This document shows positions 1 through 64,000 of a stretch of DNA of 64,000 nucleotides, piece by piece; positions within the stretch are counted from its first letter, which is position 1, and each line of letters begins with the position of its first letter. Source of the DNA: Fimbriimonadales bacterium. GTDB lineage: Bacteria > Armatimonadota > Fimbriimonadia > Fimbriimonadales > GBS-DC. The DNA is taken from the NCBI GenBank assembly GCA_026003075.1, contig BPGO01000006.1, positions 7,928 to 71,927 of the forward strand, written 5' to 3'. The translations under genes were made by a program, and so were the position numbers. The notes beneath the pieces are model-generated. The model did not search any database, was not told the origin of the DNA, and worked only from the letters and a program-made list of their open reading frames with translations.

Positions 1-1
1 C

Positions 2-295
2 GCAGACAGCGCGTTAGGCGGCTGGTTCCACAACTGGGGCAATCACGACGGTCCGCGGGTTCCCGTTCGAGGCGAGCACCCGCAGTGGGGCATGCATCGC
101 ATCAAGTGCGCCAACGGCTATTGGGGCGCGAGCGGAGGCTACGGAGAGTGCAGCTATCGCCATGTGGATGGCGGCGCAAACATCGTGTATTGCGATGGGC
201 ACGCGCAATTTATGCCAGGAAAACGCATTCGTGGCGGTATCGACCTGCCGTGCGAATCGCCCGTCGTCGACCCGCGTAAACGCATGTGCCCCTAA
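2..295 (+). CDS. C-terminal fragment (5' end lies outside the window) of a DUF1559 / H-X9-DG prepilin-like protein
   Basis: The frame is open from nt 2. The tail ...SYRHVDGGANIVYCDGHAQFM resembles the His...Asp-Gly C-terminal signature of DUF1559 proteins. Stop at 293-295. Confidence 0.6.
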   Translation, partial: ADSALGGWFHNWGNHDGPRVPVRGEHPQWGMHRIKCANGYWGASGGYGECSYRHVDGGANIVYCDGHAQFMPGKRIRGGIDLPCESPVVDPRKRMCP

Positions 296-350
296 TTCAA
301 GAAAACTCGGCTACCCATTCATCGCGCGGGAGCAGAGGCATTCCATACGC

Positions 351-1466
351 CTAAGCGCACGCCCCTACTCTCGTAGCATCTGCCAGCCAGTCCACGACCG
401 CCTTCAGGTCGCCGCCCGATTCGTCGTAGACGCGCAGCTGGCAATCCGCGCTGGTACCCTCCTTCACGATTTTCCGCGCGTGTTTGACCGCCTCCCAACT
501 GCCCAACTGCTCTGCGTAGGGACGCAACAAGGCGAGCAACTCCTCCACCAGCTCGTCGAAGGGCACGCTCTTGCCCGCGCCGAAGTCGATGAGTTCGCCG
601 CGCACCCCGTGGCGCACCGCACGCCATTTGTTCTCCCGAATCAGGTCGCGATGATAGATTCGCCACGAACGGTTGCCCAAACGCAGGTCGACCAGAAACG
701 CCACCAGCGCCTGCACAATCGCAGCAATACATACCGCGTCCTCGATACGAGTACACACATCGCAGACGCGAAACTCCAGCGTTTTGTATTTCGGATGCGG
801 GCGCACATCCCACCAGACCTTCGTGCGATCGTCGATGACGCCGACACGCTCTAAGGTACTCATAAACAGGTCATAATCCGCATACGAGGCGAACGAGTCG
901 GGGATGCCCGTGCGTGGGAGCGTCTCGAAGACCACGCTGCGGTAGGACATCAGCCCGGTGCGCCTGCCGTCCCAAAAAGGCGAACTGCATGAAAGGGCCA
1001 ACAGATGGGGCAGGAAATAACGCGCCTGATTGAAGATATCGATCGTCAGTTCCAAATCGCCCAGCCCCACATGCACATGCATCCCGAAAATGAGCAGGCG
1101 TCGGGCGATGTCCTGCATATTCTCTTCAAGGGCTTTGTAGCGCAAGCGCGGCGTGATGGTCTGTTCTATCCAGCGCGAGAACGGGTGCGTGCCCGCTGCC
1201 ACGATGCGTTTCCCCTGCGACTCGGCAATCTCAATCAGCGCACCCCGCAGGCGACACAGTTCCTGCCGTACCTCGTGAATGTTTGCACAAACCTGGCTGC
1301 CCACTTCGATCTGCGACATCATGAACTCCTCTTTCACCTGCTCCTGGAGTCGTACGCGCCCATCGGGCAGGATCTTCGAGACATATGAATCGAGCGCACG
1401 GGTCTCCGCGTCCACAATCTGATACTCCTCCTCGACGCCCAGCGTCAACGGCACGCCTTTGAACAT
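351..1466 (-). CDS. ybdK: carboxylate-amine ligase, YbdK / glutamate-cysteine ligase family 2
   Basis: 371-aa ORF with an ATG start. The N-terminal LTLGVEEEYQIVD motif and the overall length are typical of the GCS2/YbdK family. Confidence 0.8.
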   Translation of the reverse strand: MFKGVPLTLGVEEEYQIVDAETRALDSYVSKILPDGRVRLQEQVKEEFMMSQIEVGSQVCANIHEVRQELCRLRGALIEIAESQGKRIVAAGTHPFSRWIEQTITPRLRYKALEENMQDIARRLLIFGMHVHVGLGDLELTIDIFNQARYFLPHLLALSCSSPFWDGRRTGLMSYRSVVFETLPRTGIPDSFASYADYDLFMSTLERVGVIDDRTKVWWDVRPHPKYKTLEFRVCDVCTRIEDAVCIAAIVQALVAFLVDLRLGNRSWRIYHRDLIRENKWRAVRHGVRGELIDFGAGKSVPFDELVEELLALLRPYAEQLGSWEAVKHARKIVKEGTSADCQLRVYDESGGDLKAVVDWLADATRVGACA

Positions 1467-1581
1467 GATATCACCGCTCGCTTAAATACTTTCTGGTGCG
1501 TAAAAATCCTACGTTCACTATTGTAATCTTCTGTCGCCGACACAGCGGATGGGTTGCTTATTCGGTACAATCCTCTGCCAC

Positions 1582-2862
1582 ATGGCAACGCACTCAGCAC
1601 TCTCTGCGGGCAGCAAGCCGCCTTGGAGCAATCGCGCGTTGGGTTTCGTGCCCACCCCACCCGAAATCGTGGCGTTTATGACCGCTCTTGCGACTCCGCC
1701 CCCGAACACCGCGGTGCGCGTGTTGGAGCCTGCCTGCGCCGATGCGCGGTTTCTAACCGCATTTCTCCAGAACTATGGCGACCATCACCGCTTCGTTGGT
1801 GTGGAAATCCACGCCCCCACCGTAGCAACGACGAAGCCCCACCTCCACCCCGCGATTAAGCTCATCCAAGCAGATTTTCTGCTTTGGGACACCGATGAAC
1901 GGTTTGATGTTATCATAGGCAACCCGCCCTACGGCATCGTCGGCGACGCATCCCACTACCCTATCCACCTGCTCAAGGAACGCAAAGCGGAATACAAACG
2001 GCGCACTGCGACTTGGAAAGGCAAATACAATCTCTACGGCGCATTTATTGAGAAAGCCGTGCGCCTCTTGCAGCCGCGCGGAAAACTGGTACTGATTGTG
2101 CCGACGACTTGGCTCGTGCTGGACGACTTTGCGCTGCTCAGAAATTTTCTCGCAGAACGGGGTCGTGTGGAAGTGTTCTATGTGGGCAGGGTGTTTCCTA
2201 AAGTGAATGTGTCAGCAGTGGTGCTTCGGTTCACTGCCAACGGACAGGGTTTGGCGCTATACGACTTAGCGGATGGCACATGGCGTTCCGTAGGCTCAGA
2301 CAGCAGTATTCATCCTGATGTTGAAAAAAGCGTCTACCGAGGCGAACTCATCCGCTTTGAGACCCCCATGTGGCTGGCGTTTGAGCAAGCGGGTGTGCCG
2401 TTGGGTGAGCTGGTTCATATTCACTTTGCGGCGCGTAGCCCCGAGTTTCGCAAGAGCGGATTGGTTCGCACGGTCCCCCAGCCAAACGATGTCCCTGTGC
2501 TGACGGGGCGCAACTTGAAAGCGAGGCAGATTGACTACGAGACATGCTACAGTGGGTGGTGGATGCGCCGTGAAGACGCGCCGCAACTCCGCCGATTCTA
2601 CGCGCAGCCCCACCTTGTGGTCGGACACACGAAAGGTACGCGGCTTGTTTGCGCGGTGGACTGGCGGGGCTATCCGTGGCGGGAAGAGTATCATCTCATT
2701 CCACGCGAAGGCGTGCAGATCGATTGGACCGCGCTGGAACGGTATCTAAGCAGCGAACCGATTCAGGAATACTTGCAAAAGTTATACCGCGATTTCACCC
2801 CCCACCTGACCAAGACCATGTTGGAGCGGGCGCCCGTTCCACCCAAGAGCGTGTTCCGATAA
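1582..2862 (+). CDS. gamma-class N6-adenine DNA methyltransferase, M.TaqI-like (TCGA-type), with no adjacent endonuclease
   Basis: Motif I-like [12 protein letters not shown] and motif [10 protein letters not shown]. Long collinear similarity to M.TaqI as I recall it ([82 protein letters not shown]). The start at Met12 of the ORF (1582) matches the M.TaqI N-terminal length; 1549 is an alternative start. Confidence 0.85.
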
Positions 2863-2912
2863 CCACGTCCCGTATGACTGGTGGGGCGCTGTTCAGGTAC
2901 AATTCCCTCGCT

Positions 2913-4712
2913 ATGAATCAGGCGTTGATACGCAACTTTTGCATTATCGCCCATGTGGATCACGGCAAGTCCACTTTGGCGGACCGCCTTTTAGAGTTCA
3001 CCGGCGCTATCCAGAAAGGCACCCCCGTCGAGCAGGTGCTGGACACGATGGATCTGGAGCGTGAACGCGGCATCACGATCAAGATGACTGCCGTGCGCCT
3101 GCAATACTCCGCTAAAGACGGCAAAACCTATCAACTGAACCTGATTGACACGCCGGGGCATGTCGACTTCACCTACGAAGTGTCACGCAGCCTCGCGGCA
3201 TGTGAGGGCGCGATCCTGGTGGTGGACGCTGCACAGGGCGTGGAAGCGCAAACGATTGCGAATACCAACCTCGCCTATAATCAAGGGCTGACGATTGTGC
3301 CCGTGATTAACAAAATCGACCTGCCCGCTGCCGAGCCAGAGCGTGTGAAAGAGGAGATGGAACACGCACTGCTGATTGACCCCGACGAGGTGATTCTGGC
3401 AAGCGCGAAGGAAGGAATCGGCATCGAGGAGATTCTGGACGCGATTGTGGAGCGTGTGCCGCCCCCCAAAGGCGACCCGAACGCCCCCCTCCGCGCGCTG
3501 GTGTACGACTCCCACTACGACGCTTATGTGGGTGTGGTGGCCTATGTGCGCGTGGTGGACGGCAGTGTAAAGCCTGGCGACAAGATTATGTTTATGGCGA
3601 ACGGCAAAACCTTTGAGGTAACGCAGGTGGGCTACTTCACCCCGAAACTGTGCCCTGCGAGCGCGCTACATACGGGCGAGGTGGGCTATATCACGGCGTC
3701 CATCAAATCGGTCAAGGACGCGCAGGTGGGCGACACGATTACCTCCGCAACCAATCCCGCGCAGGAACCGCTCCCCGGCTTTCGCAAGGTGAAGCCGATG
3801 GTGTTCTGTGGGCTGTATCCCGTGGAGGGCGACAAGTACGCCGACCTGCGCGACGCCTTAGAGAAACTGAGCCTCAACGACGCCGCGATTACCTTCGAAC
3901 CCGAAAACAGCGCCGCGCTCGGCTTTGGGTTCCGCTGCGGATTTCTGGGGCTGCTGCACATGGAGATTGTCCAGGAGCGGCTGGAACGCGAGTTCGGGCT
4001 GGAACTCATCGCCACCGCGCCCAGCGTCGCCTATCGCGTCTATACAGAAGACGGCGAGGTGTTGGAGATTGACAACCCAACCCGTTGGCCCAACCCGGGC
4101 AAAATCGAGCGCGTGGAAGAGCCAATCGTGAACGCGACGGTCATGGTGCCGAACGACTATGTGGGGGCAGTGATGGACCTGTGCATGAACCGTCGAGGCG
4201 AGTTCGTGAGGATGGAATATCCGACGCCGCAGCGCGTGATTCTCTACTACCGCCTGCCTCTGAGTGAGATTCTGCTCGACTTCTATGACCAGCTTAAGAC
4301 CCGCACGCGCGGCTACGCCTCGTTCGATTACGAGCCAGCAGGCTATCGCGAGGCGGATATGGTGAAAATTGATATCCTCATCAACGGCGACCCTGTGGAT
4401 GCCCTGAGTTTTATCGCGCCCCGCGAGCGCGCCTACCCCCGCGCCCGCGCCCTGGTCGAAAAGCTCAAGGAGGTCGTCCCACGCCAACAGTTCGAGGTGC
4501 GCATTCAAGCGGCGATTGGCGCGCGCGTCATCGCTTCCGAAACCATCAAACCGTTTCGCAAGAATGTGATTGCGAAATGCTACGGCGGCGATATCACGCG
4601 CAAGCGCAAACTGCTGGAACGCCAAAAAGAAGGCAAAAAGCGCATGAAACAGGTCGGCTCGGTAGAAGTGCCCCAAGAGGCGTTCCTCAGCGTGCTGAAA
4701 GTGGGGGATTGA
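2913..4712 (+). CDS. lepA: elongation factor 4 (LepA)
   Basis: [23 protein letters not shown]1 motif, [13 protein letters not shown], and a LepA-type C-terminal region ending ...[19 protein letters not shown] at 2913. The upstream part of ORF 2649-4712 overlaps the previous gene and is non-coding. Confidence 0.95.
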
Positions 4713-4853
4713 TCCCACACCGTATCGCGAACGGAGGCGCGGATCCCAACGAAACCGCCCTGCGCTATCACGCGTCTTAATTACCGCGCACCCGCGCGAT
4801 GTCCTCGACTCCAAATCGTGTATAATTGGGGTGTATCATCCCTTGAGGGAGAG

Positions 4854-6812
4854 ATGACTATGGGAAAGAAGGCGCATAGGAAAGGGTTCCTACGATGGCG
4901 CGTTGCACTGGCGAGCGTAGCGATTCTCCCCGCCTGGGGCGCGTTCGCTGTTCAGGATCCTTCATGGCAGCGTATTCAGCGCAAGTACGCTGACGCCCTG
5001 TTCGTTCTCACCTCCAGTGCGAATCTCGACCAGAATCTCGGCAGCGGCTTTTTCATCACCCGTCGTGGGCAAGCCGCCGCTGTGGTCCCGAACCTATCGA
5101 ACCAGCAACCGTTATTAGTGCGTCGCGCTGACGGCGCTCTGGTGCGCGTGCGTGTTCTCAAAGCGCAGCCAGCACTGAACCTTGCCCTGATTCAGGTGGG
5201 GAGCGCCGTAAAAACGCCTTGCGTCTTGGGTGATTCGAGCCGCGCTCGTCCAAACGACCCCGTCGGGGTAATGGGCTATGACAAGACGGGTAAGCTGGTG
5301 ATTCGTCCTGCGGTAATTGCGCGTGCGCAACAGACTCCCAGCGGTGTGCGTCTGTTTCGGTTAACGCCTGCCCCGAGCGACCTGTTGCCGGGGGCAGCGG
5401 TACTGAATCGCAAGGGTGAGGTCGTCGCGATTACTGCGACCCCACCGAGCGACCTCGCACTGCCCATCGGCTATCTGAAGCAAATGAGCAGCCAAGCGCC
5501 TGTCGCCCCATCGAAACAGGAAGAGCCGCCCCTTTGGAAGGAGTTGACGCCGATTATCCGTGCTGTGCGCCAGATTTCTGACCTAATCAATCGCTCAGAG
5601 GCGCTGGCAGTGCTCAGCGTGATCGCTTTCCAGGGACGCTGCACACAACAGGCGCAGCGTCTCCGAGAGGAAGCCGTCAATACCACTTCTAAGCTGGAGA
5701 ACGAAGAGGAGCGGAGCTTTGCTTTGTCCAATGTTGCGGTGGCGTTGGCGCGTGGCGGGCAGATAATCGTCTCGCTGGAAGTCGCCAAGTCCATCTCGGA
5801 CTCGGTGATACGCACCGCCACACTGAGCCAGATTGCGCGGTTTGCCGCGCAACACAAGCAGATCCACGATGCACTCCATGCAACAGACCAACTGGGCGAC
5901 TGCGCTGAACGCTGCCATGCATTGGTCACAGTGGCTTTGGCACTGCACCAGTCCGAGCCGCCGAATCTCTCGGCGCCAGCATCAACAGCGCCCTCTGAAC
6001 CTGCCCCAGTCTCGCCTGCCCGAGAGCTTATCCAGAAAGCGCATGACACTGCGCAGCAGCTGACGGGATTTGAACAGGTAGTTGCGCTTGCCGTCGTCAG
6101 CGCAGGATGGTGGTCTACCGGTGCGATCGAAAACGCGCAATCGGCGTTGGATGCTGCCATTCGAGCGGCGCAATCATTAGATGTTGTCACGCGCGAGCAG
6201 GCGCTCCAAGAGGCGGCGTATCGCGTCGCAGGCTACGGGCTTGTAGCGCCTGTGGAGCAACTCCTGAAGCATTTACCTCCGGAGCGTCAGAGCTTACCGC
6301 GCGCCGCACTTGTGGAAACTTTGGCGCGCCAAGGTGAGTTAGAAGCGGCGCAGACGCATCTCGCCCAGCTGCGCGACCCGCGCTATCGCGCCCGTGCCAC
6401 TCTAATGCTGGCGCAACAGCGGCTCGCGCAAGGCGACTATGAAACCGTGAGCCAACTGGCAGCGTCGATCCCCGCAGGGGTGGAGCGGCTTCAGATCGAG
6501 TCGGCTTGGGCACTCGCTTTGGCGCAGAGCGGTCAACTCGAAGAGGCGACCCTTCGCCTGCAACAGGCGGAAGCCGCCGCACAACACCTGAGCGACTCCA
6601 GGCAAATCCCAGAAGCACTGGGCATCGTCGCCGCGTGTTACCTGCGCCGGGGCGACCGAGAGAAAGCAGACGCACTGTTCGAACAGGCGGCGCGCAGAGC
6701 CCAGTCGCTGGGGGAACCATGGGCTTCTACTCTGCTTGCCCAAATTTGGCTTCGCAAAGCAGAGGCGGTGGCGACGCACTTGAAACAAGAACCTACAACA
6801 TCGCCCATGTAG
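4854..6812 (+). CDS. secreted protein with an N-terminal trypsin-like (S1C/DegP-like) fold that has degenerate catalytic positions, plus a C-terminal alpha-helical repeat (TPR/HEAT-like) region
   Basis: GGGAGAG Shine-Dalgarno before the ATG at 4854 and a signal-like N-terminus. GSGFFITRRG...NLALIQV...GAAVLNRKGEVVAI follows the chymotrypsin-fold pattern, but the His/Asp/Ser positions read A/N/A. The C-terminal ~420 aa are Ala/Leu/Gln-rich helical repeats. Confidence 0.55.
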   Translation: MTMGKKAHRKGFLRWRVALASVAILPAWGAFAVQDPSWQRIQRKYADALFVLTSSANLDQNLGSGFFITRRGQAAAVVPNLSNQQPLLVRRADGALVRVRVLKAQPALNLALIQVGSAVKTPCVLGDSSRARPNDPVGVMGYDKTGKLVIRPAVIARAQQTPSGVRLFRLTPAPSDLLPGAAVLNRKGEVVAITATPPSDLALPIGYLKQMSSQAPVAPSKQEEPPLWKELTPIIRAVRQISDLINRSEALAVLSVIAFQGRCTQQAQRLREEAVNTTSKLENEEERSFALSNVAVALARGGQIIVSLEVAKSISDSVIRTATLSQIARFAAQHKQIHDALHATDQLGDCAERCHALVTVALALHQSEPPNLSAPASTAPSEPAPVSPARELIQKAHDTAQQLTGFEQVVALAVVSAGWWSTGAIENAQSALDAAIRAAQSLDVVTREQALQEAAYRVAGYGLVAPVEQLLKHLPPERQSLPRAALVETLARQGELEAAQTHLAQLRDPRYRARATLMLAQQRLAQGDYETVSQLAASIPAGVERLQIESAWALALAQSGQLEEATLRLQQAEAAAQHLSDSRQIPEALGIVAACYLRRGDREKADALFEQAARRAQSLGEPWASTLLAQIWLRKAEAVATHLKQEPTTSPM

Positions 6813-6859
6813 CCCCCAAAAAGCAGGAATCGGCGATTCGGCAATCTATTTATAATAAT

Positions 6860-9727
6860 ATGCGCAGCGTGCTGGCGTTATGGGTAAGCTACATAGGGTT
6901 GCCGCTGGCGTTAGGCGGGTTGGCTTGGAACGCGCCTGCACCGCCCCCGCCCCAGCGCAAGGTGGACTTCGCCCGCGAAATCTTGCCGATTTTCAAAGCC
7001 TCCTGCTTCCCCTGCCATGGACCCGAACGCCGACAAGGGGGGTTGCGCCTGAGTAATCGCGAAGAAGCGTTCAAGGGGGGGATTAGCGGTCGCGTGATTA
7101 TTCCGGGCGACGCCGAGAATAGCCTGCTCGTGAAACGCATCAGCTCCGACGAGGAAGGTCCGCGCATGCCCAAGGGGATGACCGCCCTCTCGCCCGAACA
7201 GATTGAACTGATTAAACGCTGGATTAACGAGGGGGCGGAGTGGCCCGAAGGCGCAGAGAACGCCGTCCACTGGGCATTTGTACCCCCGAAACGCCCGCCC
7301 GTGCCTGAGGTCAAAAACAAAGCGTGGGTGCGCAACCCCATCGATGCGTTCATCCTCCATCGGTTGGAGCAAGAGGGACTGTCACCCGCCCCAGAAGCCC
7401 CCAAAGAGACGCTCATCCGACGACTCTATCTGGACCTAACAGGGCTTCCCCCGTCGCCCGAAGAGGTGGACGCCTTCCTAAAAGACAAACGCCCCGACGC
7501 CTACGAACGCCTGGTGGACAAACTGCTCAGTTCCCCCCACTACGGCGAGCGGCAGGCAATCGTGTGGCTCGACCTCGCCCGCTATGCCGATACAGACGGT
7601 TTTGAAAAAGACCTGCGCCGCACAATGTGGCGCTACCGAGATTGGGTCATCGAGGCGTTCAATCGCGATATGCCGTTTGACCAGTTCACCATCGAGCAGA
7701 TCGCGGGCGACCTGCTGCCGAACCCAACGCTCGCGCAGCGCATCGCGACAGGCTTCCACCGCAACACGATGCAGAACCTCGAAGGCGGCGTGGATCAGGC
7801 AGAAGCGCACGAACATAAACTCTACGACCGCGTGGACACTACGGCGACCGTGTGGTTAGGTGTTACTATGAGCTGCGCTCGCTGCCACGACCATAAATAC
7901 GACCCCTTCAAACAGAAAGAGTATTATCAGTTGCTGGCGTTTTTCAATAACTCTAAAATCTACCCTGTCGGCGACGCCAGCGTCAGCGAGGAGAAGTGGC
8001 TGGAAGCGCAGATCCCTGCCCCCACGCCTGAGCAGGAGCGTCAACTCGCGGCGCTGGAGGAGCGCATCAAGCGCTTGGAGCAACGCGGCGTCTCCAAACC
8101 GTTAACGCTCACGCCCATTGCGATGAGCGCGGAGAACGGCTCCACCTTGAAAACGCTGGATGACGGCTCGGTGTTGGCGCAAGGGGAAACGCCCGACACG
8201 GAGGTGTATCGCGTGCGCATCCGACTGCCGAAAGGCGAGACGCGCGTGATCCTGCTGGAGGTCTTGCCCCACGAGTCGTTGCCCTACAAAGGACCCGGAC
8301 GCGCGGGCAACGGCAATTTCGTGCTAACGGGCGTGCGGATGACCGTCAAGGGCAAGCCCCTCGCGTTTGGCGCGGCACGCGCAACCGCCGTACAAAACGG
8401 TTTTGACCCACGCCACGCGCTGAAGCCCGACAACACCGAAAACGGCTGGGCGTTAGATGGACACCTCGGCAAACCGCAAACGCTGGAACTCTGGCTGGAG
8501 CAACCCCTGCGACTCACGCAGCCCACAGAAGCCGAACTGACGCTGGAGTGCCGCGGCAAGAAATATCCCAAGCATGTGCTGGGGCGGTTCCGAATCCACG
8601 CTCCTCAGAGCGACGCGCTCCGCCTGTGGACGCTCCGCCGCGAATACGAAACGCTCAAACGCCAGATCCCCACCGCGCTGGTCATGGAAGATAACCCAAC
8701 CGACAAACCGCTTACTGCGGTGGTGCGTCCGCGCGGCGAGTTCACGCGGCAAGGCGAGACCGTTGAAACAGGTGTTCCCGCGGTGCTGCATCCGTTCCCG
8801 AAGGAAGCCCCGCGCAACCGACTGGGGCTTGCGCTCTGGCTCGTCGCGCGTGAGAACCCGCTCACCGCACGCGTGCAGGTGAACCGCATGTGGGCAACCA
8901 TCTTCGGGCGCGGCATCGTGGAAACCCTCGACAATTTCGGCACTCAAGGCGCCTACCCGACCCACCCCGAACTGCTCGATTGGCTCGCCGTGGAGTTTAT
9001 GGAGCGCGGGTGGAGCATGAAGCACCTCTATCGCCTTATCGTGACCAGTTCCACCTATCGCCAGAGTTCGCGTGTAACGCCCGAACTGTTGGAACGCGAC
9101 CCGAAAAATGAGCTCTACGCGCGTGCGCCGCGCTATCGCCTGCCCGCCGAGCTGGTGCGCGATAACGCGCTCGCGATTAGCGGACTGCTGAGCCGCAAAA
9201 TCGGCGGACCGAGCGTGTTCCCGCCGCAACCCGAAGGCGTGTGGGACATTCCCTACAACGCCGACCGCTGGGTAACCGACACAGGCGAGAACCGCTATCG
9301 GCGGGGACTATATACCTTCTGGCGACGCACGGCGCCCTATCCCTCCATGGTCGCATTTGATGCTCCCTCGCGCGAGGTCTGCGTGGCGATGCGCCCCCGT
9401 ACAAATACGCCTTTGCAATCACTGGTACTGTTGAATGACCCGGCATTTATGGAAGCGGCTGTTGCTTTAGCGCAGCGCATGGCGCAACACGGCAAAAGCA
9501 ACCTGCAGGCAAGCCTGCGCTACGGGTTCCGGCGCTGCACCGCGCGTGAACCCACGCCGGCGGAACTCCAGCGACTGGAGCAACTCTATCAGCAGATGCG
9601 TGAACGCTATGCTCGCCAGCCCGAAGCGGCGAAAAAACTCGTGGGTGAACCTGACGCCCATCGCGCCGCTCTCACGCTGGTCGCTAATGCTCTGCTCAAT
9701 CTGGATGAAACGATGACACGCGAGTAG
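6860..9727 (+). CDS. PSCyt1 / DUF1549 / DUF1553 (PSD1) family protein
   Basis: CFPCHGPERRQGGLRL cytochrome-like motif, a DUF1549-like block (WVRNPIDAFILHRLEQEGL), a CARCHDHKYDP motif, and a DUF1553-like C-terminus. The ATG at 6860 gives a signal-like start, MRSVLALWVSYIGLPLALGG. Confidence 0.8.
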   Translation: MRSVLALWVSYIGLPLALGGLAWNAPAPPPPQRKVDFAREILPIFKASCFPCHGPERRQGGLRLSNREEAFKGGISGRVIIPGDAENSLLVKRISSDEEGPRMPKGMTALSPEQIELIKRWINEGAEWPEGAENAVHWAFVPPKRPPVPEVKNKAWVRNPIDAFILHRLEQEGLSPAPEAPKETLIRRLYLDLTGLPPSPEEVDAFLKDKRPDAYERLVDKLLSSPHYGERQAIVWLDLARYADTDGFEKDLRRTMWRYRDWVIEAFNRDMPFDQFTIEQIAGDLLPNPTLAQRIATGFHRNTMQNLEGGVDQAEAHEHKLYDRVDTTATVWLGVTMSCARCHDHKYDPFKQKEYYQLLAFFNNSKIYPVGDASVSEEKWLEAQIPAPTPEQERQLAALEERIKRLEQRGVSKPLTLTPIAMSAENGSTLKTLDDGSVLAQGETPDTEVYRVRIRLPKGETRVILLEVLPHESLPYKGPGRAGNGNFVLTGVRMTVKGKPLAFGAARATAVQNGFDPRHALKPDNTENGWALDGHLGKPQTLELWLEQPLRLTQPTEAELTLECRGKKYPKHVLGRFRIHAPQSDALRLWTLRREYETLKRQIPTALVMEDNPTDKPLTAVVRPRGEFTRQGETVETGVPAVLHPFPKEAPRNRLGLALWLVARENPLTARVQVNRMWATIFGRGIVETLDNFGTQGAYPTHPELLDWLAVEFMERGWSMKHLYRLIVTSSTYRQSSRVTPELLERDPKNELYARAPRYRLPAELVRDNALAISGLLSRKIGGPSVFPPQPEGVWDIPYNADRWVTDTGENRYRRGLYTFWRRTAPYPSMVAFDAPSREVCVAMRPRTNTPLQSLVLLNDPAFMEAAVALAQRMAQHGKSNLQASLRYGFRRCTAREPTPAELQRLEQLYQQMRERYARQPEAAKKLVGEPDAHRAALTLVANALLNLDETMTRE

Positions 9728-9802
9728 GGAATGCGCCCAACGCCGAGATAGGGTCGGCTGCTTGATGATACGAGAGGCTAAACCGACCTCCTGCAAAAAG
9801 AC

Positions 9803-9828
9803 GCTCCCCAACCGATAGGCTGGGGAGC
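9803..9828. terminator. candidate bidirectional terminator hairpin between the convergent PSD1-family gene and sufB
   Basis: GCTCCCCA-N10-TGGGGAGC forms a perfect 8-bp stem. There is no clear U-tract. Confidence 0.35.
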
Positions 9829-9856
9829 GCATCGGGAGCGGGTCGGCGATAAGTCG

Positions 9857-11266
9857 TTAACCCACAGAGCCTTCCATCTCCAATTCAATGAGGCGGTTCA
9901 ACTCGACGGCGTACTCCATCGGGAGTTGCTTCGCCAGCGGCTCGATGAAGCCCGACACGATGAGGGTCAGCGCCTCGTCCTTCTTCAGCCCACGGCTCTG
10001 CAGATAGAAGATCTGCTCATCGCTGACCTTGCTCACGCGCGCCTCGTGCCCGATGGTGACCTCCTTCTCGTTGATTTCAATGTAGGGATAGGTATCGGTC
10101 TTGGCGTCTTCATCGAGCAGCAGCGCGTCGCACTCCACATTGCACTTCGCATGGTGTGCGCCTTCCAGCACCTGCACCAGCCCACGATAGCTGGCGCGTC
10201 CCGTGCCTTTGGAGATGGACTTGGAGGTAATGCGTCCTGTGGTGTAGGGTGCGGCGTAGATGAGCTTGCCGCCCGTATCTTGGTGCTGCCCGTCGCCTGC
10301 GAACGCGACGGAGAGAATCTCGCCGCGCGCGCCCGGCTCCATGAGGTATACGGACGGATACTTCTGCGTCACGCGGGAACCTATATTGCCATCCACCCAT
10401 TCCATCACCGCGTCGCCATACGCGACGGCGCGCTTGGTCACAAGGTTATACACATCCTTCGACCAGTTCTGAATGGTGGTGTAGCGCACGCGCGCGCCGC
10501 GTTTGACGATAATCTCCACCACCGCGCTGTGCAGGGCTTCTTCGGCGTAGACGGGCGCCGTGCAGCCTTCCACATAATGCACGAACGAGCCTTCCTCGGC
10601 GATAATCAGCGTGCGCTCGAACTGACCCGCGTTCTTGGCGTTGATGCGGAAGTAGGCTTGCAGCGGGATTTCTACGCGCACACCCGCCGGCACATACACG
10701 AACGAGCCGCCCGACCACACCGCCGAGTTGAGCGCAGCGAACTTGTTATCGCTGGGCGGAATCACCGTGCCGAAGTACTCCTTCACAAGGTCAGGGTACT
10801 CGCGCACGGCGGTGTCGGTGTCCACGAAAATCACGCCCTGCTCTTCCCACTGCTTGGCAAGGTTGTGATAGACCACCTCGGAGTCGTACTGTGCGCCCAC
10901 CCCCGCGAGGAACTTGCGCTCCCACTCGGGAATGCCCAAACGGTCGAAGGTGCGCTTGATGTCTTCAGGCACTTCGTCCCAACTGCGTCCTCGACGCTTG
11001 GTCGGCTTAATATAGTAAACAATCTCGTCGAAGTTGAGTCCTGACAGGTCGGGTCCCCAAGTCGGCATCGGCTTGCTCATGAAGATTTCGTAAGCCTGCA
11101 GACGGAATTCGCGCATCCACTTCGGCTCGTTCTTCTGGTACGAGATTTCCTCCACTACGCGGCGCGTCAGACCGCGCTCGGTTTGGAACACCGGCTTGAT
11201 GTCGTCATAGAAGCCGTACTTCTGCTTATAGTCCTGATCCAGATTCAGAATATCGGGCTGTGCCAT
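9857..11266 (-). CDS. sufB: Fe-S cluster assembly protein SufB
   Basis: 469 aa. N-terminal ...YKQKYGF... region, characteristic SufB core and length, and the gene lies immediately downstream of sufC. Confidence 0.93.
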
Positions 11267-11280
11267 GTTAGGAAACCTCC

Positions 11281-12051
11281 TTATGGGGCGGTTGCGAGTT
11301 CACCGCGCACCCAGTCGTAGCCTTTCTCTTCAAGCTGCAGGGCTAACTCCGCTCCGCCAGAGCGCACGATGCGCCCTTCAACCATCACATGGACATAGTC
11401 GGGTGTGATATAGTTCAGAATGCGCTGATAGTGGGTAATCACGAGGAACGAGCGTTCCGGAGAGCGCATCATATTCACACCGTTCGACACAATCTTGAGC
11501 GCATCGATATCCAGTCCCGAATCGGTCTCATCCAGTACTGCCAGCACTGGCTCCAGCAGTGACATCTGCACGATTTCGAAGCGCTTCTTCTCGCCCCCCG
11601 AGAAGCCCTCGTTCACGGGGCGACCTGCGAAGCTGGGGTCCATCTCCAGTTTCTTGAGGTGCTGCAGCAGAATCTTATAGAAATCGGTATATTTCACTTC
11701 GGTATTGAATCGGCGCTGATAGGCGAGGCGCATAAAGTTCGCGATGGTGACGCCAGGCACTTCCATCGGGTATTGGAACGCAAGGAACAACCCCAGCCGT
11801 GCGCGCTCGTCGGGTTCCATCTCCAAAATGTTCTCGCCACGGAACAGCACCTCGCCGTCGGTCACCTCGTAGCCGGGGTGTCCCGCCAACACCTTCGCCA
11901 GCGTGGATTTCCCTGACCCATTCGGTCCCATGAGCGCGTGAACCTCGCCGGGATAGATGGTCAGGTTCATCCCACGCAAAATAACCTCATCTTCGTCCGG
12001 CAATTTCACCCATAGATTGCGCACTTCCAAAAGCGGTGTCTTCTCTGTCAC
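11281..12051 (-). CDS. sufC: Fe-S cluster assembly ATPase SufC
   Basis: Walker [13 protein letters not shown] signature FSGGEKKR, Walker [16 protein letters not shown] start 7 nt after AAGGAGG. Confidence 0.93.
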
Positions 12052-12071
12052 GGTATAGCCTCCTTAGTTGT

Positions 12072-12114
12072 TTAGCGTGGCTAAATAATACCCGATACGG
12101 CGCGGGTTTGTCAA
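12072..12114 (-). promoter_or_regulatory. sigma70-like promoter of sufCB with an abutting palindromic operator
   Basis: On the minus strand: TTGACA (12109-12114), an 18-nt spacer, TATTAT (12085-12090), then immediately the palindrome TTAGC-N3-GCTAA (12072-12084). The same architecture recurs upstream of sufD at 47131-47173. Confidence 0.65.
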
Positions 12115-12266
12115 GTGTGGAGAGCGCGCTTGAGGGCAGGTTCAATCACCGCACCATGGTGGGTCGAACGAAGAGGTAGGTTGGACACACATACCGTGAC
12201 GATACCTCCTCTACCTTGCCTCTAAAAATGCGCTCAAAACGCCGACAATTTCCGCAGGAGGGTACT

Positions 12267-13973
12267 ATGTACGGCGTTAAGCGATTGGGCGAATGGCTGC
12301 TCCAAAAGGGGAAAATCACCCCCCAGCAGCTGGAGGAAGCGTTGGCGTATCAGCGCCAAACGGGGCGAAAGCTCGGGGAAACGCTGATTGAATTGGGCTT
12401 CATCACGCACGACGACTATTACGAGGCGCAAGCGGAACAGTGGGAGTGTCCTTACGAACCGCTGCGGGATGCCACAATCCAGCAAGCGATGGCCGTTCGC
12501 CACTGGATCGGGATGGACGAGGCGACGCGCTTTATGGTCGTGCCCCTTCGCGAAGAGGGGATCATTCTCTGGGTCGCTACCGCCGACCCGAATAATGTGG
12601 AGATGATTGACCACCTGCGTCAAAGCACGGGCAAATTTATCAAGGTCGCGTTTAGCCCACCTGAACGAATCTTACAAGCCATCGCGCGCATCTATAGCCT
12701 GCATGGCGTTGAAGAACCACAAGAGGGCAACACGGTTGAGATAGAGGAGCGTGAGTCGGAAGAGATCGCCGATATTTCACACATCGATAAAGCGATTCTG
12801 CAGACGCCGGTGATACGCCTTGTTAACGGCGTGCTGTTAGAGGCGGTGGAGCGTGGCGCGAGCGACATCCATTTTGAGCCGTTAGAGACCCGCATGCAGA
12901 TTCGGCTACGGATAGACGGCGTACTCTATCCTGTGCGCGAGATCCCCCTAACGCTAATGCCCGCCGTTACGGCGCGTGTGAAGTTGCTGGCGGAAATGGA
13001 TATCGCCGAACGACGCCTGCCCCAAGATGGACGATTTGTGATCAAAACGGGCGACGCGAAGTTGGATGCGCGCGTCTCTTCCCTGCCTACCGTGTATGGG
13101 GAACGGGTGGTCGTGCGTATCTTGAATCGCGACAATGCCACAAAAAGCCTCTCCGAATTGGGGATGCCCGACGCGGTCGCACAGGGGATTCTGAACCTTG
13201 TTAGCAAGCCCTGGGGCATGATTCTGGTCACAGGTCCCACAGGGTCGGGTAAAAGCACCACGCTATATGCGCTTTTACAGCAAATCAAATCGGACCGCCG
13301 CAATATCCTCACTTGTGAAGATCCGGTGGAGTTTACCATTGAAGGGATTGGACAATCGCAAGTGAACGAACGGATTGGGTTGACTTTTGCGACGCAGTTG
13401 CGGGCGATGTTGCGTCAGGATCCCGATGTGGTACTGGTGGGTGAGATTCGAGACGCAGAGACGGCAGAAATCGCTTGTCGCGCAGCGATGACGGGGCACT
13501 TAGTGCTGTCCACGCTGCACACGAACGACTCTACCAGCGCGCCTGCGCGGATGACCGATATGGGCATACCGCCGTTCCTAATCAACTCGGCTTTAATTGG
13601 CGTCGTGGCGCAACGATTGGTGCGTCGGCTCTGCGAACGCTGCAAGGAGCCGATTACCATCACCGACCCGGCTGTGACCACGCTCTTTGGGGGCACGAAG
13701 TTGGAGTCCTATCGCGCGGTCGGTTGCAACGCTTGCAATAATATCGGCTACAAAGGGCGAGTCGGCTTGTACGAACTGTTTATCCTGAGCGACCCAGTGC
13801 GTCGCCTGATAGCACAACAAGCAGACAGTGAAGCCATTCGCGCCGCAACGCCCCCGGGTACCTTGTTTACTATCCAAGAAGACGCCTTACGAAAGGTACG
13901 CGAGGGGCTGACCACCATAGAAGAAGTGCTTTCACAGATACACATTCAGGGGGCAACGGCGCCTGCCGCATAG
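12267..13973 (+). CDS. type II secretion / type IV pilus assembly ATPase (GspE/PilB family)
   Basis: N-terminal MshEN/T2SSE_N-like domain, Walker A GPTGSGKST, Asp box, Walker B VVLVGEIRD, and a CxxC...CxxC tetracysteine motif. AGGAGG lies 5 nt upstream of the ATG at 12267. Confidence 0.9.
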   Translation: MYGVKRLGEWLLQKGKITPQQLEEALAYQRQTGRKLGETLIELGFITHDDYYEAQAEQWECPYEPLRDATIQQAMAVRHWIGMDEATRFMVVPLREEGIILWVATADPNNVEMIDHLRQSTGKFIKVAFSPPERILQAIARIYSLHGVEEPQEGNTVEIEERESEEIADISHIDKAILQTPVIRLVNGVLLEAVERGASDIHFEPLETRMQIRLRIDGVLYPVREIPLTLMPAVTARVKLLAEMDIAERRLPQDGRFVIKTGDAKLDARVSSLPTVYGERVVVRILNRDNATKSLSELGMPDAVAQGILNLVSKPWGMILVTGPTGSGKSTTLYALLQQIKSDRRNILTCEDPVEFTIEGIGQSQVNERIGLTFATQLRAMLRQDPDVVLVGEIRDAETAEIACRAAMTGHLVLSTLHTNDSTSAPARMTDMGIPPFLINSALIGVVAQRLVRRLCERCKEPITITDPAVTTLFGGTKLESYRAVGCNACNNIGYKGRVGLYELFILSDPVRRLIAQQADSEAIRAATPPGTLFTIQEDALRKVREGLTTIEEVLSQIHIQGATAPAA

Positions 13974-13993
13974 CACTAAACGACTACCGAGAG

Positions 13994-14025
13994 CAAGGTT
14001 CGGCGGTCCAAGCTGCCGAACCTTG
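13994..14025. terminator. candidate bidirectional terminator hairpin between the convergent ATPase and pilin genes
   Basis: CAAGGTTCGGC-N10-GCCGAACCTTG forms a perfect 11-bp stem. Confidence 0.45.
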
Positions 14026-14043
14026 CGTTAGCAATACGGAATC

Positions 14044-14382
14044 TTAGTACGAATGGGTTCCACCGATACTGCAAGTCGGGCGTGTTCGGACATTGCGGAG
14101 CGTATAAGTGCCGCCCGAGGGACACTGGGGCTGTCGCTGCAGGAACTGGGGTACCAGCTGTCCCCAGCCGGGAGTCGCGGTTCCTGGACGGCGATTGACA
14201 ATCGCCCACTGCTCTTTGGCTGATTGGATTTGTCGCAGGTTGGCGCGGCACGCATTGGCGCGCGCGCGTTCACTCGCGTTAAAAAAGCTCGGCAAGGCAA
14301 CCGCCAACAGGATGCCGATAATCATCACGACAATCAGAATCTCGATGAGCGTATACCCGCTTTTACGCCATATCCAGCGCAT
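14044..14382 (-). CDS. prepilin-type N-terminal cleavage/methylation domain protein (pilin/pseudopilin)
   Basis: MRWIWRKSGYTLIEILIVVMIIGILLAVALPSF is a class III signal peptide. GGAGG RBS precedes the ATG at 14382. The longer ORF (to 14571) has no support. Confidence 0.85.
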   Translation of the reverse strand: MRWIWRKSGYTLIEILIVVMIIGILLAVALPSFFNASERARANACRANLRQIQSAKEQWAIVNRRPGTATPGWGQLVPQFLQRQPQCPSGGTYTLRNVRTRPTCSIGGTHSY

Positions 14383-14510
14383 TTTCTTACCTCCATGCGA
14401 TTGGGTGGGCGTGCTGTACCAGTTTACAAGGATATCCACACAATCCCACTCTGTACGATTTATTCCATAATACGAAATGGGAGGACTGGTAAAAAATGTA
14501 GGTTTTCGTG

Positions 14511-14725
14511 GGGAGTGCAATACGCGCGGGTAGTCCAAATCGCGTCGGCGGGAGCGACGCAGGCCGCTCAAGACGGGCGCGGTGGACAGTCAAAGTGTAT
14601 TGCCTCCCGAAAGGGGTACGCGGGTATGACGGCGGGAAGAAAACCAAATGGCGCAAACGCCCCACAGCGGTGGGCTCGCAAGGATACGGCGGGTGATGCG
14701 GTATCTTATAAGAAGCGGTTTGAGG
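14511..14725 (+). mobile_element. internally deleted remnant of the IS5-family (IS427-group-like) element found at 18.8, 32.5 and 39.0 kb
   Basis: Nucleotide similarity to the IS interior (CGCGTCGGCGGGAGCGACGC...GGTGGACAGTCA.AGTGT...GGGTA.GACGG.GG.AAGAAAA.CAAA.GGCGCAAACG), then a jump to the IS right-end sequence (GGATACGGCGG.TGATGCGGTATCTT). The left ~300 bp and ~400 internal bp are missing. Confidence 0.6.
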
Positions 14726-14801
14726 AGATTCAGCGTGCCACCGCATGGCTGCACACCACCGGGCTGCACATTGAGCCTGCGGAGCGTTCTGTTTTTGGCT
14801 A

Positions 14802-15410
14802 ATGGAGCACGCGGTTCAACTTAAGAAGCCCCAGCCTCCCGCCGATTCTGAGGCGTTCTGGCGGACGGCGGCGCAGGGAGCCGAGGCGACGCCCGTGCGC
14901 TACGAGCGCGTGCATTTCGAACAGGATGACCATCCCACGCATCAGGCGCTCCGTCTACGCTGGGTGGACGTCGACGGACGGGCACGGGAAGGGTGGTATG
15001 CTATCCCGATTGGTGTGCCGACCCCGATGCCCGCGGTGCTGTATCTGCCCGGCTACGGCGTCGGCACGGCGCCCATCAACGAAAACACGATGTTTGAGAA
15101 ATGTATCACTTTTTCTATCAACCTGCACGGCTACGCCGTCGAACCGAATGTGCCCTATCGCCCCGAACTCGGCTATTTCATGCGCGGAATCGAGTCGCCT
15201 CAGAGTTATATCTATCGGCGTCTCGTGCAAGATTCCATCGTGGCGATGCGTGTGCTGGCAGCGCAAGCGGAGGTCGACTCCAGCAAACTCATCGCGGCGG
15301 GGCTAAGCCAAGGTGGTGGTCTGGCAGTGATGTTGGGCGCGTGGCGTCGCCTGACGCGCTGTCAAGGGGGAGGGTGTTTGCGAATTCTGTAGAAGCAGGA
15401 TTCTTCCCCG
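14802..15410 (+). pseudogene. 3'-truncated, frameshifted acetyl-xylan-esterase / cephalosporin-C-deacetylase (AXE1) family gene
   Basis: The N-terminal ~185 aa are collinear with the AXE1 family as far as the nucleophile motif GLSQGGG. Similarity then continues briefly in another frame (RAVKGEGVCEF) and stops. The Asp/His half of the fold is absent, and the next gene starts at 15441. Confidence 0.6.
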
Positions 15411-15440
15411 CATACGGCGAACTTTCGCGCTTGGAGGGCT

Positions 15441-16418
15441 ATGACTATGCAATATACACATCTGGGTCGTTCAGGGTTACTGGTAAGCCGATTATGTCTT
15501 GGCACGATGAACTTCGGTCCCAACACCAGCGAAGAGGACTCGTATCGCATTATGGACCGCGCGCTGGAGCTGGGCATCAACTTTTTTGACACGGCGAATG
15601 TGTACGGCTGGGTGAAAGGCGAAGGCGTCACCGAGCAGATTATCGGGCGATGGTGGTCGCAAGGTGGAGGCAGGCGCGAGAAGGTGGTGATTGCCACCAA
15701 GGTCTACGGTGTGATGGGCGATTGGCCCAACGAATCGCGCCTGTCTGCTCTGCATATTAAGCGTGCCTGCGAAGATAGCCTGCGCCGACTCCGAACAGAC
15801 TACATCGACCTGTATCAGATGCACCATGTAGACCGCGAGTGCCCTTGGGAAGAGATTTGGCAAGCGATGGAGCAGCTCTACCGCGAGGGCAAGATTCTCT
15901 ATGTCGGCAGCAGTAACTTCGCGGGATGGCACATTACGCAGGCGCAGGAACTCGCAAAGCAACGCCATTTTATGGGGCTGGTCTCTGAGCAGAGCCTCTA
16001 CAACCTCACCGCTCGAATGATCGAGCTGGAGGTGATCCCCGCCTGCTTACACTACGGCATAGGCATCATCCCTTGGAGTCCGCTGGCGAGTGGCTTGCTG
16101 GGCGGCATTCTGAAGGGCGTGCAGGAGGGGCGACGCGCTTCTGAAGCGGTGCAGAAACGCCTCGCTCAGTATCGCGACCGCATCGAGCAATACGAAGCGT
16201 TCTGTGAGGAGCTGGGCGAAGAGCCTGCCAATGTCGCGCTGGCGTGGCTGCTGCACCAGCCCGGTGTCACTGCGCCGATTATCGGTCCGCGCACGCTGGA
16301 GCAGTTAGAACGCAGCATGCGGGCGTTGGAGATTAAGCTGGACGAAACCGCGCTCAAGCGTCTCGACGAGATCTTCCCCGGTCCTGGCGGCCCTGCGCCA
16401 GAAGCATACGCATGGTAG
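15441..16418 (+). CDS. aldo/keto reductase family oxidoreductase
   Basis: 325 aa with LGTMNFG, INFFDTANVYG, DLYQMHHVD and IIGPRTLEQL, which are typical AKR motifs. Confidence 0.9.
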   Translation: MTMQYTHLGRSGLLVSRLCLGTMNFGPNTSEEDSYRIMDRALELGINFFDTANVYGWVKGEGVTEQIIGRWWSQGGGRREKVVIATKVYGVMGDWPNESRLSALHIKRACEDSLRRLRTDYIDLYQMHHVDRECPWEEIWQAMEQLYREGKILYVGSSNFAGWHITQAQELAKQRHFMGLVSEQSLYNLTARMIELEVIPACLHYGIGIIPWSPLASGLLGGILKGVQEGRRASEAVQKRLAQYRDRIEQYEAFCEELGEEPANVALAWLLHQPGVTAPIIGPRTLEQLERSMRALEIKLDETALKRLDEIFPGPGGPAPEAYAW

Positions 16419-16597
16419 GGCGTGCGTGAAGATGCCATCAGGGGCAGACCTATAGTCCCTGATGGCGTTCACTCCTTCGCAACGGCTTAATAACAGGCGA
16501 CGACGAAGCAGCTTCGTTCGGCGGCGAGCGAGTGGGGGCATTCGTGCGTAAATCGGTACCTTCAGAACCCTCCAGCCGATGCCAATAATTCTCCCGT

Positions 16598-18688
16598 ATG
16601 GCGTGGGCGAACTGGCTAACGCGGGCACTGCGCAACTCCGACCTGATGATTGCGCTGGCAATCCTCGTCGTGGTGACGATGCTCATTTTACCCCTGCCCA
16701 AGTGGATGTTGGACACTTTTATTGTGTTCAACTTCGCCGCGTCCATCATCATCGCGCTGATGGCGGTGAATATCACCAACCCGTTGCAGTTTTCGGTGTT
16801 CCCCGCGCTGTTGCTGGTGACCACGCTGTTTCGACTGGCGCTGAGCATCGTGGCAACAAAGCATATCTTAGGCACGGGCAGCGCCGGCAAGGTGATTGAG
16901 ACTTTCGGGCAGTTCGTGGTGGGGGGCGACTTCGTGGTGGGCGTGGTCGCGTTCCTGATTCTGGTGGTGGTGCAGTTTGTGGTCATCACCAACGGTGCAG
17001 GGCGCGTGGCGGAGGTCGCGGCGCGCTTCACACTGGACGCGATGCCCGGCAAACAGATGGCGATCGACGCCGACCTCAACGCGGGGTTGATTACCCAAGA
17101 GGAAGCAAAACGCCGACGCCGTGCCATCGAGCTGGAAGCCGACTTCTACGGTGCGATGGACGGTGCCAGCAAGTTCGTCAAGGGCGATGCCATCGCGGCG
17201 GTACTGATTATCCTCATCAACATCATCGGCGGGTTCGCGGTGGGCTTTTTGCGCGGGCAGGGCGACGCGATGACCGTGTTGCAGACCTACACGTTGCTGA
17301 CGGTGGGCGAGGGCTTGGTGGCGCAAATTCCGGCGCTGCTGATTTCCACTGCGACGGGCTTGCTGGTGACCCGCGCCTCCACCGAACAAGCGATGGGGCA
17401 GGATGTGGTGGGGCAAGTACTGCAGTATCCCCGTGTGCTGATGGCAGCCGGCGGGGCGATTGCGTTTCTCTCGCTCGTGCCTGGGTTCCCGAAAGTGCAG
17501 TTCGTGGTGGTGGGTGCGGCGCTGTTCGGATTGGGCTATCTGGCAACGCGCGTGAATCTATTACCCCCACCTCCGCAGCCCGAGCAGCCTGAAGAACCCG
17601 CCACACCCCCACCCACAGGTCCCGAAGCCGTGCTGCCCATGCTGAAAGTGGATGCGATTGAACTCGAAATCGGCTACGGGCTAATGCCCCTTGTAGACCC
17701 GAACCAAAAAGGCGACCTGCTGGAGCGCATCGCAGCAATCCGCAGACAGTTGGCGACCGACTTAGGCTTCGTGATGCCCTCCGTGCGCGTGCGCGATAAT
17801 GTCCGCCTACGCCCGCTGCAGTATCAGATCAAAATCCGCGGCGAGACGGTGGCGCAGGCGGAAGCGCAACCGCGTATGCTCTTGGCGATGCCCCCCAGCT
17901 CCGACTCGCCCCCCCTCGAAGGCGTCGCCACCACCGAGCCGGTGTTCGGCATGCGTGCCTATTGGATTGAACCGCACCTGCGCGAACAGGCGCAACGGCT
18001 GGGCTACACCGTCGTGGAGCCGACGGCGGTGGTCGCCACGCACCTGACCGAAATCGTGCGTCGCCACGCCGCCGAACTGCTCGGACGCGCCGAAGTGCAG
18101 CAACTGCTGGATAACCTCAAGGAGCATAACGCCGTCGTGGTGCAAGAGGTCGTGCCCGATTTGCTCACGCTGGGCGAGGTGCAGAAAGTGCTGCAACATC
18201 TGTTGCGCGAGGGGGTGCCCATCCGCGACTTGGAGACCATCTTGGAAACGCTGGGCGACCACGCAGGCCGCACGCGTGATGTGGAAGCGCTGGGCGAGTA
18301 TGCCCGCGCCGCGCTGGCGCGTACCATCACCCACCGCCTGCAGTCGCCTGATGGCAAACTGCGCCTGATGGTGTTCGAACCTGCGCTGGAAGCCTCCCTC
18401 CGCGAGCGCATCGAGCAGACCCCGCATGGCGTCGCGCTCAGCTTGGATATGGATACCAGTCGCGCCCTCCTGCAAGCGATTGGGCACCACGCGCAACAAA
18501 TGACCGCGCGCGGCTACCTACCCGTGTTGGCGTGCGCAGGCAACCTCCGACTACCTGTACGAAAACTGCTCGGTGCAGAACTGCCCCAACTGCATGTCAT
18601 CGCCTACCACGAAATCGCGCCCAACACGAACATCGAAATCGTGGAACAGATTAGCCGCGCGGAGGTCCTGAGCGCAGTGGCGGCGTAG
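16598..18688 (+). CDS. flhA: flagellar / type III export apparatus protein FlhA
   Basis: 696 aa. N-terminal membrane domain with FPALLLVTTLFRLALSI, the FHIPEP block ITNGAGRVAEVAARFTLDAMPGKQMAIDADL, and a C-terminal cytoplasmic domain. No other flagellar genes lie in the window. Confidence 0.9.
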   Translation: MAWANWLTRALRNSDLMIALAILVVVTMLILPLPKWMLDTFIVFNFAASIIIALMAVNITNPLQFSVFPALLLVTTLFRLALSIVATKHILGTGSAGKVIETFGQFVVGGDFVVGVVAFLILVVVQFVVITNGAGRVAEVAARFTLDAMPGKQMAIDADLNAGLITQEEAKRRRRAIELEADFYGAMDGASKFVKGDAIAAVLIILINIIGGFAVGFLRGQGDAMTVLQTYTLLTVGEGLVAQIPALLISTATGLLVTRASTEQAMGQDVVGQVLQYPRVLMAAGGAIAFLSLVPGFPKVQFVVVGAALFGLGYLATRVNLLPPPPQPEQPEEPATPPPTGPEAVLPMLKVDAIELEIGYGLMPLVDPNQKGDLLERIAAIRRQLATDLGFVMPSVRVRDNVRLRPLQYQIKIRGETVAQAEAQPRMLLAMPPSSDSPPLEGVATTEPVFGMRAYWIEPHLREQAQRLGYTVVEPTAVVATHLTEIVRRHAAELLGRAEVQQLLDNLKEHNAVVVQEVVPDLLTLGEVQKVLQHLLREGVPIRDLETILETLGDHAGRTRDVEALGEYARAALARTITHRLQSPDGKLRLMVFEPALEASLRERIEQTPHGVALSLDMDTSRALLQAIGHHAQQMTARGYLPVLACAGNLRLPVRKLLGAELPQLHVIAYHEIAPNTNIEIVEQISRAEVLSAVAA

Positions 18689-18802
18689 GGATTCCAAATC
18701 CAGAACCTCCGCTGCCAGTATAACGACGCAAATTGTGGAAAATCAAGCCATTGCTTCTCGCGTCAGAAAAGTTTTTCTAACAGTTCTGTGGGATTCAAGT
18801 CA

Positions 18803-19668
18803 GAGGCTGTTTAGGAAGGTAGATAGGGTATAATCGCAATAGGAGCGTCCAACCTACCTACCAGTCTGACCCAACGCCCCAACAGGGGGCGATCATCGAA
18901 CCCGTCCTCAAACGCGCCCTCTACAAACGCAAACGCAAACCTATCGGCGCACCCCGACGATACAGCCTCTACGACCTGTATCGTGCGATGCTCTATGTGC
19001 TTGTCAACGGCATCCGTTGGCGCGACCTCCCCCGCGACCTGCCCCCGTGGCAAACCGTCTATTACCACTTTCGTCGTTGGCAAGCGTTGGGAGTGTTTGA
19101 ACAGGTACAGCACGCGCTGGTGGCAAGGTCGCGTCGGCGGGAGCGACGCGGACAGCCCAAGACGGTAGCGGTGGACAGTCAGAGTGTGCCGACCACGCAA
19201 AAAGGAGGGTGCGCGGGTACGACGGTGGCAAGAAAATCAAAGGGCGCAAACGGCACATAGTGGTGGACTCACTGGGGAACTTGTTAGGGGTGATGGTGTC
19301 GGGCGCCGATGTGTCGGATGCGCGTGGGGCGTATGGGGTTTTGGACGGGGTGTTGGGTCGGTATCGTTCGGTGCGGGTGGTGATAGCGGACGGAGCGTAC
19401 GATCGGGAGGGTTTGTTGGAGTGGTTGTTGGGGCAGTGGGAGGTGGGTTTGGATTGTGTGGGTCGTTCTGGGGGTAGTGGTTGTTGGGGTACGGCATGCC
19501 GTACCCGTACCGCGTCGTTGGTAGTTGTTGGGGTACGGCATGCCGTACCCGTACTTGTTTGTCTCGGTGTTGGGATATGTTATGCGAAGTGGAGGCGGCT
19601 TGGATCTGGTTGTTTGGGATACAGCGTTTGATGCGTTATCTTGCAAGCAATGGTTCCTAAACAGCCTC
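18803..19668 (+). mobile_element. IS5-family (IS427-group-like) insertion sequence, copy 1 (866 bp), with no intact transposase frame
   Basis: Terminal inverted repeats GAGGCTGTTTAGGAA / TTCCTAAACAGCCTC. OrfA-like frame: ...IIEPVLK...YVLVNGIRWRDLPRDLPPWQTVYYHFRRWQ...DSQSVPTTQKGG. The -1 frame continues RGYDGGKKIKGRKRHIVVDS...ADGAYD. The conserved C-terminal tail EVEAAWIWLFGIQRLMRYLA is in a third frame. There is no canonical start codon upstream of the OrfA homology. Confidence 0.8.
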
Positions 19669-19690
19669 TTATACCCCTAATATAAGGGGA

Positions 19691-20650
19691 TCAAGACTCG
19701 GCAAACAGTGAGGGGGTAGCATTCTGCAGGCGGCGCTGGGCAATCGCTACATACTCGGGGTTGATTTCTATCCCGATAAAGTGCCGCTTGAGTGAGCGGG
19801 CTGCCAGCGCCGTTGTACCGCTTCCCAGAAACGGATCTAAGACCACCGCGCCCTCAACGGTACTCAATTGGATCAGATATTCGCACAGCGCCAGCGGTTT
19901 TGCGGTAGGATGCTGGTTGAAACGACCACGCTCTTCTACGCTGGGCTTGGGGACGAGAAAGTATTTATCCAAGACGGCTTCCACCCCCTCAACCAACAGC
20001 ACATTCGCAGGGAACATATTCTGTCCGATGCGCACTTCTGTATTGAATAGACCCACCCCATGACGGAGGAAGTTCTCTAAAAAGGTGTCTTCGTAAGGTT
20101 TCTGCGCTATGATAATCGGTTCAAAGCATGATTTCACCTGAGGCGTTTTCCAGCCTGCAATGCGCTGTTTGAGCTCCGCTTTGGCAGACTCGCTGAGCTG
20201 CATTTTGTCTATGAAGTGATACAGAGTCATCGCTTTCGGCTGGTTTTGGGTGTAGAGCCACAGGAAACAGTCGCGGATATGAAATCCCGCATCTTCGATG
20301 GCTGTCGCCACGCGATGGTAGAGGCGCGGGCTGGCAAAAGAGAAGAAGAATCCGCCCGGCTTGAGCACACGGTACAGCTCACGGGAGACCTCCAAATACC
20401 ATTCGTACATGCGCCGTCCCTGTGAAGGATCGAATTTCATTCCCGGTGGCAGGTGAAACACTGCCTGGCTTTGGTAGTAGCGACGCGCAGCGCGTTCGGG
20501 CGTCCATTCGTTATCCAGCTTGTCCAAGAAGTAGGGAGGGTCCGTAAGCACGAGATCGACCGATTCTGCAGGCAATTGGGGAAGTACCTCCAGTGCATCG
20601 GCACATAGGATTTGGTTTAACCAGGCTTCGATTTCACTAGGTACTTTCAC
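19691..20650 (-). CDS. beta-class DNA methyltransferase (N6-adenine or N4-cytosine), DPPY type
   Basis: Motif IV LVLTDPPYF lies N-terminal and motif I VLDPFLGSGTT lies C-terminal, the beta-class order. The start overlaps the stop of the upstream nuclease gene by 14 nt. Confidence 0.85.
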   Translation of the reverse strand: MKVPSEIEAWLNQILCADALEVLPQLPAESVDLVLTDPPYFLDKLDNEWTPERAARRYYQSQAVFHLPPGMKFDPSQGRRMYEWYLEVSRELYRVLKPGGFFFSFASPRLYHRVATAIEDAGFHIRDCFLWLYTQNQPKAMTLYHFIDKMQLSESAKAELKQRIAGWKTPQVKSCFEPIIIAQKPYEDTFLENFLRHGVGLFNTEVRIGQNMFPANVLLVEGVEAVLDKYFLVPKPSVEERGRFNQHPTAKPLALCEYLIQLSTVEGAVVLDPFLGSGTTALAARSLKRHFIGIEINPEYVAIAQRRLQNATPSLFAES

Positions 20651-21414
20651 GCTTTTGCGCCTCCTGTTGCAGCCAGTGTTGCAAATAGCGGTACAGCAAT
20701 TCTACCTGCTGACGATCAAGATAGCCCTCACGTATAGATTTCTGAATGGGTTTCGGGTCAGCAACGCCTACTACGCGCCCGCGCTCATCGTATACCCAAT
20801 AGTTTCTGTCAGCACGATTGCAAAACTGACATTGCGGAATAAGGTTTCCGCCCGTCAAGGGCTGTTTAGGATTACGATGTGCCATTTGAAGCTCTGTGCG
20901 CACGCGAGGGTATCGCAAGTTCGGTTCCCCTTCCTTGGAACCACAAGTAGCGCAGCGGAATTTATACCGCTCTTTGATTGCTTCTAAGTCGGCATCACTC
21001 ACCAAACGCCTTCCCGTCACAAATGCAGGATGTGGCTCGCTTAAGGTCACCAATAGATAAGAACTTCGGTTTGGGGGGCTTATCCTTGGGAAGGTAGTTT
21101 CCGCGACGCGAAGAGACGATGTAGAAACCGCTTTGCATGCCCAAATGACGAGCAGATTGAACATCATTGATCTTTGGGTAGAAATTACGGATAAACTCAG
21201 TCAGTTCTGACTTGGATACCCAGCGAGTATTTGGGTATCCTTGTGCTAGGTAAGCTAAGGTCAGCGCGTCAACGGTGAACCGACCGCCTCGGTTGCGCAG
21301 GTTCGGTAAGCGCACACCTTGGGACCTGAGGTGTCTCTGATGCAGATCTTCCACTTGATGGTATATCTGTTCAATCTCGTCAGCGCTCATCATAAGTAGT
21401 ATACCGATGCACAC
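20637..21414 (-). pseudogene. frameshifted putative restriction endonuclease with a Cys/His (HNH-like) C-terminal motif
   Basis: Two overlapping ORFs (20995-21414 and 20637-21167) read as one protein if the frame shifts in the G6/C6 run at 21073-21078. The C-terminal half carries CATCGS...HRNP...CQFCN. The gene is translationally linked to the methyltransferase. Probable start is the ATG at 21393. Confidence 0.6.
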
Positions 21415-21427
21415 GGCTTCATGAGTG

Positions 21428-24400
21428 CTACACCCCCACTAGCTCCTCTTGGAGGTAGCGTTCGCGTTGCTCTTGCGGTAGGGTGCGCCAGATGAGGAAC
21501 TGTTTGCGTAGGATGTTCAGGAAGCGGCGGTTCACACGCTTCCAGTTGGCGATGTCCCCACTGAGGCGGGTCAGTTCCAACTGAATATCGTACACGCCCA
21601 CATACTCGGTGGGGAGCAGGTCGATGCGCACATGCTGGCTGACACCTAAGTCGAAGGGGGCAATCCATGCGTCGCACTCGATGCGATAGGCGACGCCATG
21701 CTCGGTTTCGTACGCGGCGGTGCGCACCTCTTGGGTAATGAACTCGCCCACGGAATGCTCTTCGTAGGCGCGGAACCACTCGGCGATGAAGCCCGATAGC
21801 CCACGCGCCTGCACGCTCGTCACCGAGAACGGCAACGGGATACGCCACAGGTCGCCCTCCGGTTCGGGCAGCTTCCAGGTACGCTCTTCGGCGGGGGTAG
21901 CGACTTCCGACGCCTTCCGCGCAGGGTAGATTGTAGAGAGCAGAACCACCGCCACGACCACCACCGTCGAGAAGACCGCCGACATCGAGGAGAAGTTGAG
22001 ATAGAGCTGCGGGAACCATCCCGTAATCACTATCACCTTCGCTACGAGCTGCGCCACGAAATAGCCTGCCACCGAGCCAAGCACTGCATACACCAGCGAC
22101 TCCGCGAAGAAGAGCATCGCTACATGGTTGGGGGCAAGCCCGATTGCGCTGAAGATGCCGATTTCACGCACGCGCTCGTAGACCGAGCCGAGCATCGTGT
22201 TCAGCACAATCAGCGCGGCGATGATGATTGGCAGAATCACATATTCCAGTCCTTGCCCGCTGGCGGCTTGGATGGTGCTGTAGCGCACCGTGCGGTCGCC
22301 CAGCCCTGCGTAGAGGTTCAGCCCCAAGCGCGGCATCAGTTCGCCCTTGAGAATGCGGTAGGCTTCCTCGCGCGAGGCGAACTCCAGCGCGAGCGAGTAG
22401 ATGTTGCCGCCCAGAGTTAATCACCGTCTCGTAGGGCATAATCACGATGCTGTCGGGTTCGAGGTGGACATATTCGCGGAAGCCGCCCTGCCCGCCTTGA
22501 CGCCCTTGCGATTGCAGTCGCTGCATCAGGATGAAGTCCACTGGGGTGAGCGGTTCGGTATCCAGGTCGGTGATTTGCTTGAACTGTGCGTTGTCCCAGA
22601 TGCCGACGACGGTGTAATCCACGCCGGCGAACTGCACGCGGGCGCGTCCGACCTCTTCGGGGCGGATGCCGAGCGCATCGGCGGCGTTGCGGGGTAGGAG
22701 AATCGCCTCACGCTCGCCGGGTCGGAGCCACCTGCCTGCGATAAGGGCTTCTTGGGGTCGTGTGACCTTCGCCTCGTCAGGGGTCATGCCGACGATGGCG
22801 CGTGCGCTGTAGCGTCGGTCGGCGCGTTGGAGCGTGATGAACGCCTGCTCGCCGATTTGCGTGCCGAAAAACCATGCCCGCGGCGCCACCGCTCGCTCGC
22901 GTCCAAACTCGTCGTACATCAGCCGATATGCCGACTCGCGCAGGGGCTGCCAGTCCACCGTGCGCATCATGATGCCGTTGTAGCGCGGCTTGCCGGGCGC
23001 AGGCGCCTCGTTGAAGCGCAACACATTAACAATTGAAGTGAACGACAGCACGATGAAAGTCACCAACACCAGCGAGAGGCTGGTCAGGAAGGTGCGCAGC
23101 GGGCGTCGGCGCATGTTGGACACGCCGAGACTAAACGCCGCCGCCGCCACGCTCATCCGTCCCACATCGGCAGTGTGTGTGCCAATCACCTGTTTCTGAA
23201 TGCGCTTGAGCTGCTCCTCGAACTTACCCATGATGAACACGCCCACAATCACCGAAAGCGCACCCATCGTGAACGCGATGAACACAATCACAGGGTTGCC
23301 TGTGATGTCAAAGGCGGGGTGGATGTAGCGGAACAGCAGGAACACCACCACGAAAATCAGCGAAGCGTACACCAGCTGGCTCTTGAGGTTCGGCGCGCCG
23401 AAGAGCAAGCGCTCCATAAAGTAGGCGAACGGCATCAACAGCGCAAGGTAGAAAATCACCCCGTTGACCACATCGTTGGCGGTGGCTTTCACATCGGGGT
23501 AGGCACGCGCGGAGTAGCCCCACGACATCCGCGCGTACACATCCAGTGCGGCGTAGTCGCGTTCCTGCAGCGCTTTCTGGGCTTTCTCCAGCGCGGCTTT
23601 GGCGAGCGCGTGCAACTCGTTGACGCCGGGGTTCACGATGCGGTGCTTCGCCAGCGTGCGGATACGGTAGTCGTTGAGGGTGTACATATCTTCGGCGACA
23701 CGCAGGGCAGTGTAGGCGATGGACGCCCCCCCGCGCAATCAGGTCGCGCTTGGTGAGCGTCTTGGGATCGAAGGTAGGCACGGTGAATCCCTGCGCTTCA
23801 CGCGGGTCGCCCCCCACAAGGTAGCCCTTGCCTTCGGGGTTATCGGGCGTGCTGTTGAGCAAGAGCAGACGGTCAGCCCCCGGTCCGACGCCCATCTTAA
23901 TCTTGAGACGTGCCCCCGGCTGCGAAAAGATAATCGCCACATCCTCCACATAGCTCGAGAGCGGCACATCTTTGGGCGTGGTAATCATGCCGTACATCCG
24001 CGGCGTGGCGTTCGTGTCGCCATCGTAGAGTTCCAGCGTGGTCAGGGGTGCGAGCGTCTGGGGGTCAATCAGGTCATAAATCGCGGTCGCTACGCAGCGG
24101 AACACGATAATCGGCGTCTCCTTCTCGCCGACGGTCATCAGGATGTTAATCGGGTAGTTCTGTGCGCCTTGAATCCCTTGGTCAGGAGCGAACTCAATCG
24201 CGCCCGTGTCGGGGTTGAGTTTGTAGGCGTTGATTTCGAACTCGCGGCGGAAGTTGTAGGCGGTAATCGGTGGGATGCCGACGAAGTTGAAATACGCCTG
24301 CTCGCGCGGCACGGGACTGCTGTCATCCACAATCTGGAACATATTGCCCCGCACGCCCATCATGGTCTTCATCCAGTGGCGCACCACCACAATCGAGCCG

Positions 24401-26018
24401 TTCACAGGGGTGTTCGGGTAGAAACTGCGGTTCGGGTCGAACAGGTACACATTGCCATAGAGCCTGCCGAAGCCTCCCTTGCAGGCGGATGCGTAGCCAT
24501 TCCGACGGCTTCTCAATCGGGAAGCGCAGCGCGAAGTCGCCCCGCTGGTTCGGGTCGTTGAACACATGGTCGAGCTGGCACGCGATTGTGCGCGTCTGCA
24601 TCGCAAGGTTGGCGATGTTGCAGTTTTCGAAGGCGTCGAACGGCGTATCGACCAGCGGGCGCGAGTCTTCGATCGTAGCGAAAGTGACGCCCCATGCGCC
24701 TGCGAGGGTGGCGGCTTCGGCGTCGAAGGCGGGTTTGCCCGGGATGTAGGTTCGCCAATACCGCCCTTGCACGGCGTTGATGCCGTCCGCGAAGATTTTG
24801 TCGGGCGTGGTCGCCCAGCACGGGGGCGATGCGCTCGGCGTGTTCCCGCATCACGCGCCCGATGTCGGTGAAGTAGCGCTGGATGTCCTCGCGCATATCG
24901 TAGAACCAGCCCTTGTAGAACACGCCGACTCCAGTGGAGCGCGTCGCGAGGTCCAGCCCGACGAACAGGTAGATGTCCTGTTTGGCGTGCCGGGCGTCCT
25001 GCCGACGCGTTCGAACACATTCGGGCGGCTCCAGTCGGGCAGGCGTTTTTCGATGAACTGGCGCACGCCTTCTAACGCTTGGAAGTGCCCGCTGAGCGCG
25101 ACGAACATCACGCTGCGCTTCGGGCGGATACTGCTTGAACAGGCGGGCCAGTTCCAGCAGCGCGGCGATGCCTGCGGCGTTCTCCGCGCCCGGCGCCAGG
25201 CTCGGCACGATGGAGATGGAGTCGTAGTACGCCGTGACGACGATCCACTGCTTGCTCAGTTCGGGGTCGCTGCCTGGAAAGACGCCGATGATGTTGTAGC
25301 CTTCCCGTTTGCGCCACGGCATGCGGGCTTTCACACGGGCTCGCAGGTCGGGCTGCGTTTCTGCGAGGGCGATCAGCCGCGCAGCGTGTTGGCGTGGGAG
25401 CCAGAATCGAGGCACATCCAGCGGGATGCCGATGAATTTGGCTTCCGCCTCGCCGCGTTGAGTGGTTTCTGGCTCTATAAACACAATTGCTTTCGCTCCC
25501 AAGCGCGCCGCGTTGAGCCAGTTCGTGCCGCAGTTGAAGTCCATCAGCACGATACTGCCTTCGACGGGCTTTCCGCGGAAGCGTTGGAGTTGCCCGTCGC
25601 CGACATAGATTAGGTTGCCCTGCACGCCGTCGGGGGGCAGGTGCGAAGTGCGCACTTGGTTGGGGTAGAGGGAGTATATTGGCGCCCGAAGCGGCGATGG
25701 ACTCCCAACTAACTCCAAGCTCGCTCCCTCGTCTACGGGCACGGTGATGGGGAACGCCTCGCGTTGCACATTTTGCAGCCCGATGGCGCGGAACTGCTGT
25801 TCGATATAGTCGGCGGCGCGGTCGGCGCCGGGGTAGCCCGCCACACGCGAGCCTTGCGACGCCATCCAGCGCACGGTTTCGGCAAGGCGCGTTTCGGAAA
25901 TCGCGCGTGTGAGCGTCCGATACCGCGCCTGAACCTTCTCCACATCTAACTTCTGCTGCCCGAACGCGAGGGCACACCACACGAACAACAGCACGAACCC
26001 AGCAACGCGAGTGGTCAT
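21428..26018 (-). pseudogene. about 1,530-codon gene for a signal peptide + PA/M28 peptidase-like domain + central domain + MacB/FtsX-type permease, interrupted by at least 6 frameshifts
   Basis: Homology-consistent sequence hops between ORFs 24513-26018, 24851-25111, 24323-24772, 23308-25020, 22164-23738 and 21428-22336. M28 motif PGAENAAGIAALLELAR. FtsX features: MRRRPLRTFLTSLSLVLVTFIV and ...LNTMLGSVYERVREIGIFSAIGL.... Frame changes fall near 25112-25128, 24975-25010, 24805-24830, 24495-24510, 23726-23732 (a C7 run) and 22405-22420. Confidence 0.7.
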
Positions 26019-26082
26019 CGCTGGGTGGGATTCGTCAAAAATGGCGGAGTTCCTGCAGGACGACTTCTCATGCGCACCGCTC

Positions 26083-26760
26083 TCATTGAGTCGCTGGTTG
26101 AAGCCTTCGGATTTCCGCTTCGATCTCGGCTAATACTTCAGGATTCGCAATTTCTTTACTATTGTTTTTTTTCACTGAAAAAATGATAAACACCTTCCCT
26201 CCTTGCTCTTCCTCAAACCGTTTATGACTTTCTTGCATCCACTGTCGCCACTTATGAGGCTCAGGAGTCTGCTCGTAGGTTGTAGGTTTTATCTGGATAC
26301 CAATACTTGCTTCGCCAACACGAATGTAGAAATCCACATTATATTTTCGATCCCACTCATCTGGTGCAGGCTCCAGTCTGACCTTCAATAGCCTTTCCAG
26401 TTGACCATATACAGTTTGTTTTTCTGTGAGATAGCCGTCGAAGGTTCTTCGAAGAACGACATCGAACACATACTGAATACAGTCTTCTTCCTCTATCGAA
26501 CTCACTTCCGCATGCAGTTGTTCGGAGATTTTAACATAGAGGCGTCGCCCCACTTCTATAAGGTGTTCTTCCATCGTTTCTCCGAATGGTTCACCCTCTG
26601 GCTTTACTTGGGAAAAGTAATAAGCTATCCAATCGTCAAGTGTTTTTGGAGCGCAGGCGCGAATTGCTTCCGAAAGTTTACCCACATATCGGGGGCGATT
26701 GAATTGCCAACGATTAAACGCCAGATTCAGAACCCATTCCTTACTTTGCTTATTTGGCAT
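26083..26760 (-). CDS. MjaI-like type II restriction endonuclease (family assigned from memory of RE_MjaI; CTAG-type)
   Basis: 225 aa from MPNKQSKEW. PD-(D/E)xK-like block ...DEWDRKYNVDFYI...IGIQIKP. Overlaps the stop of the upstream SPPY methyltransferase by 11 nt. About 40-45% GC against ~60% for its neighbours. Confidence 0.6.
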   Translation of the reverse strand: MPNKQSKEWVLNLAFNRWQFNRPRYVGKLSEAIRACAPKTLDDWIAYYFSQVKPEGEPFGETMEEHLIEVGRRLYVKISEQLHAEVSSIEEEDCIQYVFDVVLRRTFDGYLTEKQTVYGQLERLLKVRLEPAPDEWDRKYNVDFYIRVGEASIGIQIKPTTYEQTPEPHKWRQWMQESHKRFEEEQGGKVFIIFSVKKNNSKEIANPEVLAEIEAEIRRLQPATQ

Positions 26761-28015
26761 TGTGCACCTCCTGCTCCGCCTGTAAGAAGCGTTGAGCGTA
26801 TCGGTGTTTCTGGGAGCGCGACGCCCGTGCGATGCCCATCTCAATCATCTTGCGGTTGATGAACAGGCGGTTCGTCAGATAAACATACGCAGGCAGGGGC
26901 GCGCCTTCGGATTCAGGTGGGACATCAAAGCGTAATATCACACGCTTGCCCACCACATACTGCTGCAGATACGCCCGCGCCTGCTCGCGCTGCTCAGGGG
27001 GCACTTCAATCCCCAGCAAAGCAAGCCGCAAGCCACTGTCGGCAACCAGCAGTGGCGTCGGGAGGCTGTCCTCATCGCACAGGCGCGTGATACGATAGGT
27101 CGCGTCCGGCTCGAAATTGAGTTGCTTCGGCTCCACCAGTGGGCGGGCGTCCTTGACGCTGGGCGTGTAGTCGGCAGGCAGCTCTACAGGAGAGTACGGC
27201 TCAGTACGCTGCCGAATCTGCAACGCGCCCTGAGTGAGCAAGTCAGAAGCGACTTTCTGGCGAATAATCGGTACAAAGTCGGGCTGAACCTCGTAGCCGA
27301 CGGCGTTGCGCTCCAGCTCCAGAGCGACCTTGAGCGTTGTGCCACTGCCCGCAAACGGATCCAACACCGTCTCGCCCACGAACGAGAACATCCGTATCAG
27401 GCGGCGGGGCAACTCTTCGGGGAACATCGCTTCGTGCAACGCCTGCCGCTCGCCCCCAAAATGCCAGTGCCCGCTGAAGTAGGTCTTCCACTCGTCGCGC
27501 GTGAGGACGGAGGCTTCACGAGCCGACTCCGACACAGGCAAGGACTTGCCAGGTTTACGAAACAGCAAGATGTACTCGTAGTCCAGCTCCACGATGCCGT
27601 TTGGCGGATACGGAAACGACCCCATGACCACAGCCCCACCCGAAGGGCGCATCGTTGTTTTCTTCTGCCAGATAATCGCCCCAAGGTAGTCGAAGCCAAT
27701 CTGCTCGCACTGAGCGATGATTTCGGCATGGAGTGGAATAACCTTGTATTGCCCGTAGATAACCGCCCGCGCAAACTGGTCGCCGATGTTGATGCAGAGC
27801 CGTCTGCCCGCTTGCAACACGCGCCAGCATTCCCGCCATACGCGCGCTAAGTCGTACAGGTATTCGTGGAGCGACTGCCCGTAGCCGATTTGGTTCGAGG
27901 CTCCGTAGTCCTTGAGGTGCCAATACGGGGGCGAGGTGACAATCAGCGCGATACTTTCGTCGCGGAGCTCGCCCATCGAGCGACTGTCGGCGATGTAGAG
28001 CGTCGCCTGTGCCAT
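26750..28015 (-). CDS. N4-cytosine-type DNA methyltransferase (SPPY) with a C-terminal staphylococcal-nuclease-like (SNase/OB) domain
   Basis: Motif IV IVTSPPYW and motif I VLDPFAGSGTT (beta-class order). The C-terminal ~130 aa (LRLALLGIEVPPEQ...ARAYLQQYVVGKRVILRFD...LPAYVYL...INRKMIEMGIA) follow the thermonuclease fold pattern, but the GIDAPE-type catalytic positions are altered. Confidence 0.8.
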   Translation of the reverse strand: MAQATLYIADSRSMGELRDESIALIVTSPPYWHLKDYGASNQIGYGQSLHEYLYDLARVWRECWRVLQAGRRLCINIGDQFARAVIYGQYKVIPLHAEIIAQCEQIGFDYLGAIIWQKKTTMRPSGGAVVMGSFPYPPNGIVELDYEYILLFRKPGKSLPVSESAREASVLTRDEWKTYFSGHWHFGGERQALHEAMFPEELPRRLIRMFSFVGETVLDPFAGSGTTLKVALELERNAVGYEVQPDFVPIIRQKVASDLLTQGALQIRQRTEPYSPVELPADYTPSVKDARPLVEPKQLNFEPDATYRITRLCDEDSLPTPLLVADSGLRLALLGIEVPPEQREQARAYLQQYVVGKRVILRFDVPPESEGAPLPAYVYLTNRLFINRKMIEMGIARASRSQKHRYAQRFLQAEQEVHNAK

Positions 28016-28121
28016 CGGGGAAAATATACCCCAATACGCATCTTAGGCGTCTCCAGTGAGGCGCGACGACACCTACCCTACATAGCAGGAACCGCTCCCT
28101 AAGCGTCTAAACAATTAGAAG

Positions 28122-28439
28122 GTGATCACCGTGCGACGGGTAGGAATCCTCTGGGTGAGTTGGCTCCTCTGGCAGCTAGCCGCTGGCAATGATGCACATT
28201 TGCAGCAATTGGTCTCTGTTCAAAAGCCTGCTCAAACGGTCAGCGCGTTGTTTCAAGAGCTCACGCGCCAAACAGGGGTACCCCTCTTTCCCGCCCCGCC
28301 GTTGGATAAGGAGCTGCTCATCGTGAAGGCGCAGCAGATATCGCTTCGCTTGCTAATGGATGCCTCGTGGAGCGAGCTGCCAGCGGAGGTGCGCAGGCAG
28401 TTGATGCGCTTGATGCCCAGGTCGCCGTCCGATCTATAG
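28122..28439 (+). CDS. hypothetical small secreted protein
   Basis: 105-aa ORF with a GTG start and a hydrophobic N-terminus. I recognise no motif. Its 3' end overlaps glnB convergently. Confidence 0.3.
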
Positions 28440-28772
28440 CGCGGCTTCGCCACGCTCGCCTGTGCGGATGCGGATGACCTCTTCCACCTCACTGATGAAG
28501 ATCTTTCCGTCGCCGATTTCGCCTGTTTGCGCCGCTTCGATGATCACGCTCACTATCTCGTCCACGCGCTCGTCGGGCGCGACGATTTCCAACTTAATCT
28601 TGGGCAGGAGGTTTGTGGTGTAGGTACTGCCGCGATATTTTTCGGTGTGTCCTTGTTGACGCCCGAATCCGCGCACATCGGTAATCGTCATTCCGTAGAC
28701 GCCGATGTCGTTCAGTGCCTCTTTGACCGCCTCGAATCGGATGGGTCGGATGATTGCCTCGATGCGTTTCAT
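28434..28772 (-). CDS. glnB: nitrogen regulatory protein P-II
   Basis: 112 aa. [51 protein letters not shown] includes the T-loop Tyr. The start overlaps the stop of the upstream gene as ATGA. Confidence 0.93.
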
Positions 28773-29521
28773 CGCTTGGACGCTTTCAGTTTACCCAACA
28801 TAAAATCGCGTAGCAGTGGGGGCACATCCGTACCGATTAGGTCTATGCTGGCGTCCCACAAGACTTCCCACATGGTCGGCAGGTCGGCAGTTGCCCAAAA
28901 GCGCAGTTGATAGTCCTTGGCGTGGGCTTGTTGTACTATCTGGCGCAGTTTCGCGTGTTCGTCTTCGGGGAACGCGCCGCGCCCGTTCCAGCGGAACAGA
29001 CGCGCCCAGTTATCGCTCACCCACGGCATGAGGGTAGGCGGCGCGTCGCCGCTTAGGTCGCTGAGCCTGCCGTCGTAGCCGAGGAAGCGCACCCGCTCGC
29101 GCTGCAACTGCTCCAGCGGGATACGATTGCCTGACAGCACTGCCCGGACAGCGCGTTCCACCTTACGACTGCCCTCATAGCGTGTCACAAGGTCGTCGTA
29201 CCGTTCCAGCGTTTTGTGGAGCGCGTTATAGGTGGCTTGTGCCTCGCTTTTGACATCGATAAGTAGATAGAAGTAGGGCGCGTTGGGGTACACCGTGCCG
29301 CCAAACTGCTTTACACGCGCTCGCAACGGTTCCAGGTAGAGCGATTCCAAAGTGCGTTCCGGGCGCAACTCGCGTGGCTCGTGTCCGACCAGCAGTTTGC
29401 CGTCTATTAGAAAGATGTCTGCCTCCACGCTGCAGAACCCACACTCCAGCGCGTCCTGCAGGGGGCGCTGGCGCCAGTAGTCGTTATGTGAGTGCGCGCG
29501 GGGCAGTGGGATGGGCATCAT
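28769..29521 (-). CDS. PI-PLC X-domain-like phosphodiesterase (Ca-dependent phosphoinositide phospholipase C-like family), copy 1
   Basis: [41 protein letters not shown] is the HSHNDY...EAD signature of this family. Start taken at MMPIPL (29521), because the longer ORF overlaps the upstream gene. Confidence 0.65.
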
Positions 29522-29538
29522 AGAGATCGCGTGTTGGA

Positions 29539-30258
29539 TTACTGAGGTGGCTTTGGGGGCGAGGCAGGCGCCGCGCGCAAGATATGCACGCGCACCTTGC
29601 GCCGACCGAAGTGGAGCGCCTGTTGGCGAGTGGCGAAGCACAGGTCGATTTTGTGTCCGCGGATGGCGCGCCCGGTGTCGGCGGCGATTGCCATGCCGTA
29701 GCCCTCGATATACAGCACCGTGCCGAGCGGAATGACGCGCGGATCCACGGCTACTAAGCCATAGCCTGCGGGCAGCCCACTGGCGGTGTAGCCCGAGCCT
29801 GTGCCGCCGCCGCTTCGATGGGGCGTATAGGCGGTGGCGTGCATCTCCACTACTTTTGTCGTGCGGAAAGATGCGCCTCTGCCCACGGCGCCACGCGAGG
29901 CGATATTCCCGTGCACGCCGATTTCGTAAATGCGTGGTTGCGGTGGCTCCAGCGTCTGCTCCTCTATCTTCACACGCCGAACCGCTTTCCCGTTGCGATA
30001 GTACACCCGATAGATGACGAGTTTCTCGCCCGGTTTGCCCTCGGCTTTCAGCACCTTATGGCGCGGGGGTAAGCGCCGATTCACTTCGAACAAGGTCGGC
30101 GGCGGCGTGAGTTCGCGCCGCTCCTCAATCTTAACCGTCTCTTTTTGATCGTTGCGAGGCTTATCCGCACAACCGAGCGCCCAGAGCGCCACGATACCCA
30201 AGCTCACCAACAGCCATCGCCACGATCCACCCCTGTTAGCGTTCCTTCGCTGTTGCAT
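29539..30258 (-). CDS. lipoprotein with G5 and 3D (MltA-like barrel) domains, copy 1
   Basis: Lipobox LWALGC. G5-like segment KVLKAEGKPGEKLVIYRVYYRNGK. 3D domain ATAYT...SGLPAGYGLVAVDPRVIPLGTVLYIEGYGMAIAADTG..IRGHKIDL. GGGAGG RBS. Confidence 0.8.
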   Translation of the reverse strand: MQQRRNANRGGSWRWLLVSLGIVALWALGCADKPRNDQKETVKIEERRELTPPPTLFEVNRRLPPRHKVLKAEGKPGEKLVIYRVYYRNGKAVRRVKIEEQTLEPPQPRIYEIGVHGNIASRGAVGRGASFRTTKVVEMHATAYTPHRSGGGTGSGYTASGLPAGYGLVAVDPRVIPLGTVLYIEGYGMAIAADTGRAIRGHKIDLCFATRQQALHFGRRKVRVHILRAAPASPPKPPQ

Positions 30259-30458
30259 AGTTGACCTCCCTTTGCGAAACCGCTACAGGCTCCGCGAAGT
30301 GTCGCCCAGGTTTGGACGGGCGTAGTATACCCGATGTCCACAAAAAAGTGAAAAACGCCCTCTATCCTTGTCCGCTTTTGGAGCGATTTCGAGTCTTTAA
30401 TGGCAGATGATACAACATACTGCTGGCATCGAAGATACCAAGGTGCAGGAGGTAAATC

Positions 30459-31148
30459 ATGGCACACACAAAACGATTCGGGCTTTCGACGGTTGCGTTG
30501 ACCGTGGCACTCTGGAGCAGTGCGTTGGCTAACAATACCCTGTTTAGTAATGATGCAATCGCATCTCAGGGTTTGGTCAGTAGTCTAACTTTGGACAGCG
30601 TCGCACCGGGACAGAATGTTAATATTAGTGTGTCAGGTAACCCGCAAGCCACGACAGCAGGGCAGTTCAACCTGACGACCAGCATCAGCAACATTACGGA
30701 AGCGTTCTGTGTTGACTTGCAGAACTTCATCTTCCTCAACTCGCCGTACATCAACAAGTACGAGCTCTATACCGCCCGAGGGCGTGTGGGGGCGTTGTTG
30801 AACCTGAAAGCGAGTTTCTTCGCTTCAGCCTCCGGCGCGACGGACCTCAACGATAGGGCTGCTGCCTTCCAGATCGCGCTGTGGGAAATTGCCTACGACC
30901 ACGCAGCAGGCAATTCCGATGACCTGAACGCGGGAATCTTTCAGTACAACCAGAACGCCACAATTGTAAACTATGCGAATGGTCTACTGAGCGCCACTTC
31001 GGGTCAAAGCGCTCCGTACTTTTACTTACGTGGGAATTATGGCGATGACCCCGCACAGGACTTGGTAACGCTGGTACCCGAGCCTACCTCCCTGATGGCG
31101 TTAGCAGTGGGTGCTGTGGGTCTCTTTGTTCGCCGACGGCGCACCTAA
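30459..31148 (+). CDS. PEP-CTERM sorting-domain protein, copy 1
   Basis: Signal peptide, and a C-terminal VPEPTSLMALAVGAVGLFVRRRRT tail. AGGAGG RBS. Confidence 0.85.
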   Translation: MAHTKRFGLSTVALTVALWSSALANNTLFSNDAIASQGLVSSLTLDSVAPGQNVNISVSGNPQATTAGQFNLTTSISNITEAFCVDLQNFIFLNSPYINKYELYTARGRVGALLNLKASFFASASGATDLNDRAAAFQIALWEIAYDHAAGNSDDLNAGIFQYNQNATIVNYANGLLSATSGQSAPYFYLRGNYGDDPAQDLVTLVPEPTSLMALAVGAVGLFVRRRRT

Positions 31149-31173
31149 CGAATAGACGCCGTATAGGACGCGA

Positions 31174-31203
31174 CAGCCCTCACCCGAAAACGGGTGGGGG
31201 CTG
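31174..31203. terminator. candidate bidirectional terminator hairpin (copy 1; the duplicate is at 37690-37719)
   Basis: CAGCCCTCACCCG-AAAA-CGGGTGGGGGCTG forms a 13-bp stem with one mismatch, between convergent genes. Confidence 0.45.
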
Positions 31204-31218
31204 TTGGCGTTGGTGGAC

Positions 31219-32256
31219 TCAAAATTGGTACTGCACGGCGCCGATTGCTCGGTGACGGGTGGTCGTTTCTGCCCACTCGTAGCCGAGCGTGAGTCGTACC
31301 CCTTGCATTGGGAAGTAGTGATAAAACAGTCCCAGTGTGCGCAGGCTATCGCCTTGTCGGGTGGTATCGGGGTCAAAGTCTTCCCAACGCAGCACTATTT
31401 GCTGGTCAGGACGCGCTTGGTAGATTGCATACACGGTGATTGCTCGGTAGTCGGATGGGGCGAGAAACTGGGGGGCGCTCACGCCGCCTGTGGGGTTTCT
31501 GTCGCGCCCTTCGAGATAGGTTCCGCGCAGCGTGAGATGGGGACGGCGCAGGCGGAGTTCCTGATCGATGTACCAGGTGCGACGGGCGGCACTGGGCACG
31601 AGGAGCGGATTATTTTGAGGGTCGCGTGTCTGGAATCCGGGTCGCTCGCCCCACAGCCCGCCGATATTCGCTTGATAGTTGCCCGTCTCATAGCGTAGGT
31701 TCAGGGACGCCATCCCATGTGCGCGTGCGCCGCGCGTGGTCGCTTGGGGGTCATTATTAGTAAGGCTGTTCCACAAGCCCACCTGTAGCATCGTTGAGGG
31801 TGCGACGGCATAATCCAGCGCGATCCCGCGCCCGCGTGCCCCCGCAAAATAGGTATTGACCAAGTTGGTACGCTCCAACGCCTCAATGCGTGTGCTGGAA
31901 GTTCGTACATCGTAGAAGAGCGGCAACAACAGTTGCCCCACCCAGAGCGTGAGCGATTCCGAAGCCTGCCATCTACCGTAAGCGTCCAGAAGTTGCGCCT
32001 CACGCGCGCTCGCGCCCCCGGCGAACTCCACCGAGATACGCCCCTGTAAATTCCGGGGATGGCGAACCTCGGCGGCGATTCGAGCCAAACGCACATCAAA
32101 CCCATCCGTGCCTGACGCATTTGCGCGATCGCTCCACTGGACACGCAGAACCCCTGAAAGGCTTACCTCAGGTGATTTGGAACTCTGCGCCTGCACACCT
32201 GCGATGAGCAAACTGCCTATGCCTATTAGAATCAACCATCGTCTGCATCCATGCAT
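31219..32256 (-). CDS. outer-membrane beta-barrel porin-like protein, copy 1
   Basis: Signal peptide MHGCRRWLILIGIGSLLIAGVQAQS, alternating beta-strand pattern, and a C-terminal ...GAVQYQF aromatic terminus. GGAGGAG RBS before the ATG at 32256. Confidence 0.55.
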   Translation of the reverse strand: MHGCRRWLILIGIGSLLIAGVQAQSSKSPEVSLSGVLRVQWSDRANASGTDGFDVRLARIAAEVRHPRNLQGRISVEFAGGASAREAQLLDAYGRWQASESLTLWVGQLLLPLFYDVRTSSTRIEALERTNLVNTYFAGARGRGIALDYAVAPSTMLQVGLWNSLTNNDPQATTRGARAHGMASLNLRYETGNYQANIGGLWGERPGFQTRDPQNNPLLVPSAARRTWYIDQELRLRRPHLTLRGTYLEGRDRNPTGGVSAPQFLAPSDYRAITVYAIYQARPDQQIVLRWEDFDPDTTRQGDSLRTLGLFYHYFPMQGVRLTLGYEWAETTTRHRAIGAVQYQF

Positions 32257-32471
32257 GGTTAAACTCCTCCTTAATTGGTTTCTTGATGGGTTGCGTTTAC
32301 CCTGCCCGAGGTTAGGTGACGGTTTAGCGAGGTGTATCAACAGATTGCGGCACGACTAAGCGTTGCAGATTCTTCAGGTCGATTCACCATGTATGCCGAG
32401 AAACAGCTGAAAGAACTCCCGCTGCGTACCCTCGTCCTCAAGAATCGCTTCAAAGGTGAACCAGCGTGTTG

Positions 32472-33328
32472 GAGGCTGTTTAGGAAGGTAGATAGAGTAT
32501 AAGCGCAATAGGAGCGTCCAACCTACCTACCAGTCTGACCCAACGCCCCAACAGTGGGCGATCATCGAACCCGTCCTCAAACGCGCCCTCTACAAACGCA
32601 AACGCAAACCCATCGGCGCACCCCGACGATACAGCCTCTACGACCTGTACCGAGCCATGCTCTATGTTCTCATCAGCGGCATCCGTTGGCGCGACCTCCC
32701 CCGCGACCTGCCCCCGTGGCAAACCGTCTATTACCACTTCCGTCGCTGGCAAGCGTTGGGAGTGTTTGAACAAGTACAACACGCGCAAGCGCGTCGGCGG
32801 GAGCGACGCGGGCAGCCCAAAACGGTGGCGGTGGACAGTCAGAGTGTGCCGACCACCCAAAAAGGGGGGTGCGCGGGTACGACGGTGGCAAGAAAATCAA
32901 TGGGCGCAAACGGCATATAGTGGTAGACTCGCAGGGGAACCTGTTCGGGGTGGTGGTGTCGGGCGCCGATGTGTCGGATGCGCGTGGGGCGTATGGGGTT
33001 TTGGACGGGGTGTTGGGTCGGTATCGTTCGGTGCAGGTGGTGATAGCGGGCGGAGCGTACGATCGGGAGGGTTTATTGGAATGGTTGTTGGGGAAGTGGG
33101 AGGTGGGTTTGGATTGTGTGAGTTGTTTGGGGTGTGGTGGTTGTTGGGGTACGGCGTGCCGTACCCGTACCGCGTCGTTGGTTGTTGTTGGGGTACGGCA
33201 TGCCGTACCCGTACTTGTTTGTCTCGGTGTTGGGATGTGTTGTGTGAGGTGGAGGCGGCTTGGGTCTGGCTGTCAGGGATACGGCGGTTGATGCGGTATC
33301 TTGCAAGCAATGGTTCCTAAACAGTCTC
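32472..33328 (+). mobile_element. IS5-family (IS427-group-like) element, copy 2 (857 bp), with no intact transposase frame
   Basis: Same inverted repeats and organisation as copy 1, but with scattered substitutions and a 9-bp indel relative to it. It lies inside the duplicated unit. Confidence 0.8.
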
Positions 33329-33406
33329 TCAGTCGGTCTTGATTGCATCGCGAAGTACGCTATGGGATTGAATCGAGCTCGCTCTCCAGGTAAAATTGTT
33401 CTGTCT

Positions 33407-34858
33407 ATGAAAACCATCGTTATCGTCGGTGCGGGGATGGGGGGGTTAGCCACCGCTGCCCGACTGGCAACAGCAGGGTACGACGTTGCTGTGTTCGAAG
33501 CGCGCTCGCAGGTCGGAGGGCGCATCGGGGAACTGCGACGCGACGGCTATCGGTTCGACATGGGGCCCACCCTCCTGATGATGCTCGAACCCCTCGAGCG
33601 GTTGTTCAAAGACCTCCATCGACGCGTAGAAGATTACTTAGAGCTGGTACTGATTGACCCCTCGTATCGCGTCTATTTCGGCGACGGCACGGTGTTCGAT
33701 TCCAGTCCGAATATCGCGCGGATGGTGCGCGAGATCGCCCGCAAGATAAGCCCCGACGAGGCGCCCGGCTACTTGCGCTTGATGGGCGACTTGAGCGCGA
33801 TGTATCATGCTGTAGTGCCTGCCTTCGTGCGTAAGCAGTATCACGGCTTGGGCGACCTATTCACCCCCTACCAGATCGGGCTGCTGCTGCGCCATCGGTT
33901 GCTCGGCAACTTGTGGAAGCGTGTGGGACGCTATGTGCGCGACCCGCGCCTGCGGATGCTATTCTCGTTCCAAACGATGTATTTGGGGTTGTCGCCGAAA
34001 GATGCGCTGTGGGTGTATGGTGTGCTGACCTATATGGAGTCGGGCGAGGGGGTGTGGTATCCGCGTGGGGGGATGCATCGCCTGCCCGAAGCGATTGCCC
34101 AGATTGCCCAAGAAGAGGGCGCACGCATCTACCTCAATCATCGCGTGGCGGAAGTGCTGATTGAAGACGGGCGCGCGGTGGGTGTGCGCCTGGAATCGGG
34201 CGAGGTGCTGAAAGCCGACGAGGTGGTCATCAACACCGATGCACCGACCGCGTATCGCGAACTGCTGCCGCCTACGCCCTACGCTCAACGCGCCTTCAAA
34301 AACTCCTGCAGCGCGTTGATGTTTTATATTGGCTACACGGAACCCCTGCCCCACCAACTCCATCATAATGTCTACTTCAGTCGCGATTTCGAGGCGAACC
34401 TGCGCGAACTGTTTGAGCAGAACCGCGTGCCCAGCGACCCCTCGTTTTACACATGCCTTTCTAACCGCACCGATCCTGACGATGCGCCGCCAGGCTGTGA
34501 GAACCTGTATGTGTTGGTTCCTGTGCCCAACCTTACAGGTGAGGATGCACGCGAGGCTGCTCCCCGCGTGTTGGAAACTGTTCTGCAGCGTGTGGGGCTT
34601 CAGCGCGAGAAGATACAGTTCGTCGAGACACTCACCCCGCACGAGTGGCAAGCGATGGGCTTATGGCAGGGCGCCGCGTTCGGGATTGCGCATACCTTTT
34701 TCCAGTCCACGGCATTTCGCCCGTCGGTGCAAACGCCGTTCCGGGACTGCTACCTGGTGGGGGCAAGCACGCAACCGGGCAACGGGATCCCGATGACGCT
34801 CATCTCGGCGGAGTTGGTTGCCGAGCGCATCCTGAAAAAGGGGCGCGGGAAGGGGTGA
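33407..34858 (+). CDS. crtI: phytoene desaturase family FAD-dependent oxidoreductase (CrtI/CrtD-like), copy 1
   Basis: Dinucleotide-binding motif VIVGAGMGGLATAARLATAGYDVAVFE, GGR...DGYRFDMGPT, and the C-terminal motif YLVGASTQPGNGIPM. Confidence 0.8.
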   Translation: MKTIVIVGAGMGGLATAARLATAGYDVAVFEARSQVGGRIGELRRDGYRFDMGPTLLMMLEPLERLFKDLHRRVEDYLELVLIDPSYRVYFGDGTVFDSSPNIARMVREIARKISPDEAPGYLRLMGDLSAMYHAVVPAFVRKQYHGLGDLFTPYQIGLLLRHRLLGNLWKRVGRYVRDPRLRMLFSFQTMYLGLSPKDALWVYGVLTYMESGEGVWYPRGGMHRLPEAIAQIAQEEGARIYLNHRVAEVLIEDGRAVGVRLESGEVLKADEVVINTDAPTAYRELLPPTPYAQRAFKNSCSALMFYIGYTEPLPHQLHHNVYFSRDFEANLRELFEQNRVPSDPSFYTCLSNRTDPDDAPPGCENLYVLVPVPNLTGEDAREAAPRVLETVLQRVGLQREKIQFVETLTPHEWQAMGLWQGAAFGIAHTFFQSTAFRPSVQTPFRDCYLVGASTQPGNGIPMTLISAELVAERILKKGRGKG

Positions 34859-35122
34859 GTGATTGGTAGACAAGACAGGTGCACACTCGGTAGCTTGTAA
34901 CCACGCGAGATCTCTACAGAAGGCGCTGCCCCCATCCCCAGCAGGAAGGTGAGAGCCCGAAGGTGTAAGAATCAGCATTTCGGGAGCCGCACTGCCTTGC
35001 CCAACCATTTTGAGGCGCGAGTGGCGCAGGATTGAAGTGAATGCGCTTCCCATCGGTTGGATTCTAATATACGACGATAGCTTTCTCAACACGGTAAGCA
35101 GCCATGGAACCTGGGTATCGTC

Positions 35123-35211
35123 ATGGACAATCCCTCCACGATGCGTGGATGGCGCGCCAAGTTGCAGAAGCGATGGGCGAACCACGCGACTCTGCCGTTG
35201 AGCGAGGCGGA
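35123..35211 (+). pseudogene. 5' stub of the MNT-HEPN gene, created by the duplication junction
   Basis: Identical to 41639-41727 and cut at the 35211/35212 junction. Confidence 0.8.
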
Positions 35212-35288
35212 TAGACGCCGATGTCGTTCAGTGCCTCTTTGACCGCCTCGAATCGGATGGGTCGGATGATTGCCTCGATGCGTTTCAT
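35212..35288 (-). pseudogene. 5' stub of glnB (first 26 codons), created by the duplication junction
   Basis: Identical to 28696-28772. Reads [26 protein letters not shown] and then runs into unrelated sequence. Confidence 0.8.
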
Positions 35289-36037
35289 CGCTTGGACGCT
35301 TTCAGTTTACCCAACATAAAATCGCGTAGCAGTGGGGGCACATCCGTACCGATTAGGTCTATGCTGGCGTCCCACAAGACTTCCCACATGGTCGGCAGGT
35401 CGGCAGTTGCCCAAAAGCGCAGTTGATAGTCCTTGGCGTGGGCTTGTTGTACTATCTGGCGCAGTTTCGCGTGTTCGTCTTCGGGGAACGCGCCGCGCCC
35501 GTTCCAGCGGAACAGACGCGCCCAGTTATCGCTCACCCACGGCATGAGGGTAGGCGGCGCGTCGCCGCTTAGGTCGCTGAGCCTGCCGTCGTAGCCGAGG
35601 AAGCGCACCCGCTCGCGCTGCAACTGCTCCAGCGGGATACGATTGCCTGACAGCACTGCCCGGACAGCGCGTTCCACCTTACGACTGCCCTCATAGCGTG
35701 TCACAAGGTCGTCGTACCGTTCCAGCGTTTTGTGGAGCGCGTTATAGGTGGCTTGTGCCTCGCTTTTGACATCGATAAGTAGATAGAAGTAGGGCGCGTT
35801 GGGGTACACCGTGCCGCCAAACTGCTTTACACGCGCTCGCAACGGTTCCAGGTAGAGCGATTCCAAAGTGCGTTCCGGGCGCAACTCGCGTGGCTCGTGT
35901 CCGACCAGCAGTTTGCCGTCTATTAGAAAGATGTCTGCCTCCACGCTGCAGAACCCACACTCCAGCGCGTCCTGCAGGGGGCGCTGGCGCCAGTAGTCGT
36001 TATGTGAGTGCGCGCGGGGCAGTGGGATGGGCATCAT
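35285..36037 (-). CDS. PI-PLC X-domain-like phosphodiesterase, copy 2
   Basis: Identical to 28769-29521 (+6516). Confidence 0.65.
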   Translation of the reverse strand: MMPIPLPRAHSHNDYWRQRPLQDALECGFCSVEADIFLIDGKLLVGHEPRELRPERTLESLYLEPLRARVKQFGGTVYPNAPYFYLLIDVKSEAQATYNALHKTLERYDDLVTRYEGSRKVERAVRAVLSGNRIPLEQLQRERVRFLGYDGRLSDLSGDAPPTLMPWVSDNWARLFRWNGRGAFPEDEHAKLRQIVQQAHAKDYQLRFWATADLPTMWEVLWDASIDLIGTDVPPLLRDFMLGKLKASKR

Positions 36038-36054
36038 AGAGATCGCGTGTTGGA

Positions 36055-36774
36055 TTACTGAGGTGGCTTTGGGGGCGAGGCAGGCGCCGCGCGCAAGATA
36101 TGCACGCGCACCTTGCGCCGACCGAAGTGGAGCGCCTGTTGGCGAGTGGCGAAGCACAGGTCGATTTTGTGTCCGCGGATGGCGCGCCCGGTGTCGGCGG
36201 CGATTGCCATGCCGTAGCCCTCGATATACAGCACCGTGCCGAGCGGAATGACGCGCGGATCCACGGCTACTAAGCCATAGCCTGCGGGCAGCCCACTGGC
36301 GGTGTAGCCCGAGCCTGTGCCGCCGCCGCTTCGATGGGGCGTATAGGCGGTGGCGTGCATCTCCACTACTTTTGTCGTGCGGAAAGATGCGCCTCTGCCC
36401 ACGGCGCCACGCGAGGCGATATTCCCGTGCACGCCGATTTCGTAAATGCGTGGTTGCGGTGGCTCCAGCGTCTGCTCCTCTATCTTCACACGCCGAACCG
36501 CTTTCCCGTTGCGATAGTACACCCGATAGATGACGAGTTTCTCGCCCGGTTTGCCCTCGGCTTTCAGCACCTTATGGCGCGGGGGTAAGCGCCGATTCAC
36601 TTCGAACAAGGTCGGCGGCGGCGTGAGTTCGCGCCGCTCCTCAATCTTAACCGTCTCTTTTTGATCGTTGCGAGGCTTATCCGCACAACCGAGCGCCCAG
36701 AGCGCCACGATACCCAAGCTCACCAACAGCCATCGCCACGATCCACCCCTGTTAGCGTTCCTTCGCTGTTGCAT
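36055..36774 (-). CDS. G5/3D-domain lipoprotein, copy 2
   Basis: Identical to 29539-30258 (+6516). Confidence 0.8.
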   Translation of the reverse strand: MQQRRNANRGGSWRWLLVSLGIVALWALGCADKPRNDQKETVKIEERRELTPPPTLFEVNRRLPPRHKVLKAEGKPGEKLVIYRVYYRNGKAVRRVKIEEQTLEPPQPRIYEIGVHGNIASRGAVGRGASFRTTKVVEMHATAYTPHRSGGGTGSGYTASGLPAGYGLVAVDPRVIPLGTVLYIEGYGMAIAADTGRAIRGHKIDLCFATRQQALHFGRRKVRVHILRAAPASPPKPPQ

Positions 36775-36974
36775 AGTTGACCTCCCTTTGCGAAACCGCT
36801 ACAGGCTCCGCGAAGTGTCGCCCAGGTTTGGACGGGCGTAGTATACCCGATGTCCACAAAAAAGTGAAAAACGCCCTCTATCCTTGTCCGCTTTTGGAGC
36901 GATTTCGAGTCTTTAATGGCAGATGATACAACATACTGCTGGCATCGAAGATACCAAGGTGCAGGAGGTAAATC

Positions 36975-37664
36975 ATGGCACACACAAAACGATTCGGGCT
37001 TTCGACGGTTGCGTTGACCGTGGCACTCTGGAGCAGTGCGTTGGCTAACAATACCCTGTTTAGTAATGATGCAATCGCATCTCAGGGTTTGGTCAGTAGT
37101 CTAACTTTGGACAGCGTCGCACCGGGACAGAATGTTAATATTAGTGTGTCAGGTAACCCGCAAGCCACGACAGCAGGGCAGTTCAACCTGACGACCAGCA
37201 TCAGCAACATTACGGAAGCGTTCTGTGTTGACTTGCAGAACTTCATCTTCCTCAACTCGCCGTACATCAACAAGTACGAGCTCTATACCGCCCGAGGGCG
37301 TGTGGGGGCGTTGTTGAACCTGAAAGCGAGTTTCTTCGCTTCAGCCTCCGGCGCGACGGACCTCAACGATAGGGCTGCTGCCTTCCAGATCGCGCTGTGG
37401 GAAATTGCCTACGACCACGCAGCAGGCAATTCCGATGACCTGAACGCGGGAATCTTTCAGTACAACCAGAACGCCACAATTGTAAACTATGCGAATGGTC
37501 TACTGAGCGCCACTTCGGGTCAAAGCGCTCCGTACTTTTACTTACGTGGGAATTATGGCGATGACCCCGCACAGGACTTGGTAACGCTGGTACCCGAGCC
37601 TACCTCCCTGATGGCGTTAGCAGTGGGTGCTGTGGGTCTCTTTGTTCGCCGACGGCGCACCTAA
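36975..37664 (+). CDS. PEP-CTERM sorting-domain protein, copy 2
   Basis: Identical to 30459-31148 (+6516). Confidence 0.85.
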   Translation: MAHTKRFGLSTVALTVALWSSALANNTLFSNDAIASQGLVSSLTLDSVAPGQNVNISVSGNPQATTAGQFNLTTSISNITEAFCVDLQNFIFLNSPYINKYELYTARGRVGALLNLKASFFASASGATDLNDRAAAFQIALWEIAYDHAAGNSDDLNAGIFQYNQNATIVNYANGLLSATSGQSAPYFYLRGNYGDDPAQDLVTLVPEPTSLMALAVGAVGLFVRRRRT

Positions 37665-37734
37665 CGAATAGACGCCGTATAGGACGCGACAGCCCTCACC
37701 CGAAAACGGGTGGGGGCTGTTGGCGTTGGTGGAC

Positions 37735-38772
37735 TCAAAATTGGTACTGCACGGCGCCGATTGCTCGGTGACGGGTGGTCGTTTCTGCCCACTCGTAGCC
37801 GAGCGTGAGTCGTACCCCTTGCATTGGGAAGTAGTGATAAAACAGTCCCAGTGTGCGCAGGCTATCGCCTTGTCGGGTGGTATCGGGGTCAAAGTCTTCC
37901 CAACGCAGCACTATTTGCTGGTCAGGACGCGCTTGGTAGATTGCATACACGGTGATTGCTCGGTAGTCGGATGGGGCGAGAAACTGGGGGGCGCTCACGC
38001 CGCCTGTGGGGTTTCTGTCGCGCCCTTCGAGATAGGTTCCGCGCAGCGTGAGATGGGGACGGCGCAGGCGGAGTTCCTGATCGATGTACCAGGTGCGACG
38101 GGCGGCACTGGGCACGAGGAGCGGATTATTTTGAGGGTCGCGTGTCTGGAATCCGGGTCGCTCGCCCCACAGCCCGCCGATATTCGCTTGATAGTTGCCC
38201 GTCTCATAGCGTAGGTTCAGGGACGCCATCCCATGTGCGCGTGCGCCGCGCGTGGTCGCTTGGGGGTCATTATTAGTAAGGCTGTTCCACAAGCCCACCT
38301 GTAGCATCGTTGAGGGTGCGACGGCATAATCCAGCGCGATCCCGCGCCCGCGTGCCCCCGCAAAATAGGTATTGACCAAGTTGGTACGCTCCAACGCCTC
38401 AATGCGTGTGCTGGAAGTTCGTACATCGTAGAAGAGCGGCAACAACAGTTGCCCCACCCAGAGCGTGAGCGATTCCGAAGCCTGCCATCTACCGTAAGCG
38501 TCCAGAAGTTGCGCCTCACGCGCGCTCGCGCCCCCGGCGAACTCCACCGAGATACGCCCCTGTAAATTCCGGGGATGGCGAACCTCGGCGGCGATTCGAG
38601 CCAAACGCACATCAAACCCATCCGTGCCTGACGCATTTGCGCGATCGCTCCACTGGACACGCAGAACCCCTGAAAGGCTTACCTCAGGTGATTTGGAACT
38701 CTGCGCCTGCACACCTGCGATGAGCAAACTGCCTATGCCTATTAGAATCAACCATCGTCTGCATCCATGCAT
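37735..38772 (-). CDS. outer-membrane porin-like protein, copy 2
   Basis: Identical to 31219-32256 (+6516). Confidence 0.55.
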   Translation of the reverse strand: MHGCRRWLILIGIGSLLIAGVQAQSSKSPEVSLSGVLRVQWSDRANASGTDGFDVRLARIAAEVRHPRNLQGRISVEFAGGASAREAQLLDAYGRWQASESLTLWVGQLLLPLFYDVRTSSTRIEALERTNLVNTYFAGARGRGIALDYAVAPSTMLQVGLWNSLTNNDPQATTRGARAHGMASLNLRYETGNYQANIGGLWGERPGFQTRDPQNNPLLVPSAARRTWYIDQELRLRRPHLTLRGTYLEGRDRNPTGGVSAPQFLAPSDYRAITVYAIYQARPDQQIVLRWEDFDPDTTRQGDSLRTLGLFYHYFPMQGVRLTLGYEWAETTTRHRAIGAVQYQF

Positions 38773-38987
38773 GGTTAAACTCCTCCTTAATTGGTTTCTT
38801 GATGGGTTGCGTTTACCCTGCCCGAGGTTAGGTGACGGTTTAGCGAGGTGTATCAACAGATTGCGGCACGACTAAGCGTTGCAGATTCTTCAGGTCGATT
38901 CACCATGTATGCCGAGAAACAGCTGAAAGAACTCCCGCTGCGTACCCTCGTCCTCAAGAATCGCTTCAAAGGTGAACCAGCGTGTTG

Positions 38988-39844
38988 GAGGCTGTTTAGG
39001 AAGGTAGATAGAGTATAAGCGCAATAGGAGCGTCCAACCTACCTACCAGTCTGACCCAACGCCCCAACAGTGGGCGATCATCGAACCCGTCCTCAAACGC
39101 GCCCTCTACAAACGCAAACGCAAACCCATCGGCGCACCCCGACGATACAGCCTCTACGACCTGTACCGAGCCATGCTCTATGTTCTCATCAGCGGCATCC
39201 GTTGGCGCGACCTCCCCCGCGACCTGCCCCCGTGGCAAACCGTCTATTACCACTTCCGTCGCTGGCAAGCGTTGGGAGTGTTTGAACAAGTACAACACGC
39301 GCAAGCGCGTCGGCGGGAGCGACGCGGGCAGCCCAAAACGGTGGCGGTGGACAGTCAGAGTGTGCCGACCACCCAAAAAGGGGGGTGCGCGGGTACGACG
39401 GTGGCAAGAAAATCAATGGGCGCAAACGGCATATAGTGGTAGACTCGCAGGGGAACCTGTTCGGGGTGGTGGTGTCGGGCGCCGATGTGTCGGATGCGCG
39501 TGGGGCGTATGGGGTTTTGGACGGGGTGTTGGGTCGGTATCGTTCGGTGCAGGTGGTGATAGCGGGCGGAGCGTACGATCGGGAGGGTTTATTGGAATGG
39601 TTGTTGGGGAAGTGGGAGGTGGGTTTGGATTGTGTGAGTTGTTTGGGGTGTGGTGGTTGTTGGGGTACGGCGTGCCGTACCCGTACCGCGTCGTTGGTTG
39701 TTGTTGGGGTACGGCATGCCGTACCCGTACTTGTTTGTCTCGGTGTTGGGATGTGTTGTGTGAGGTGGAGGCGGCTTGGGTCTGGCTGTCAGGGATACGG
39801 CGGTTGATGCGGTATCTTGCAAGCAATGGTTCCTAAACAGTCTC
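38988..39844 (+). mobile_element. IS5-family (IS427-group-like) element, copy 3 (the duplicate of copy 2)
   Basis: Identical to 32472-33328 (+6516). Confidence 0.8.
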
Positions 39845-39922
39845 TCAGTCGGTCTTGATTGCATCGCGAAGTACGCTATGGGATTGAATCGAGCTCGCTC
39901 TCCAGGTAAAATTGTTCTGTCT

Positions 39923-41374
39923 ATGAAAACCATCGTTATCGTCGGTGCGGGGATGGGGGGGTTAGCCACCGCTGCCCGACTGGCAACAGCAGGGTACGAC
40001 GTTGCTGTGTTCGAAGCGCGCTCGCAGGTCGGAGGGCGCATCGGGGAACTGCGACGCGACGGCTATCGGTTCGACATGGGGCCCACCCTCCTGATGATGC
40101 TCGAACCCCTCGAGCGGTTGTTCAAAGACCTCCATCGACGCGTAGAAGATTACTTAGAGCTGGTACTGATTGACCCCTCGTATCGCGTCTATTTCGGCGA
40201 CGGCACGGTGTTCGATTCCAGTCCGAATATCGCGCGGATGGTGCGCGAGATCGCCCGCAAGATAAGCCCCGACGAGGCGCCCGGCTACTTGCGCTTGATG
40301 GGCGACTTGAGCGCGATGTATCATGCTGTAGTGCCTGCCTTCGTGCGTAAGCAGTATCACGGCTTGGGCGACCTATTCACCCCCTACCAGATCGGGCTGC
40401 TGCTGCGCCATCGGTTGCTCGGCAACTTGTGGAAGCGTGTGGGACGCTATGTGCGCGACCCGCGCCTGCGGATGCTTTTCTCGTTCCAAACGATGTATTT
40501 GGGGTTGTCGCCGAAAGATGCGCTGTGGGTGTATGGTGTGCTGACCTATATGGAGTCGGGCGAGGGGGTGTGGTATCCGCGTGGGGGGATGCATCGCCTG
40601 CCCGAAGCGATTGCCCAGATTGCCCAAGAAGAGGGCGCACGCATCTACCTCAATCATCGCGTGGCGGAAGTGCTGATTGAAGACGGGCGCGCGGTGGGTG
40701 TGCGCCTGGAATCGGGCGAGGTGCTGAAAGCCGACGAGGTGGTCATCAACACCGATGCACCGACCGCGTATCGCGAACTGCTGCCGCCTACGCCCTACGC
40801 TCAACGCGCCTTCAAAAACTCCTGCAGCGCGTTGATGTTTTATATTGGCTACACGGAACCCCTGCCCCACCAACTCCATCATAATGTCTACTTCAGTCGC
40901 GATTTCGAGGCGAACCTGCGCGAACTGTTTGAGCAGAACCGCGTGCCCAGCGACCCCTCGTTTTACACATGCCTTTCTAACCGCACCGATCCTGACGATG
41001 CGCCGCCAGGCTGTGAGAACCTGTATGTGTTGGTTCCTGTGCCCAACCTTACAGGTGAGGATGCACGCGAGGCTGCTCCCCGCGTGTTGGAAACTGTTCT
41101 GCAGCGTGTGGGGCTTCAGCGCGAGAAGATACAGTTCGTCGAGACACTCACCCCGCACGAGTGGCAAGCGATGGGCTTATGGCAGGGCGCCGCGTTCGGG
41201 ATTGCGCATACCTTTTTCCAGTCCACGGCATTTCGCCCGTCGGTGCAAACGCCGTTCCGGGACTGCTACCTGGTGGGGGCAAGCACGCAACCGGGCAACG
41301 GGATCCCGATGACGCTCATCTCGGCGGAGTTGGTTGCCGAGCGCATCCTGAAAAAGGGGCGCGGGAAGGGGTGA
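39923..41374 (+). CDS. crtI: phytoene desaturase family oxidoreductase, copy 2
   Basis: Identical to 33407-34858 except for a synonymous CTA/CTT change at 40477. Confidence 0.8.
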   Translation: MKTIVIVGAGMGGLATAARLATAGYDVAVFEARSQVGGRIGELRRDGYRFDMGPTLLMMLEPLERLFKDLHRRVEDYLELVLIDPSYRVYFGDGTVFDSSPNIARMVREIARKISPDEAPGYLRLMGDLSAMYHAVVPAFVRKQYHGLGDLFTPYQIGLLLRHRLLGNLWKRVGRYVRDPRLRMLFSFQTMYLGLSPKDALWVYGVLTYMESGEGVWYPRGGMHRLPEAIAQIAQEEGARIYLNHRVAEVLIEDGRAVGVRLESGEVLKADEVVINTDAPTAYRELLPPTPYAQRAFKNSCSALMFYIGYTEPLPHQLHHNVYFSRDFEANLRELFEQNRVPSDPSFYTCLSNRTDPDDAPPGCENLYVLVPVPNLTGEDAREAAPRVLETVLQRVGLQREKIQFVETLTPHEWQAMGLWQGAAFGIAHTFFQSTAFRPSVQTPFRDCYLVGASTQPGNGIPMTLISAELVAERILKKGRGKG

Positions 41375-41638
41375 GTGATTGGTAGACAAGACAGGTGCAC
41401 ACTCGGTAGCTTGTAACCACGCGAGATCTCTACAGAAGGCGCTGCCCCCATCCCCAGCAGGAAGGTGAGAGCCCGAAGGTGTAAGAATCAGCATTTCGGG
41501 AGCCGCACTGCCTTGCCCAACCATTTTGAGGCGCGAGTGGCGCAGGATTGAAGTGAATGCGCTTCCCATCGGTTGGATTCTAATATACGACGATAGCTTT
41601 CTCAACACGGTAAGCAGCCATGGAACCTGGGTATCGTC

Positions 41639-44388
<2,750 letters not shown>

Positions 44389-44399
<11 letters not shown>

Positions 44400-45033
44400 C
44401 GCTCGCCTCCTGTGGCTTTCCAACTGTAGGACTGGTCTCAACGCCAAAAAGTTCCCGATACGGTTCCAGCAGTTGGCGCAAGGCGGTGCGGGCGCGATTG
44501 AGACGCGACTTAATCGTGCCCAGCGGTAGCCCTAAGATTTGCGCAATCTCTTCGTACGAGCGCTCCTCGATGTGGAACAGCACCACCATGACGCGCTGAT
44601 ACTCTGGCAGCTGCTGGATGACCTCCATCAACACGCGCCGCTGCTCCTGCTGAAGCGCGTGCCCCATAATATCCACGCTCTCATCTTCCACGGGCAGCTC
44701 CATCGGTTCCTCACTGTCTTCCGTTTGGATCTCCAGCGGTATATGTTGATGGCGCGACTCCCGTTTGCGAAAATCGAAAAACACATTGCTGACCACGCGA
44801 TAGAGCCAAGTCGAAAGTTGGGCATCGCCCCGAAAGCGTTTGAGCGAGTTATACATGCGCAGGAAGGTTTCGGCAGCGACATCGGCGGCATCGTCGGGGT
44901 TGTTCGTCAGGCGATAGGCGAGCTGGTACACCTTCTGCTCGTAGCGGCGCACCAGCAGATCAAAAGCGTGTTCATCGCCCTCTTTGAACCGCTCGATGAG
45001 AACCTCATCGCTGATATAGTCGTAAGTGTGCAT
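44389..45033 (-). CDS. ECF-type RNA polymerase sigma-70 family factor
   Basis: Region 2 (FDLLVRRYEQKVYQLAYRLTNNPDDAADVAAETFLRMY) and region 4 (LPEYQRVMVVLFHIEERSYEEIAQILGLPLGTIKSRLNRARTAL). Confidence 0.9.
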
Positions 45034-45063
45034 ACCCTCCTGCCAGTTGTCGCGTGGATACGA

Positions 45064-45651
45064 CTATCCGCGCGACTGCGTGGCTGCTCGCAACGCCTGC
45101 TGCTCCTCGTCCGATAATCCGATGGTCGAGGTGCGTTTCTGAATTGGCTTTGCGTACACGCGCATCTCTTGGCGGCTATGGATTCCGCTAAGGACCACGC
45201 CATCACCGTGCTCATTCAACACTGCCAGCGCAAAGCTCTGCTGTCCGCCCATATCGGGAAATGCATCATAGCGAACCAGTCCCACGCGCTGCAGACACTG
45301 ATTTGTTTGACTCTGCAACTGTTCCAATTGGTTCCCGTGCGACTTCAGCGTCTCTTCCATCAGCGACACGCGGCGCAGGGTCTCGTACAGGGTATGCTCC
45401 AGCGAGCCACCTTCGGAGTGCGTCATCAACTGCTTCCAGCGCCGCATGAATCGGCTCCAGCGCCACGCCTGCACAAGGTTCGCTATCAGCAGAGCCGCCA
45501 CAACCACGACCAAACCCAGCACGACCTGCGGGTGCTGCGCCCAGTCCAATAAGGTTTGCCAGTCCATAGGTTGCAGGGAATTGTACCTGCTGCACCCGAT
45601 GGAGAGCATTATGGCGAACAATAACGCCGACGCGACTCCTGGAGGCAGCAC
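45064..45651 (-). CDS. DUF4446 family protein
   Basis: N-terminal transmembrane segment plus GLVRYDAFPDMGGQQSFALAVLNEHGDGVVLSGIHSRQEMRVYAKPI. The start is uncertain: GTG 45651, ATG 45609 or ATG 45567. Confidence 0.65.
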   Translation of the reverse strand: MLPPGVASALLFAIMLSIGCSRYNSLQPMDWQTLLDWAQHPQVVLGLVVVVAALLIANLVQAWRWSRFMRRWKQLMTHSEGGSLEHTLYETLRRVSLMEETLKSHGNQLEQLQSQTNQCLQRVGLVRYDAFPDMGGQQSFALAVLNEHGDGVVLSGIHSRQEMRVYAKPIQKRTSTIGLSDEEQQALRAATQSRG

Positions 45652-45730
45652 GAAAAATGGGGGTTCCCGTGTTATGACGCCGTGGGCGTCTCACTTGAAC
45701 CCCCGACCGCCGCGCGCTGACCCTGCGACT

Positions 45731-47110
45731 TTACGCGCTCGTAGCGATAATTTGCTCGTCTAACTCTGCCAAATCCATAAAGTAGCGCGGCGCCTCGCCT
45801 TTGAGTTTGCTTGCCAGCAGCTTCTGGATCGACAGGCGCAGGTCGGCAGGCTTGATTTCGCGCAGCACGACCTCAAAGAAGCCCATCACAATCAGTGCTT
45901 CCGCCGCGGCAGGGTCAATCCCACGCGAGCGCAGATAAAACAGCTCGTCGGGTTGCACGGGGCCCACCGTCGCGCCGTGCGTGCAGCGCACCTCGTTCGC
46001 GCCGATCTCCAAGTTCGGGATCGTGTATGCCCGTGCATCATCGCTGAGCAGCAAGTTACGGTTCGCCTGATAGGCGTCGGTATGCTGCGCCTTGGGATGC
46101 ACCCGAATCAGCCCCGAGAAGACCGAGACCGCCTCGTCGTGCAGCACGCCTTTGTAGAGCAAATCGCTGCGCGTGTTGCCCACACGATGGTCTTGCAAGG
46201 TACGGAAGTCAAGATGTTGCTTGCCGTCGCCGAAGAACAGCCCCAGCGGGCGCGCTTCGGCGCCTGGCTCGGTCATCAAGTGCTGCAACACGGTACGCCC
46301 CAGTTTCGCGCCCAGCCCCACATTCAGCGACAGCACGCGCGAATCACGCTGCTGCTCATAGTCGATGCTGCTGATGAACAGGCTTTCGCGCCCCATGCGC
46401 TGCATGAGAGTATGACGCAGCTCGCTGTTGGGCTTGTTGAAGACCTCCACCGCGCCCAACACGAACACCGACACGCCCTCTGGCGAGAAAAATGACTGGA
46501 CGATGTTCGCGGCGCTGCCCGTTTCGCAGACGATGACCGTATGTGGTAGGTGCAACCCGGGCGTTTCGAACCAGTGGACAATCTCCATCACGCCTTCTAT
46601 TTGCACATTGCGCGGGATGGAGACATACAGTCCGCTGTCCCACGCAGCCGTGTGGAGGGCGGTGAGTTTGTCGCCGGGGACAGGCGCAAGGCGTCCCAAA
46701 TCCCGCTCCAACCGCTCAGGGTTCTGCGTTAGCACCTCGTGCAGATTGCGCACCTGCACGCCCTGCTCGCGCAGGGCGTCGGGGATATGCGCCTCGAAGC
46801 CGAAACCCGCACGATGATACACCTGTACGACAGGATTCTCGGTCAAGAAGGCAGGCATTTGCGTTGGCGCGTCGCCGCGTGGGGCGTCGCTCCACGCTAC
46901 GGCAGGATAATCTTCCAAATGTAAGGTAGTTATATCCGTATAGCGCCAGTCCTCCTGCTTTGGCGAGGGGAGTGGCAGGCGCAGGAATCGATCAAAGGCT
47001 TCCAAGCGTTGCTGGATATGCCATTCGGGTTCCCCCAGAGCGCGCGCCTGTTGCTCAATCCGTTCGCGCGTCAAGCCCAGGGGAACCTCCTTAAGAACCT
47101 CGGTTGTCAT
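45731..47110 (-). CDS. sufD: Fe-S cluster assembly protein SufD
   Basis: SufD/SufB-fold C-terminal region (...RTLQDHRVGNTRSDLLYKGVL..., EIGANEVRCTHGATVGPV, LFYLRSRGI). ATG at 47110 lies 8 nt after AGGAGG; ATG at 47116 is an alternative. The rest of ORF 45731-47869 runs through a repeat array and is not coding. Confidence 0.85.
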   Translation of the reverse strand: MTTEVLKEVPLGLTRERIEQQARALGEPEWHIQQRLEAFDRFLRLPLPSPKQEDWRYTDITTLHLEDYPAVAWSDAPRGDAPTQMPAFLTENPVVQVYHRAGFGFEAHIPDALREQGVQVRNLHEVLTQNPERLERDLGRLAPVPGDKLTALHTAAWDSGLYVSIPRNVQIEGVMEIVHWFETPGLHLPHTVIVCETGSAANIVQSFFSPEGVSVFVLGAVEVFNKPNSELRHTLMQRMGRESLFISSIDYEQQRDSRVLSLNVGLGAKLGRTVLQHLMTEPGAEARPLGLFFGDGKQHLDFRTLQDHRVGNTRSDLLYKGVLHDEAVSVFSGLIRVHPKAQHTDAYQANRNLLLSDDARAYTIPNLEIGANEVRCTHGATVGPVQPDELFYLRSRGIDPAAAEALIVMGFFEVVLREIKPADLRLSIQKLLASKLKGEAPRYFMDLAELDEQIIATSA

Positions 47111-47130
47111 TCGCATAACCTCCTGAATAC

Positions 47131-47173
47131 TTAGCGTGGCTAAATTATGACACATTCGAGGCGCTGGAGTCAA
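47131..47173 (-). promoter_or_regulatory. sigma70-like promoter of sufD with the same abutting palindromic operator as sufCB
   Basis: On the minus strand: TTGACT (47168-47173), an 18-nt spacer, CATAAT (47144-47149), then immediately TTAGC-N3-GCTAA (47131-47143). Confidence 0.65.
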
Positions 47174-47296
47174 CAGGGGTATCGGTTTTTCGGTGATCCG
47201 GCGGCTGAAAGTCAGCCAATCCCAACCCTCCACGAACGCAAAGGGAAACACAGAAGACACTACTCGCAACCTATCTCTCACGGCGTGCGAGAGACA

Positions 47297-47713
47297 GGGG
47301 TAAGCCCCCCTCTCCCACGCGATGGGAGAGGGGACGGGGGTGAGGGCGACACCACTCCACCACGCGGTGGGAGAAGGGATGGGGGTGAGGGCGACACCAC
47401 TCCACCACGCGATGGGAGAGGGGACGGGGGTGAGGGCGACACCACTCCACCACGCGATGGGAGAAGAGGCAAAGGGGTGAGGGCGACACCACTCCCCCAC
47501 GCGATGGGAGAAGAGGCAAAGGGGTGAGGGCGACACCACTCCACCACGCGATGGGAGAGGGGACGGGGGTGAGGGCGACACCACTCCCCCACGCGATGGG
47601 AGAAGAGGCAAAGGGGTGACGGCAACACCCCTCTCCCACGCGGTGGGAGAAGGGATGGGGGTGAGGGCGACACCACTCCACCACGCGATGGGAGAGGGGA
47701 CGGGGGTGAGGGT
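47297..47713. repeat. tandem array of 9 full and 2 partial 45/47-bp G-rich (plus-strand) hairpin-containing repeats
   Basis: The unit is GGGGTGAGGGCGACACCACTCCACCACGCGATGGGAGAGGGGACG. Unit starts: 47337, 47382, 47427, 47474, 47521, 47566, 47613, 47658. There are three 3'-end variants: GAGGGGACG, GAAGGGATG and GAAGAGGCAAA. The array is intergenic, between the GAF gene stop and the sufD promoter. Confidence 0.9.
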
Positions 47714-47777
47714 ACGATCACTGAAATTTTTGCGAGCCAGAAACCCCGACGGATGCCACACCGCCGTTCGATGCAAT

Positions 47778-48248
47778 CTATACAACCAGTCGGGCGATTC
47801 GTTCCGCGATGACCTCCAGCATCGCCTCGTCCGACTCGTCAAACGCCCCAACCTCAGTGCCGTCGACATCGATCTGTCCGAGGATTCTGCCGCTGTTGGG
47901 GCAGCGGATTAGGACCACGATTTCCGAGCGCGTCTCGAGGTTGCACGCAAGGTAGTTCTCCAGCGTGCGCACATCCTCGACAATTTGGTTCATATTCTCG
48001 GCGACGGCGGTTCCACACACGCCACGCCCCACAGGAATGCGTACATGCTCCGTCGGCGGACCGACATAGGGTCCCAGAACCAACTCATTGCCTTTGAGCC
48101 AGTAGATACCTACCCAGTGGAAATGGGGTAAGCGGTCGTGGAGATACTGCGTGAGGTTCTGGAGGCGTTCTTGCACGGGTGTATCGGACGCCTCCAGAAT
48201 CGCTTCCGCCTCCAGAATCACTTCGGTTGCCAGTGCGTCATCGACCAT
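47778..48248 (-). CDS. GAF domain protein (free methionine-R-sulfoxide reductase-like)
   Basis: HWVGIYWLKGNELVLGPYVGPPTEHVRIPVGRGVCGTA...LACNLETRSEIVVLI...GQIDVD is typical of the fRMsr/GAF family. Confidence 0.8.
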   Translation of the reverse strand: MVDDALATEVILEAEAILEASDTPVQERLQNLTQYLHDRLPHFHWVGIYWLKGNELVLGPYVGPPTEHVRIPVGRGVCGTAVAENMNQIVEDVRTLENYLACNLETRSEIVVLIRCPNSGRILGQIDVDGTEVGAFDESDEAMLEVIAERIARLVV

Positions 48249-48269
48249 AGGCTTTCCCTCATCTCAAGG

Positions 48270-48968
48270 TTAGTTAGATGGCGGGGCGGCTTTTTTCGGC
48301 GCCCACTTCTCCAGCACGACGGCTTTCTCAATCGTGTCGCCGACTCGCACTTTATCGATAATCTCTATCCCTTCGACCACACGCCCGAAGATGACATAGT
48401 TGCCGTCCAGCGGCGGAAGATCTTTCAGGCAGATATAGAACTGGCTGCTTGCGCTGTCGGGGTCTTGGGCGCGCGCCATACCGATAGCACCGCGCTTATG
48501 TTTCAGGTTGTTCGGCTCGAACTTGATATTTTTGCCCGAACCGCCCGTGCCCAGTTGCGGATGTCCCATCGGCAGCGTTTTAGACTGCGGGTCGCCTGCC
48601 TGAATCACGAAATCCGGCACCACGCGGTGGAAACGAATCCCGTCATAGAACTTCTCCTTGACCAGGTTCAGGAAGTTCTCGCTGGTTTTGGGGGCTTCTT
48701 TTAGATCTAACTCGATAATCAGGTCGCCCTTGTCTTTGATGGTCATCTTCACATAGGCGACTTTGGCTTGCTGTTCTGCTTGGCTCACGGTGGTCTCCTT
48801 CTTGTCGTCAGTAGGGCGTGCTGGCTCTTGCGGCGAGTCCTGCACGGCGAGGGGAGTGGTTTCGGTGTCTGCCTGAGTCTGTTCCACAGATTGCGATTGG
48901 CACGCGCAGAGGACAAACACGAGCGCAGGTAGTATCCATCGGTTCAGAGCAGAGAGTTTCTTTCTCAT
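48270..48968 (-). CDS. peptidyl-prolyl cis-trans isomerase (cyclophilin type), lipoprotein
   Basis: Lipobox VLCAC. Cyclophilin core FHRVVPDFVIQAGDP...GTGGSG...AIGMARAQDPDSASSQFYICL...LDGNYVIFGRV. AAGGAGG RBS before the ATG at 48968. Confidence 0.88.
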   Translation of the reverse strand: MRKKLSALNRWILPALVFVLCACQSQSVEQTQADTETTPLAVQDSPQEPARPTDDKKETTVSQAEQQAKVAYVKMTIKDKGDLIIELDLKEAPKTSENFLNLVKEKFYDGIRFHRVVPDFVIQAGDPQSKTLPMGHPQLGTGGSGKNIKFEPNNLKHKRGAIGMARAQDPDSASSQFYICLKDLPPLDGNYVIFGRVVEGIEIIDKVRVGDTIEKAVVLEKWAPKKAAPPSN

Positions 48969-49011
48969 AGGGTGTACCTCCTTGCGAAGTGGCATATTGT
49001 ACCCGACTTGG

Positions 49012-50532
49012 TTAGCACCCGTTGCCGAAGGCGAACAGTACCGTGAGTAGGTCGGCATCATCGACAACGCCATCACTGTTCAGGTCGGCGCGGTTTGTGC
49101 CCGTAGCGCCAAATTGGAACAGCGTTTCCAGTAGATCGGCATCGTCCACACAGTCATCACCATTGACATCGCCTTCCAGCCGAGGCGCGTTCGGCATCGG
49201 GCGGATACGCGGACGGAAGTTCGGAGGCAGGTTCGGAACGCTGGTCAGCCAGAACTCCGGCGCGAGACTCGATTGGCGCAGCCGAAACTCGCTCCAATAC
49301 ACTGTATTACTCGGATTGAAGTTGCTCCACAGTAGTCCCGTTGCCCGTTTGTACCACAGGTTGCCACTACGGTCGGTCAGACGTTGCCCACCATAGAGCC
49401 ACGAGCCATCGTTGGAGTAGTAGGTATACACTTCAACCACCTGATAGGTCGTCGCCAGTTCCGCGCTGAACGCCGCTTGTCCGAAAAACTCATACATCGC
49501 GGCAGTCGGGATAGGGGGCAGGTTGGGATAGTTACTGCTGCCTGTGAGGTGGCGCCCAATCCAGAAGCGCGTCGCTGCTTCAATGCGCGGCTCGGCGAAA
49601 TTGCGGTTATCAAAGGTCTCGTAGGGCGAGGGCAGCGTCGCCGTGAACAAGCCGTGATCCCAATTGGGAATAACGACCAGCCGATGCGCACTGCGGTTCG
49701 GGAAAGCGTTGAAGGTGTCGAGCGTGCTATCGATAGGAAAGAACTCATCTTGGGCGCCGTTGATGAGCATCACGGGAGCGTGTTGAGACGCTGCTTGGCG
49801 CAGGGGATCGACAGTGTCGCACAGCACCTGAAAGGGCGTTGAGCGTCTTGACATCCCGCACGCACGCAGGAGATGGTTCATCCAGCCGTCGTTCTCGGCG
49901 GCTTTACGCAGCGCACCCGTGCCACTGACCGCGATGGCGCAGCGCAGACGATTATCGAAGCCGTTCACATTCAGCGTCGCCATCGCACCCGCGCTGTAGC
50001 CCGACATGCCGATGCGCGTTGGGTCGGTCGCAGGCAGCGTTGTGAGTACCGTAATCGCACGGCTACCCGCGATTGCGTGGCTCCAGAACCACGAGCCGCG
50101 CGGATCTGGAACGGTGTCAAACAGGAGACGCAACTCAAACGGGCGTCCGCCCGACTGCCCGCACCCTGGTCCGCTGTAATAGAGCGCCGCGACGCCATGC
50201 TGCGCGGCGAAACGCGCCGCCGCGCCCGCCTCCGCCTGCGCCCCCAACCCATGCGCCAGCACAACCGCCGCACCGTAACTCAAACTCGCAGGACGCGCAT
50301 AAAATGCATGGATCGATATCGTCCGCAACTGCCCATCGACGCATTCCCACGAGTCGTAGCGCAGTTCAACCATCTGCACCTGCTGGACGCCGACCAGTTC
50401 CGTCCACTGACGAATCGTCTGGACATTGAGCGTGCTGGTGTCGTAGAGCATGTCCTGCGGGAGCCAGATACCTTGCGCCTGTGCCGCCATGATTCCCAGT
50501 GCGATGAACACCCCAGCCAAATAGTTCGCCAT
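49012..50532 (-). CDS. secreted alpha/beta-hydrolase-like protein with a C-terminal dockerin-like double EF-hand tail
   Basis: Signal peptide MANYLAGVFIALGIMAAQAQG. Nucleophile-elbow-like GMSGYSAGA. C-terminus GDVNGDDCVDDADLLETLFQFG...DLNSDGVVDDADLLTVLFAFGNGC. AAGGAGG RBS. Confidence 0.7.
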   Translation of the reverse strand: MANYLAGVFIALGIMAAQAQGIWLPQDMLYDTSTLNVQTIRQWTELVGVQQVQMVELRYDSWECVDGQLRTISIHAFYARPASLSYGAAVVLAHGLGAQAEAGAAARFAAQHGVAALYYSGPGCGQSGGRPFELRLLFDTVPDPRGSWFWSHAIAGSRAITVLTTLPATDPTRIGMSGYSAGAMATLNVNGFDNRLRCAIAVSGTGALRKAAENDGWMNHLLRACGMSRRSTPFQVLCDTVDPLRQAASQHAPVMLINGAQDEFFPIDSTLDTFNAFPNRSAHRLVVIPNWDHGLFTATLPSPYETFDNRNFAEPRIEAATRFWIGRHLTGSSNYPNLPPIPTAAMYEFFGQAAFSAELATTYQVVEVYTYYSNDGSWLYGGQRLTDRSGNLWYKRATGLLWSNFNPSNTVYWSEFRLRQSSLAPEFWLTSVPNLPPNFRPRIRPMPNAPRLEGDVNGDDCVDDADLLETLFQFGATGTNRADLNSDGVVDDADLLTVLFAFGNGC

Positions 50533-50682
50533 CGGAGCCTCCTTGCGGCAGGTTACCGCCACAAGAATTGTACCCCCGAATACGCTCACCTCCACTGCAA
50601 GGGCAGTCAACAGTCTCTCAATTACCGCGACGATGCGCCGTGCTTGCAGGATTCTCGACGGCAGTAGCGAATCGCTATCACA

Positions 50683-51756
50683 ATGACGCCTTTTCTGGAG
50701 CGAGTTGTCCAGTTTCTGCGCGAGAACCCTGAAGGCGTGCAGGTGGTGCGCCGTGTCAGCACCGAAGACACGATTGAACCACCTGAAGAGGAAGGGGGCT
50801 TCAGTCGCGCGCAGTTGGTGCCCGAACCCGATCGCAAGGAGTTCGGGGTGTTTCCCGTGCCCTCCAGCGACGAACCGACACAGTTCACGCACTTTATCGA
50901 TGGCATTCAACACTCCCACCTCCTCTACTATCAGCAGACCGACAAAGGGCTATTACCAGTGGTTTATGGGTATGTGGCGGCGATGATCTTGGAGCGTCGC
51001 GAGCGTGCGTTGCATCCTGTGGAGGCACTCACCGCGGCGGAAGAGGCACTCTACCTCCCGCTGAAGGCTTTTGATGCACGCAAATTCAAACGCGCGGGGA
51101 TTACGGTTTACGACTCACTGGAGGAGCGCGAACTGGACAAGACCTCCTTTGCGACGATGCTGGTGCGTGCCGGGGCGACGGTCGCTCGTGTGCGCGACCA
51201 GTTAGAACGCAAGCTCGCTTTGCAGTGGATCGAGCAACAGCCGCCCAACTCTACAGACTGGTTGCTGGTGGACGGCTCGATTGCCGACCTGATGAGTGCG
51301 CTTGAGCGGCGCAAACTGGTGCAGGTGGTGGGCGTGTCCAAATCACATCGCACGAGCTACTTAGAAATTAACTGGATGCTGCAAGTGCTGAATATGCCTG
51401 CGGGCTATCGCAGTAGTGTGTTTCGCCCCATGCGTGCGGGTCAGAGCGAGGTGTATAGCTGGTACCTGCGGTTGCGCTGGCAGGCGGGGGCATCGCCCAC
51501 TTACGGTTTGGTGCGCGTTGAGACGCCAGTACTCACCAGCCCGGACGACACACGGGAGTGGGCGGATAAAATCTCTGCGTGGCTGCTCCACGAGACACGC
51601 CCGCTGAGTTTGCCCGACCCACGCTATGATCGGCTGCTATACCCATTTCGCATGTGCGAGCAGCACCTGCGCAGTCGCGCCCCGAGTGAAGCCGTGATGC
51701 GCACCGCGATTGAGCGCGTTGGCGACACGAGCGCGCCCGCAATTGCCCCGAGTTAG
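50683..51756 (+). CDS. NurA-domain-like nuclease, with no HerA-type partner in the window
   Basis: 357 aa. FTHFIDGIQHS, WLLVDGSIADL, VVGVSKSHRTSY and YSWYLRLR follow the NurA motif pattern as I recall it. Confidence 0.5.
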   Translation: MTPFLERVVQFLRENPEGVQVVRRVSTEDTIEPPEEEGGFSRAQLVPEPDRKEFGVFPVPSSDEPTQFTHFIDGIQHSHLLYYQQTDKGLLPVVYGYVAAMILERRERALHPVEALTAAEEALYLPLKAFDARKFKRAGITVYDSLEERELDKTSFATMLVRAGATVARVRDQLERKLALQWIEQQPPNSTDWLLVDGSIADLMSALERRKLVQVVGVSKSHRTSYLEINWMLQVLNMPAGYRSSVFRPMRAGQSEVYSWYLRLRWQAGASPTYGLVRVETPVLTSPDDTREWADKISAWLLHETRPLSLPDPRYDRLLYPFRMCEQHLRSRAPSEAVMRTAIERVGDTSAPAIAPS

Positions 51757-52172
51757 GACGCCACCGGCGCATCGCGTTCTGCCAAGATGCGCCGAATATC
51801 CGCCACGAAATCCTCAATCAGCGTGCCCGGCGGATAGACGCCTTTGACGCCCATCGCCTTGAGCTGCTCCGCGTCGTCGTCGGGGATGGTGCCCCCCGCA
51901 ATCACGAGGATATCTTCAGCGTTACGTTGCTTGAGGGCTTCCATCACTTTGGGCACGAGCGTCATATGCGCCCCTGAGAGGATACTAATCGCCACGATGT
52001 CGGCGTCTTCTTGAATGGCGATTTGCGCCACTTCGTCGGGTGTGCGGCGCAGCCCGGTGTAAATCACCTCGAAGCCAGCGTCGCGCAGGGCACGCGCGAC
52101 CACCTTCGCGCCCCGATCGTGCCCGTCTAAGCCCACTTTGGCGACCACGATGCGCGGGATTTTCTCCATCAA
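51753..52172 (-). CDS. cobalamin (B12)-binding domain protein, methylmalonyl-CoA mutase small-subunit type
   Basis: VAKVGLDGHDRGAKVVARALRDAGFEVIY contains the DxHxxG motif, followed by ...ISILSGAH... Confidence 0.88.
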   Translation of the reverse strand: MMEKIPRIVVAKVGLDGHDRGAKVVARALRDAGFEVIYTGLRRTPDEVAQIAIQEDADIVAISILSGAHMTLVPKVMEALKQRNAEDILVIAGGTIPDDDAEQLKAMGVKGVYPPGTLIEDFVADIRRILAERDAPVAS

Positions 52173-52179
52173 CGCAATT

Positions 52180-53133
52180 CTACCCGCTTTTTAGCAACTC
52201 ATGCACTTGTCGCCAAATGGGGACAAAATAGCGTCGATGCATGGGGTCTTGGTAAATTTCGAGCACGTGCTGTAGCGCTTCCAACGCCGCGAGGCTGTCG
52301 CATCCCTCCAGCAAATTAAGAGTCTGCTCCACCCGCGCCTTCCACTCGGGATGCGACCCCAAAGTGCGTTGAACCTCATCGCGCAGGTCGGCAGAGCGGA
52401 GACCGTACACGGGGACTTTGCCGAAGAACTGTTTATCCAGCAGCGGTGCGCGTACCAGGTGTTCTTTGAGTTTGTTGGGCGTCAGCCCTTTCCTGCGCTT
52501 GGTGGGTTTGCCCGATTTTGACGGGCTTGATTCAGGGAGCAAGTTGCCCGCCATCAGCAGCCACACCTGTGCGAGCGCTTTCAGTTCCTGTTCGGTAAGC
52601 GCGGGGCTAATCTCGCTGTAGACTTCGACAAGGCGCAGCAACCCTGCGTACACAGGTTCCAACGCGGGCACGGACGGCTCGTACAGCTCCACTTCCACAT
52701 CAGGCAGTTGGGCAAACGCCTGCTCCACGAGCGATTTCACCTCTTCCCAGCGCAGCCCGCCCTGTCCACAGCCCAAGGGCGGAAGCGCAATTGACTTTAT
52801 TCCATACTCTTGCACGACTCGAAGCAAGTCTTCTAGGCCTGCTTGGATGTATTCCAGTTTTGACTTTTGGCGCCAGCTCTTTTTCGTGGGGAAGTTGATA
52901 ATGTATTGCGGGTGCAGTTTCCCCGTCCTGATTACCTGTACTTTACCTATCTGGATTTCGCCGTTTTTGCAGGCTTCTTGATAGCAATCGAGGCTTTCTG
53001 GAAAGCGCTTCTTGAACTCGTAAGCAAGCCCTTTGCCCATCACACCCTGCGTGTTAACGGTGTTGACCAGCGCCTCCGCGCTGGATTGGAACAGATCGCC
53101 CCGTTGAATCCGAACCACGCGCATACCCTCCAT
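52180..53133 (-). CDS. darG: DarG-like antitoxin (N-terminal macrodomain plus a C-terminal DarT-binding-type domain)
   Basis: Macrodomain GDLFQSSAEALVNTVNTQGVMGKGLAYEFKKRFPE...IALPPLGCGQGGL. The gene lies directly downstream of the darT-like gene. Confidence 0.8.
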   Translation of the reverse strand: MEGMRVVRIQRGDLFQSSAEALVNTVNTQGVMGKGLAYEFKKRFPESLDCYQEACKNGEIQIGKVQVIRTGKLHPQYIINFPTKKSWRQKSKLEYIQAGLEDLLRVVQEYGIKSIALPPLGCGQGGLRWEEVKSLVEQAFAQLPDVEVELYEPSVPALEPVYAGLLRLVEVYSEISPALTEQELKALAQVWLLMAGNLLPESSPSKSGKPTKRRKGLTPNKLKEHLVRAPLLDKQFFGKVPVYGLRSADLRDEVQRTLGSHPEWKARVEQTLNLLEGCDSLAALEALQHVLEIYQDPMHRRYFVPIWRQVHELLKSG

Positions 53134-53151
53134 AATTATAGGATACCTCGA

Positions 53152-53772
53152 TTAGTAGTACCATCCCCGCTGCACCACTACCGGCGGTCGGTGGTGAGCA
53201 TGATTCAGCACTTGCAGCACCGCATCGCGACGAGCCGAGTCGAACACGGCAATCTGTTCAATCAGATGCCATTCCAGTTGCTGGTACACCAGAAACTCCG
53301 CTTGGCGACGGCTTTTGCGGTCGGGGTATTCTGCACAATCATGCCAGTACTCAGAACGCATCACGTTCCAATCCACATAGTGATCCAGGTGGCTCAAGTT
53401 GTTCGAGAATCTGGCTACGGAACTTACAGCGTTGCGATCTGTAAACACGAACTGCTTGCCCGCGTTTGCGACAGTCTCCACCGAAGTTACCAGATAGATG
53501 ATGTCGGCTTGCGAGAGTCCATTGCGTACATAGCCCGTATGAATGGCGAAGAGCATGGGCGAGCGTGGCGCGAAATAGAACGGCACATAGTCCGCAATGG
53601 TTCCATGCGGCTCTATAGGCACCGGTTTACGCGTGCGTTTGTCCTTAAGACCAGAGTACGCAATATTTTGTCGTGCGTATTGTGCGGCGCGTGCATCACA
53701 ATACAAGCGCCCCTCCTTCACAATGTTTACCAAGTTCCCGATATGCGTGATATGGTAAATGTGGATACTCAT
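53152..53772 (-). CDS. darT: DarT-like ssDNA ADP-ribosyltransferase toxin (DUF4433)
   Basis: IYHITHIGNLVNIVKEGRLY, DYVPFYFAPRSPML, and RRQAEFLV (the catalytic-Glu block) match the DUF4433/DarT signature. Confidence 0.8.
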   Translation of the reverse strand: MSIHIYHITHIGNLVNIVKEGRLYCDARAAQYARQNIAYSGLKDKRTRKPVPIEPHGTIADYVPFYFAPRSPMLFAIHTGYVRNGLSQADIIYLVTSVETVANAGKQFVFTDRNAVSSVARFSNNLSHLDHYVDWNVMRSEYWHDCAEYPDRKSRRQAEFLVYQQLEWHLIEQIAVFDSARRDAVLQVLNHAHHRPPVVVQRGWYY

Positions 53773-53784
53773 CGTAATACTGTA

Positions 53785-54312
53785 CTACGCATTCTTGCTG
53801 TCAAAAGTTCCCACATAGGGCTGAAAACTGCACAGCCATTGCCCTTGACAGATTGCTGTGCCCCGAACGCCCTCCATGACAGTCTCGAAAACCTCGCGTG
53901 CGGTTTCGTACTCATTCTGCTTGCCGTTTGGCTCCATAAGGCGGACATAGTAGGTCAGTGGGTCGGGATAGTTGCGCCAGTAGTAAACCGTTTCGCCCGT
54001 TTGCTTGTCGATAGCGCTGCACGCCACCACATAGGCATTTTCAATCGTCCGTGGAGTCCCTTCAAAACGCCGATGATGACGCCAGAGCCCATACACGGCG
54101 ACGCCCCCGATGATGAGCATGCCCGCGAACAGCGTGATGTACCCCAGCACCGCGATTGCCAACAAGGACGAGTCGCCCCACCGTGCGAAGTTCGTAATGC
54201 CGCCAAGCGTGCAGGTCGCAGCGATTAAGCCGCCGATGACTATCAGCGCCAATCCCAGCATCACCAGTCCCGTCATCCCCTCATAACGCGACATAGTTTG
54301 AGAGTACCTCAA
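53785..54312 (-). CDS. membrane protein (about 3 transmembrane segments) with a DUF2500-like C-terminal domain, 12 nt upstream of darT
   Basis: Hydrophobic N-terminal half. The C-terminal YYVRLMEPNGKQNEYETAREVFETVMEGVRGTAICQGQWLCSFQP resembles the DUF2500 pattern (weak, from memory). Confidence 0.45.
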   Translation of the reverse strand: MRYSQTMSRYEGMTGLVMLGLALIVIGGLIAATCTLGGITNFARWGDSSLLAIAVLGYITLFAGMLIIGGVAVYGLWRHHRRFEGTPRTIENAYVVACSAIDKQTGETVYYWRNYPDPLTYYVRLMEPNGKQNEYETAREVFETVMEGVRGTAICQGQWLCSFQPYVGTFDSKNA

Positions 54313-54365
54313 AATCAGCCCAACTTGTTGAGATGCTCTCCAGCGGCGGCGCGCAGTGGTTCGCG

Positions 54366-54794
54366 TTAGGCTACGCCCGTCGCTTGCGCGATTGCGTCCA
54401 GAAAGGCTTCCAAATCGCTTAGGCTGCTGCGTGCGACTTCCAGCACGCGCCGATCATCCACATCCCAGTACCGATGCACAATCAAGTTGCGAAATCGTGC
54501 CATCCTGCGCAAGTTCTGTGCGAGCGTCGCGTCAAGGAGTTGCGCGTCTTGCAGCAGTTCGAAGCATTCAGGATAGCTCTCAGGCGGCTTATTGAGTAAG
54601 CGCACGGAGAGATGGTTGCACAAATCAGCGGCATCCTGCACCAGCTGGATGAGCCATAGTTTGACGGTCTCGATGTTGCGTTCATCGCTCCAAAACTGCT
54701 CATCCGGCAGGCTTACCAAGCCGCGCACACGGGCGATATTCCGCCTTATCGCCGCGCACTTCGTGCGTACCACGCTCGCATCCACACGCTTCAT
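54366..54794 (-). CDS. hepT: HepT-like HEPN toxin (DUF86)
   Basis: RFRNLIVHRY is the R-x4-H HEPN motif. 142 aa from MKRVDAS. ATGA overlap with the upstream mntA-like gene. Confidence 0.8.
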   Translation of the reverse strand: MKRVDASVVRTKCAAIRRNIARVRGLVSLPDEQFWSDERNIETVKLWLIQLVQDAADLCNHLSVRLLNKPPESYPECFELLQDAQLLDATLAQNLRRMARFRNLIVHRYWDVDDRRVLEVARSSLSDLEAFLDAIAQATGVA

Positions 54795-55237
54795 CCCAAC
54801 ATATCCCGCAGTGATTGGCGTATCATCGGCTCGAAATCCCAGTACATCCGGCGCACATGCTCCACAAAGGCGTAGCAGGCATCCTCGTCGCGCAATAGGA
54901 GCGGGTGCCCCCCCGTGGCACGGAACTGAAAACTCAGAGGCGCACCGTTCAACACGCGCACATCTACCGGCAATCGCACCGCACGCTCCAAGCGGTCGCC
55001 CAACTCCAGCATCAGCGTCAGCGGGTCGCGAGCCGCTTCCGAGTCGGGGTCTAAGTACACAGCCACATCGATATCGTGGAACGGAAGCCCCTCGTGGAAC
55101 GAGCCGTGCAACCACGCGCCCAACACGGTCGGCTCCTGCTGCAAGATTTCGGTCAGGCGCGACACGAGCGATTCGCGTTGCTTGGGCGTCAAGTGGTACC
55201 GTTTCTCGTCCACCGCCAAAGTATACCTTGCTACCAC
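54791..55237 (-). CDS. mntA: MntA-like minimal nucleotidyltransferase antitoxin
   Basis: LHGSFHEGLPFHDIDVAVYL is a GS...DxD NTase motif. 148 aa. Confidence 0.75.
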   Translation of the reverse strand: MVARYTLAVDEKRYHLTPKQRESLVSRLTEILQQEPTVLGAWLHGSFHEGLPFHDIDVAVYLDPDSEAARDPLTLMLELGDRLERAVRLPVDVRVLNGAPLSFQFRATGGHPLLLRDEDACYAFVEHVRRMYWDFEPMIRQSLRDMLG

Positions 55238-56223
55238 CGTACAGGGCGCGGCGCGTGAGGCAGCACAACCGCCTGCGCCGACGGCTCTATCGCAACCTGC
55301 AACACGGTTCCCGATTGGCGATAGTCATTCCGCACGAACCCCCACGCCAAAATCGCACCCCCTAACGACGGCGAGCGCACCGCACCGGTCAGCCAGCCCG
55401 CGTCGGAGCGTTCGGGGGCGCTCAGCGTCGCGCCCCGCGGCGGCAGCACCTCGCCCTCCACACGCAGCGGCGCCCAAGTTCGATTGGTGTGCCCGCGTGC
55501 GTGAAGGCGCATCAGTACTTCCTGCCCCACATAGCAGCCCTTCGTGTAGCTGATATAGCTCCGCACGAACGCCTCGCCCATCTCCGCGGCGAGCGTGCGC
55601 TCGGTGTAATCGATGCCTGCTTTCGGGATGCCCGCTTCGTAGCGCAGGGTCTCCGCCAGCATGTCGTCTATGGGCAGGCACGCGGTGGCAATCAGCGCGG
55701 TTTGGAACTCTTCCATCACCGTGTAGGGCGCCAGCACATCGTAGCCGCCGACGCCCGTGCGGTCGTTGGTGATGACGCGCAGCTCCGCTTTCTGCCAGAT
55801 TCGGGTGTGGTGGGCGAGCGGGGTGTCGGGCGGTGGTTCCAAGCCGATTTCCTCCAGCACCTCGCTCGCCGCGCTGCCCTGCACGCTGAGAAGCCCCAGC
55901 TCCTCCTGCAGAGGCATCAGCGTCACATCATCCAAGATAATCGCTGCGCTGAGCCGCGCTGTGATTTCGCCCCAAGTTTCGGGCGGCAACACCAGCAGGT
56001 AGCCTCCGTCCGCTTCCAGCACATAGCCCTCGGAGAGCAGATGCCCTGTGGGGGTACAAAACGCGGTGTAGACGCCCGTGCCTTCGGTAAGCAGGCGCAG
56101 GTCGTTGGTGGTTTGCGCCTGCAGGAAGCGTTGGCGATCCGCGCCAATCACTCGGATCAGCCCTGCGTCGGTGAGGTTCAGCCAGCCTGCGTGCTCGGCG
56201 ACTTGCTCGTAGGTGGCGTTCAT
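55231..56223 (-). CDS. ygfZ: folate-binding YgfZ / GcvT-like protein
   Basis: LIRVIGADRQRFLQAQTTNDL, and the C-terminal KGCYVGQE motif typical of YgfZ. Confidence 0.8.
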   Translation of the reverse strand: MNATYEQVAEHAGWLNLTDAGLIRVIGADRQRFLQAQTTNDLRLLTEGTGVYTAFCTPTGHLLSEGYVLEADGGYLLVLPPETWGEITARLSAAIILDDVTLMPLQEELGLLSVQGSAASEVLEEIGLEPPPDTPLAHHTRIWQKAELRVITNDRTGVGGYDVLAPYTVMEEFQTALIATACLPIDDMLAETLRYEAGIPKAGIDYTERTLAAEMGEAFVRSYISYTKGCYVGQEVLMRLHARGHTNRTWAPLRVEGEVLPPRGATLSAPERSDAGWLTGAVRSPSLGGAILAWGFVRNDYRQSGTVLQVAIEPSAQAVVLPHAPRPVRW

Positions 56224-56804
56224 GAGGTCTCACGCTCCACTTGGCGTTTGCGTCGCCAGCCAGGTTCGCCCCATTTCACATCGTCCACCCCTGCGCGATG
56301 GTTCGCCACCCGCGCCATCACAAACAGCAGGTCGCTCAGGCGGTTGAGGTACTTGATAATCGCGGCATTGACCGTGCTTATACGGCTCAGGTGGACGACT
56401 TGGCGTTCCGCACGGCGGCACACGGTACGCGCAAGGTGCAGATACGCCGAGGCGGGGGTTCCACCCGGCAGGATAAACTGGCGGAGTGGCTCGAGCTCTT
56501 CTTCCAAGCGGTCGATGGCTTCCTCCATCGCCGCGATGTGGCGTTCCTCGATGCTTTGGAACTGGGTGGCGCGTTCGGGCGGCGAGGCTAACTCCGCGCC
56601 AATATCAAAAAGCTCGTTCTGAAACTGTTCCAGCAAGGCATCGAGGTCGGGCGCATGCGTCAGATAGCAACGCGCGACGCCCAGCACGGCGTTCAGCTCA
56701 TCCACTGTCCCGTAGGCGTCTACGCGTGGGTCATCCTTGGGCACGCGCTGACCGCCGATGAGTCCCGTTTCGCCCGTGTCCCCCGTTCGCGTGTAGATGC
56801 GCAT
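56220..56804 (-). CDS. pduO: ATP:cob(I)alamin adenosyltransferase, PduO type
   Basis: MRIYTRTGDTGETGL...DAYGTVDELNAVLG..., about 194 aa. The longer ORF upstream of this Met is unsupported. Confidence 0.88.
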   Translation of the reverse strand: MRIYTRTGDTGETGLIGGQRVPKDDPRVDAYGTVDELNAVLGVARCYLTHAPDLDALLEQFQNELFDIGAELASPPERATQFQSIEERHIAAMEEAIDRLEEELEPLRQFILPGGTPASAYLHLARTVCRRAERQVVHLSRISTVNAAIIKYLNRLSDLLFVMARVANHRAGVDDVKWGEPGWRRKRQVERETS

Positions 56805-56941
56805 GGCGAAAGTGTACCCTAAGCCTTCTCTGCCCGTGGTGTCTGCATCCGCCGCGCTGCGGCGTAACGCGCGTATACCCTCAACGCGGCGCTGGCTCAC
56901 GCTCAAACGGGCGCAAGCCGTTCAGCGCGGAGCAGTCCTTC

Positions 56942-59308
56942 TCAACACCCCTGTCCGAAGTTGAACAGCACCAGCAGCAAATCGGCGTCGTCCACGATGC
57001 CGTCGTGGTTGAGGTCCTCATGACGCAACGGGATACCCCACGGAGACTCCGCCGTGCCCACCGTGCCGAAGGCGAACAGCACGCGCAGCATGTCCGCGTC
57101 GTCCACGCAGCCGTCGCCGTTCGTGTCGCCCTCGCGCCAAGTGTCCAGCCAAAAGCCGTATGTAAACACCCCTCTTACCTGCATAGCCGATCCAACGATA
57201 TACCGACCATCCCATGAGGTCGCGCGCGCTTCGAACAGCAGGGCATCATTGCCATCCAACACACCGCGCAGCAGATGAGCATAGGTATCGTTCAGGTCTT
57301 CCATCCCATCTTCGTCCGTGTAGCGCCACGCGGTACCCAGTGGGCTCACATAACTAAGCCCGTTGACATGCGAGCCGACAATCACTCTGCCGTCGCCCGA
57401 GACGCCGTGGGCACAGGCGGAAAGCCAGCCAGGATAGTTGTTCGGCAGCGTGCCCAGCGGGAAAAGCCGAAGTGGACCCTCCCATCGCACGGCAACACCC
57501 CCCGACATCCCTACAGCAATCCCGTATTCTCTGGCGACTGACCAGGCAGCGCTGGGAGACCCCAGAGAGGTGGCAATTTGCCATTGCACCACCGGCTCGG
57601 CGCCGTTGCCTGTGAAACCTGTGAGGGAGGAGGGAGATCCGGTGGCGGAAAAGACATCGGTCACCGTGAATCGCATGTTGTAAGGAGGACAAACTTGGGT
57701 TGTCAGCCCCAATAGGTTGTTTATGAGCTGCCACGCGAAAGCAAAATCAGGGGCATAGTACGCGCTAAACGGGCAGTTCGAATTAACACCTCGGAATTCG
57801 CCCTTCGCATCGCCGTATGCATGGAATGGGTTCTGTGCAAAAGGATCTGCCACAGCAGTGGCACATGTCATTCGGAGCAAAGCGGGGGTTGTCAGCCCGT
57901 GCTGCTGCGATGGTTCCAGCAAGAACTGGAACCCATCCTGCTCGGTCCAGTAAAACGCACGCGGACCGTTGGATGTGCCTGCAGCGCCGACGATATAGCG
58001 TCCACTGGCAGACACATCCAGCGCGATGCCCGGAGACGCAATCACCTGCAACCCACCCGACGGCGTCCAGCGAAGCGCATAATCGGAATCTGCGCTCACC
58101 TCTATTGTTGTAAGATTGTATTCATTATCGCCTATCAGGCTCCCCATTACGCCCACCACCACCTGTCCGTCCCACGAGACGCTTTTGAAACGGGTAGTAG
58201 AGGCACGACGATCTTGGACAAACCGGATGGTTCCGGGGCGCGGCGGCTCAGTCTCCAGAATGTAGGCTTCAGTGCGCTGAGTGGCGGCGTTGTAGCCCTG
58301 CCCGACGATATAGCGACCGTTCGGCGAGACGCTCTGCGCTACCTCCAAATACGAACCCTGCCCAATCAGCGACGCATACGCCTGCGTCAAGTCCTGCACG
58401 CCCGCCGCCGTCCAGCGCACCGCGCGCCACTGACCCTGCGCATTCCGCGCCAGCCCCACCATCACCGTGCCGTCCGCCGAGATGTCGCGTACTCCGCTCT
58501 CCGCGCCTCCAATGCCCGGCAACTCCTGCAATCCGGTCGCCTGCGTCCAGCGGAACGCCCGCCACTGACCCTGTGCGTTATGCGCTGCGCCGACCACCAC
58601 GCTGCCGTCGGCAGACACCGCCCACGCATCGCCGATGCTGCCCCCGAAGGTGCCCAAATCTTGCATCCCGCCCGCTTGTGTCCAGCGGAAGGGGCGCATG
58701 CGCCCCTGCGCATCATCGGCATAGCCGACGATGGCGCCGCCATCGGCGGAGACGCCATACGCGCCACTGTGGAAGCCGCCGAGCGTGCCCAAGTCTTGCA
58801 TCCCATCGGCTTCGCTCCAGCGGAAGGCACGCAGCCGACCCTGCGCATCAACGCTACGCCCCACCACCGTCTTACCGTCGGCGCTTACATCGCGCGCCTC
58901 GCTCCAGTAAGAGGGGTCGTCGGTGTCGCCCGCCAACACGCCGAGGTTCTGAAAGCCGCCATAAGGGGGGTGCCGATAGGCGCGCACCGCGCCGTTGGAC
59001 AGAGTGCTGAAACCGACGAAGTAGCGTGCGTTCTGGGCGACGCCCCACGCTTCACTGTGGTTGCCGCCGAGAGTGCCCTGCAGTTCGGCGCCGAGCCGTC
59101 GGTGGGCGCGCACGGCGCGGACGCCCCCCGTGTCGTTGCTGCCCTTGCCCGCGACGATGCCCGCGTTGGACACGGCACGCACCTCAATCGGACCGAGCCA
59201 GTGGAACCGCTGGGCGGCGCCGAAGGGCAGCAGCAGGCACAGTCCCATCACGCTGAGCATAGGGCGACGCCCGCATAGAGTGAACACCGAACACCGTAAA
59301 GGTCTCAT
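56942..59308 (-). CDS. HAF-family extracellular repeat protein with a C-terminal dockerin-like tail
   Basis: Repeated ...LGTLGG..S.A.GVSADG..VVG.A....G..RAFRW... units (HAF repeat). Signal peptide. C-terminus GDTNGDGCVDDADMLRVLFAFG...DLNHDGIVDDADLLLVLFNFGQGC. AAGGAGG RBS. 4-nt overlap with the upstream gene. Confidence 0.8.
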   Translation of the reverse strand: MRPLRCSVFTLCGRRPMLSVMGLCLLLPFGAAQRFHWLGPIEVRAVSNAGIVAGKGSNDTGGVRAVRAHRRLGAELQGTLGGNHSEAWGVAQNARYFVGFSTLSNGAVRAYRHPPYGGFQNLGVLAGDTDDPSYWSEARDVSADGKTVVGRSVDAQGRLRAFRWSEADGMQDLGTLGGFHSGAYGVSADGGAIVGYADDAQGRMRPFRWTQAGGMQDLGTFGGSIGDAWAVSADGSVVVGAAHNAQGQWRAFRWTQATGLQELPGIGGAESGVRDISADGTVMVGLARNAQGQWRAVRWTAAGVQDLTQAYASLIGQGSYLEVAQSVSPNGRYIVGQGYNAATQRTEAYILETEPPRPGTIRFVQDRRASTTRFKSVSWDGQVVVGVMGSLIGDNEYNLTTIEVSADSDYALRWTPSGGLQVIASPGIALDVSASGRYIVGAAGTSNGPRAFYWTEQDGFQFLLEPSQQHGLTTPALLRMTCATAVADPFAQNPFHAYGDAKGEFRGVNSNCPFSAYYAPDFAFAWQLINNLLGLTTQVCPPYNMRFTVTDVFSATGSPSSLTGFTGNGAEPVVQWQIATSLGSPSAAWSVAREYGIAVGMSGGVAVRWEGPLRLFPLGTLPNNYPGWLSACAHGVSGDGRVIVGSHVNGLSYVSPLGTAWRYTDEDGMEDLNDTYAHLLRGVLDGNDALLFEARATSWDGRYIVGSAMQVRGVFTYGFWLDTWREGDTNGDGCVDDADMLRVLFAFGTVGTAESPWGIPLRHEDLNHDGIVDDADLLLVLFNFGQGC

Positions 59309-60846
59309 CGTTTGTCCTCCTTCGCTTGTTGCCGTGCCTGACGGTCTTGAATGGACTTCAGACGGGCTTCCCACGCCTGCGCTGGGTCGGCGCCGCCAAG
59401 CAAGACCTCATCCCAAGGGCGGTACACCCGAAAGTCGCGATGCTCCTTGCGTACCGCTTTCACTTCCCAGTCGAACTCGTAGTTGCCATGCCCGTTGAGC
59501 AGTTCCACCACCTCGATGCCGTTCAGGCTCACCTGCACGGCAGCCAAGCCTCTCGATTCAGCAGAGCGTGGCGTGAGTTGGACGGTCATGCCCTGCTCGT
59601 CGGCGAGTTTGCGGAAGTGGTCGGGCAGTTCGATGCGGGCGCGCCCGTTGACCAATCGCGCAGTGCCGCGCACATACATCGCGAGTTCGGGACCCTCGAT
59701 GCAGCCGTACCAGATGTCGCGCGTGGCGTCTTCGGGGTCAGGCACGCGGAAGTTCTTGGAATTACCCCATACCACGCCATTGCCGTCATAAGCAACATAC
59801 ATCCCTGCTTGCCCGTTGCCATTTGCGTCGTAAACAGCTATCGCACCGTGGTTTGAATTTTCGGTGTATCCCAACACAACGTTGTTGTTGCCGTTGGCTC
59901 CGAGGAGTACGAGATAACCTACATAGAGTCCGTTAGAAGCAGGGTCCAAGCCTGCCTCGACTCTGCGCCAGTCAGGGTCTGTCCCGCCTCCCAAAGTGAA
60001 GCGGCTTCCTCCCACATGCAGGCGGCCTGTAACACTCAGATTATCCCAAATGCCAAGCGTGCCGTTGCCAGGGATCTCTAATGTGGCAGCACTACTCGCC
60101 GTTTGACCGAACAGCCGGCCCGGCAGCACTTGGAAGGTGGTGTCACCCTGCGTGAAGAAGGCAGTACCACTCACATGCAACCGCGCTTGGGGACTGCTCG
60201 TGCCAATTCCCACATTCCCGTTGCCCAGGATGGTCATTATCTCATTCCCGCTCGGCGCATCCAGGAACGAGAAGCGGTTGTTGGGATTGTGTAGGTGGAT
60301 GCGAAACTGGTTAGGGGCGATACCAAAGCCCATTACCTCTGTAGCGGAATTTCCTTGCCAGAGGGCAAGCTTGGTGTTGGCATCACCACCACCCAACGAC
60401 AGACGCGCCGCAGGGTTGTTCGTGCCAATCCCCACATTCCCCGAAGTGTAGAAAATATTGCTCCCCACCGCCTGCCACGGAAGTTGTGCAAAGCCTGCCG
60501 ACGCCGCATAGGATGCATAGGGGGCGGGAGTAATCCGCACACGAGGCGATAACACTGTGGAACCGACCGCAATCTCCAGATAGCGGTCTTGTCCTGTCCA
60601 TACCGCACCGAATTCCAACTGCACGGTGAACAGCCCGTTCTGCACCACAACATTCTGGAAGATAGAGGAGCCTACTTGATTGCCCCCTGTAAGCGCGTCG
60701 TAGAGTTTGAAGGTCATGAAAAGGGTCGCGTTGACGGGCTGCCCGTTCTGTTTGAGCATGCCCTGATAAGTAAAGGGTTGCGCGCACGCGATGCCTGCAA
60801 TCAGTGCAAGCGTCATCCAAAGCCCGAAAAGTCGTGCTGTTTGCAT
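59305..60846 (-). CDS. secreted tail-fibre-like protein
   Basis: Signal peptide. The N-terminal FTYQGMLKQNGQPVN...FKLYD...VVVQNGLFTVQLEFG module and repeated GNVGIGT..P.ARLHV motifs are common in phage-tail-fibre-like bacterial proteins. GGAGG RBS. Confidence 0.6.
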   Translation of the reverse strand: MQTARLFGLWMTLALIAGIACAQPFTYQGMLKQNGQPVNATLFMTFKLYDALTGGNQVGSSIFQNVVVQNGLFTVQLEFGAVWTGQDRYLEIAVGSTVLSPRVRITPAPYASYAASAGFAQLPWQAVGSNIFYTSGNVGIGTNNPAARLSLGGGDANTKLALWQGNSATEVMGFGIAPNQFRIHLHNPNNRFSFLDAPSGNEIMTILGNGNVGIGTSSPQARLHVSGTAFFTQGDTTFQVLPGRLFGQTASSAATLEIPGNGTLGIWDNLSVTGRLHVGGSRFTLGGGTDPDWRRVEAGLDPASNGLYVGYLVLLGANGNNNVVLGYTENSNHGAIAVYDANGNGQAGMYVAYDGNGVVWGNSKNFRVPDPEDATRDIWYGCIEGPELAMYVRGTARLVNGRARIELPDHFRKLADEQGMTVQLTPRSAESRGLAAVQVSLNGIEVVELLNGHGNYEFDWEVKAVRKEHRDFRVYRPWDEVLLGGADPAQAWEARLKSIQDRQARQQAKEDKR

Positions 60847-60953
60847 GGTGTGACCTCCAGTTTTCAGTATAACACGGGCGGCGGGCGTTTTGCAGCTTCG
60901 GAATCGAAATTGCAAAGGGTTGGCGGCTGGAGAGCAGGGTTGTGATGCCGATG

Positions 60954-61775
60954 CTACGACTCGTCGTCATCCTGCCCGCTCAAATACGCCGCCAGTGGTT
61001 CGGGGCTGCCCTGGTCCAGCAGGGTAGCGAGGCGTTCCAGACGATTGATAAGGACTTCCAGGTGTTCGAGAGTGTAGCGGCGATTGAGCAGCAGCAGCTC
61101 GGCCCACAGCGTGGGGTCGCTTGCTGCCACGCGGGTCGCATCGCGCCAGCTGCTTCCACCCTGAAGCCGGGTCGGGTGTGCGCGATGCAACGCGGTCAGG
61201 CTAAACGCCACACAGTGCGGTAGGAAACTCAAAAGGGCGAACTCCCGGTCGTGCTGCTCCGCCGCCATAAGAACAGGTGCCGCGCCTATTGATTGAACCA
61301 GCGTGCTGACCTGGGCGAGCGCCATGGGATCGGTGTGTGCAGCGGGGGTCAGCACCCACTGTGCGCCTTCAAACAGGTCCGTCCGCGCCGCTTGCAGCCC
61401 GCTGTACTCGGTGCCGGCGACAGGATGTCCACCGACAAACCGCTGCGGATGGGGCAAAAGTTGCTGCGCCCACGCAAGAATCGGCGCCTTCACGCTGGCC
61501 ACATCGGTCAGCACAGTATGGGGCTTCAGGTGGGGCGCCAGCGCCTGCAGGCAATCACGCATGGCAGAAGGTGGCGTCGCCAGCAGAATCATATCAGCAT
61601 TCGCGCAGGCTTCGAGCGTGAAACAGGGGATCTCGAGAATGCCTCGCGCATGCGCCTGCTTGGTCACCTCCGGACGCAGGTCATAGCCAGCAATCGTGAA
61701 GGGCAAGCGGCGTGCCCGAATCGCCAGACCAACCGACGCCCCAATCCCACCCAGACCAACAATCGCAAGTTCCAT
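60954..61775 (-). CDS. tyrA: prephenate/arogenate dehydrogenase
   Basis: N-terminal Rossmann motif IVGLGGIGASVGLA, ...DVASVK... and FVGGHPVAGTEYSG. Confidence 0.85.
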   Translation of the reverse strand: MELAIVGLGGIGASVGLAIRARRLPFTIAGYDLRPEVTKQAHARGILEIPCFTLEACANADMILLATPPSAMRDCLQALAPHLKPHTVLTDVASVKAPILAWAQQLLPHPQRFVGGHPVAGTEYSGLQAARTDLFEGAQWVLTPAAHTDPMALAQVSTLVQSIGAAPVLMAAEQHDREFALLSFLPHCVAFSLTALHRAHPTRLQGGSSWRDATRVAASDPTLWAELLLLNRRYTLEHLEVLINRLERLATLLDQGSPEPLAAYLSGQDDDES

Positions 61776-61978
61776 CGGCTCCTTCTCCCAATCCAGTATA
61801 CTCGCCGCGCACCTTGTCTCAGGTCAGACCGCCAGGAAGCGGGCAACCTTTAAACAGGCGTTGCGCAACCGCTTCTGATTGCGTCCCGGGCGACGTAGAG
61901 CTTCCAGCTCCAGCATGGTCAGCTGCTCGCGTGGACCGCCTTCCGCTCGTAGCCGCGCGATCGCTTGCTCGATGCCCT

Positions 61979-62233
61979 CTATACCCCCACCAGCGCCGGC
62001 TCATGCTGCACAATATACGCCAGCACCTTCGCCCGACCACGCATCAGGTGCGTGCGCGTGGTGCTCCGATTCAGATGGAGCCTCTGCGCAATCGCCTCCA
62101 GGCGCTCCCCCTCTGCATGCAGCAGAATAACCCGCTGCTCGTTTACGGAGCAGACATGGCAGAGGATTGCGTGCAGTCGCTGCTGTACCTGCTGATGGGC
62201 AAACGGTATCTGGTCCCGAGATATTTCTCTCAC
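61979..62233 (-). pseudogene. 5'-truncated sigma-70 family gene (only a region-4-like HTH remains)
   Basis: VNEQRVILLHAEGERLEAIAQRLHLNRSTTRTHLMRGRAKVL is a region 4.2-type HTH. There is no region 2 upstream, where the sequence switches to low-GC DNA. Confidence 0.5.
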
Positions 62234-62267
62234 GGACGATCCATGCCTTGATATTGGCGATGGAAAA

Positions 62268-62597
62268 TTGCTTGGTTGGGGGCTTGAACAAGGTTGGTTT
62301 CCTTATGGTGGTTATGACGGTACTGATGCATGGGTTGGGCTTATTGGAGAGGATCGAAACGGAGATGGAAAGCTCCAACCTGATGAAGTGACTGGTGTTG
62401 TTGGCAGGTGTGGAGAGGGAGGTGCTGACAATGATTTTTATATCGATAAAGATGGCTATGTTCATTGGATAAATTATGATGAAAATGGAAACATATTAAG
62501 ACATTACATTTATGATCCCAGCAGAGATCTTCTGAAAATTTACGAGCCAGGCAATCCAAACCCAGTATATCAGGGACCACCAAGGCAATGGAGGTAG
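62268..62597 (+). CDS. hypothetical protein fragment with EF-hand-like DxNGDGK loops and a YD-repeat-like segment, inside the low-GC island
   Basis: DRNGDGKLQPDE and INYDENGNILRHYIYDPSRDLL. No convincing RBS or start; the frame is open further upstream (DIGDGKL...). Confidence 0.3.
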   Translation: MLGWGLEQGWFPYGGYDGTDAWVGLIGEDRNGDGKLQPDEVTGVVGRCGEGGADNDFYIDKDGYVHWINYDENGNILRHYIYDPSRDLLKIYEPGNPNPVYQGPPRQWR

Positions 62598-62601
62598 AAT
62601 A

Positions 62602-63327
62602 ATGGTGATGACGACTTATAAGCATGTTGAGAGGCGCAGAAGACGCATGGTGGTGCTTCTTATACCCTTGATAATAGGGTTATCGGGATATATGATCCAT
62701 CACCATGTGTTTAGAGAATGGTCCGGTCAGCTGGAAAGCATGGACGCTGCTCATTCCCAACCTTCGCGTAAGACTTTCTACTTGCGCACCGACAAAGGCT
62801 TTGACCAGATACAGCCCGTGGAGATGGAAATACCTTTCAAAATCGTTCGGTTAGAATGGCGAAGCAAGGGGGGTACAACCTTTATTGCTCTAACCCTATC
62901 GAACCCCATATCGTCTTCGGTCAAGCAGCAGTCGGCTTACAATTTCCAGATCTGGCTCAATCATTATAAGCAGGTGGTGTGGCTCGGACACCACCTCTGT
63001 CCCGAGAATGTAGATGAGACCGTCTGTCAACCGTTGGTGCTTGATGGGGGTACTCATCAGGTAGTAAGCCGCGGACAGGTGGTGGAGAAGGGTAATCGGG
63101 TGGAAATGACTCTTCCTCTTTCCACACAGGAAGTCGATGCTGCGCAGCTTTATTATATTCCTTCGCAGGGGGCACTGAGACAAGCAGGAGGGTCTCCTGT
63201 GATGGTTTCGTCACTTGTTCATCAGAGGAATCCTTGGGGTTACCGTATTCGGCGGTTGCCAGTAAAATGGTGTGAAGAATGTACCTATCTATACGGTCAT
63301 CGTTATGCTGTTGAGGGCGGAGAGTAG
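62602..63327 (+). CDS. hypothetical membrane-anchored protein inside the low-GC island
   Basis: GGAGG lies 8 nt upstream of the ATG. N-terminal RRRRRMVVLLIPLIIGLSGYMI anchor. I recognise no domain. It ends at a TAG (63325-63327) that is in frame with a PEP-CTERM-like tail. Confidence 0.5.
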   Translation: MVMTTYKHVERRRRRMVVLLIPLIIGLSGYMIHHHVFREWSGQLESMDAAHSQPSRKTFYLRTDKGFDQIQPVEMEIPFKIVRLEWRSKGGTTFIALTLSNPISSSVKQQSAYNFQIWLNHYKQVVWLGHHLCPENVDETVCQPLVLDGGTHQVVSRGQVVEKGNRVEMTLPLSTQEVDAAQLYYIPSQGALRQAGGSPVMVSSLVHQRNPWGYRIRRLPVKWCEECTYLYGHRYAVEGGE

Positions 63328-63408
63328 CCCTGTTTCCAGATTCTATCTTCGCTCGCCTTGGCGGCGGGGCTGGTAGGGCTGGCGTTTCGCCGGCGGCGTG
63401 CTGGCTGA
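63328..63408 (+). pseudogene. remnant 3' end of a PEP-CTERM protein gene
   Basis: Reads ...SSLALAAGLVGLAFRRRRAG-stop, in the same frame as ORF 62602-63327 and directly after its TAG. GC is host-like. The PEP tripeptide itself is degenerate (QIL in this frame, PDS in another). Confidence 0.5.
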
Positions 63409-63529
63409 GAGCGTCGGTTCCTCTCCCGGCTCAGGATGTGCAGGTCAGCGCGATCTCCCGGCTCTCGTCTGGGGGATAGATCTGAATGGTTATTCGCCAC
63501 CAGTTGTGGATGATAGAGCGTCACGGCGT

Positions 63530-63997
63530 TCAGAATCCTAACGGCAGCCCACCGCCGCCTAAGCTGCGCAGAAGTTCTGTCCCCCGCGCCCCGATGGCAA
63601 ACGGCTTGCGGATGCCGTACTGCTCACAAACGCGCGTGAGTTCCTCATCGGCGCGGGCGAATCGGGCGTCTAAATCGCTTTGCACCGAGCCGAGCATGCT
63701 CGTCAAGCCGCCGATATCGTTTTCAATCAGGCTCTGCTCGATCTGCGTGATTGTGGTAACGTACTGGCTCAGCCCGGCGAAGTAGGTATCGGCTAAGGTT
63801 TGACACTCGGGAGGGGGCGGGACGCTTTTGAAATATTGCAGCAGTTCTGCCCATTCGCGTTGGCGCTGCTGGTAGCCCTGTCGGAGCTTCTCGCGTTCGC
63901 GCTCGTAGTCGGCTTCCGCCTTGTCGAAATCGCCTTGCGCGATACCGCCCATCGCCGCCGCGCGCGCCACCGTGGCTTGCACCAGCATACTCATCAC
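63530..63997 (-). CDS. hypothetical protein (its 5' end may lie beyond the window)
   Basis: 155-aa ORF with coding-like composition and no motif I recognise. The window ends 3 nt after the first Met. Confidence 0.4.
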   Translation of the reverse strand: MMSMLVQATVARAAAMGGIAQGDFDKAEADYEREREKLRQGYQQRQREWAELLQYFKSVPPPPECQTLADTYFAGLSQYVTTITQIEQSLIENDIGGLTSMLGSVQSDLDARFARADEELTRVCEQYGIRKPFAIGARGTELLRSLGGGGLPLGF

Positions 63998-64000
63998 GGG

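Follow-up and report, generated by a model that had tools for sequence, protein, structure and literature searches.

A putative 13-bp operator marks about ten Fe-S, iron-uptake and cysteine gene promoters across a hot-spring bacterial family and points to a Cys-tailed MarR-type regulator

The 13-bp palindrome TTAGCCACGCTAA is a real element and marks the promoters of about ten genes for Fe-S cluster assembly, iron uptake and cysteine supply across a hot-spring bacterial family. We propose that this 13-mer is the operator of a dimeric winged-helix repressor governing a family-wide Fe-S, sulfur and iron regulon, and that the likely binder is a MarR-family protein with a cysteine-bearing C-terminal tail, here called MarR-Cys; taken as a whole, we consider this proposal probable. 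Behind it stand the motif itself, its enrichment, its placement on core promoters, a coherent and conserved set of downstream genes, a MarR-Cys gene that carries the site, and a link of the MarR-Cys family to cysteine and Fe-S genes. Cells cannot do without a supply of Fe-S clusters, yet its transcriptional control is understood for few regulators (IscR, SufR, RirA, Fur and OxyR). We know of nothing on how this supply is controlled in the phylum Armatimonadota, of which very few members have been cultured.

The window analysed here is a stretch of 64,000 nucleotides (C6:7928-71927) from a 2.6-Mb assembly of 18 contigs with 59% GC that is 84% complete and belongs to an uncultured hot-spring lineage of Fimbriimonadales (Armatimonadota); coordinates given without a contig are window positions. 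Two suf promoters in it, both on the minus strand, carry the 13-mer, whose arms are TTAGC/GCTAA and whose centre is CAC. The first copy (12072-12084) abuts the sufCB −10 box, and the predicted transcription start falls within it. The order on the minus strand is TTGACA (−35 box, 12109-12114), 18 nt, TATTAT (−10 box, 12085-12090, with GGG ahead of it), TTAGCCACGCTAA, 8 nt, GGAGG (12063-12059) and the GTG at 12051. This GTG, with GGAGG 7 nt upstream, starts sufC (11281-12051, minus strand, 256 aa; NCBIfam TIGR01978, 339 bits, cut-off 213), and sufB (9857-11266, 469 aa; TIGR01980, 723 bits, cut-off 346) lies co-directionally 15 nt downstream. The second copy, identical in all 13 bases (47131-47143, minus strand), abuts the −10 box of sufD in the order TTGACT (−35 box, 47168-47173), 18 nt, CATAAT (−10 box, 47144-47149, with TG ahead of it), TTAGCCACGCTAA, 7 nt, GGAGG (47123-47119) and ATG. 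Both −35 boxes were recognised by sequence reading and by a consensus promoter scan, which returned exactly these two promoters (TTGACA-18-TATTAT at 11/12 and TTGACT-18-CATAAT at 10/12). For sufD (45731-47110, minus strand; TIGR01981, 243 bits, cut-off 222), the ATG at 47110 is the more likely start than the ATG at 47116, because its spacing from the ribosome-binding site is better (8 nt after GGAGG) and because the orthologue in the relative G012 uses the equivalent ATG. A 712-codon open reading frame that runs across the sufD promoter and stays open to 47869 is an open-frame artefact. The first-pass annotation had described one and the same 13-mer touching the −10 box at sufCB and sufD, and this is exact to the base at both loci; it had also seen no regulator gene beside either of them, and the flanking genes indeed encode a PilB-type ATPase, a DUF4446 protein and an ECF sigma factor. 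Counterparts in equal arrangement lie upstream of sufC in five relatives (G012, G019, G021, G023 and G024) and upstream of sufD in seven (G012, G017, G019, G020, G022, G023 and G024).

Chance does not account for these sites. Base composition predicts about 0.05 exact copies of the 13-mer in the 2.6-Mb genome, against 13 observed, which bears out the earlier judgement that the two-locus match is unlikely to be fortuitous. Perfect arms (TTAGC-N3-GCTAA) occur 21 times where 1.5 occurrences are expected; arms with one mismatch show no genome-wide enrichment (23 observed, 48.5 expected). Exact copies are present in 24 of 25 genomes of the same family, at 2-21 per genome, in one of 16 genomes from other families of the order, and in only eight of 300 further genomes sampled across the phylum (range 0-2 copies). 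G018, a genome without the exact 13-mer, has TTAGCCATGCTAA at feoB (centre CAT) and TTAGCCAGGCTAA abutting the sufS −10 box (centre CAG); since it keeps the arms with an altered centre, the arms are the constant part of the site, and CAC is the usual centre rather than an obligatory one. Among the 21 perfect-arm copies in the present genome, 11 lie within repeated sequence, namely the CRISPR leaders (~350 bp), one orphan leader and a module at the replication origin. The original description of the 13-mer at sufCB and sufD thus holds but was incomplete, as there are more copies elsewhere, with about half in CRISPR leaders and the rest tied to core promoters.

The genes behind the site are functionally coherent. 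All eight exact copies outside CRISPR leaders adjoin a −10-like box, and the downstream genes, named with Pfam and NCBIfam, are sufC, sufD, a Rieske ferredoxin gene followed by sufS, apbC/mrp (an Fe-S carrier ATPase gene), cysK/M (a cysteine synthase gene), feoB, a DUF1028-TPR gene and a QrcA/ActA-like multihaem cytochrome c gene, whose site is divergent and lies beside a CRP/FNR-like box. G012, a congener with a complete genome, has the site on the same genes and on an ABM monooxygenase gene located after a substrate-binding-protein gene. In five other genera, for which all sites were fetched and downstream ORFs were named by BLAST against the proteins of the present genome (G000), the set largely recurs: sites occupy orthologous core promoters of sufC, sufD, Rieske-sufS, apbC/mrp, cysK/M, feoB, ABM, DUF1028 and the cytochrome gene in at least six genera (g1-g6). 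Further members, identified by eye only, are a rhodanese gene (genus g5), a gene for a prepilin-like protein and htpX (one genome). Promoters of ribosomal-protein, rRNA and other highly expressed genes are absent from the sites listed. The first-pass suggestion that the palindrome serves an Fe-S regulator is therefore strengthened by the genome-wide enrichment check, which came out positive for Fe-S, iron and sulfur genes, with the same genes recurring in at least six genera. At the site at C1:322669, about 190 nt of downstream sequence are conserved between the present genome and G012; in other genera this same site stands upstream of the divergent multihaem cytochrome gene, beside the CRP/FNR-like box, and the promoter of that gene accounts for it more simply than a small RNA would.

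Placement on the promoter takes two forms. In a frequency matrix built from 61 unique gene-linked sites, the 13-mer is preceded without a gap by GGG-TATAAT and followed by purines at +1 and +3. In one arrangement, found at the suf genes, apbC, cysK and DUF1028, the site comes right after the −10 box and spans about −6 to +7, given a start ~7 nt past that box. In the other, found at feoB, ABM and the regulator's own gene, the 13-mer sits within the 18-nt spacer of a TTGAyA-N18-TATAyT promoter. The centre reads CAC in sense at all eight gene-linked sites of the present genome, and across genomes it is found in both orientations (loci L026, L055 and L105). Both orientations of the centre, together with the position on the core promoter, fit a symmetric dimer that binds DNA there and obstructs RNA polymerase. 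An extended 19-bp palindrome (TAT...ATA) proved only partly real, as its 5' flank is the −10 box and its 3' flank is merely purine-rich.

A second set of copies lies away from these genes. In the present genome all five CRISPR arrays, which are of two repeat types, and one orphan repeat are preceded, at 150-350 bp from the first repeat, by one or two palindromes. A distance of 77 bp separates the leader palindromes, with an inverted repeat, TGCGCGAACCTC...GAGGTTCGCGCA, between them; far from them, next to repeat 1, stands what appears to be the pre-crRNA promoter, TTGACA-18-TAAACT. Three copies occur in the CRISPR leaders of G012, where the 13-mer is kept and the flanks have diverged. For the other five genera, no CRISPR-leader copy is among the sites listed, and these copies look like a genus-level addition in g1. 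Another copy falls where DnaA boxes are most densely clustered in the genome (C11:26793-27100, with nine boxes in 400 bp), near a local minimum of the cumulative GC skew, and this combination of DnaA boxes and palindrome is found again in G012, G017 and G022, beside recF in the latter two. A simple motif scan of the 84%-complete genome did not find the DnaA gene. The copies in CRISPR leaders and at oriC indicate that the binder has targets beyond Fe-S metabolism.

Three explanations would take the 13-mer out of the hands of a dedicated repressor. The near-constant fusion to a GGG-TATAAT box and the extreme invariance of the site would suit a general core-promoter or initially transcribed element that is read by RNA polymerase or a sigma factor. 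We judge this very improbable, because only about ten promoters of the genome carry the 13-mer and they are functionally coherent, because its position relative to the −10 box varies (after it, or in the spacer) and both orientations occur, and because copies in CRISPR leaders and oriC have no recognisable promoter. Alternatively, the palindrome could act as RNA, forming an IRE-like 5'-terminal hairpin (UUAGC-CAC-GCUAA) that stabilises or regulates mRNAs, as the uniform sense orientation of CAC in the present genome might suggest; an extended 17-mer does fold better than shuffled sequence (−3.8 kcal/mol, z = −6.7). This hairpin, however, is weak for a hot-spring organism and does not form in the sufC leader's minimum-energy fold, reversed centres exist, and at feoB, ABM and marR the site precedes the −10 box and is hence untranscribed. 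Where the −10 box abuts the site, transcription would begin in the hairpin loop. The 13-mer thus does not have the properties of a 5'-UTR regulatory RNA hairpin, an explanation that we find hardly credible. That the copies are remnants of dispersed repeats or mobile elements with no regulatory role, a possibility raised by the 11 of 21 perfect-arm copies within repeated sequence, deserves almost no credence: the gene-linked copies have nothing in common past the −10 box and the 13-mer, extended flank homology being confined to the CRISPR-leader subset, which itself is seen in genus g1 only, and the site is conserved ahead of orthologues across genera in which the flanks have diverged. The first-pass annotation had named a dispersed repeat as the finding that would count against an operator; that description applies to the CRISPR-leader subset but not to the gene-linked copies, which are biased to core promoters.

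If the 13-mer is an operator, the genome offers three plausible regulators, namely one Rrf2 gene, one Fur/PerR-like gene and one MarR-family gene, of which the MarR gene alone is tied to the palindrome, as judged by the sites at these genes. MarR-Cys (C1:499112-499690, 192 aa) matches Pfam PF01047 over profile positions 1-59 of 59 (59.6 bits, cut-off 24.6) and is the sole full-length MarR-domain protein found in the genome. Its assignment to the MarR family agrees with an AF2 model in which the MarR core reaches a pLDDT of 80-94; the 30-residue Cys tail is poorly modelled (pLDDT 48-70). This C-terminal tail reads CxxCG-x6-CP-x9-C, and among 27 homologues C169, L170, C172, G173, C180 and P181 are invariant, with C191 and the recognition helix PSATNM nearly so. 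No NCBIfam model scores above its cut-off for MarR-Cys or for six distant homologues. The protein is neither a SufR (TIGR02702, 18.6 bits, cut-off 178.8) nor a Zn-sensing MarR of the AdcR family (NF038251, 28.5 bits, cut-off 175), it reaches 29 bits with the SlyA model (cut-off 120), and it falls far below the MntR cut-off. A search for a DtxR-family candidate led back to it, the sole DtxR-HTH match above cut-off being MarR-Cys itself. The Fur/PerR-like gene, the only Fur-family gene, has GAAAATGATTTTC after its own −10 box, a sequence with no other exact copy in the genome, and the 13-mer is not a Fur/PerR box.

The site also recurs at the regulator gene. In genus g1, 13 of the 16 MarR-Cys loci that include the upstream region are preceded by TATTTAGCCACGCTA(c/t)-N10-gggTATCCT, the form just ahead of the −10 box being TATTTAGCCACGCTAc/t. 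The exact 13-mer is on the MarR-Cys promoter in G019, which belongs to another genus, and in G021, where it abuts the −10 box in reverse orientation. In the present genome the site ahead of the MarR-Cys gene is degenerate (TTAGCTGTGCTCC), and in genera g2 and g5 this gene is not preceded by one; autoregulation is therefore not universal. With SlyA-like arms, overlap with the promoter and presence at the regulator's own gene, the 13-mer has the features of a MarR/SlyA-type operator, its centre being 3 nt rather than 2. A regulator gene that bears the site and lies within the regulon is not proof that its product is the binder; we nonetheless regard MarR-Cys as the likely binder of the 13-mer on the strength of these genomic associations.

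Homologues outside the family extend the association. A search of 1.84 billion representative proteins returned 388 MarR-Cys relatives at E<1e-10, most of which extend through the tail with C-L-x-C-G-x3-[H/D]-x3-C. We viewed 11 distant homologues (30-45% identity) on their contigs. A gene for a NifS-type cysteine desulfurase is next in four of the 11, and NifU, a serine acetyltransferase (CysE), a sulfite-reductase-like gene (by eye) and a MoaA-type radical-SAM gene each appear once. Five of these 11 loci have 5-3-5 palindromes at or directly past the regulator's own −10 box (GTAACCAGGTTAC, TTAGCCACAGTAA, TTAGCCATGTTAG and ATAATCAGATTAT; GTAACCAGGTTAC occurs twice in L082 and once in L084), summarised by the consensus nTArCCAsGyTAn. 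The palindromes tie the protein family to this type of operator independently of the Fimbriimonadales genomes. Arm type seems to follow the recognition helix, with TTAGC accompanying S-[YF]-P-[SA]-A-T-[NR] and GTAAC accompanying P-[GA]-A-[TV]-K, in cases too few for statistics. In other families of the order, homologues of ~40% identity keep the PSATNM helix in genomes that lack the motif, and no palindrome is common to the upstream regions of sufC and marR; in these genomes sufC either follows sufB within an operon or stands directly downstream of a Cys-rich gene that is Rrf2-like by eye.

Two alternatives keep the operator and the regulon and concern the protein or its signal. Rrf2 proteins are classical Fe-S and iron regulators, and the single Rrf2-family protein of the genome (C2:258020-258460; TIGR00738, 113 bits), which is IscR/RirA-like with C-x7-C-x5-C-x2-H, could be the binder; the Cys-rich, Rrf2-like gene ahead of sufC in other families of the order adds to its appeal. 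Several observations make this improbable. Its own −10 box overlaps ATTCAGTTGAAT and its promoter has no TTAGC-N3-GCTAA, its gene stands behind a haem-copper oxidase/SCO1 cluster in an NsrR-type placement, none of ~100 sites examined across more than 15 genomes precedes an Rrf2 gene, and the arms fit the MarR-family (SlyA) consensus. The 13-mer is thus not recognisable as an IscR/Rrf2 operator, in line with the initial remark that the site is not recognisable as the published one of SufR, IscR or another Rrf2 protein. The published SufR sites, CAAC-N6-GTTG and ACACT-N5-TGTGA, do differ from it.

The other alternative accepts MarR-Cys as the binder and changes what it senses, which could be Fe(II) or a thiol/disulfide or persulfide switch, or the tail could be a structural Zn knuckle without a signal. 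It is a doubtful reading, although one with several arguments on its side: characterised MarR sensors rely on Zn or on Cys oxidation (PMC11672702), CxxC...C...C is also compatible with a Zn site, oxidative stress is the typical inducer of suf systems, and the CysE and sulfite-reductase-like neighbours of the homologues (the latter named by eye) indicate sulfur as much as Fe-S. However, a regulon that combines iron uptake, sulfur supply and assembly would be integrated best by the cluster itself, and the Cys-tailed winged-helix proteins whose cofactor has been determined, ArnR and SufR, carry [4Fe-4S].

We therefore return to the proposal of a MarR-Cys repressor acting at the 13-mer. The predicted regulon would comprise Fe-S assembly (sufCB, sufD, Rieske-sufS and apbC), sulfur and cysteine supply (cysK/M and rhodanese), iron acquisition (feoB and the ABM gene, which is haem-monooxygenase-like) and a few other genes. 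A dimer bound on the core promoter would exclude RNA polymerase; because the site occupies the core promoter, we strongly infer that repression proceeds by such occlusion. The Cys tail may hold an Fe-S cluster or iron, with the loaded form binding DNA. Fe-S shortage or oxidative damage would then cause loss of the cofactor and release of the promoters, giving feedback as in SufR, IscR and RirA. That an Fe-S cluster on the tail is the signal and that the holo form binds DNA is suggested by analogy with SufR and ArnR (PMC6034842; PMC12343034) and by the mix of iron, sulfur and assembly genes, and we hold the chances of this part to be about even. Certain features sit less easily with the model. 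The motif is very invariant for an operator, even in its non-symmetric CAC centre, and one-mismatch arms are unenriched; the copies in CRISPR leaders and at DnaA boxes are ill-fitting for a purely Fe-S regulon, homologues with the PSATNM helix occur in genomes of other families that lack the motif, and the Cys tail could bind Zn or serve as a thiol switch.

These data offer a complete predicted regulon: the operator, its roughly ten target promoters and a candidate for the protein that reads it. MarR-Cys could prove to be the first MarR protein that responds to iron or Fe-S; a 2024 review names no metalloregulatory MarRs other than Zn sensors (PMC11672702). As its homologues stand beside nifS, nifU and cysE on other metagenomic contigs, the reach of this type of control may exceed one family. 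Operator copies at oriC and in CRISPR leaders would link cofactor homeostasis with replication and immunity. A bolder reading, which we offer tentatively and think rather unlikely, is that MarR-Cys proteins, with 388 representative clusters, form an unrecognised and widespread class of Fe-S-sensing factors beside the Rrf2 type and SufR, wired here to oriC and every CRISPR leader. If true, cofactor status would gate Fe-S supply, replication initiation and CRISPR array activity.

Among known systems, the closest likeness at the level of DNA is to the MarR-family regulator SlyA, whose consensus is TTAGCAAGCTAA and which also has this sequence 22 bp upstream of slyA (PMC5797941). SlyA/RovA share with the present system identical half-sites (TTAGC/GCTAA), a dimeric MarR-family binder and a copy of the site just ahead of the binder's own gene (PMC5797941). 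The SlyA centre, however, is 2 nt in place of the 3 nt (CAC) found here, and SlyA is mainly an H-NS counter-silencer at AT-rich DNA rather than a repressor of Fe-S genes, and has no Cys tail. Metal-responsive MarR proteins such as AdcR and ZitR resemble the proposed regulator in that the metal-bound form binds DNA, but they bind Zn within the MarR core and act on Zn uptake; according to the 2024 review, no other metalloregulatory MarRs than Zn sensors have been characterised (PMC11672702).

With regard to function and cofactor, the nearest relatives are found elsewhere. SufR is a winged-helix repressor of suf in cyanobacteria and actinobacteria with a C-terminal, Cys-ligated [4Fe-4S] cluster (PMC6034842). 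Like MarR-Cys it joins an N-terminal winged-helix domain to C-terminal cysteines, and it shares the repression of suf promoters and the autoregulation proposed here; it differs in protein family and Cys spacing, and its gene heads the suf operon, whereas the candidate regulator is encoded away from suf and would act on about ten dispersed promoters, including that of iron uptake. IscR and RirA likewise provide global feedback on Fe-S biogenesis from operators that overlap core promoters, and RirA also controls iron uptake, but both have the Rrf2 rather than the MarR fold and use longer operators. In ArnR of Corynebacterium glutamicum, three cysteines (C179/C193/C223) bind [4Fe-4S], and the holo form binds DNA and represses (PMC12343034). 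Its MarR/ArsR-like winged helix, dimerisation helix and C-terminal sensory region recall MarR-Cys; ArnR is, however, an NO sensor that controls narKGHJI and hmp, and its cysteines, compared by description, follow one another at intervals of 14 and 30 residues in a larger domain, against the compact CxxC-x7-C-x10-C here. Literature searches on the motif, on MarR proteins with suf, iscS or nifS, and on Armatimonadetes transcription factors turned up no account of this palindrome, nor of any MarR-type protein that controls suf, isc or nif genes. Feedback on Fe-S biogenesis by cofactor-sensing repressors is already known, and we rate as new the apparent use of a different, undescribed regulator family for it. 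The predicted system would thus work functionally like SufR, IscR and RirA while belonging by membership to none of them; by its sequence features it is a MarR-family system with a SlyA-like palindrome and a 3-nt centre.

The 13-bp palindrome proposed as an operator at the suf loci also lies, in one or two copies, in the leader of every CRISPR array of the genome, covering two repeat types, and at one orphan repeat. These leaders are on contigs outside the window (C12:10490-10838, C2:185743-186103, C2:212074-212422, C4:167557-167906, C9:36713-36865 and C2:301473-301627), with the palindromes 150–350 bp from the first repeat. Where paired, the palindromes are spaced 77 bp apart and enclose an inverted repeat, TGCGCGAACCTC...GAGGTTCGCGCA. 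Congeners carry at most three copies per CRISPR leader, and none was seen in CRISPR leaders in the site lists of five other genera of the family.

Another copy of the palindrome directly adjoins the DnaA boxes of the genome's densest DnaA-box cluster (C11:26793-27100), which is a candidate oriC. It is accompanied there by a GAACTCAAA...GTCTACC module that is also found in the CRISPR leaders. The arrangement of DnaA boxes and palindrome is kept in two genera (locus L022 of the congener G012, L093 of G022 and L107 of G017), with recF adjoining in G022 and G017.

Upstream of a QrcA/ActA-like multihaem cytochrome gene, the palindrome is abutted by a CRP/FNR-type box, TTGTGATAnAAATCACGAA (C1:322640-322870; also loci L025, L087, L100 and L109). 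On the opposite strand of this locus, approximately 190 nt lacking an open reading frame are conserved between the genome and G012; this stretch may represent a small RNA or, alternatively, no more than the promoter region of the cytochrome gene. In two relatives (L088 of G017 and L113 of G024), a gene for a protein with a prepilin-type N-terminal domain (GFTLIELLVVIAI...) has a promoter built like that of feoB, in which the palindrome occupies the spacer between -35 and -10.

Two rival candidates for the regulator, beside the Cys-tailed MarR protein, have palindromic or box elements at their own promoters. At the genome's single Fur-family (PerR-like) gene, a perfect box, GAAAATGATTTTC (C1:255915-255927), directly follows the TTGACA-N17-TATAAT promoter, and the genome contains no second exact copy of this box. 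The -10 of the only Rrf2-family gene overlaps a palindrome, ATTCAGTTGAAT. The Rrf2 protein has a C-x7-C-x5-C-x2-H motif, and the position of its gene behind haem-copper oxidase/NOR-like and SCO1-like genes (C2:255082-258460) suggests an NsrR-type role.

Within the window, the mechanically called sufD frame (45731-47869, minus strand) reaches 712 codons because no stop codon interrupts it across the promoter and the repeat array upstream; sufD itself has about 459 codons and most probably starts at 47110. Divergent from sufCB is a PilB/T2SSE-type ATPase gene (12216-13973, plus strand), whose listed TTG start lies approximately 100 bp from the suf -35, and the two promoters therefore share one short intergenic region. 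In genomes from other families of the order (L067 of G025, L068 of G029 and L070 of G027), the gene ahead of sufC has a Cys-rich end (C-x8-CC-x5-C) and, judged only by eye, resembles an Rrf2-type SUF regulator. In G018, G038 and G040 sufC follows sufB. Having the suf genes split up, each part with its own operator, is thus a peculiarity of this genome's family.

What the first reader, a model, noticed from the sequence alone, without database searches (positions are those of the whole stretch)
47297..47713. Array of 45/47-bp G-rich hairpin repeats between the GAF gene and the sufD promoter
There are nine complete and two partial head-to-tail units of GGGGTGAGGGCGACACCACTCCACCACGCGATGGGAGAGGGGACG. 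Three alternating 3'-end variants occur: ...GAGGGGACG, ...GAAGGGATG and a 47-bp form ending ...GAAGAGGCAAA.

Two units (47297- and 47613-) carry a nearly perfect internal palindrome, CCCCTCTCCCA-CGCG(A/G)-TGGGAGA(G/A)GGG, with a 10-11-bp stem. The other units are degenerate versions with 8 of 11 pairs.

At each junction of the 45-bp variants, the plus strand reads GGG-AGA-GGGG-AC-GGGGG-TGA-GGG (or GGG-AGAA-GGG-AT-GGGGG-TGA-GGG). This fits the canonical (G3+ N1-7)x4 G-quadruplex motif, so the array offers about six phased G4 motifs on the strand antisense to the flanking genes.

The units abut with no unique spacers, so this is not a CRISPR. All six frames are open, which is typical of a repeat rather than a gene. 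The closest known analogy is a REP/BIME-like cluster, but I cannot assign it to a family. It lies about 120 bp upstream of the sufD -35 box, so it could act as an insulator or terminator, a protein-binding platform, or a recombination hot spot.
Basis: seen in the sequence. Interest (0 to 1): 0.65.

Follow-up and report, generated by a model that had tools for sequence, protein, structure and literature searches.

The report
Tandem array of BoxC triplex-motif repeats
The G-rich array between the GAF gene and sufD is nine head-to-tail copies of the long-known but unexplained BoxC ("intrastrand triplex motif") repeat. It grew from a single copy still seen in the closest relative, so it is a young, unstable, non-coding minisatellite rather than a new kind of element.

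Summary
The array is real. Read in its functional register it is nine complete units (window 47307-47717; lengths 45,45,45,47,47,45,47,45,45 nt). Each unit is C-arm, loop, G-arm, 3-5-nt loop, mirror G-arm, 5-nt linker.

That is the architecture of the BoxC / PIT / TM(ECO) intrastrand purine-motif triplex repeat (Holder et al. 2015, PMC4666352).

- **Dispersed family.** The genome, a hot-spring Fimbriimonadales MAG, holds 38 full copies against 0 in Markov controls. It also holds at least five other head-to-tail arrays.
- **Patchy among relatives.** Thirty-one relatives carry 0 to 250 copies.
- **Recent expansion.** At the same site the closest relative has one unit. Three other congeners have none, and there the GAF stop abuts the conserved sufD promoter.
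- **Structure.** Only units 1 and 8 keep a good hairpin.
- **Not found.** No intrinsic terminator and no coding signal. Copy number does not track RAYT-like or DUF559 gene counts.

Most likely this is a non-coding, slippage-expanded minisatellite of a selfish or structural repeat. Any insulating effect on sufD is untested. Interest is modest: a new arrangement and a new phylum for a known, still unexplained repeat.

The parts
47307..47717 (+). Head-to-tail array of nine TM/BoxC-type units (411 nt). Written on the G-rich strand, which is the template strand for the flanking genes.
47307..47351 (+). Unit 1, a canonical full motif: CCCCTCTCCCA-CGCGA-TGGGAGAGGGG-ACG-GGGGTGAGGG-CGACA. It has 11/11 Watson-Crick pairs and 10/10 purine-motif triads.
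   Evidence: (dG -13.2 kcal/mol, z -3.4).
47352..47627 (+). Units 2-7. The C-arm is degenerate (CCACTCCACCA or CCACTCCCCCA, 6-8 of 11 pairs). Units 4, 5 and 7 are the 47-nt form with a GCAAA loop and only three G-runs.
47628..47672 (+). Unit 8, the second unit with an intact C-arm (10/11 pairs, 9/10 triads).
   Evidence: (dG -9.7 kcal/mol).
47673..47717 (+). Unit 9, the last unit. It joins unique flank sequence that is shared with relative G006.
47274..47294 (+). Imperfect palindrome TCTCTC-N9-GAGAGA next to the array. It resembles a decayed TM hairpin and is also present in G006.
   Evidence: read from the sequence.
47778..48248 (-). Upstream gene: a free-standing GAF-domain protein of 156 aa. 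Its stop lies 60 nt from the array.
   Evidence: PF01590, E 8.6e-10.
45731..47119 (-). Downstream gene: SufD/SufB-family Fe-S assembly protein. The true start is MRMTTEV, preceded by AGGAGG.
   Evidence: PF01458, E 1.8e-70.
47144..47173 (-). sufD promoter TTGACT-18-CATAAT with an extended TG. It is conserved in five congeners, including those without the array.
47131..47143 (-). 13-nt palindrome TTAGCCACGCTAA directly after the -10 box, a candidate operator. It is not part of the repeat.

Best explanation
The array is a tandem, head-to-tail expansion of one copy of a dispersed extragenic repeat of the BoxC / PIT / 'triplex motif' (TM) kind.

Each unit carries three blocks: a pyrimidine arm (CCCCTCTCCCA), its complementary purine arm (TGGGAGAGGGG), and after a 3-nt loop a mirror-image purine arm (GGGGTGAGGG). 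On a single DNA strand these three blocks can fold into a hairpin with the third arm laid into its groove, a purine-motif class II intrastrand triplex. The two purine arms alone also satisfy the G-quadruplex rule.

One unit was present in the GAF-sufD spacer of the common ancestor of this species and its closest relative. In this lineage it was amplified to nine units. The likely mechanism is replication slippage or unequal exchange between units, mostly copying a unit whose pyrimidine arm had already decayed.

The array is not translated. It carries no recognisable promoter or intrinsic terminator. It most likely has no selected function of its own. Its main effects would be:
- about 410 bp of strand-asymmetric, structure-prone DNA between the GAF stop and the sufD promoter;
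- a locus prone to further length change.

Shown here: family membership by architecture, dispersal in the genome, the 9/1/0 occupancy in relatives, and the lack of a coding or terminator signal. Inferred: the slippage mechanism, folding in vivo, and the absence of function.
For: **Architecture.** The units match the published pattern CCCTCNCCC-loop-GGGNGAGGG-N3-GGGNGAGGG (PMC4666352; units dissected).

**Dispersed family.** There are 38 full motifs at about 25 loci against 0 in Markov-3 controls. All the loci examined lie between called genes. Orientation relative to neighbouring genes is mixed, 9 sense to 4 antisense.

**Other arrays in the same genome.** Each has its own linker, which points to local amplification rather than repeated insertion:
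- C2:182737-183198, 52 nt x 8.9 copies, 99% matches;
- C7:48131-48612, 55 nt x 8.8 copies;
- further arrays on C8, C4 and C6:149117.

**Orthologous site.** This genome has a 664-bp spacer with 9 units. G006 (98% GAF protein identity) has one unit between the same flanks. G014, G011 and G003 have a spacer of about 70 bp with no unit.

**Paralogous case.** Two CRISPR trailers share an identical 41-nt junction, but one carries 9 units and the other 1.

**Flanks.** The sequences flanking the array are unique in the genome.

**Family behaviour.**
- Copy number runs from 0 to 250 in 31 relatives, and the reversed-pattern control gives 0 everywhere.
- The stem pair next to the core is A-T in this genome (16/17) and G-C in G012 (41/50). 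The hairpin is therefore maintained and copies are homogenised within each genome.
- A closed relative genome also has 4-unit arrays.

**No competing signal.**
- No Rfam family matches.
- No terminator-like site is found.
- The sufD promoter and Shine-Dalgarno sequence are conserved downstream of the array.

**Published context.** The E. coli relatives form a triplex in vitro, show no promoter or terminator activity, and mark variable loci (PMC4666352).
Against: - Seven of nine units lack a good hairpin. In those units a triplex is unlikely and the 'triplex' label describes ancestry, not present folding. What they keep is the pair of mirror purine arms, which would also suit H-DNA, G4 or a binding protein. 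Selection on that part cannot be excluded.
- The strict published regular expression allows a first loop of 3-6 nt. With 9-nt arms this family has 7, because its stem is 2 bp longer.
- G006 is a fragmented assembly, so its single unit could in principle be a collapsed array.
- Absence of function is an inference from the lack of signals and from non-conservation, not a test.
Confidence: 0.78

Rival explanations
1. The array is a phased G-quadruplex array. The selected feature would be four G-runs per unit on the template strand, folding into G4s that regulate transcription or replication near sufD.
For: - Six units match the canonical G4 motif, about 200 times the genome density.
- In seven units the pyrimidine arm has decayed while both purine arms are kept. 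G4 would then face less competition from a hairpin or triplex.
- Holder et al. note that the G-rich part could in principle form a three-tetrad G4.
Against: - The family as a whole conserves the pyrimidine arm and keeps its pairing through compensatory changes. A G4 does not need that.
- The three 47-nt units have only three G-runs.
- NMR of the E. coli homologues showed a triplex, not a G4.
- Family members lie in both orientations relative to genes.
- The array is absent or single-copy in close relatives that have the same promoter.
Confidence: 0.08
2. The array is a selected transcriptional insulator. Its C-rich sense RNA (42% C, 27% G) would act as a Rho loading site, or its hairpins as RNA-stabilising or blocking structures. 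Read-through from the GAF gene would then not override Fe-S-responsive control of the sufD promoter.
For: - In relatives without the array the GAF stop lies about 20 nt from the sufD -35 box, so read-through is plausible there.
- The sense RNA over the array is C-rich and G-poor.
- The genome encodes Rho.
- The sense RNA folds well below shuffles (z -7).
- Family copies also sit at the transcript-distal end of three CRISPR arrays.
Against: - At the CRISPR trailers the opposite strand (G-rich) is the sense strand, so there is no common RNA-level orientation.
- No intrinsic terminator is present.
- E. coli PIT elements showed no terminator or promoter activity (PMC4666352).
- Relatives manage without it.
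- The strong RNA fold is expected for any array of partly self-complementary units.
Confidence: 0.08
3. The array is the gene-less remnant or binding site of a DUF559 (Vsr-like nuclease) cassette. The TM units would be the ends of a small mobile element, and the nuclease would handle, spread or amplify them. This lead comes from earlier notes of the scan.
For: - In relatives, DUF559 genes are bracketed by inverted TM copies: G011:C28 (L174) and G023:C6 (L180). The latter has a five-unit tandem array on one side.
- A TM lies next to DUF559 in G006, G025 and G027.
- This explanation concerns the origin of the repeat, so it is compatible with the main explanation.
Against: - DUF559 gene count does not track TM count in 31 relatives (Spearman -0.24, p 0.19; Fisher p 0.72).
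  - G017 has 250 TMs and no DUF559.
  - The closed genome G012 has 81 TMs and none.
  - G022 has 4 DUF559 genes and no TM.
- The only DUF559 domain in this genome is the C-terminal part of a long methylase-like ORF, with no TM seen beside it.
- No DUF559 lies near the array.
Confidence: 0.2
4. The array is REP/BIME-type elements mobilised by a RAYT (Y1 transposase).
For: It is an extragenic, GC-rich, hairpin-containing, multi-copy repeat, and the genome has one Y1_Tnp gene.
Against: - The Y1_Tnp gene is single-copy in every member of the genus, including those with 0-1 TM copies. The correlation is -0.03.
- No TM lies within 3 kb of that gene.
- G028 has 47 TMs and no Y1_Tnp.
- The units are all head-to-tail, not alternating as in BIMEs.
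Confidence: 0.02
5. The array is an assembly artefact in unit number, or a translated Pro/Ser/Trp-rich extension of SufD.
For: - The 411 nt equal 137 codons, and the minus frame is open from 47869 into sufD.
- MAG assemblies can mis-size tandem repeats.
- G006 contigs often end at TM copies.
Against: - The 47-nt units shift the frame inside the array.
- Relatives have 1 or 0 units, and the promoter, Shine-Dalgarno sequence and start of sufD are conserved downstream of the array.
- The array lies inside a 170-kb contig.
- The same assembly resolves a 462-bp array of 99%-identical 52-nt units inside a 355-kb contig, which suggests long reads.
- A closed relative genome has similar arrays.
Confidence: 0.05

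Closest known systems
BoxC / PIT (potential intrastrand triplex) elements / TM(ECO) motifs of E. coli and other bacteria (Holder et al., NAR 2015, PMC4666352; earlier work by Bachellier and by Hoyne and Maher as cited there)
   Same: - The same three blocks in the same order, with nearly the same letters: CCCTCTCCC ... GGGAGAGGG ... GGGTGAGGG, including the T in the third arm and the CCCTCGCCC 'mismatch' variant.
- Strictly intergenic, with no strand rule and no associated transposase.
- Very uneven copy numbers between close relatives.
- Loci that differ between relatives.
- Some copies in this genome have the short E. coli-type loop, for example CCCTCTCCCTGTGGGAGAGGGGTTGGGGGTGAGGG at C7:48038.
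   Different: - The arms are 10 nt rather than 9.
- The hairpin is lengthened by two pairs around a 4-5-nt CGCG-type loop, so the strict N3-6 rule for the first loop is exceeded.
- The host is a hot-spring Fimbriimonadales (Armatimonadota), whereas the published strict TM(ECO) search found the motif in 262 proteobacterial genomes.
- Units stand in head-to-tail arrays of up to nine. The paper describes only single copies and inverted pairs.
- In this array seven of nine units have lost the pairing arm.
Bacterial minisatellites / VNTR loci
   Same: - Head-to-tail units of 45-47 nt.
- Unit number differs between close relatives (9, 1 or 0).
- Unit variants form a higher-order pattern.
- The array is intergenic.
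   Different: The unit is not locus-specific. It is a member of a genome-wide dispersed repeat family with its own conserved fold.
REP / BIME clusters with RAYT transposases
   Same: Extragenic GC-rich palindromic units that occur singly or in clusters.
   Different: - All units point the same way.
- There is a third, mirror-repeat arm.
- There is no link with the Y1 transposase gene.
DUF559-nuclease cassettes bracketed by BoxC-type repeats
   Same: Relatives G011, G006 and G023 show such cassettes, built with the same repeat family.
   Different: This locus has no nuclease gene, and across 31 relatives repeat number does not follow DUF559 presence.

Membership tests
BoxC / PIT / TM(ECO) intrastrand-triplex repeat | Three blocks on one strand: pyrimidine arm, complementary purine arm, then a mirror-repeat purine arm after a loop of about 3 nt (purine-motif class II) | tested here: met
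   - Unit 1 has 11/11 pairs and 10/10 allowed triads. Unit 8 has 10/11 and 9/10.
- All nine units keep 7-10 of 10 triads between the two purine arms.
- Seven units have a decayed pyrimidine arm with 6-8 of 11 pairs.
BoxC / PIT / TM(ECO) intrastrand-triplex repeat | Published strict pattern CCCTCNCCC N3-6 GGGNGAGGG N3 GGGNGAGGG | tested here: inconclusive
   - With 9-nt arms the first loop is 7 nt and the second 5 nt. With 10-11-nt arms the loops are 5 and 3 nt.
- The blocks match letter for letter, but the loop limits are exceeded because the stem is longer.
- Other copies in this genome do meet the strict pattern, for example C7:48038.
BoxC / PIT / TM(ECO) intrastrand-triplex repeat | Multi-copy, intergenic, and far more frequent than chance | tested here: met
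   - 38 copies against 0 in three Markov-3 controls.
- The reversed-pattern control gives 0 in 31 genomes.
- All loci with a full motif lie between called genes. The gene caller was crude.
BoxC / PIT / TM(ECO) intrastrand-triplex repeat | No fixed orientation relative to genes or strands | tested here: met
   - 9 sense to 4 antisense in co-directional contexts.
- 8 forward and 9 reverse copies in this genome, and 41 and 40 in G012.
- No significant replichore bias in G012, with the origin assumed at dnaA (40/66; Fisher p 0.13).
BoxC / PIT / TM(ECO) intrastrand-triplex repeat | Large copy-number differences between close relatives, and variable loci | tested here: met
   - 0 to 115 copies within the genus, and 250 in a sister genus.
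- Site comparisons give 9, 1 and 0 units at the GAF-sufD spacer.
- Further gains and losses are seen at C1:422730 and C2:120225.
BoxC / PIT / TM(ECO) intrastrand-triplex repeat | Forms a stable triplex as single-stranded DNA | not testable with these tools
   ViennaRNA predicts only the hairpin part. CD and NMR evidence exists only for the E. coli oligonucleotides.
REP / BIME with RAYT | A RAYT gene associated with, and usually flanked by, the repeat, with repeat abundance depending on it | tested here: not met
   - A single Y1_Tnp gene is present in all congeners whatever their TM count (rho -0.03).
- No TM lies within 3 kb of that gene.
- G028 has 47 TMs and no Y1_Tnp.
REP / BIME with RAYT | Clusters built of units in alternating orientation | tested here: not met
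   All nine units are in the same orientation.
CRISPR array | Repeats separated by unique spacers of similar length | tested here: not met
   - Units abut, joined only by a constant 5-nt linker.
- The genome's true CRISPR arrays have a different 37-nt repeat.
G-quadruplex motif (G3+ N1-7)x4 | Four runs of at least three G separated by loops of 1-7 nt | tested here: met
   Six non-overlapping matches in the array; the three 47-nt units fail. Actual folding is not testable here.
DUF559 cassette with BoxC-type ends (scan-internal lead) | A DUF559 nuclease gene lying between inverted copies of the repeat | tested here: not met
   - There is no DUF559 at this locus. The only DUF559 domain in the genome is at C16:45861-46181.
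- The layout is met in relatives G011 and G023.

The most novel reading that the evidence does not exclude
In this genus, BoxC-type triplex repeats would be actively amplifying without any dedicated enzyme. Neither DUF559 nor a RAYT tracks their number. They would act as seeds of hypervariable minisatellites (1 to 9 units) that settle preferentially at the ends of transcription units.

The evidence that leaves this open:
- They sit at the trailer ends of three of four CRISPR arrays, always in the same orientation relative to CRISPR transcription.
- The mirror purine arms are kept even where the hairpin arm has decayed.

On this reading the arrays would be selected, structure-forming (H-DNA or G4) boundary elements, or replication or transcription barriers, rather than junk.
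Probability: 0.1. Interest if true: 0.6.

Novelty: new variant of a known kind. Interest (0 to 1): 0.32.

Why it matters
BoxC / PIT / TM repeats have been known for about thirty years, yet their function and their way of spreading are still unknown.

This locus adds three things:
- **A new phylum and habitat.** The same motif, almost letter for letter, occurs in a hot-spring Armatimonadota lineage. The motif scan also found it in Chloroflexota, Acidobacteriota and Proteobacteria.
- **A new arrangement.** The motif forms head-to-tail arrays, with direct evidence of 1-to-9-unit expansion at one orthologous and one paralogous site. This links the motif to minisatellite-type instability.
- **A natural experiment.** One genus has 0 to 115 copies per genome, with species-specific compensatory changes in the stem. 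Candidate partner enzymes can be tested against this spread. Here neither the RAYT-like gene nor DUF559 followed copy number.

For annotation, such arrays explain spurious long ORFs. Here a 712-codon frame runs into sufD. They also explain contig breaks in short-read MAGs.

Tried and rejected
- **Rfam.** No family reached threshold, either at gathering scores over the whole window or at E up to 10 over the region. Only chance miRNA-like hairpin hits appeared.
- **Intrinsic terminator scan.** None found in 46900-48300.
- **Larger mobile element around the array.** Rejected, because both flanks are unique in the genome.
- **RAYT link.** Rejected.
- **DUF559 link as an explanation of copy number.** Not supported, although local bracketing exists in relatives.
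- **Replication-strand bias.** Tested in the closed relative genome G012 with dnaA taken as the origin. Not significant.
- **Conservation of the CRISPR-trailer junction in relatives.** None found.
- **Coding reading.** Rejected for three reasons: the 47-nt units shift the frame, relatives lack the array, and the sufD start signals are conserved downstream.
- **Literature search.** A search for later work joining BoxC, PIT or intrastrand triplex with DUF559 returned only Holder et al. 2015.
- **Crude gene caller.** The first version over-extended sufD through the array. It was replaced by a run with the repeats masked. Its distances to gene starts are only lower bounds.
Full report
**1. What is there**

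TRF reports a single strong array at window 47315-47712. Its period is 45, with 8.7 copies and 88% matches. A 139-nt higher-order period gives 92%. The repeat finder gives spacings of 45,45,45,47,47,45,47,45.

Cutting the sequence so that each unit starts at its pyrimidine arm gives nine complete units, 47307-47717, totalling 411 nt. Each unit has this layout:

| Part | Length | Sequence |
|---|---|---|
| C-arm | 11 nt | CCCCTCTCCCA (canonical form) |
| Loop | 5 nt | CGCGA or CGCGG |
| G-arm 1 | 11 nt | TGGGAGAGGGG |
| Second loop | 3 or 5 nt | ACG, ATG or GCAAA |
| G-arm 2 | 10 nt | GGGGTGAGGG |
| Linker | 5 nt | CGACA |

G-arm 2 is the mirror image of G-arm 1, with T opposite A.

- Unit 1 is perfect: 11/11 Watson-Crick pairs and 10/10 triads of the kind a purine-motif triplex allows.
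- Unit 8 is nearly perfect (10/11 pairs, 9/10 triads).
- The other seven units share a decayed C-arm, CCACTCCACCA or CCACTCCCCCA, with 6-8 of 11 pairs.

As single-stranded DNA only units 1 and 8 fold better than shuffled sequence (-13.2 and -9.7 kcal/mol). The rest have z-scores above 0.

Six units contain a canonical four-run G4 motif. The three 47-nt units do not.

The + strand has ten stop codons across its three frames, and the three minus frames have one between them. 'All six frames open' is therefore not correct.

**2. Setting**

Both neighbours are on the minus strand.
- A free-standing GAF-domain gene lies at 47778-48248 (PF01590).
- A SufBD-family gene lies at 45731-47119 (PF01458, E 1.8e-70).

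The G-rich strand is therefore the template strand, and the sense RNA is C-rich (42% C, 27% G).

The sufD promoter TTGACT-18-CATAAT lies at 47173-47144. No terminator-like site exists between 46900 and 48300. The whole window has no Rfam match.

A 712-codon open frame runs from 47869 through the array into sufD. This is a by-product of a stop-free repeat, as section 5 shows.

**3. What family it is**

A full-text search for the arm sequences led to Holder et al. 2015 (PMC4666352). That paper describes the 'TM(ECO)' motif 5'-CCCTCNCCC N3-6 GGGNGAGGG N3 GGGNGAGGG-3'. The same motif had earlier been called BoxC, and PIT (potential intrastrand triplex) element. The blocks of the present unit are the same, almost letter for letter.

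The paper reports the following for the E. coli oligonucleotides and loci:
- They form a very stable triplex (Tm 70-82 °C).
- NMR excludes a G4.
- No stable triplex was seen in vivo.
- The elements are always intergenic and have no strand rule.
- They have no promoter or terminator activity.
- No transposon is associated with them.
- Their loci are more variable between strains than control intergenic sites.

It mentions single copies and inverted pairs. It does not mention head-to-tail arrays, Armatimonadota or Chloroflexota.

**4. The family in this genome and beyond**

The genome has 2.6 Mb in 18 contigs. It shares 87% nucleotide identity over 2.6 kb with a contig of a Fimbriimonadales MAG. 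Earlier notes of this scan call it a hot-spring MAG.

It holds 38 full motifs, allowing up to one substitution per block, against 0 in three Markov-3 controls. These lie at about 25 loci. Some are single copies of the form TTG-CCCTCACCCC-NNN-CCCCTCTCCCAC-NNNN-GTGGGAGAGGGG. Others are arrays:

| Locus | Period and copies |
|---|---|
| C2:182737-183198 | 52 nt x 8.9, 99% matches |
| C7:48131-48612 | 55 nt x 8.8 |
| C8:51412-51859 | 81 nt |
| C4:164416-164647 | 39/80 nt, truncated units |
| C6:149117-149286 | 90 nt x 2 |

Each array has its own linker, so arrays arise by local duplication of one resident unit.

With the repeats masked, a crude gene caller places every full-motif locus between genes. 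In co-directional contexts the G-strand is sense in 9 cases and antisense in 4.

In 31 relatives the copy number runs from 0 to 115 within the genus, 250 in a sister genus, and 0 in most of the order. The reversed-pattern control is 0 everywhere.

Arrays of three or more head-to-tail units occur in 12 of 401 sampled genomes of the phylum. They also occur in the closed genome G012, as two 4-unit arrays of 56-nt period.

The stem pair next to the 9-nt core is A-T in this genome (16 of 17). In G012 it is G-C (41 of 50), with four G-T intermediates. The hairpin is therefore kept by compensatory change, and copies are homogenised within each genome.

**5. History of this locus**

The GAF gene was located in 24 relatives, and its downstream region was compared.

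| Genome | GAF-sufD spacer | Units |
|---|---|---|
| This genome | 664 bp | 9 |
| G006 (98% GAF protein identity) | about 300 bp, same left and right flanks | 1 |
| G014, G011, G003 | about 70 bp | 0 |

In G014, G011 and G003 the GAF stop almost touches the conserved sufD promoter. In all five relatives with a comparable spacer, the promoter, the 13-nt palindrome TTAGCCACGCTAA, the Shine-Dalgarno sequence and the start ATGCGAATGA are conserved. The array is therefore neither part of SufD nor needed for its expression.

The flanks of the array are unique in the genome, so it is not part of a larger repeated element.

A second, paralogous example exists. Two CRISPR trailers on contig C2 share an identical 41-nt junction. 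One carries nine units and the other carries one.

Other TM sites also differ between this genome and G006:
- One site is retained in three species.
- At one site a 177-nt segment containing the TM is missing in G006.
- At one site this genome has a TM where G006 has 2.7 kb with a 765-codon ORF.

**6. How it most likely works**

A resident unit was duplicated in tandem. Slippage or unequal exchange between units is the ordinary route; this is an inference. Most rounds copied a unit whose C-arm had already mutated, which explains seven identical decayed arms.

The variant order is A B A C C A C B A, with a 139-nt higher-order period. This indicates several rounds involving multi-unit blocks.

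Published in-vitro data show that such motifs stall DNA polymerase and mark variable loci (PMC4666352). That would favour further slippage.

Nothing in the sequence or in the comparative data indicates a selected function at this site.

**7. Candidate partner enzymes**

A RAYT-like Y1_Tnp gene is single-copy in every congener whatever its TM number. It has no TM within 3 kb.

Earlier notes of this scan proposed DUF559 nucleases as partners of BoxC repeats. I tested this here.
- The bracketing layout does recur in relatives. In G011:C28 the cassette is read in frame inside a ybeY-like ORF. In G023:C6 a five-unit array stands on one side. In G006:C294 it lies inside a murD-like ORF.
- DUF559 count does not follow TM count (Spearman -0.24, p 0.19). 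G017 has 250 TMs and G012 has 81, both without DUF559. G022 has four DUF559 genes and no TM.
- This genome's only DUF559 domain is the tail of a methylase-like ORF at a contig end.

The lead is neither confirmed nor excluded as an origin. It does not explain abundance.

**8. Limits**

Unit number rests on the assembly alone.
  - The same assembly resolves a 462-bp array of 99%-identical units inside a 355-kb contig, which suggests long reads.
  - A closed relative genome has similar arrays.
- G006 is fragmented, and many of its TM copies lie at contig ends. Its single unit carries some risk of collapse.
- The gene caller was home-made.
- Folding as a triplex or a G4 cannot be computed here.

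**9. Verdict**

It missed the known family.

The array is a new arrangement (a head-to-tail minisatellite), in a new phylum, of a known and still unexplained repeat. Interest is modest.

Noticed in passing
Own genome outside the window: G000 C2:182741-183195, C2:209493-209531, C4:164419-164654: TM copies (9, 1 and about 6 units) lie 41-70 nt beyond the last repeat of three of the four CRISPR arrays that share the repeat GTAGCATTCACCCCCAAGGGTGGGTGCCCATTGAAAC. They are always at the trailer end, opposite the conserved 350-nt leader, and always with the G-strand in the sense of CRISPR transcription. Two of the trailers share an identical 41-nt junction. That junction is not found in 30 relatives.
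   Followed up: partly
Relatives: L174 (G011:C28), L172 (G006:C294), L180 (G023:C6): DUF559 (Vsr-like nuclease) genes are bracketed by inverted TM-type hairpins. In G011 the cassette is read in frame inside a ybeY-like ORF, and in G006 inside a murD-like ORF. In G023 a five-unit TM array (71-nt period) stands on one side. Across 31 relatives, DUF559 count does not follow TM count.
   Followed up: partly
window 47131-47143 (minus strand): The 13-nt palindrome TTAGCCACGCTAA sits directly after the sufD -10 box.
   Followed up: partly
G000 C2:120225-120259 versus G006:C31:1142-3894 (L204): This genome has only a single TM at a site where the closest relative has 2.7 kb with a 765-codon ORF and no TM. 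This is an insertion or deletion junction marked by the repeat.
   Followed up: partly
G000 C16:15032-15361 (L169): A single-copy Y1_Tnp (IS200-like) domain gene of about 265 codons is conserved in all 17 genomes of the genus. Its tail looks like a sigma-70 region-4 helix-turn-helix. It may be a domesticated transposase.
   Followed up: no
G000 C1:282867, C1:364769, C5:84546, C7:128854, C12:50090; also beside the C8:51414 array: A second dispersed short repeat, TTGCACGGGGCAGACACGCC, occurs at these sites in 20-21-nt tandem copies and is unrelated to the TM family.
   Followed up: no
window 19021-19047, 32690-32716, 39206-39232: The same 12-13-nt tandem, CGCGACCTGCCCC x 2.2, occurs three times. 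Two of the copies lie in the 6.5-kb tandem duplication reported earlier for this window.
   Followed up: no
G012:C1 (closed relative genome), 81 TM copies: Copies within one genome are nearly identical, and they differ from those of other species by a compensatory stem change (G-C in G012, A-T here). This indicates recent bursts or homogenisation within each species.
   Followed up: partly
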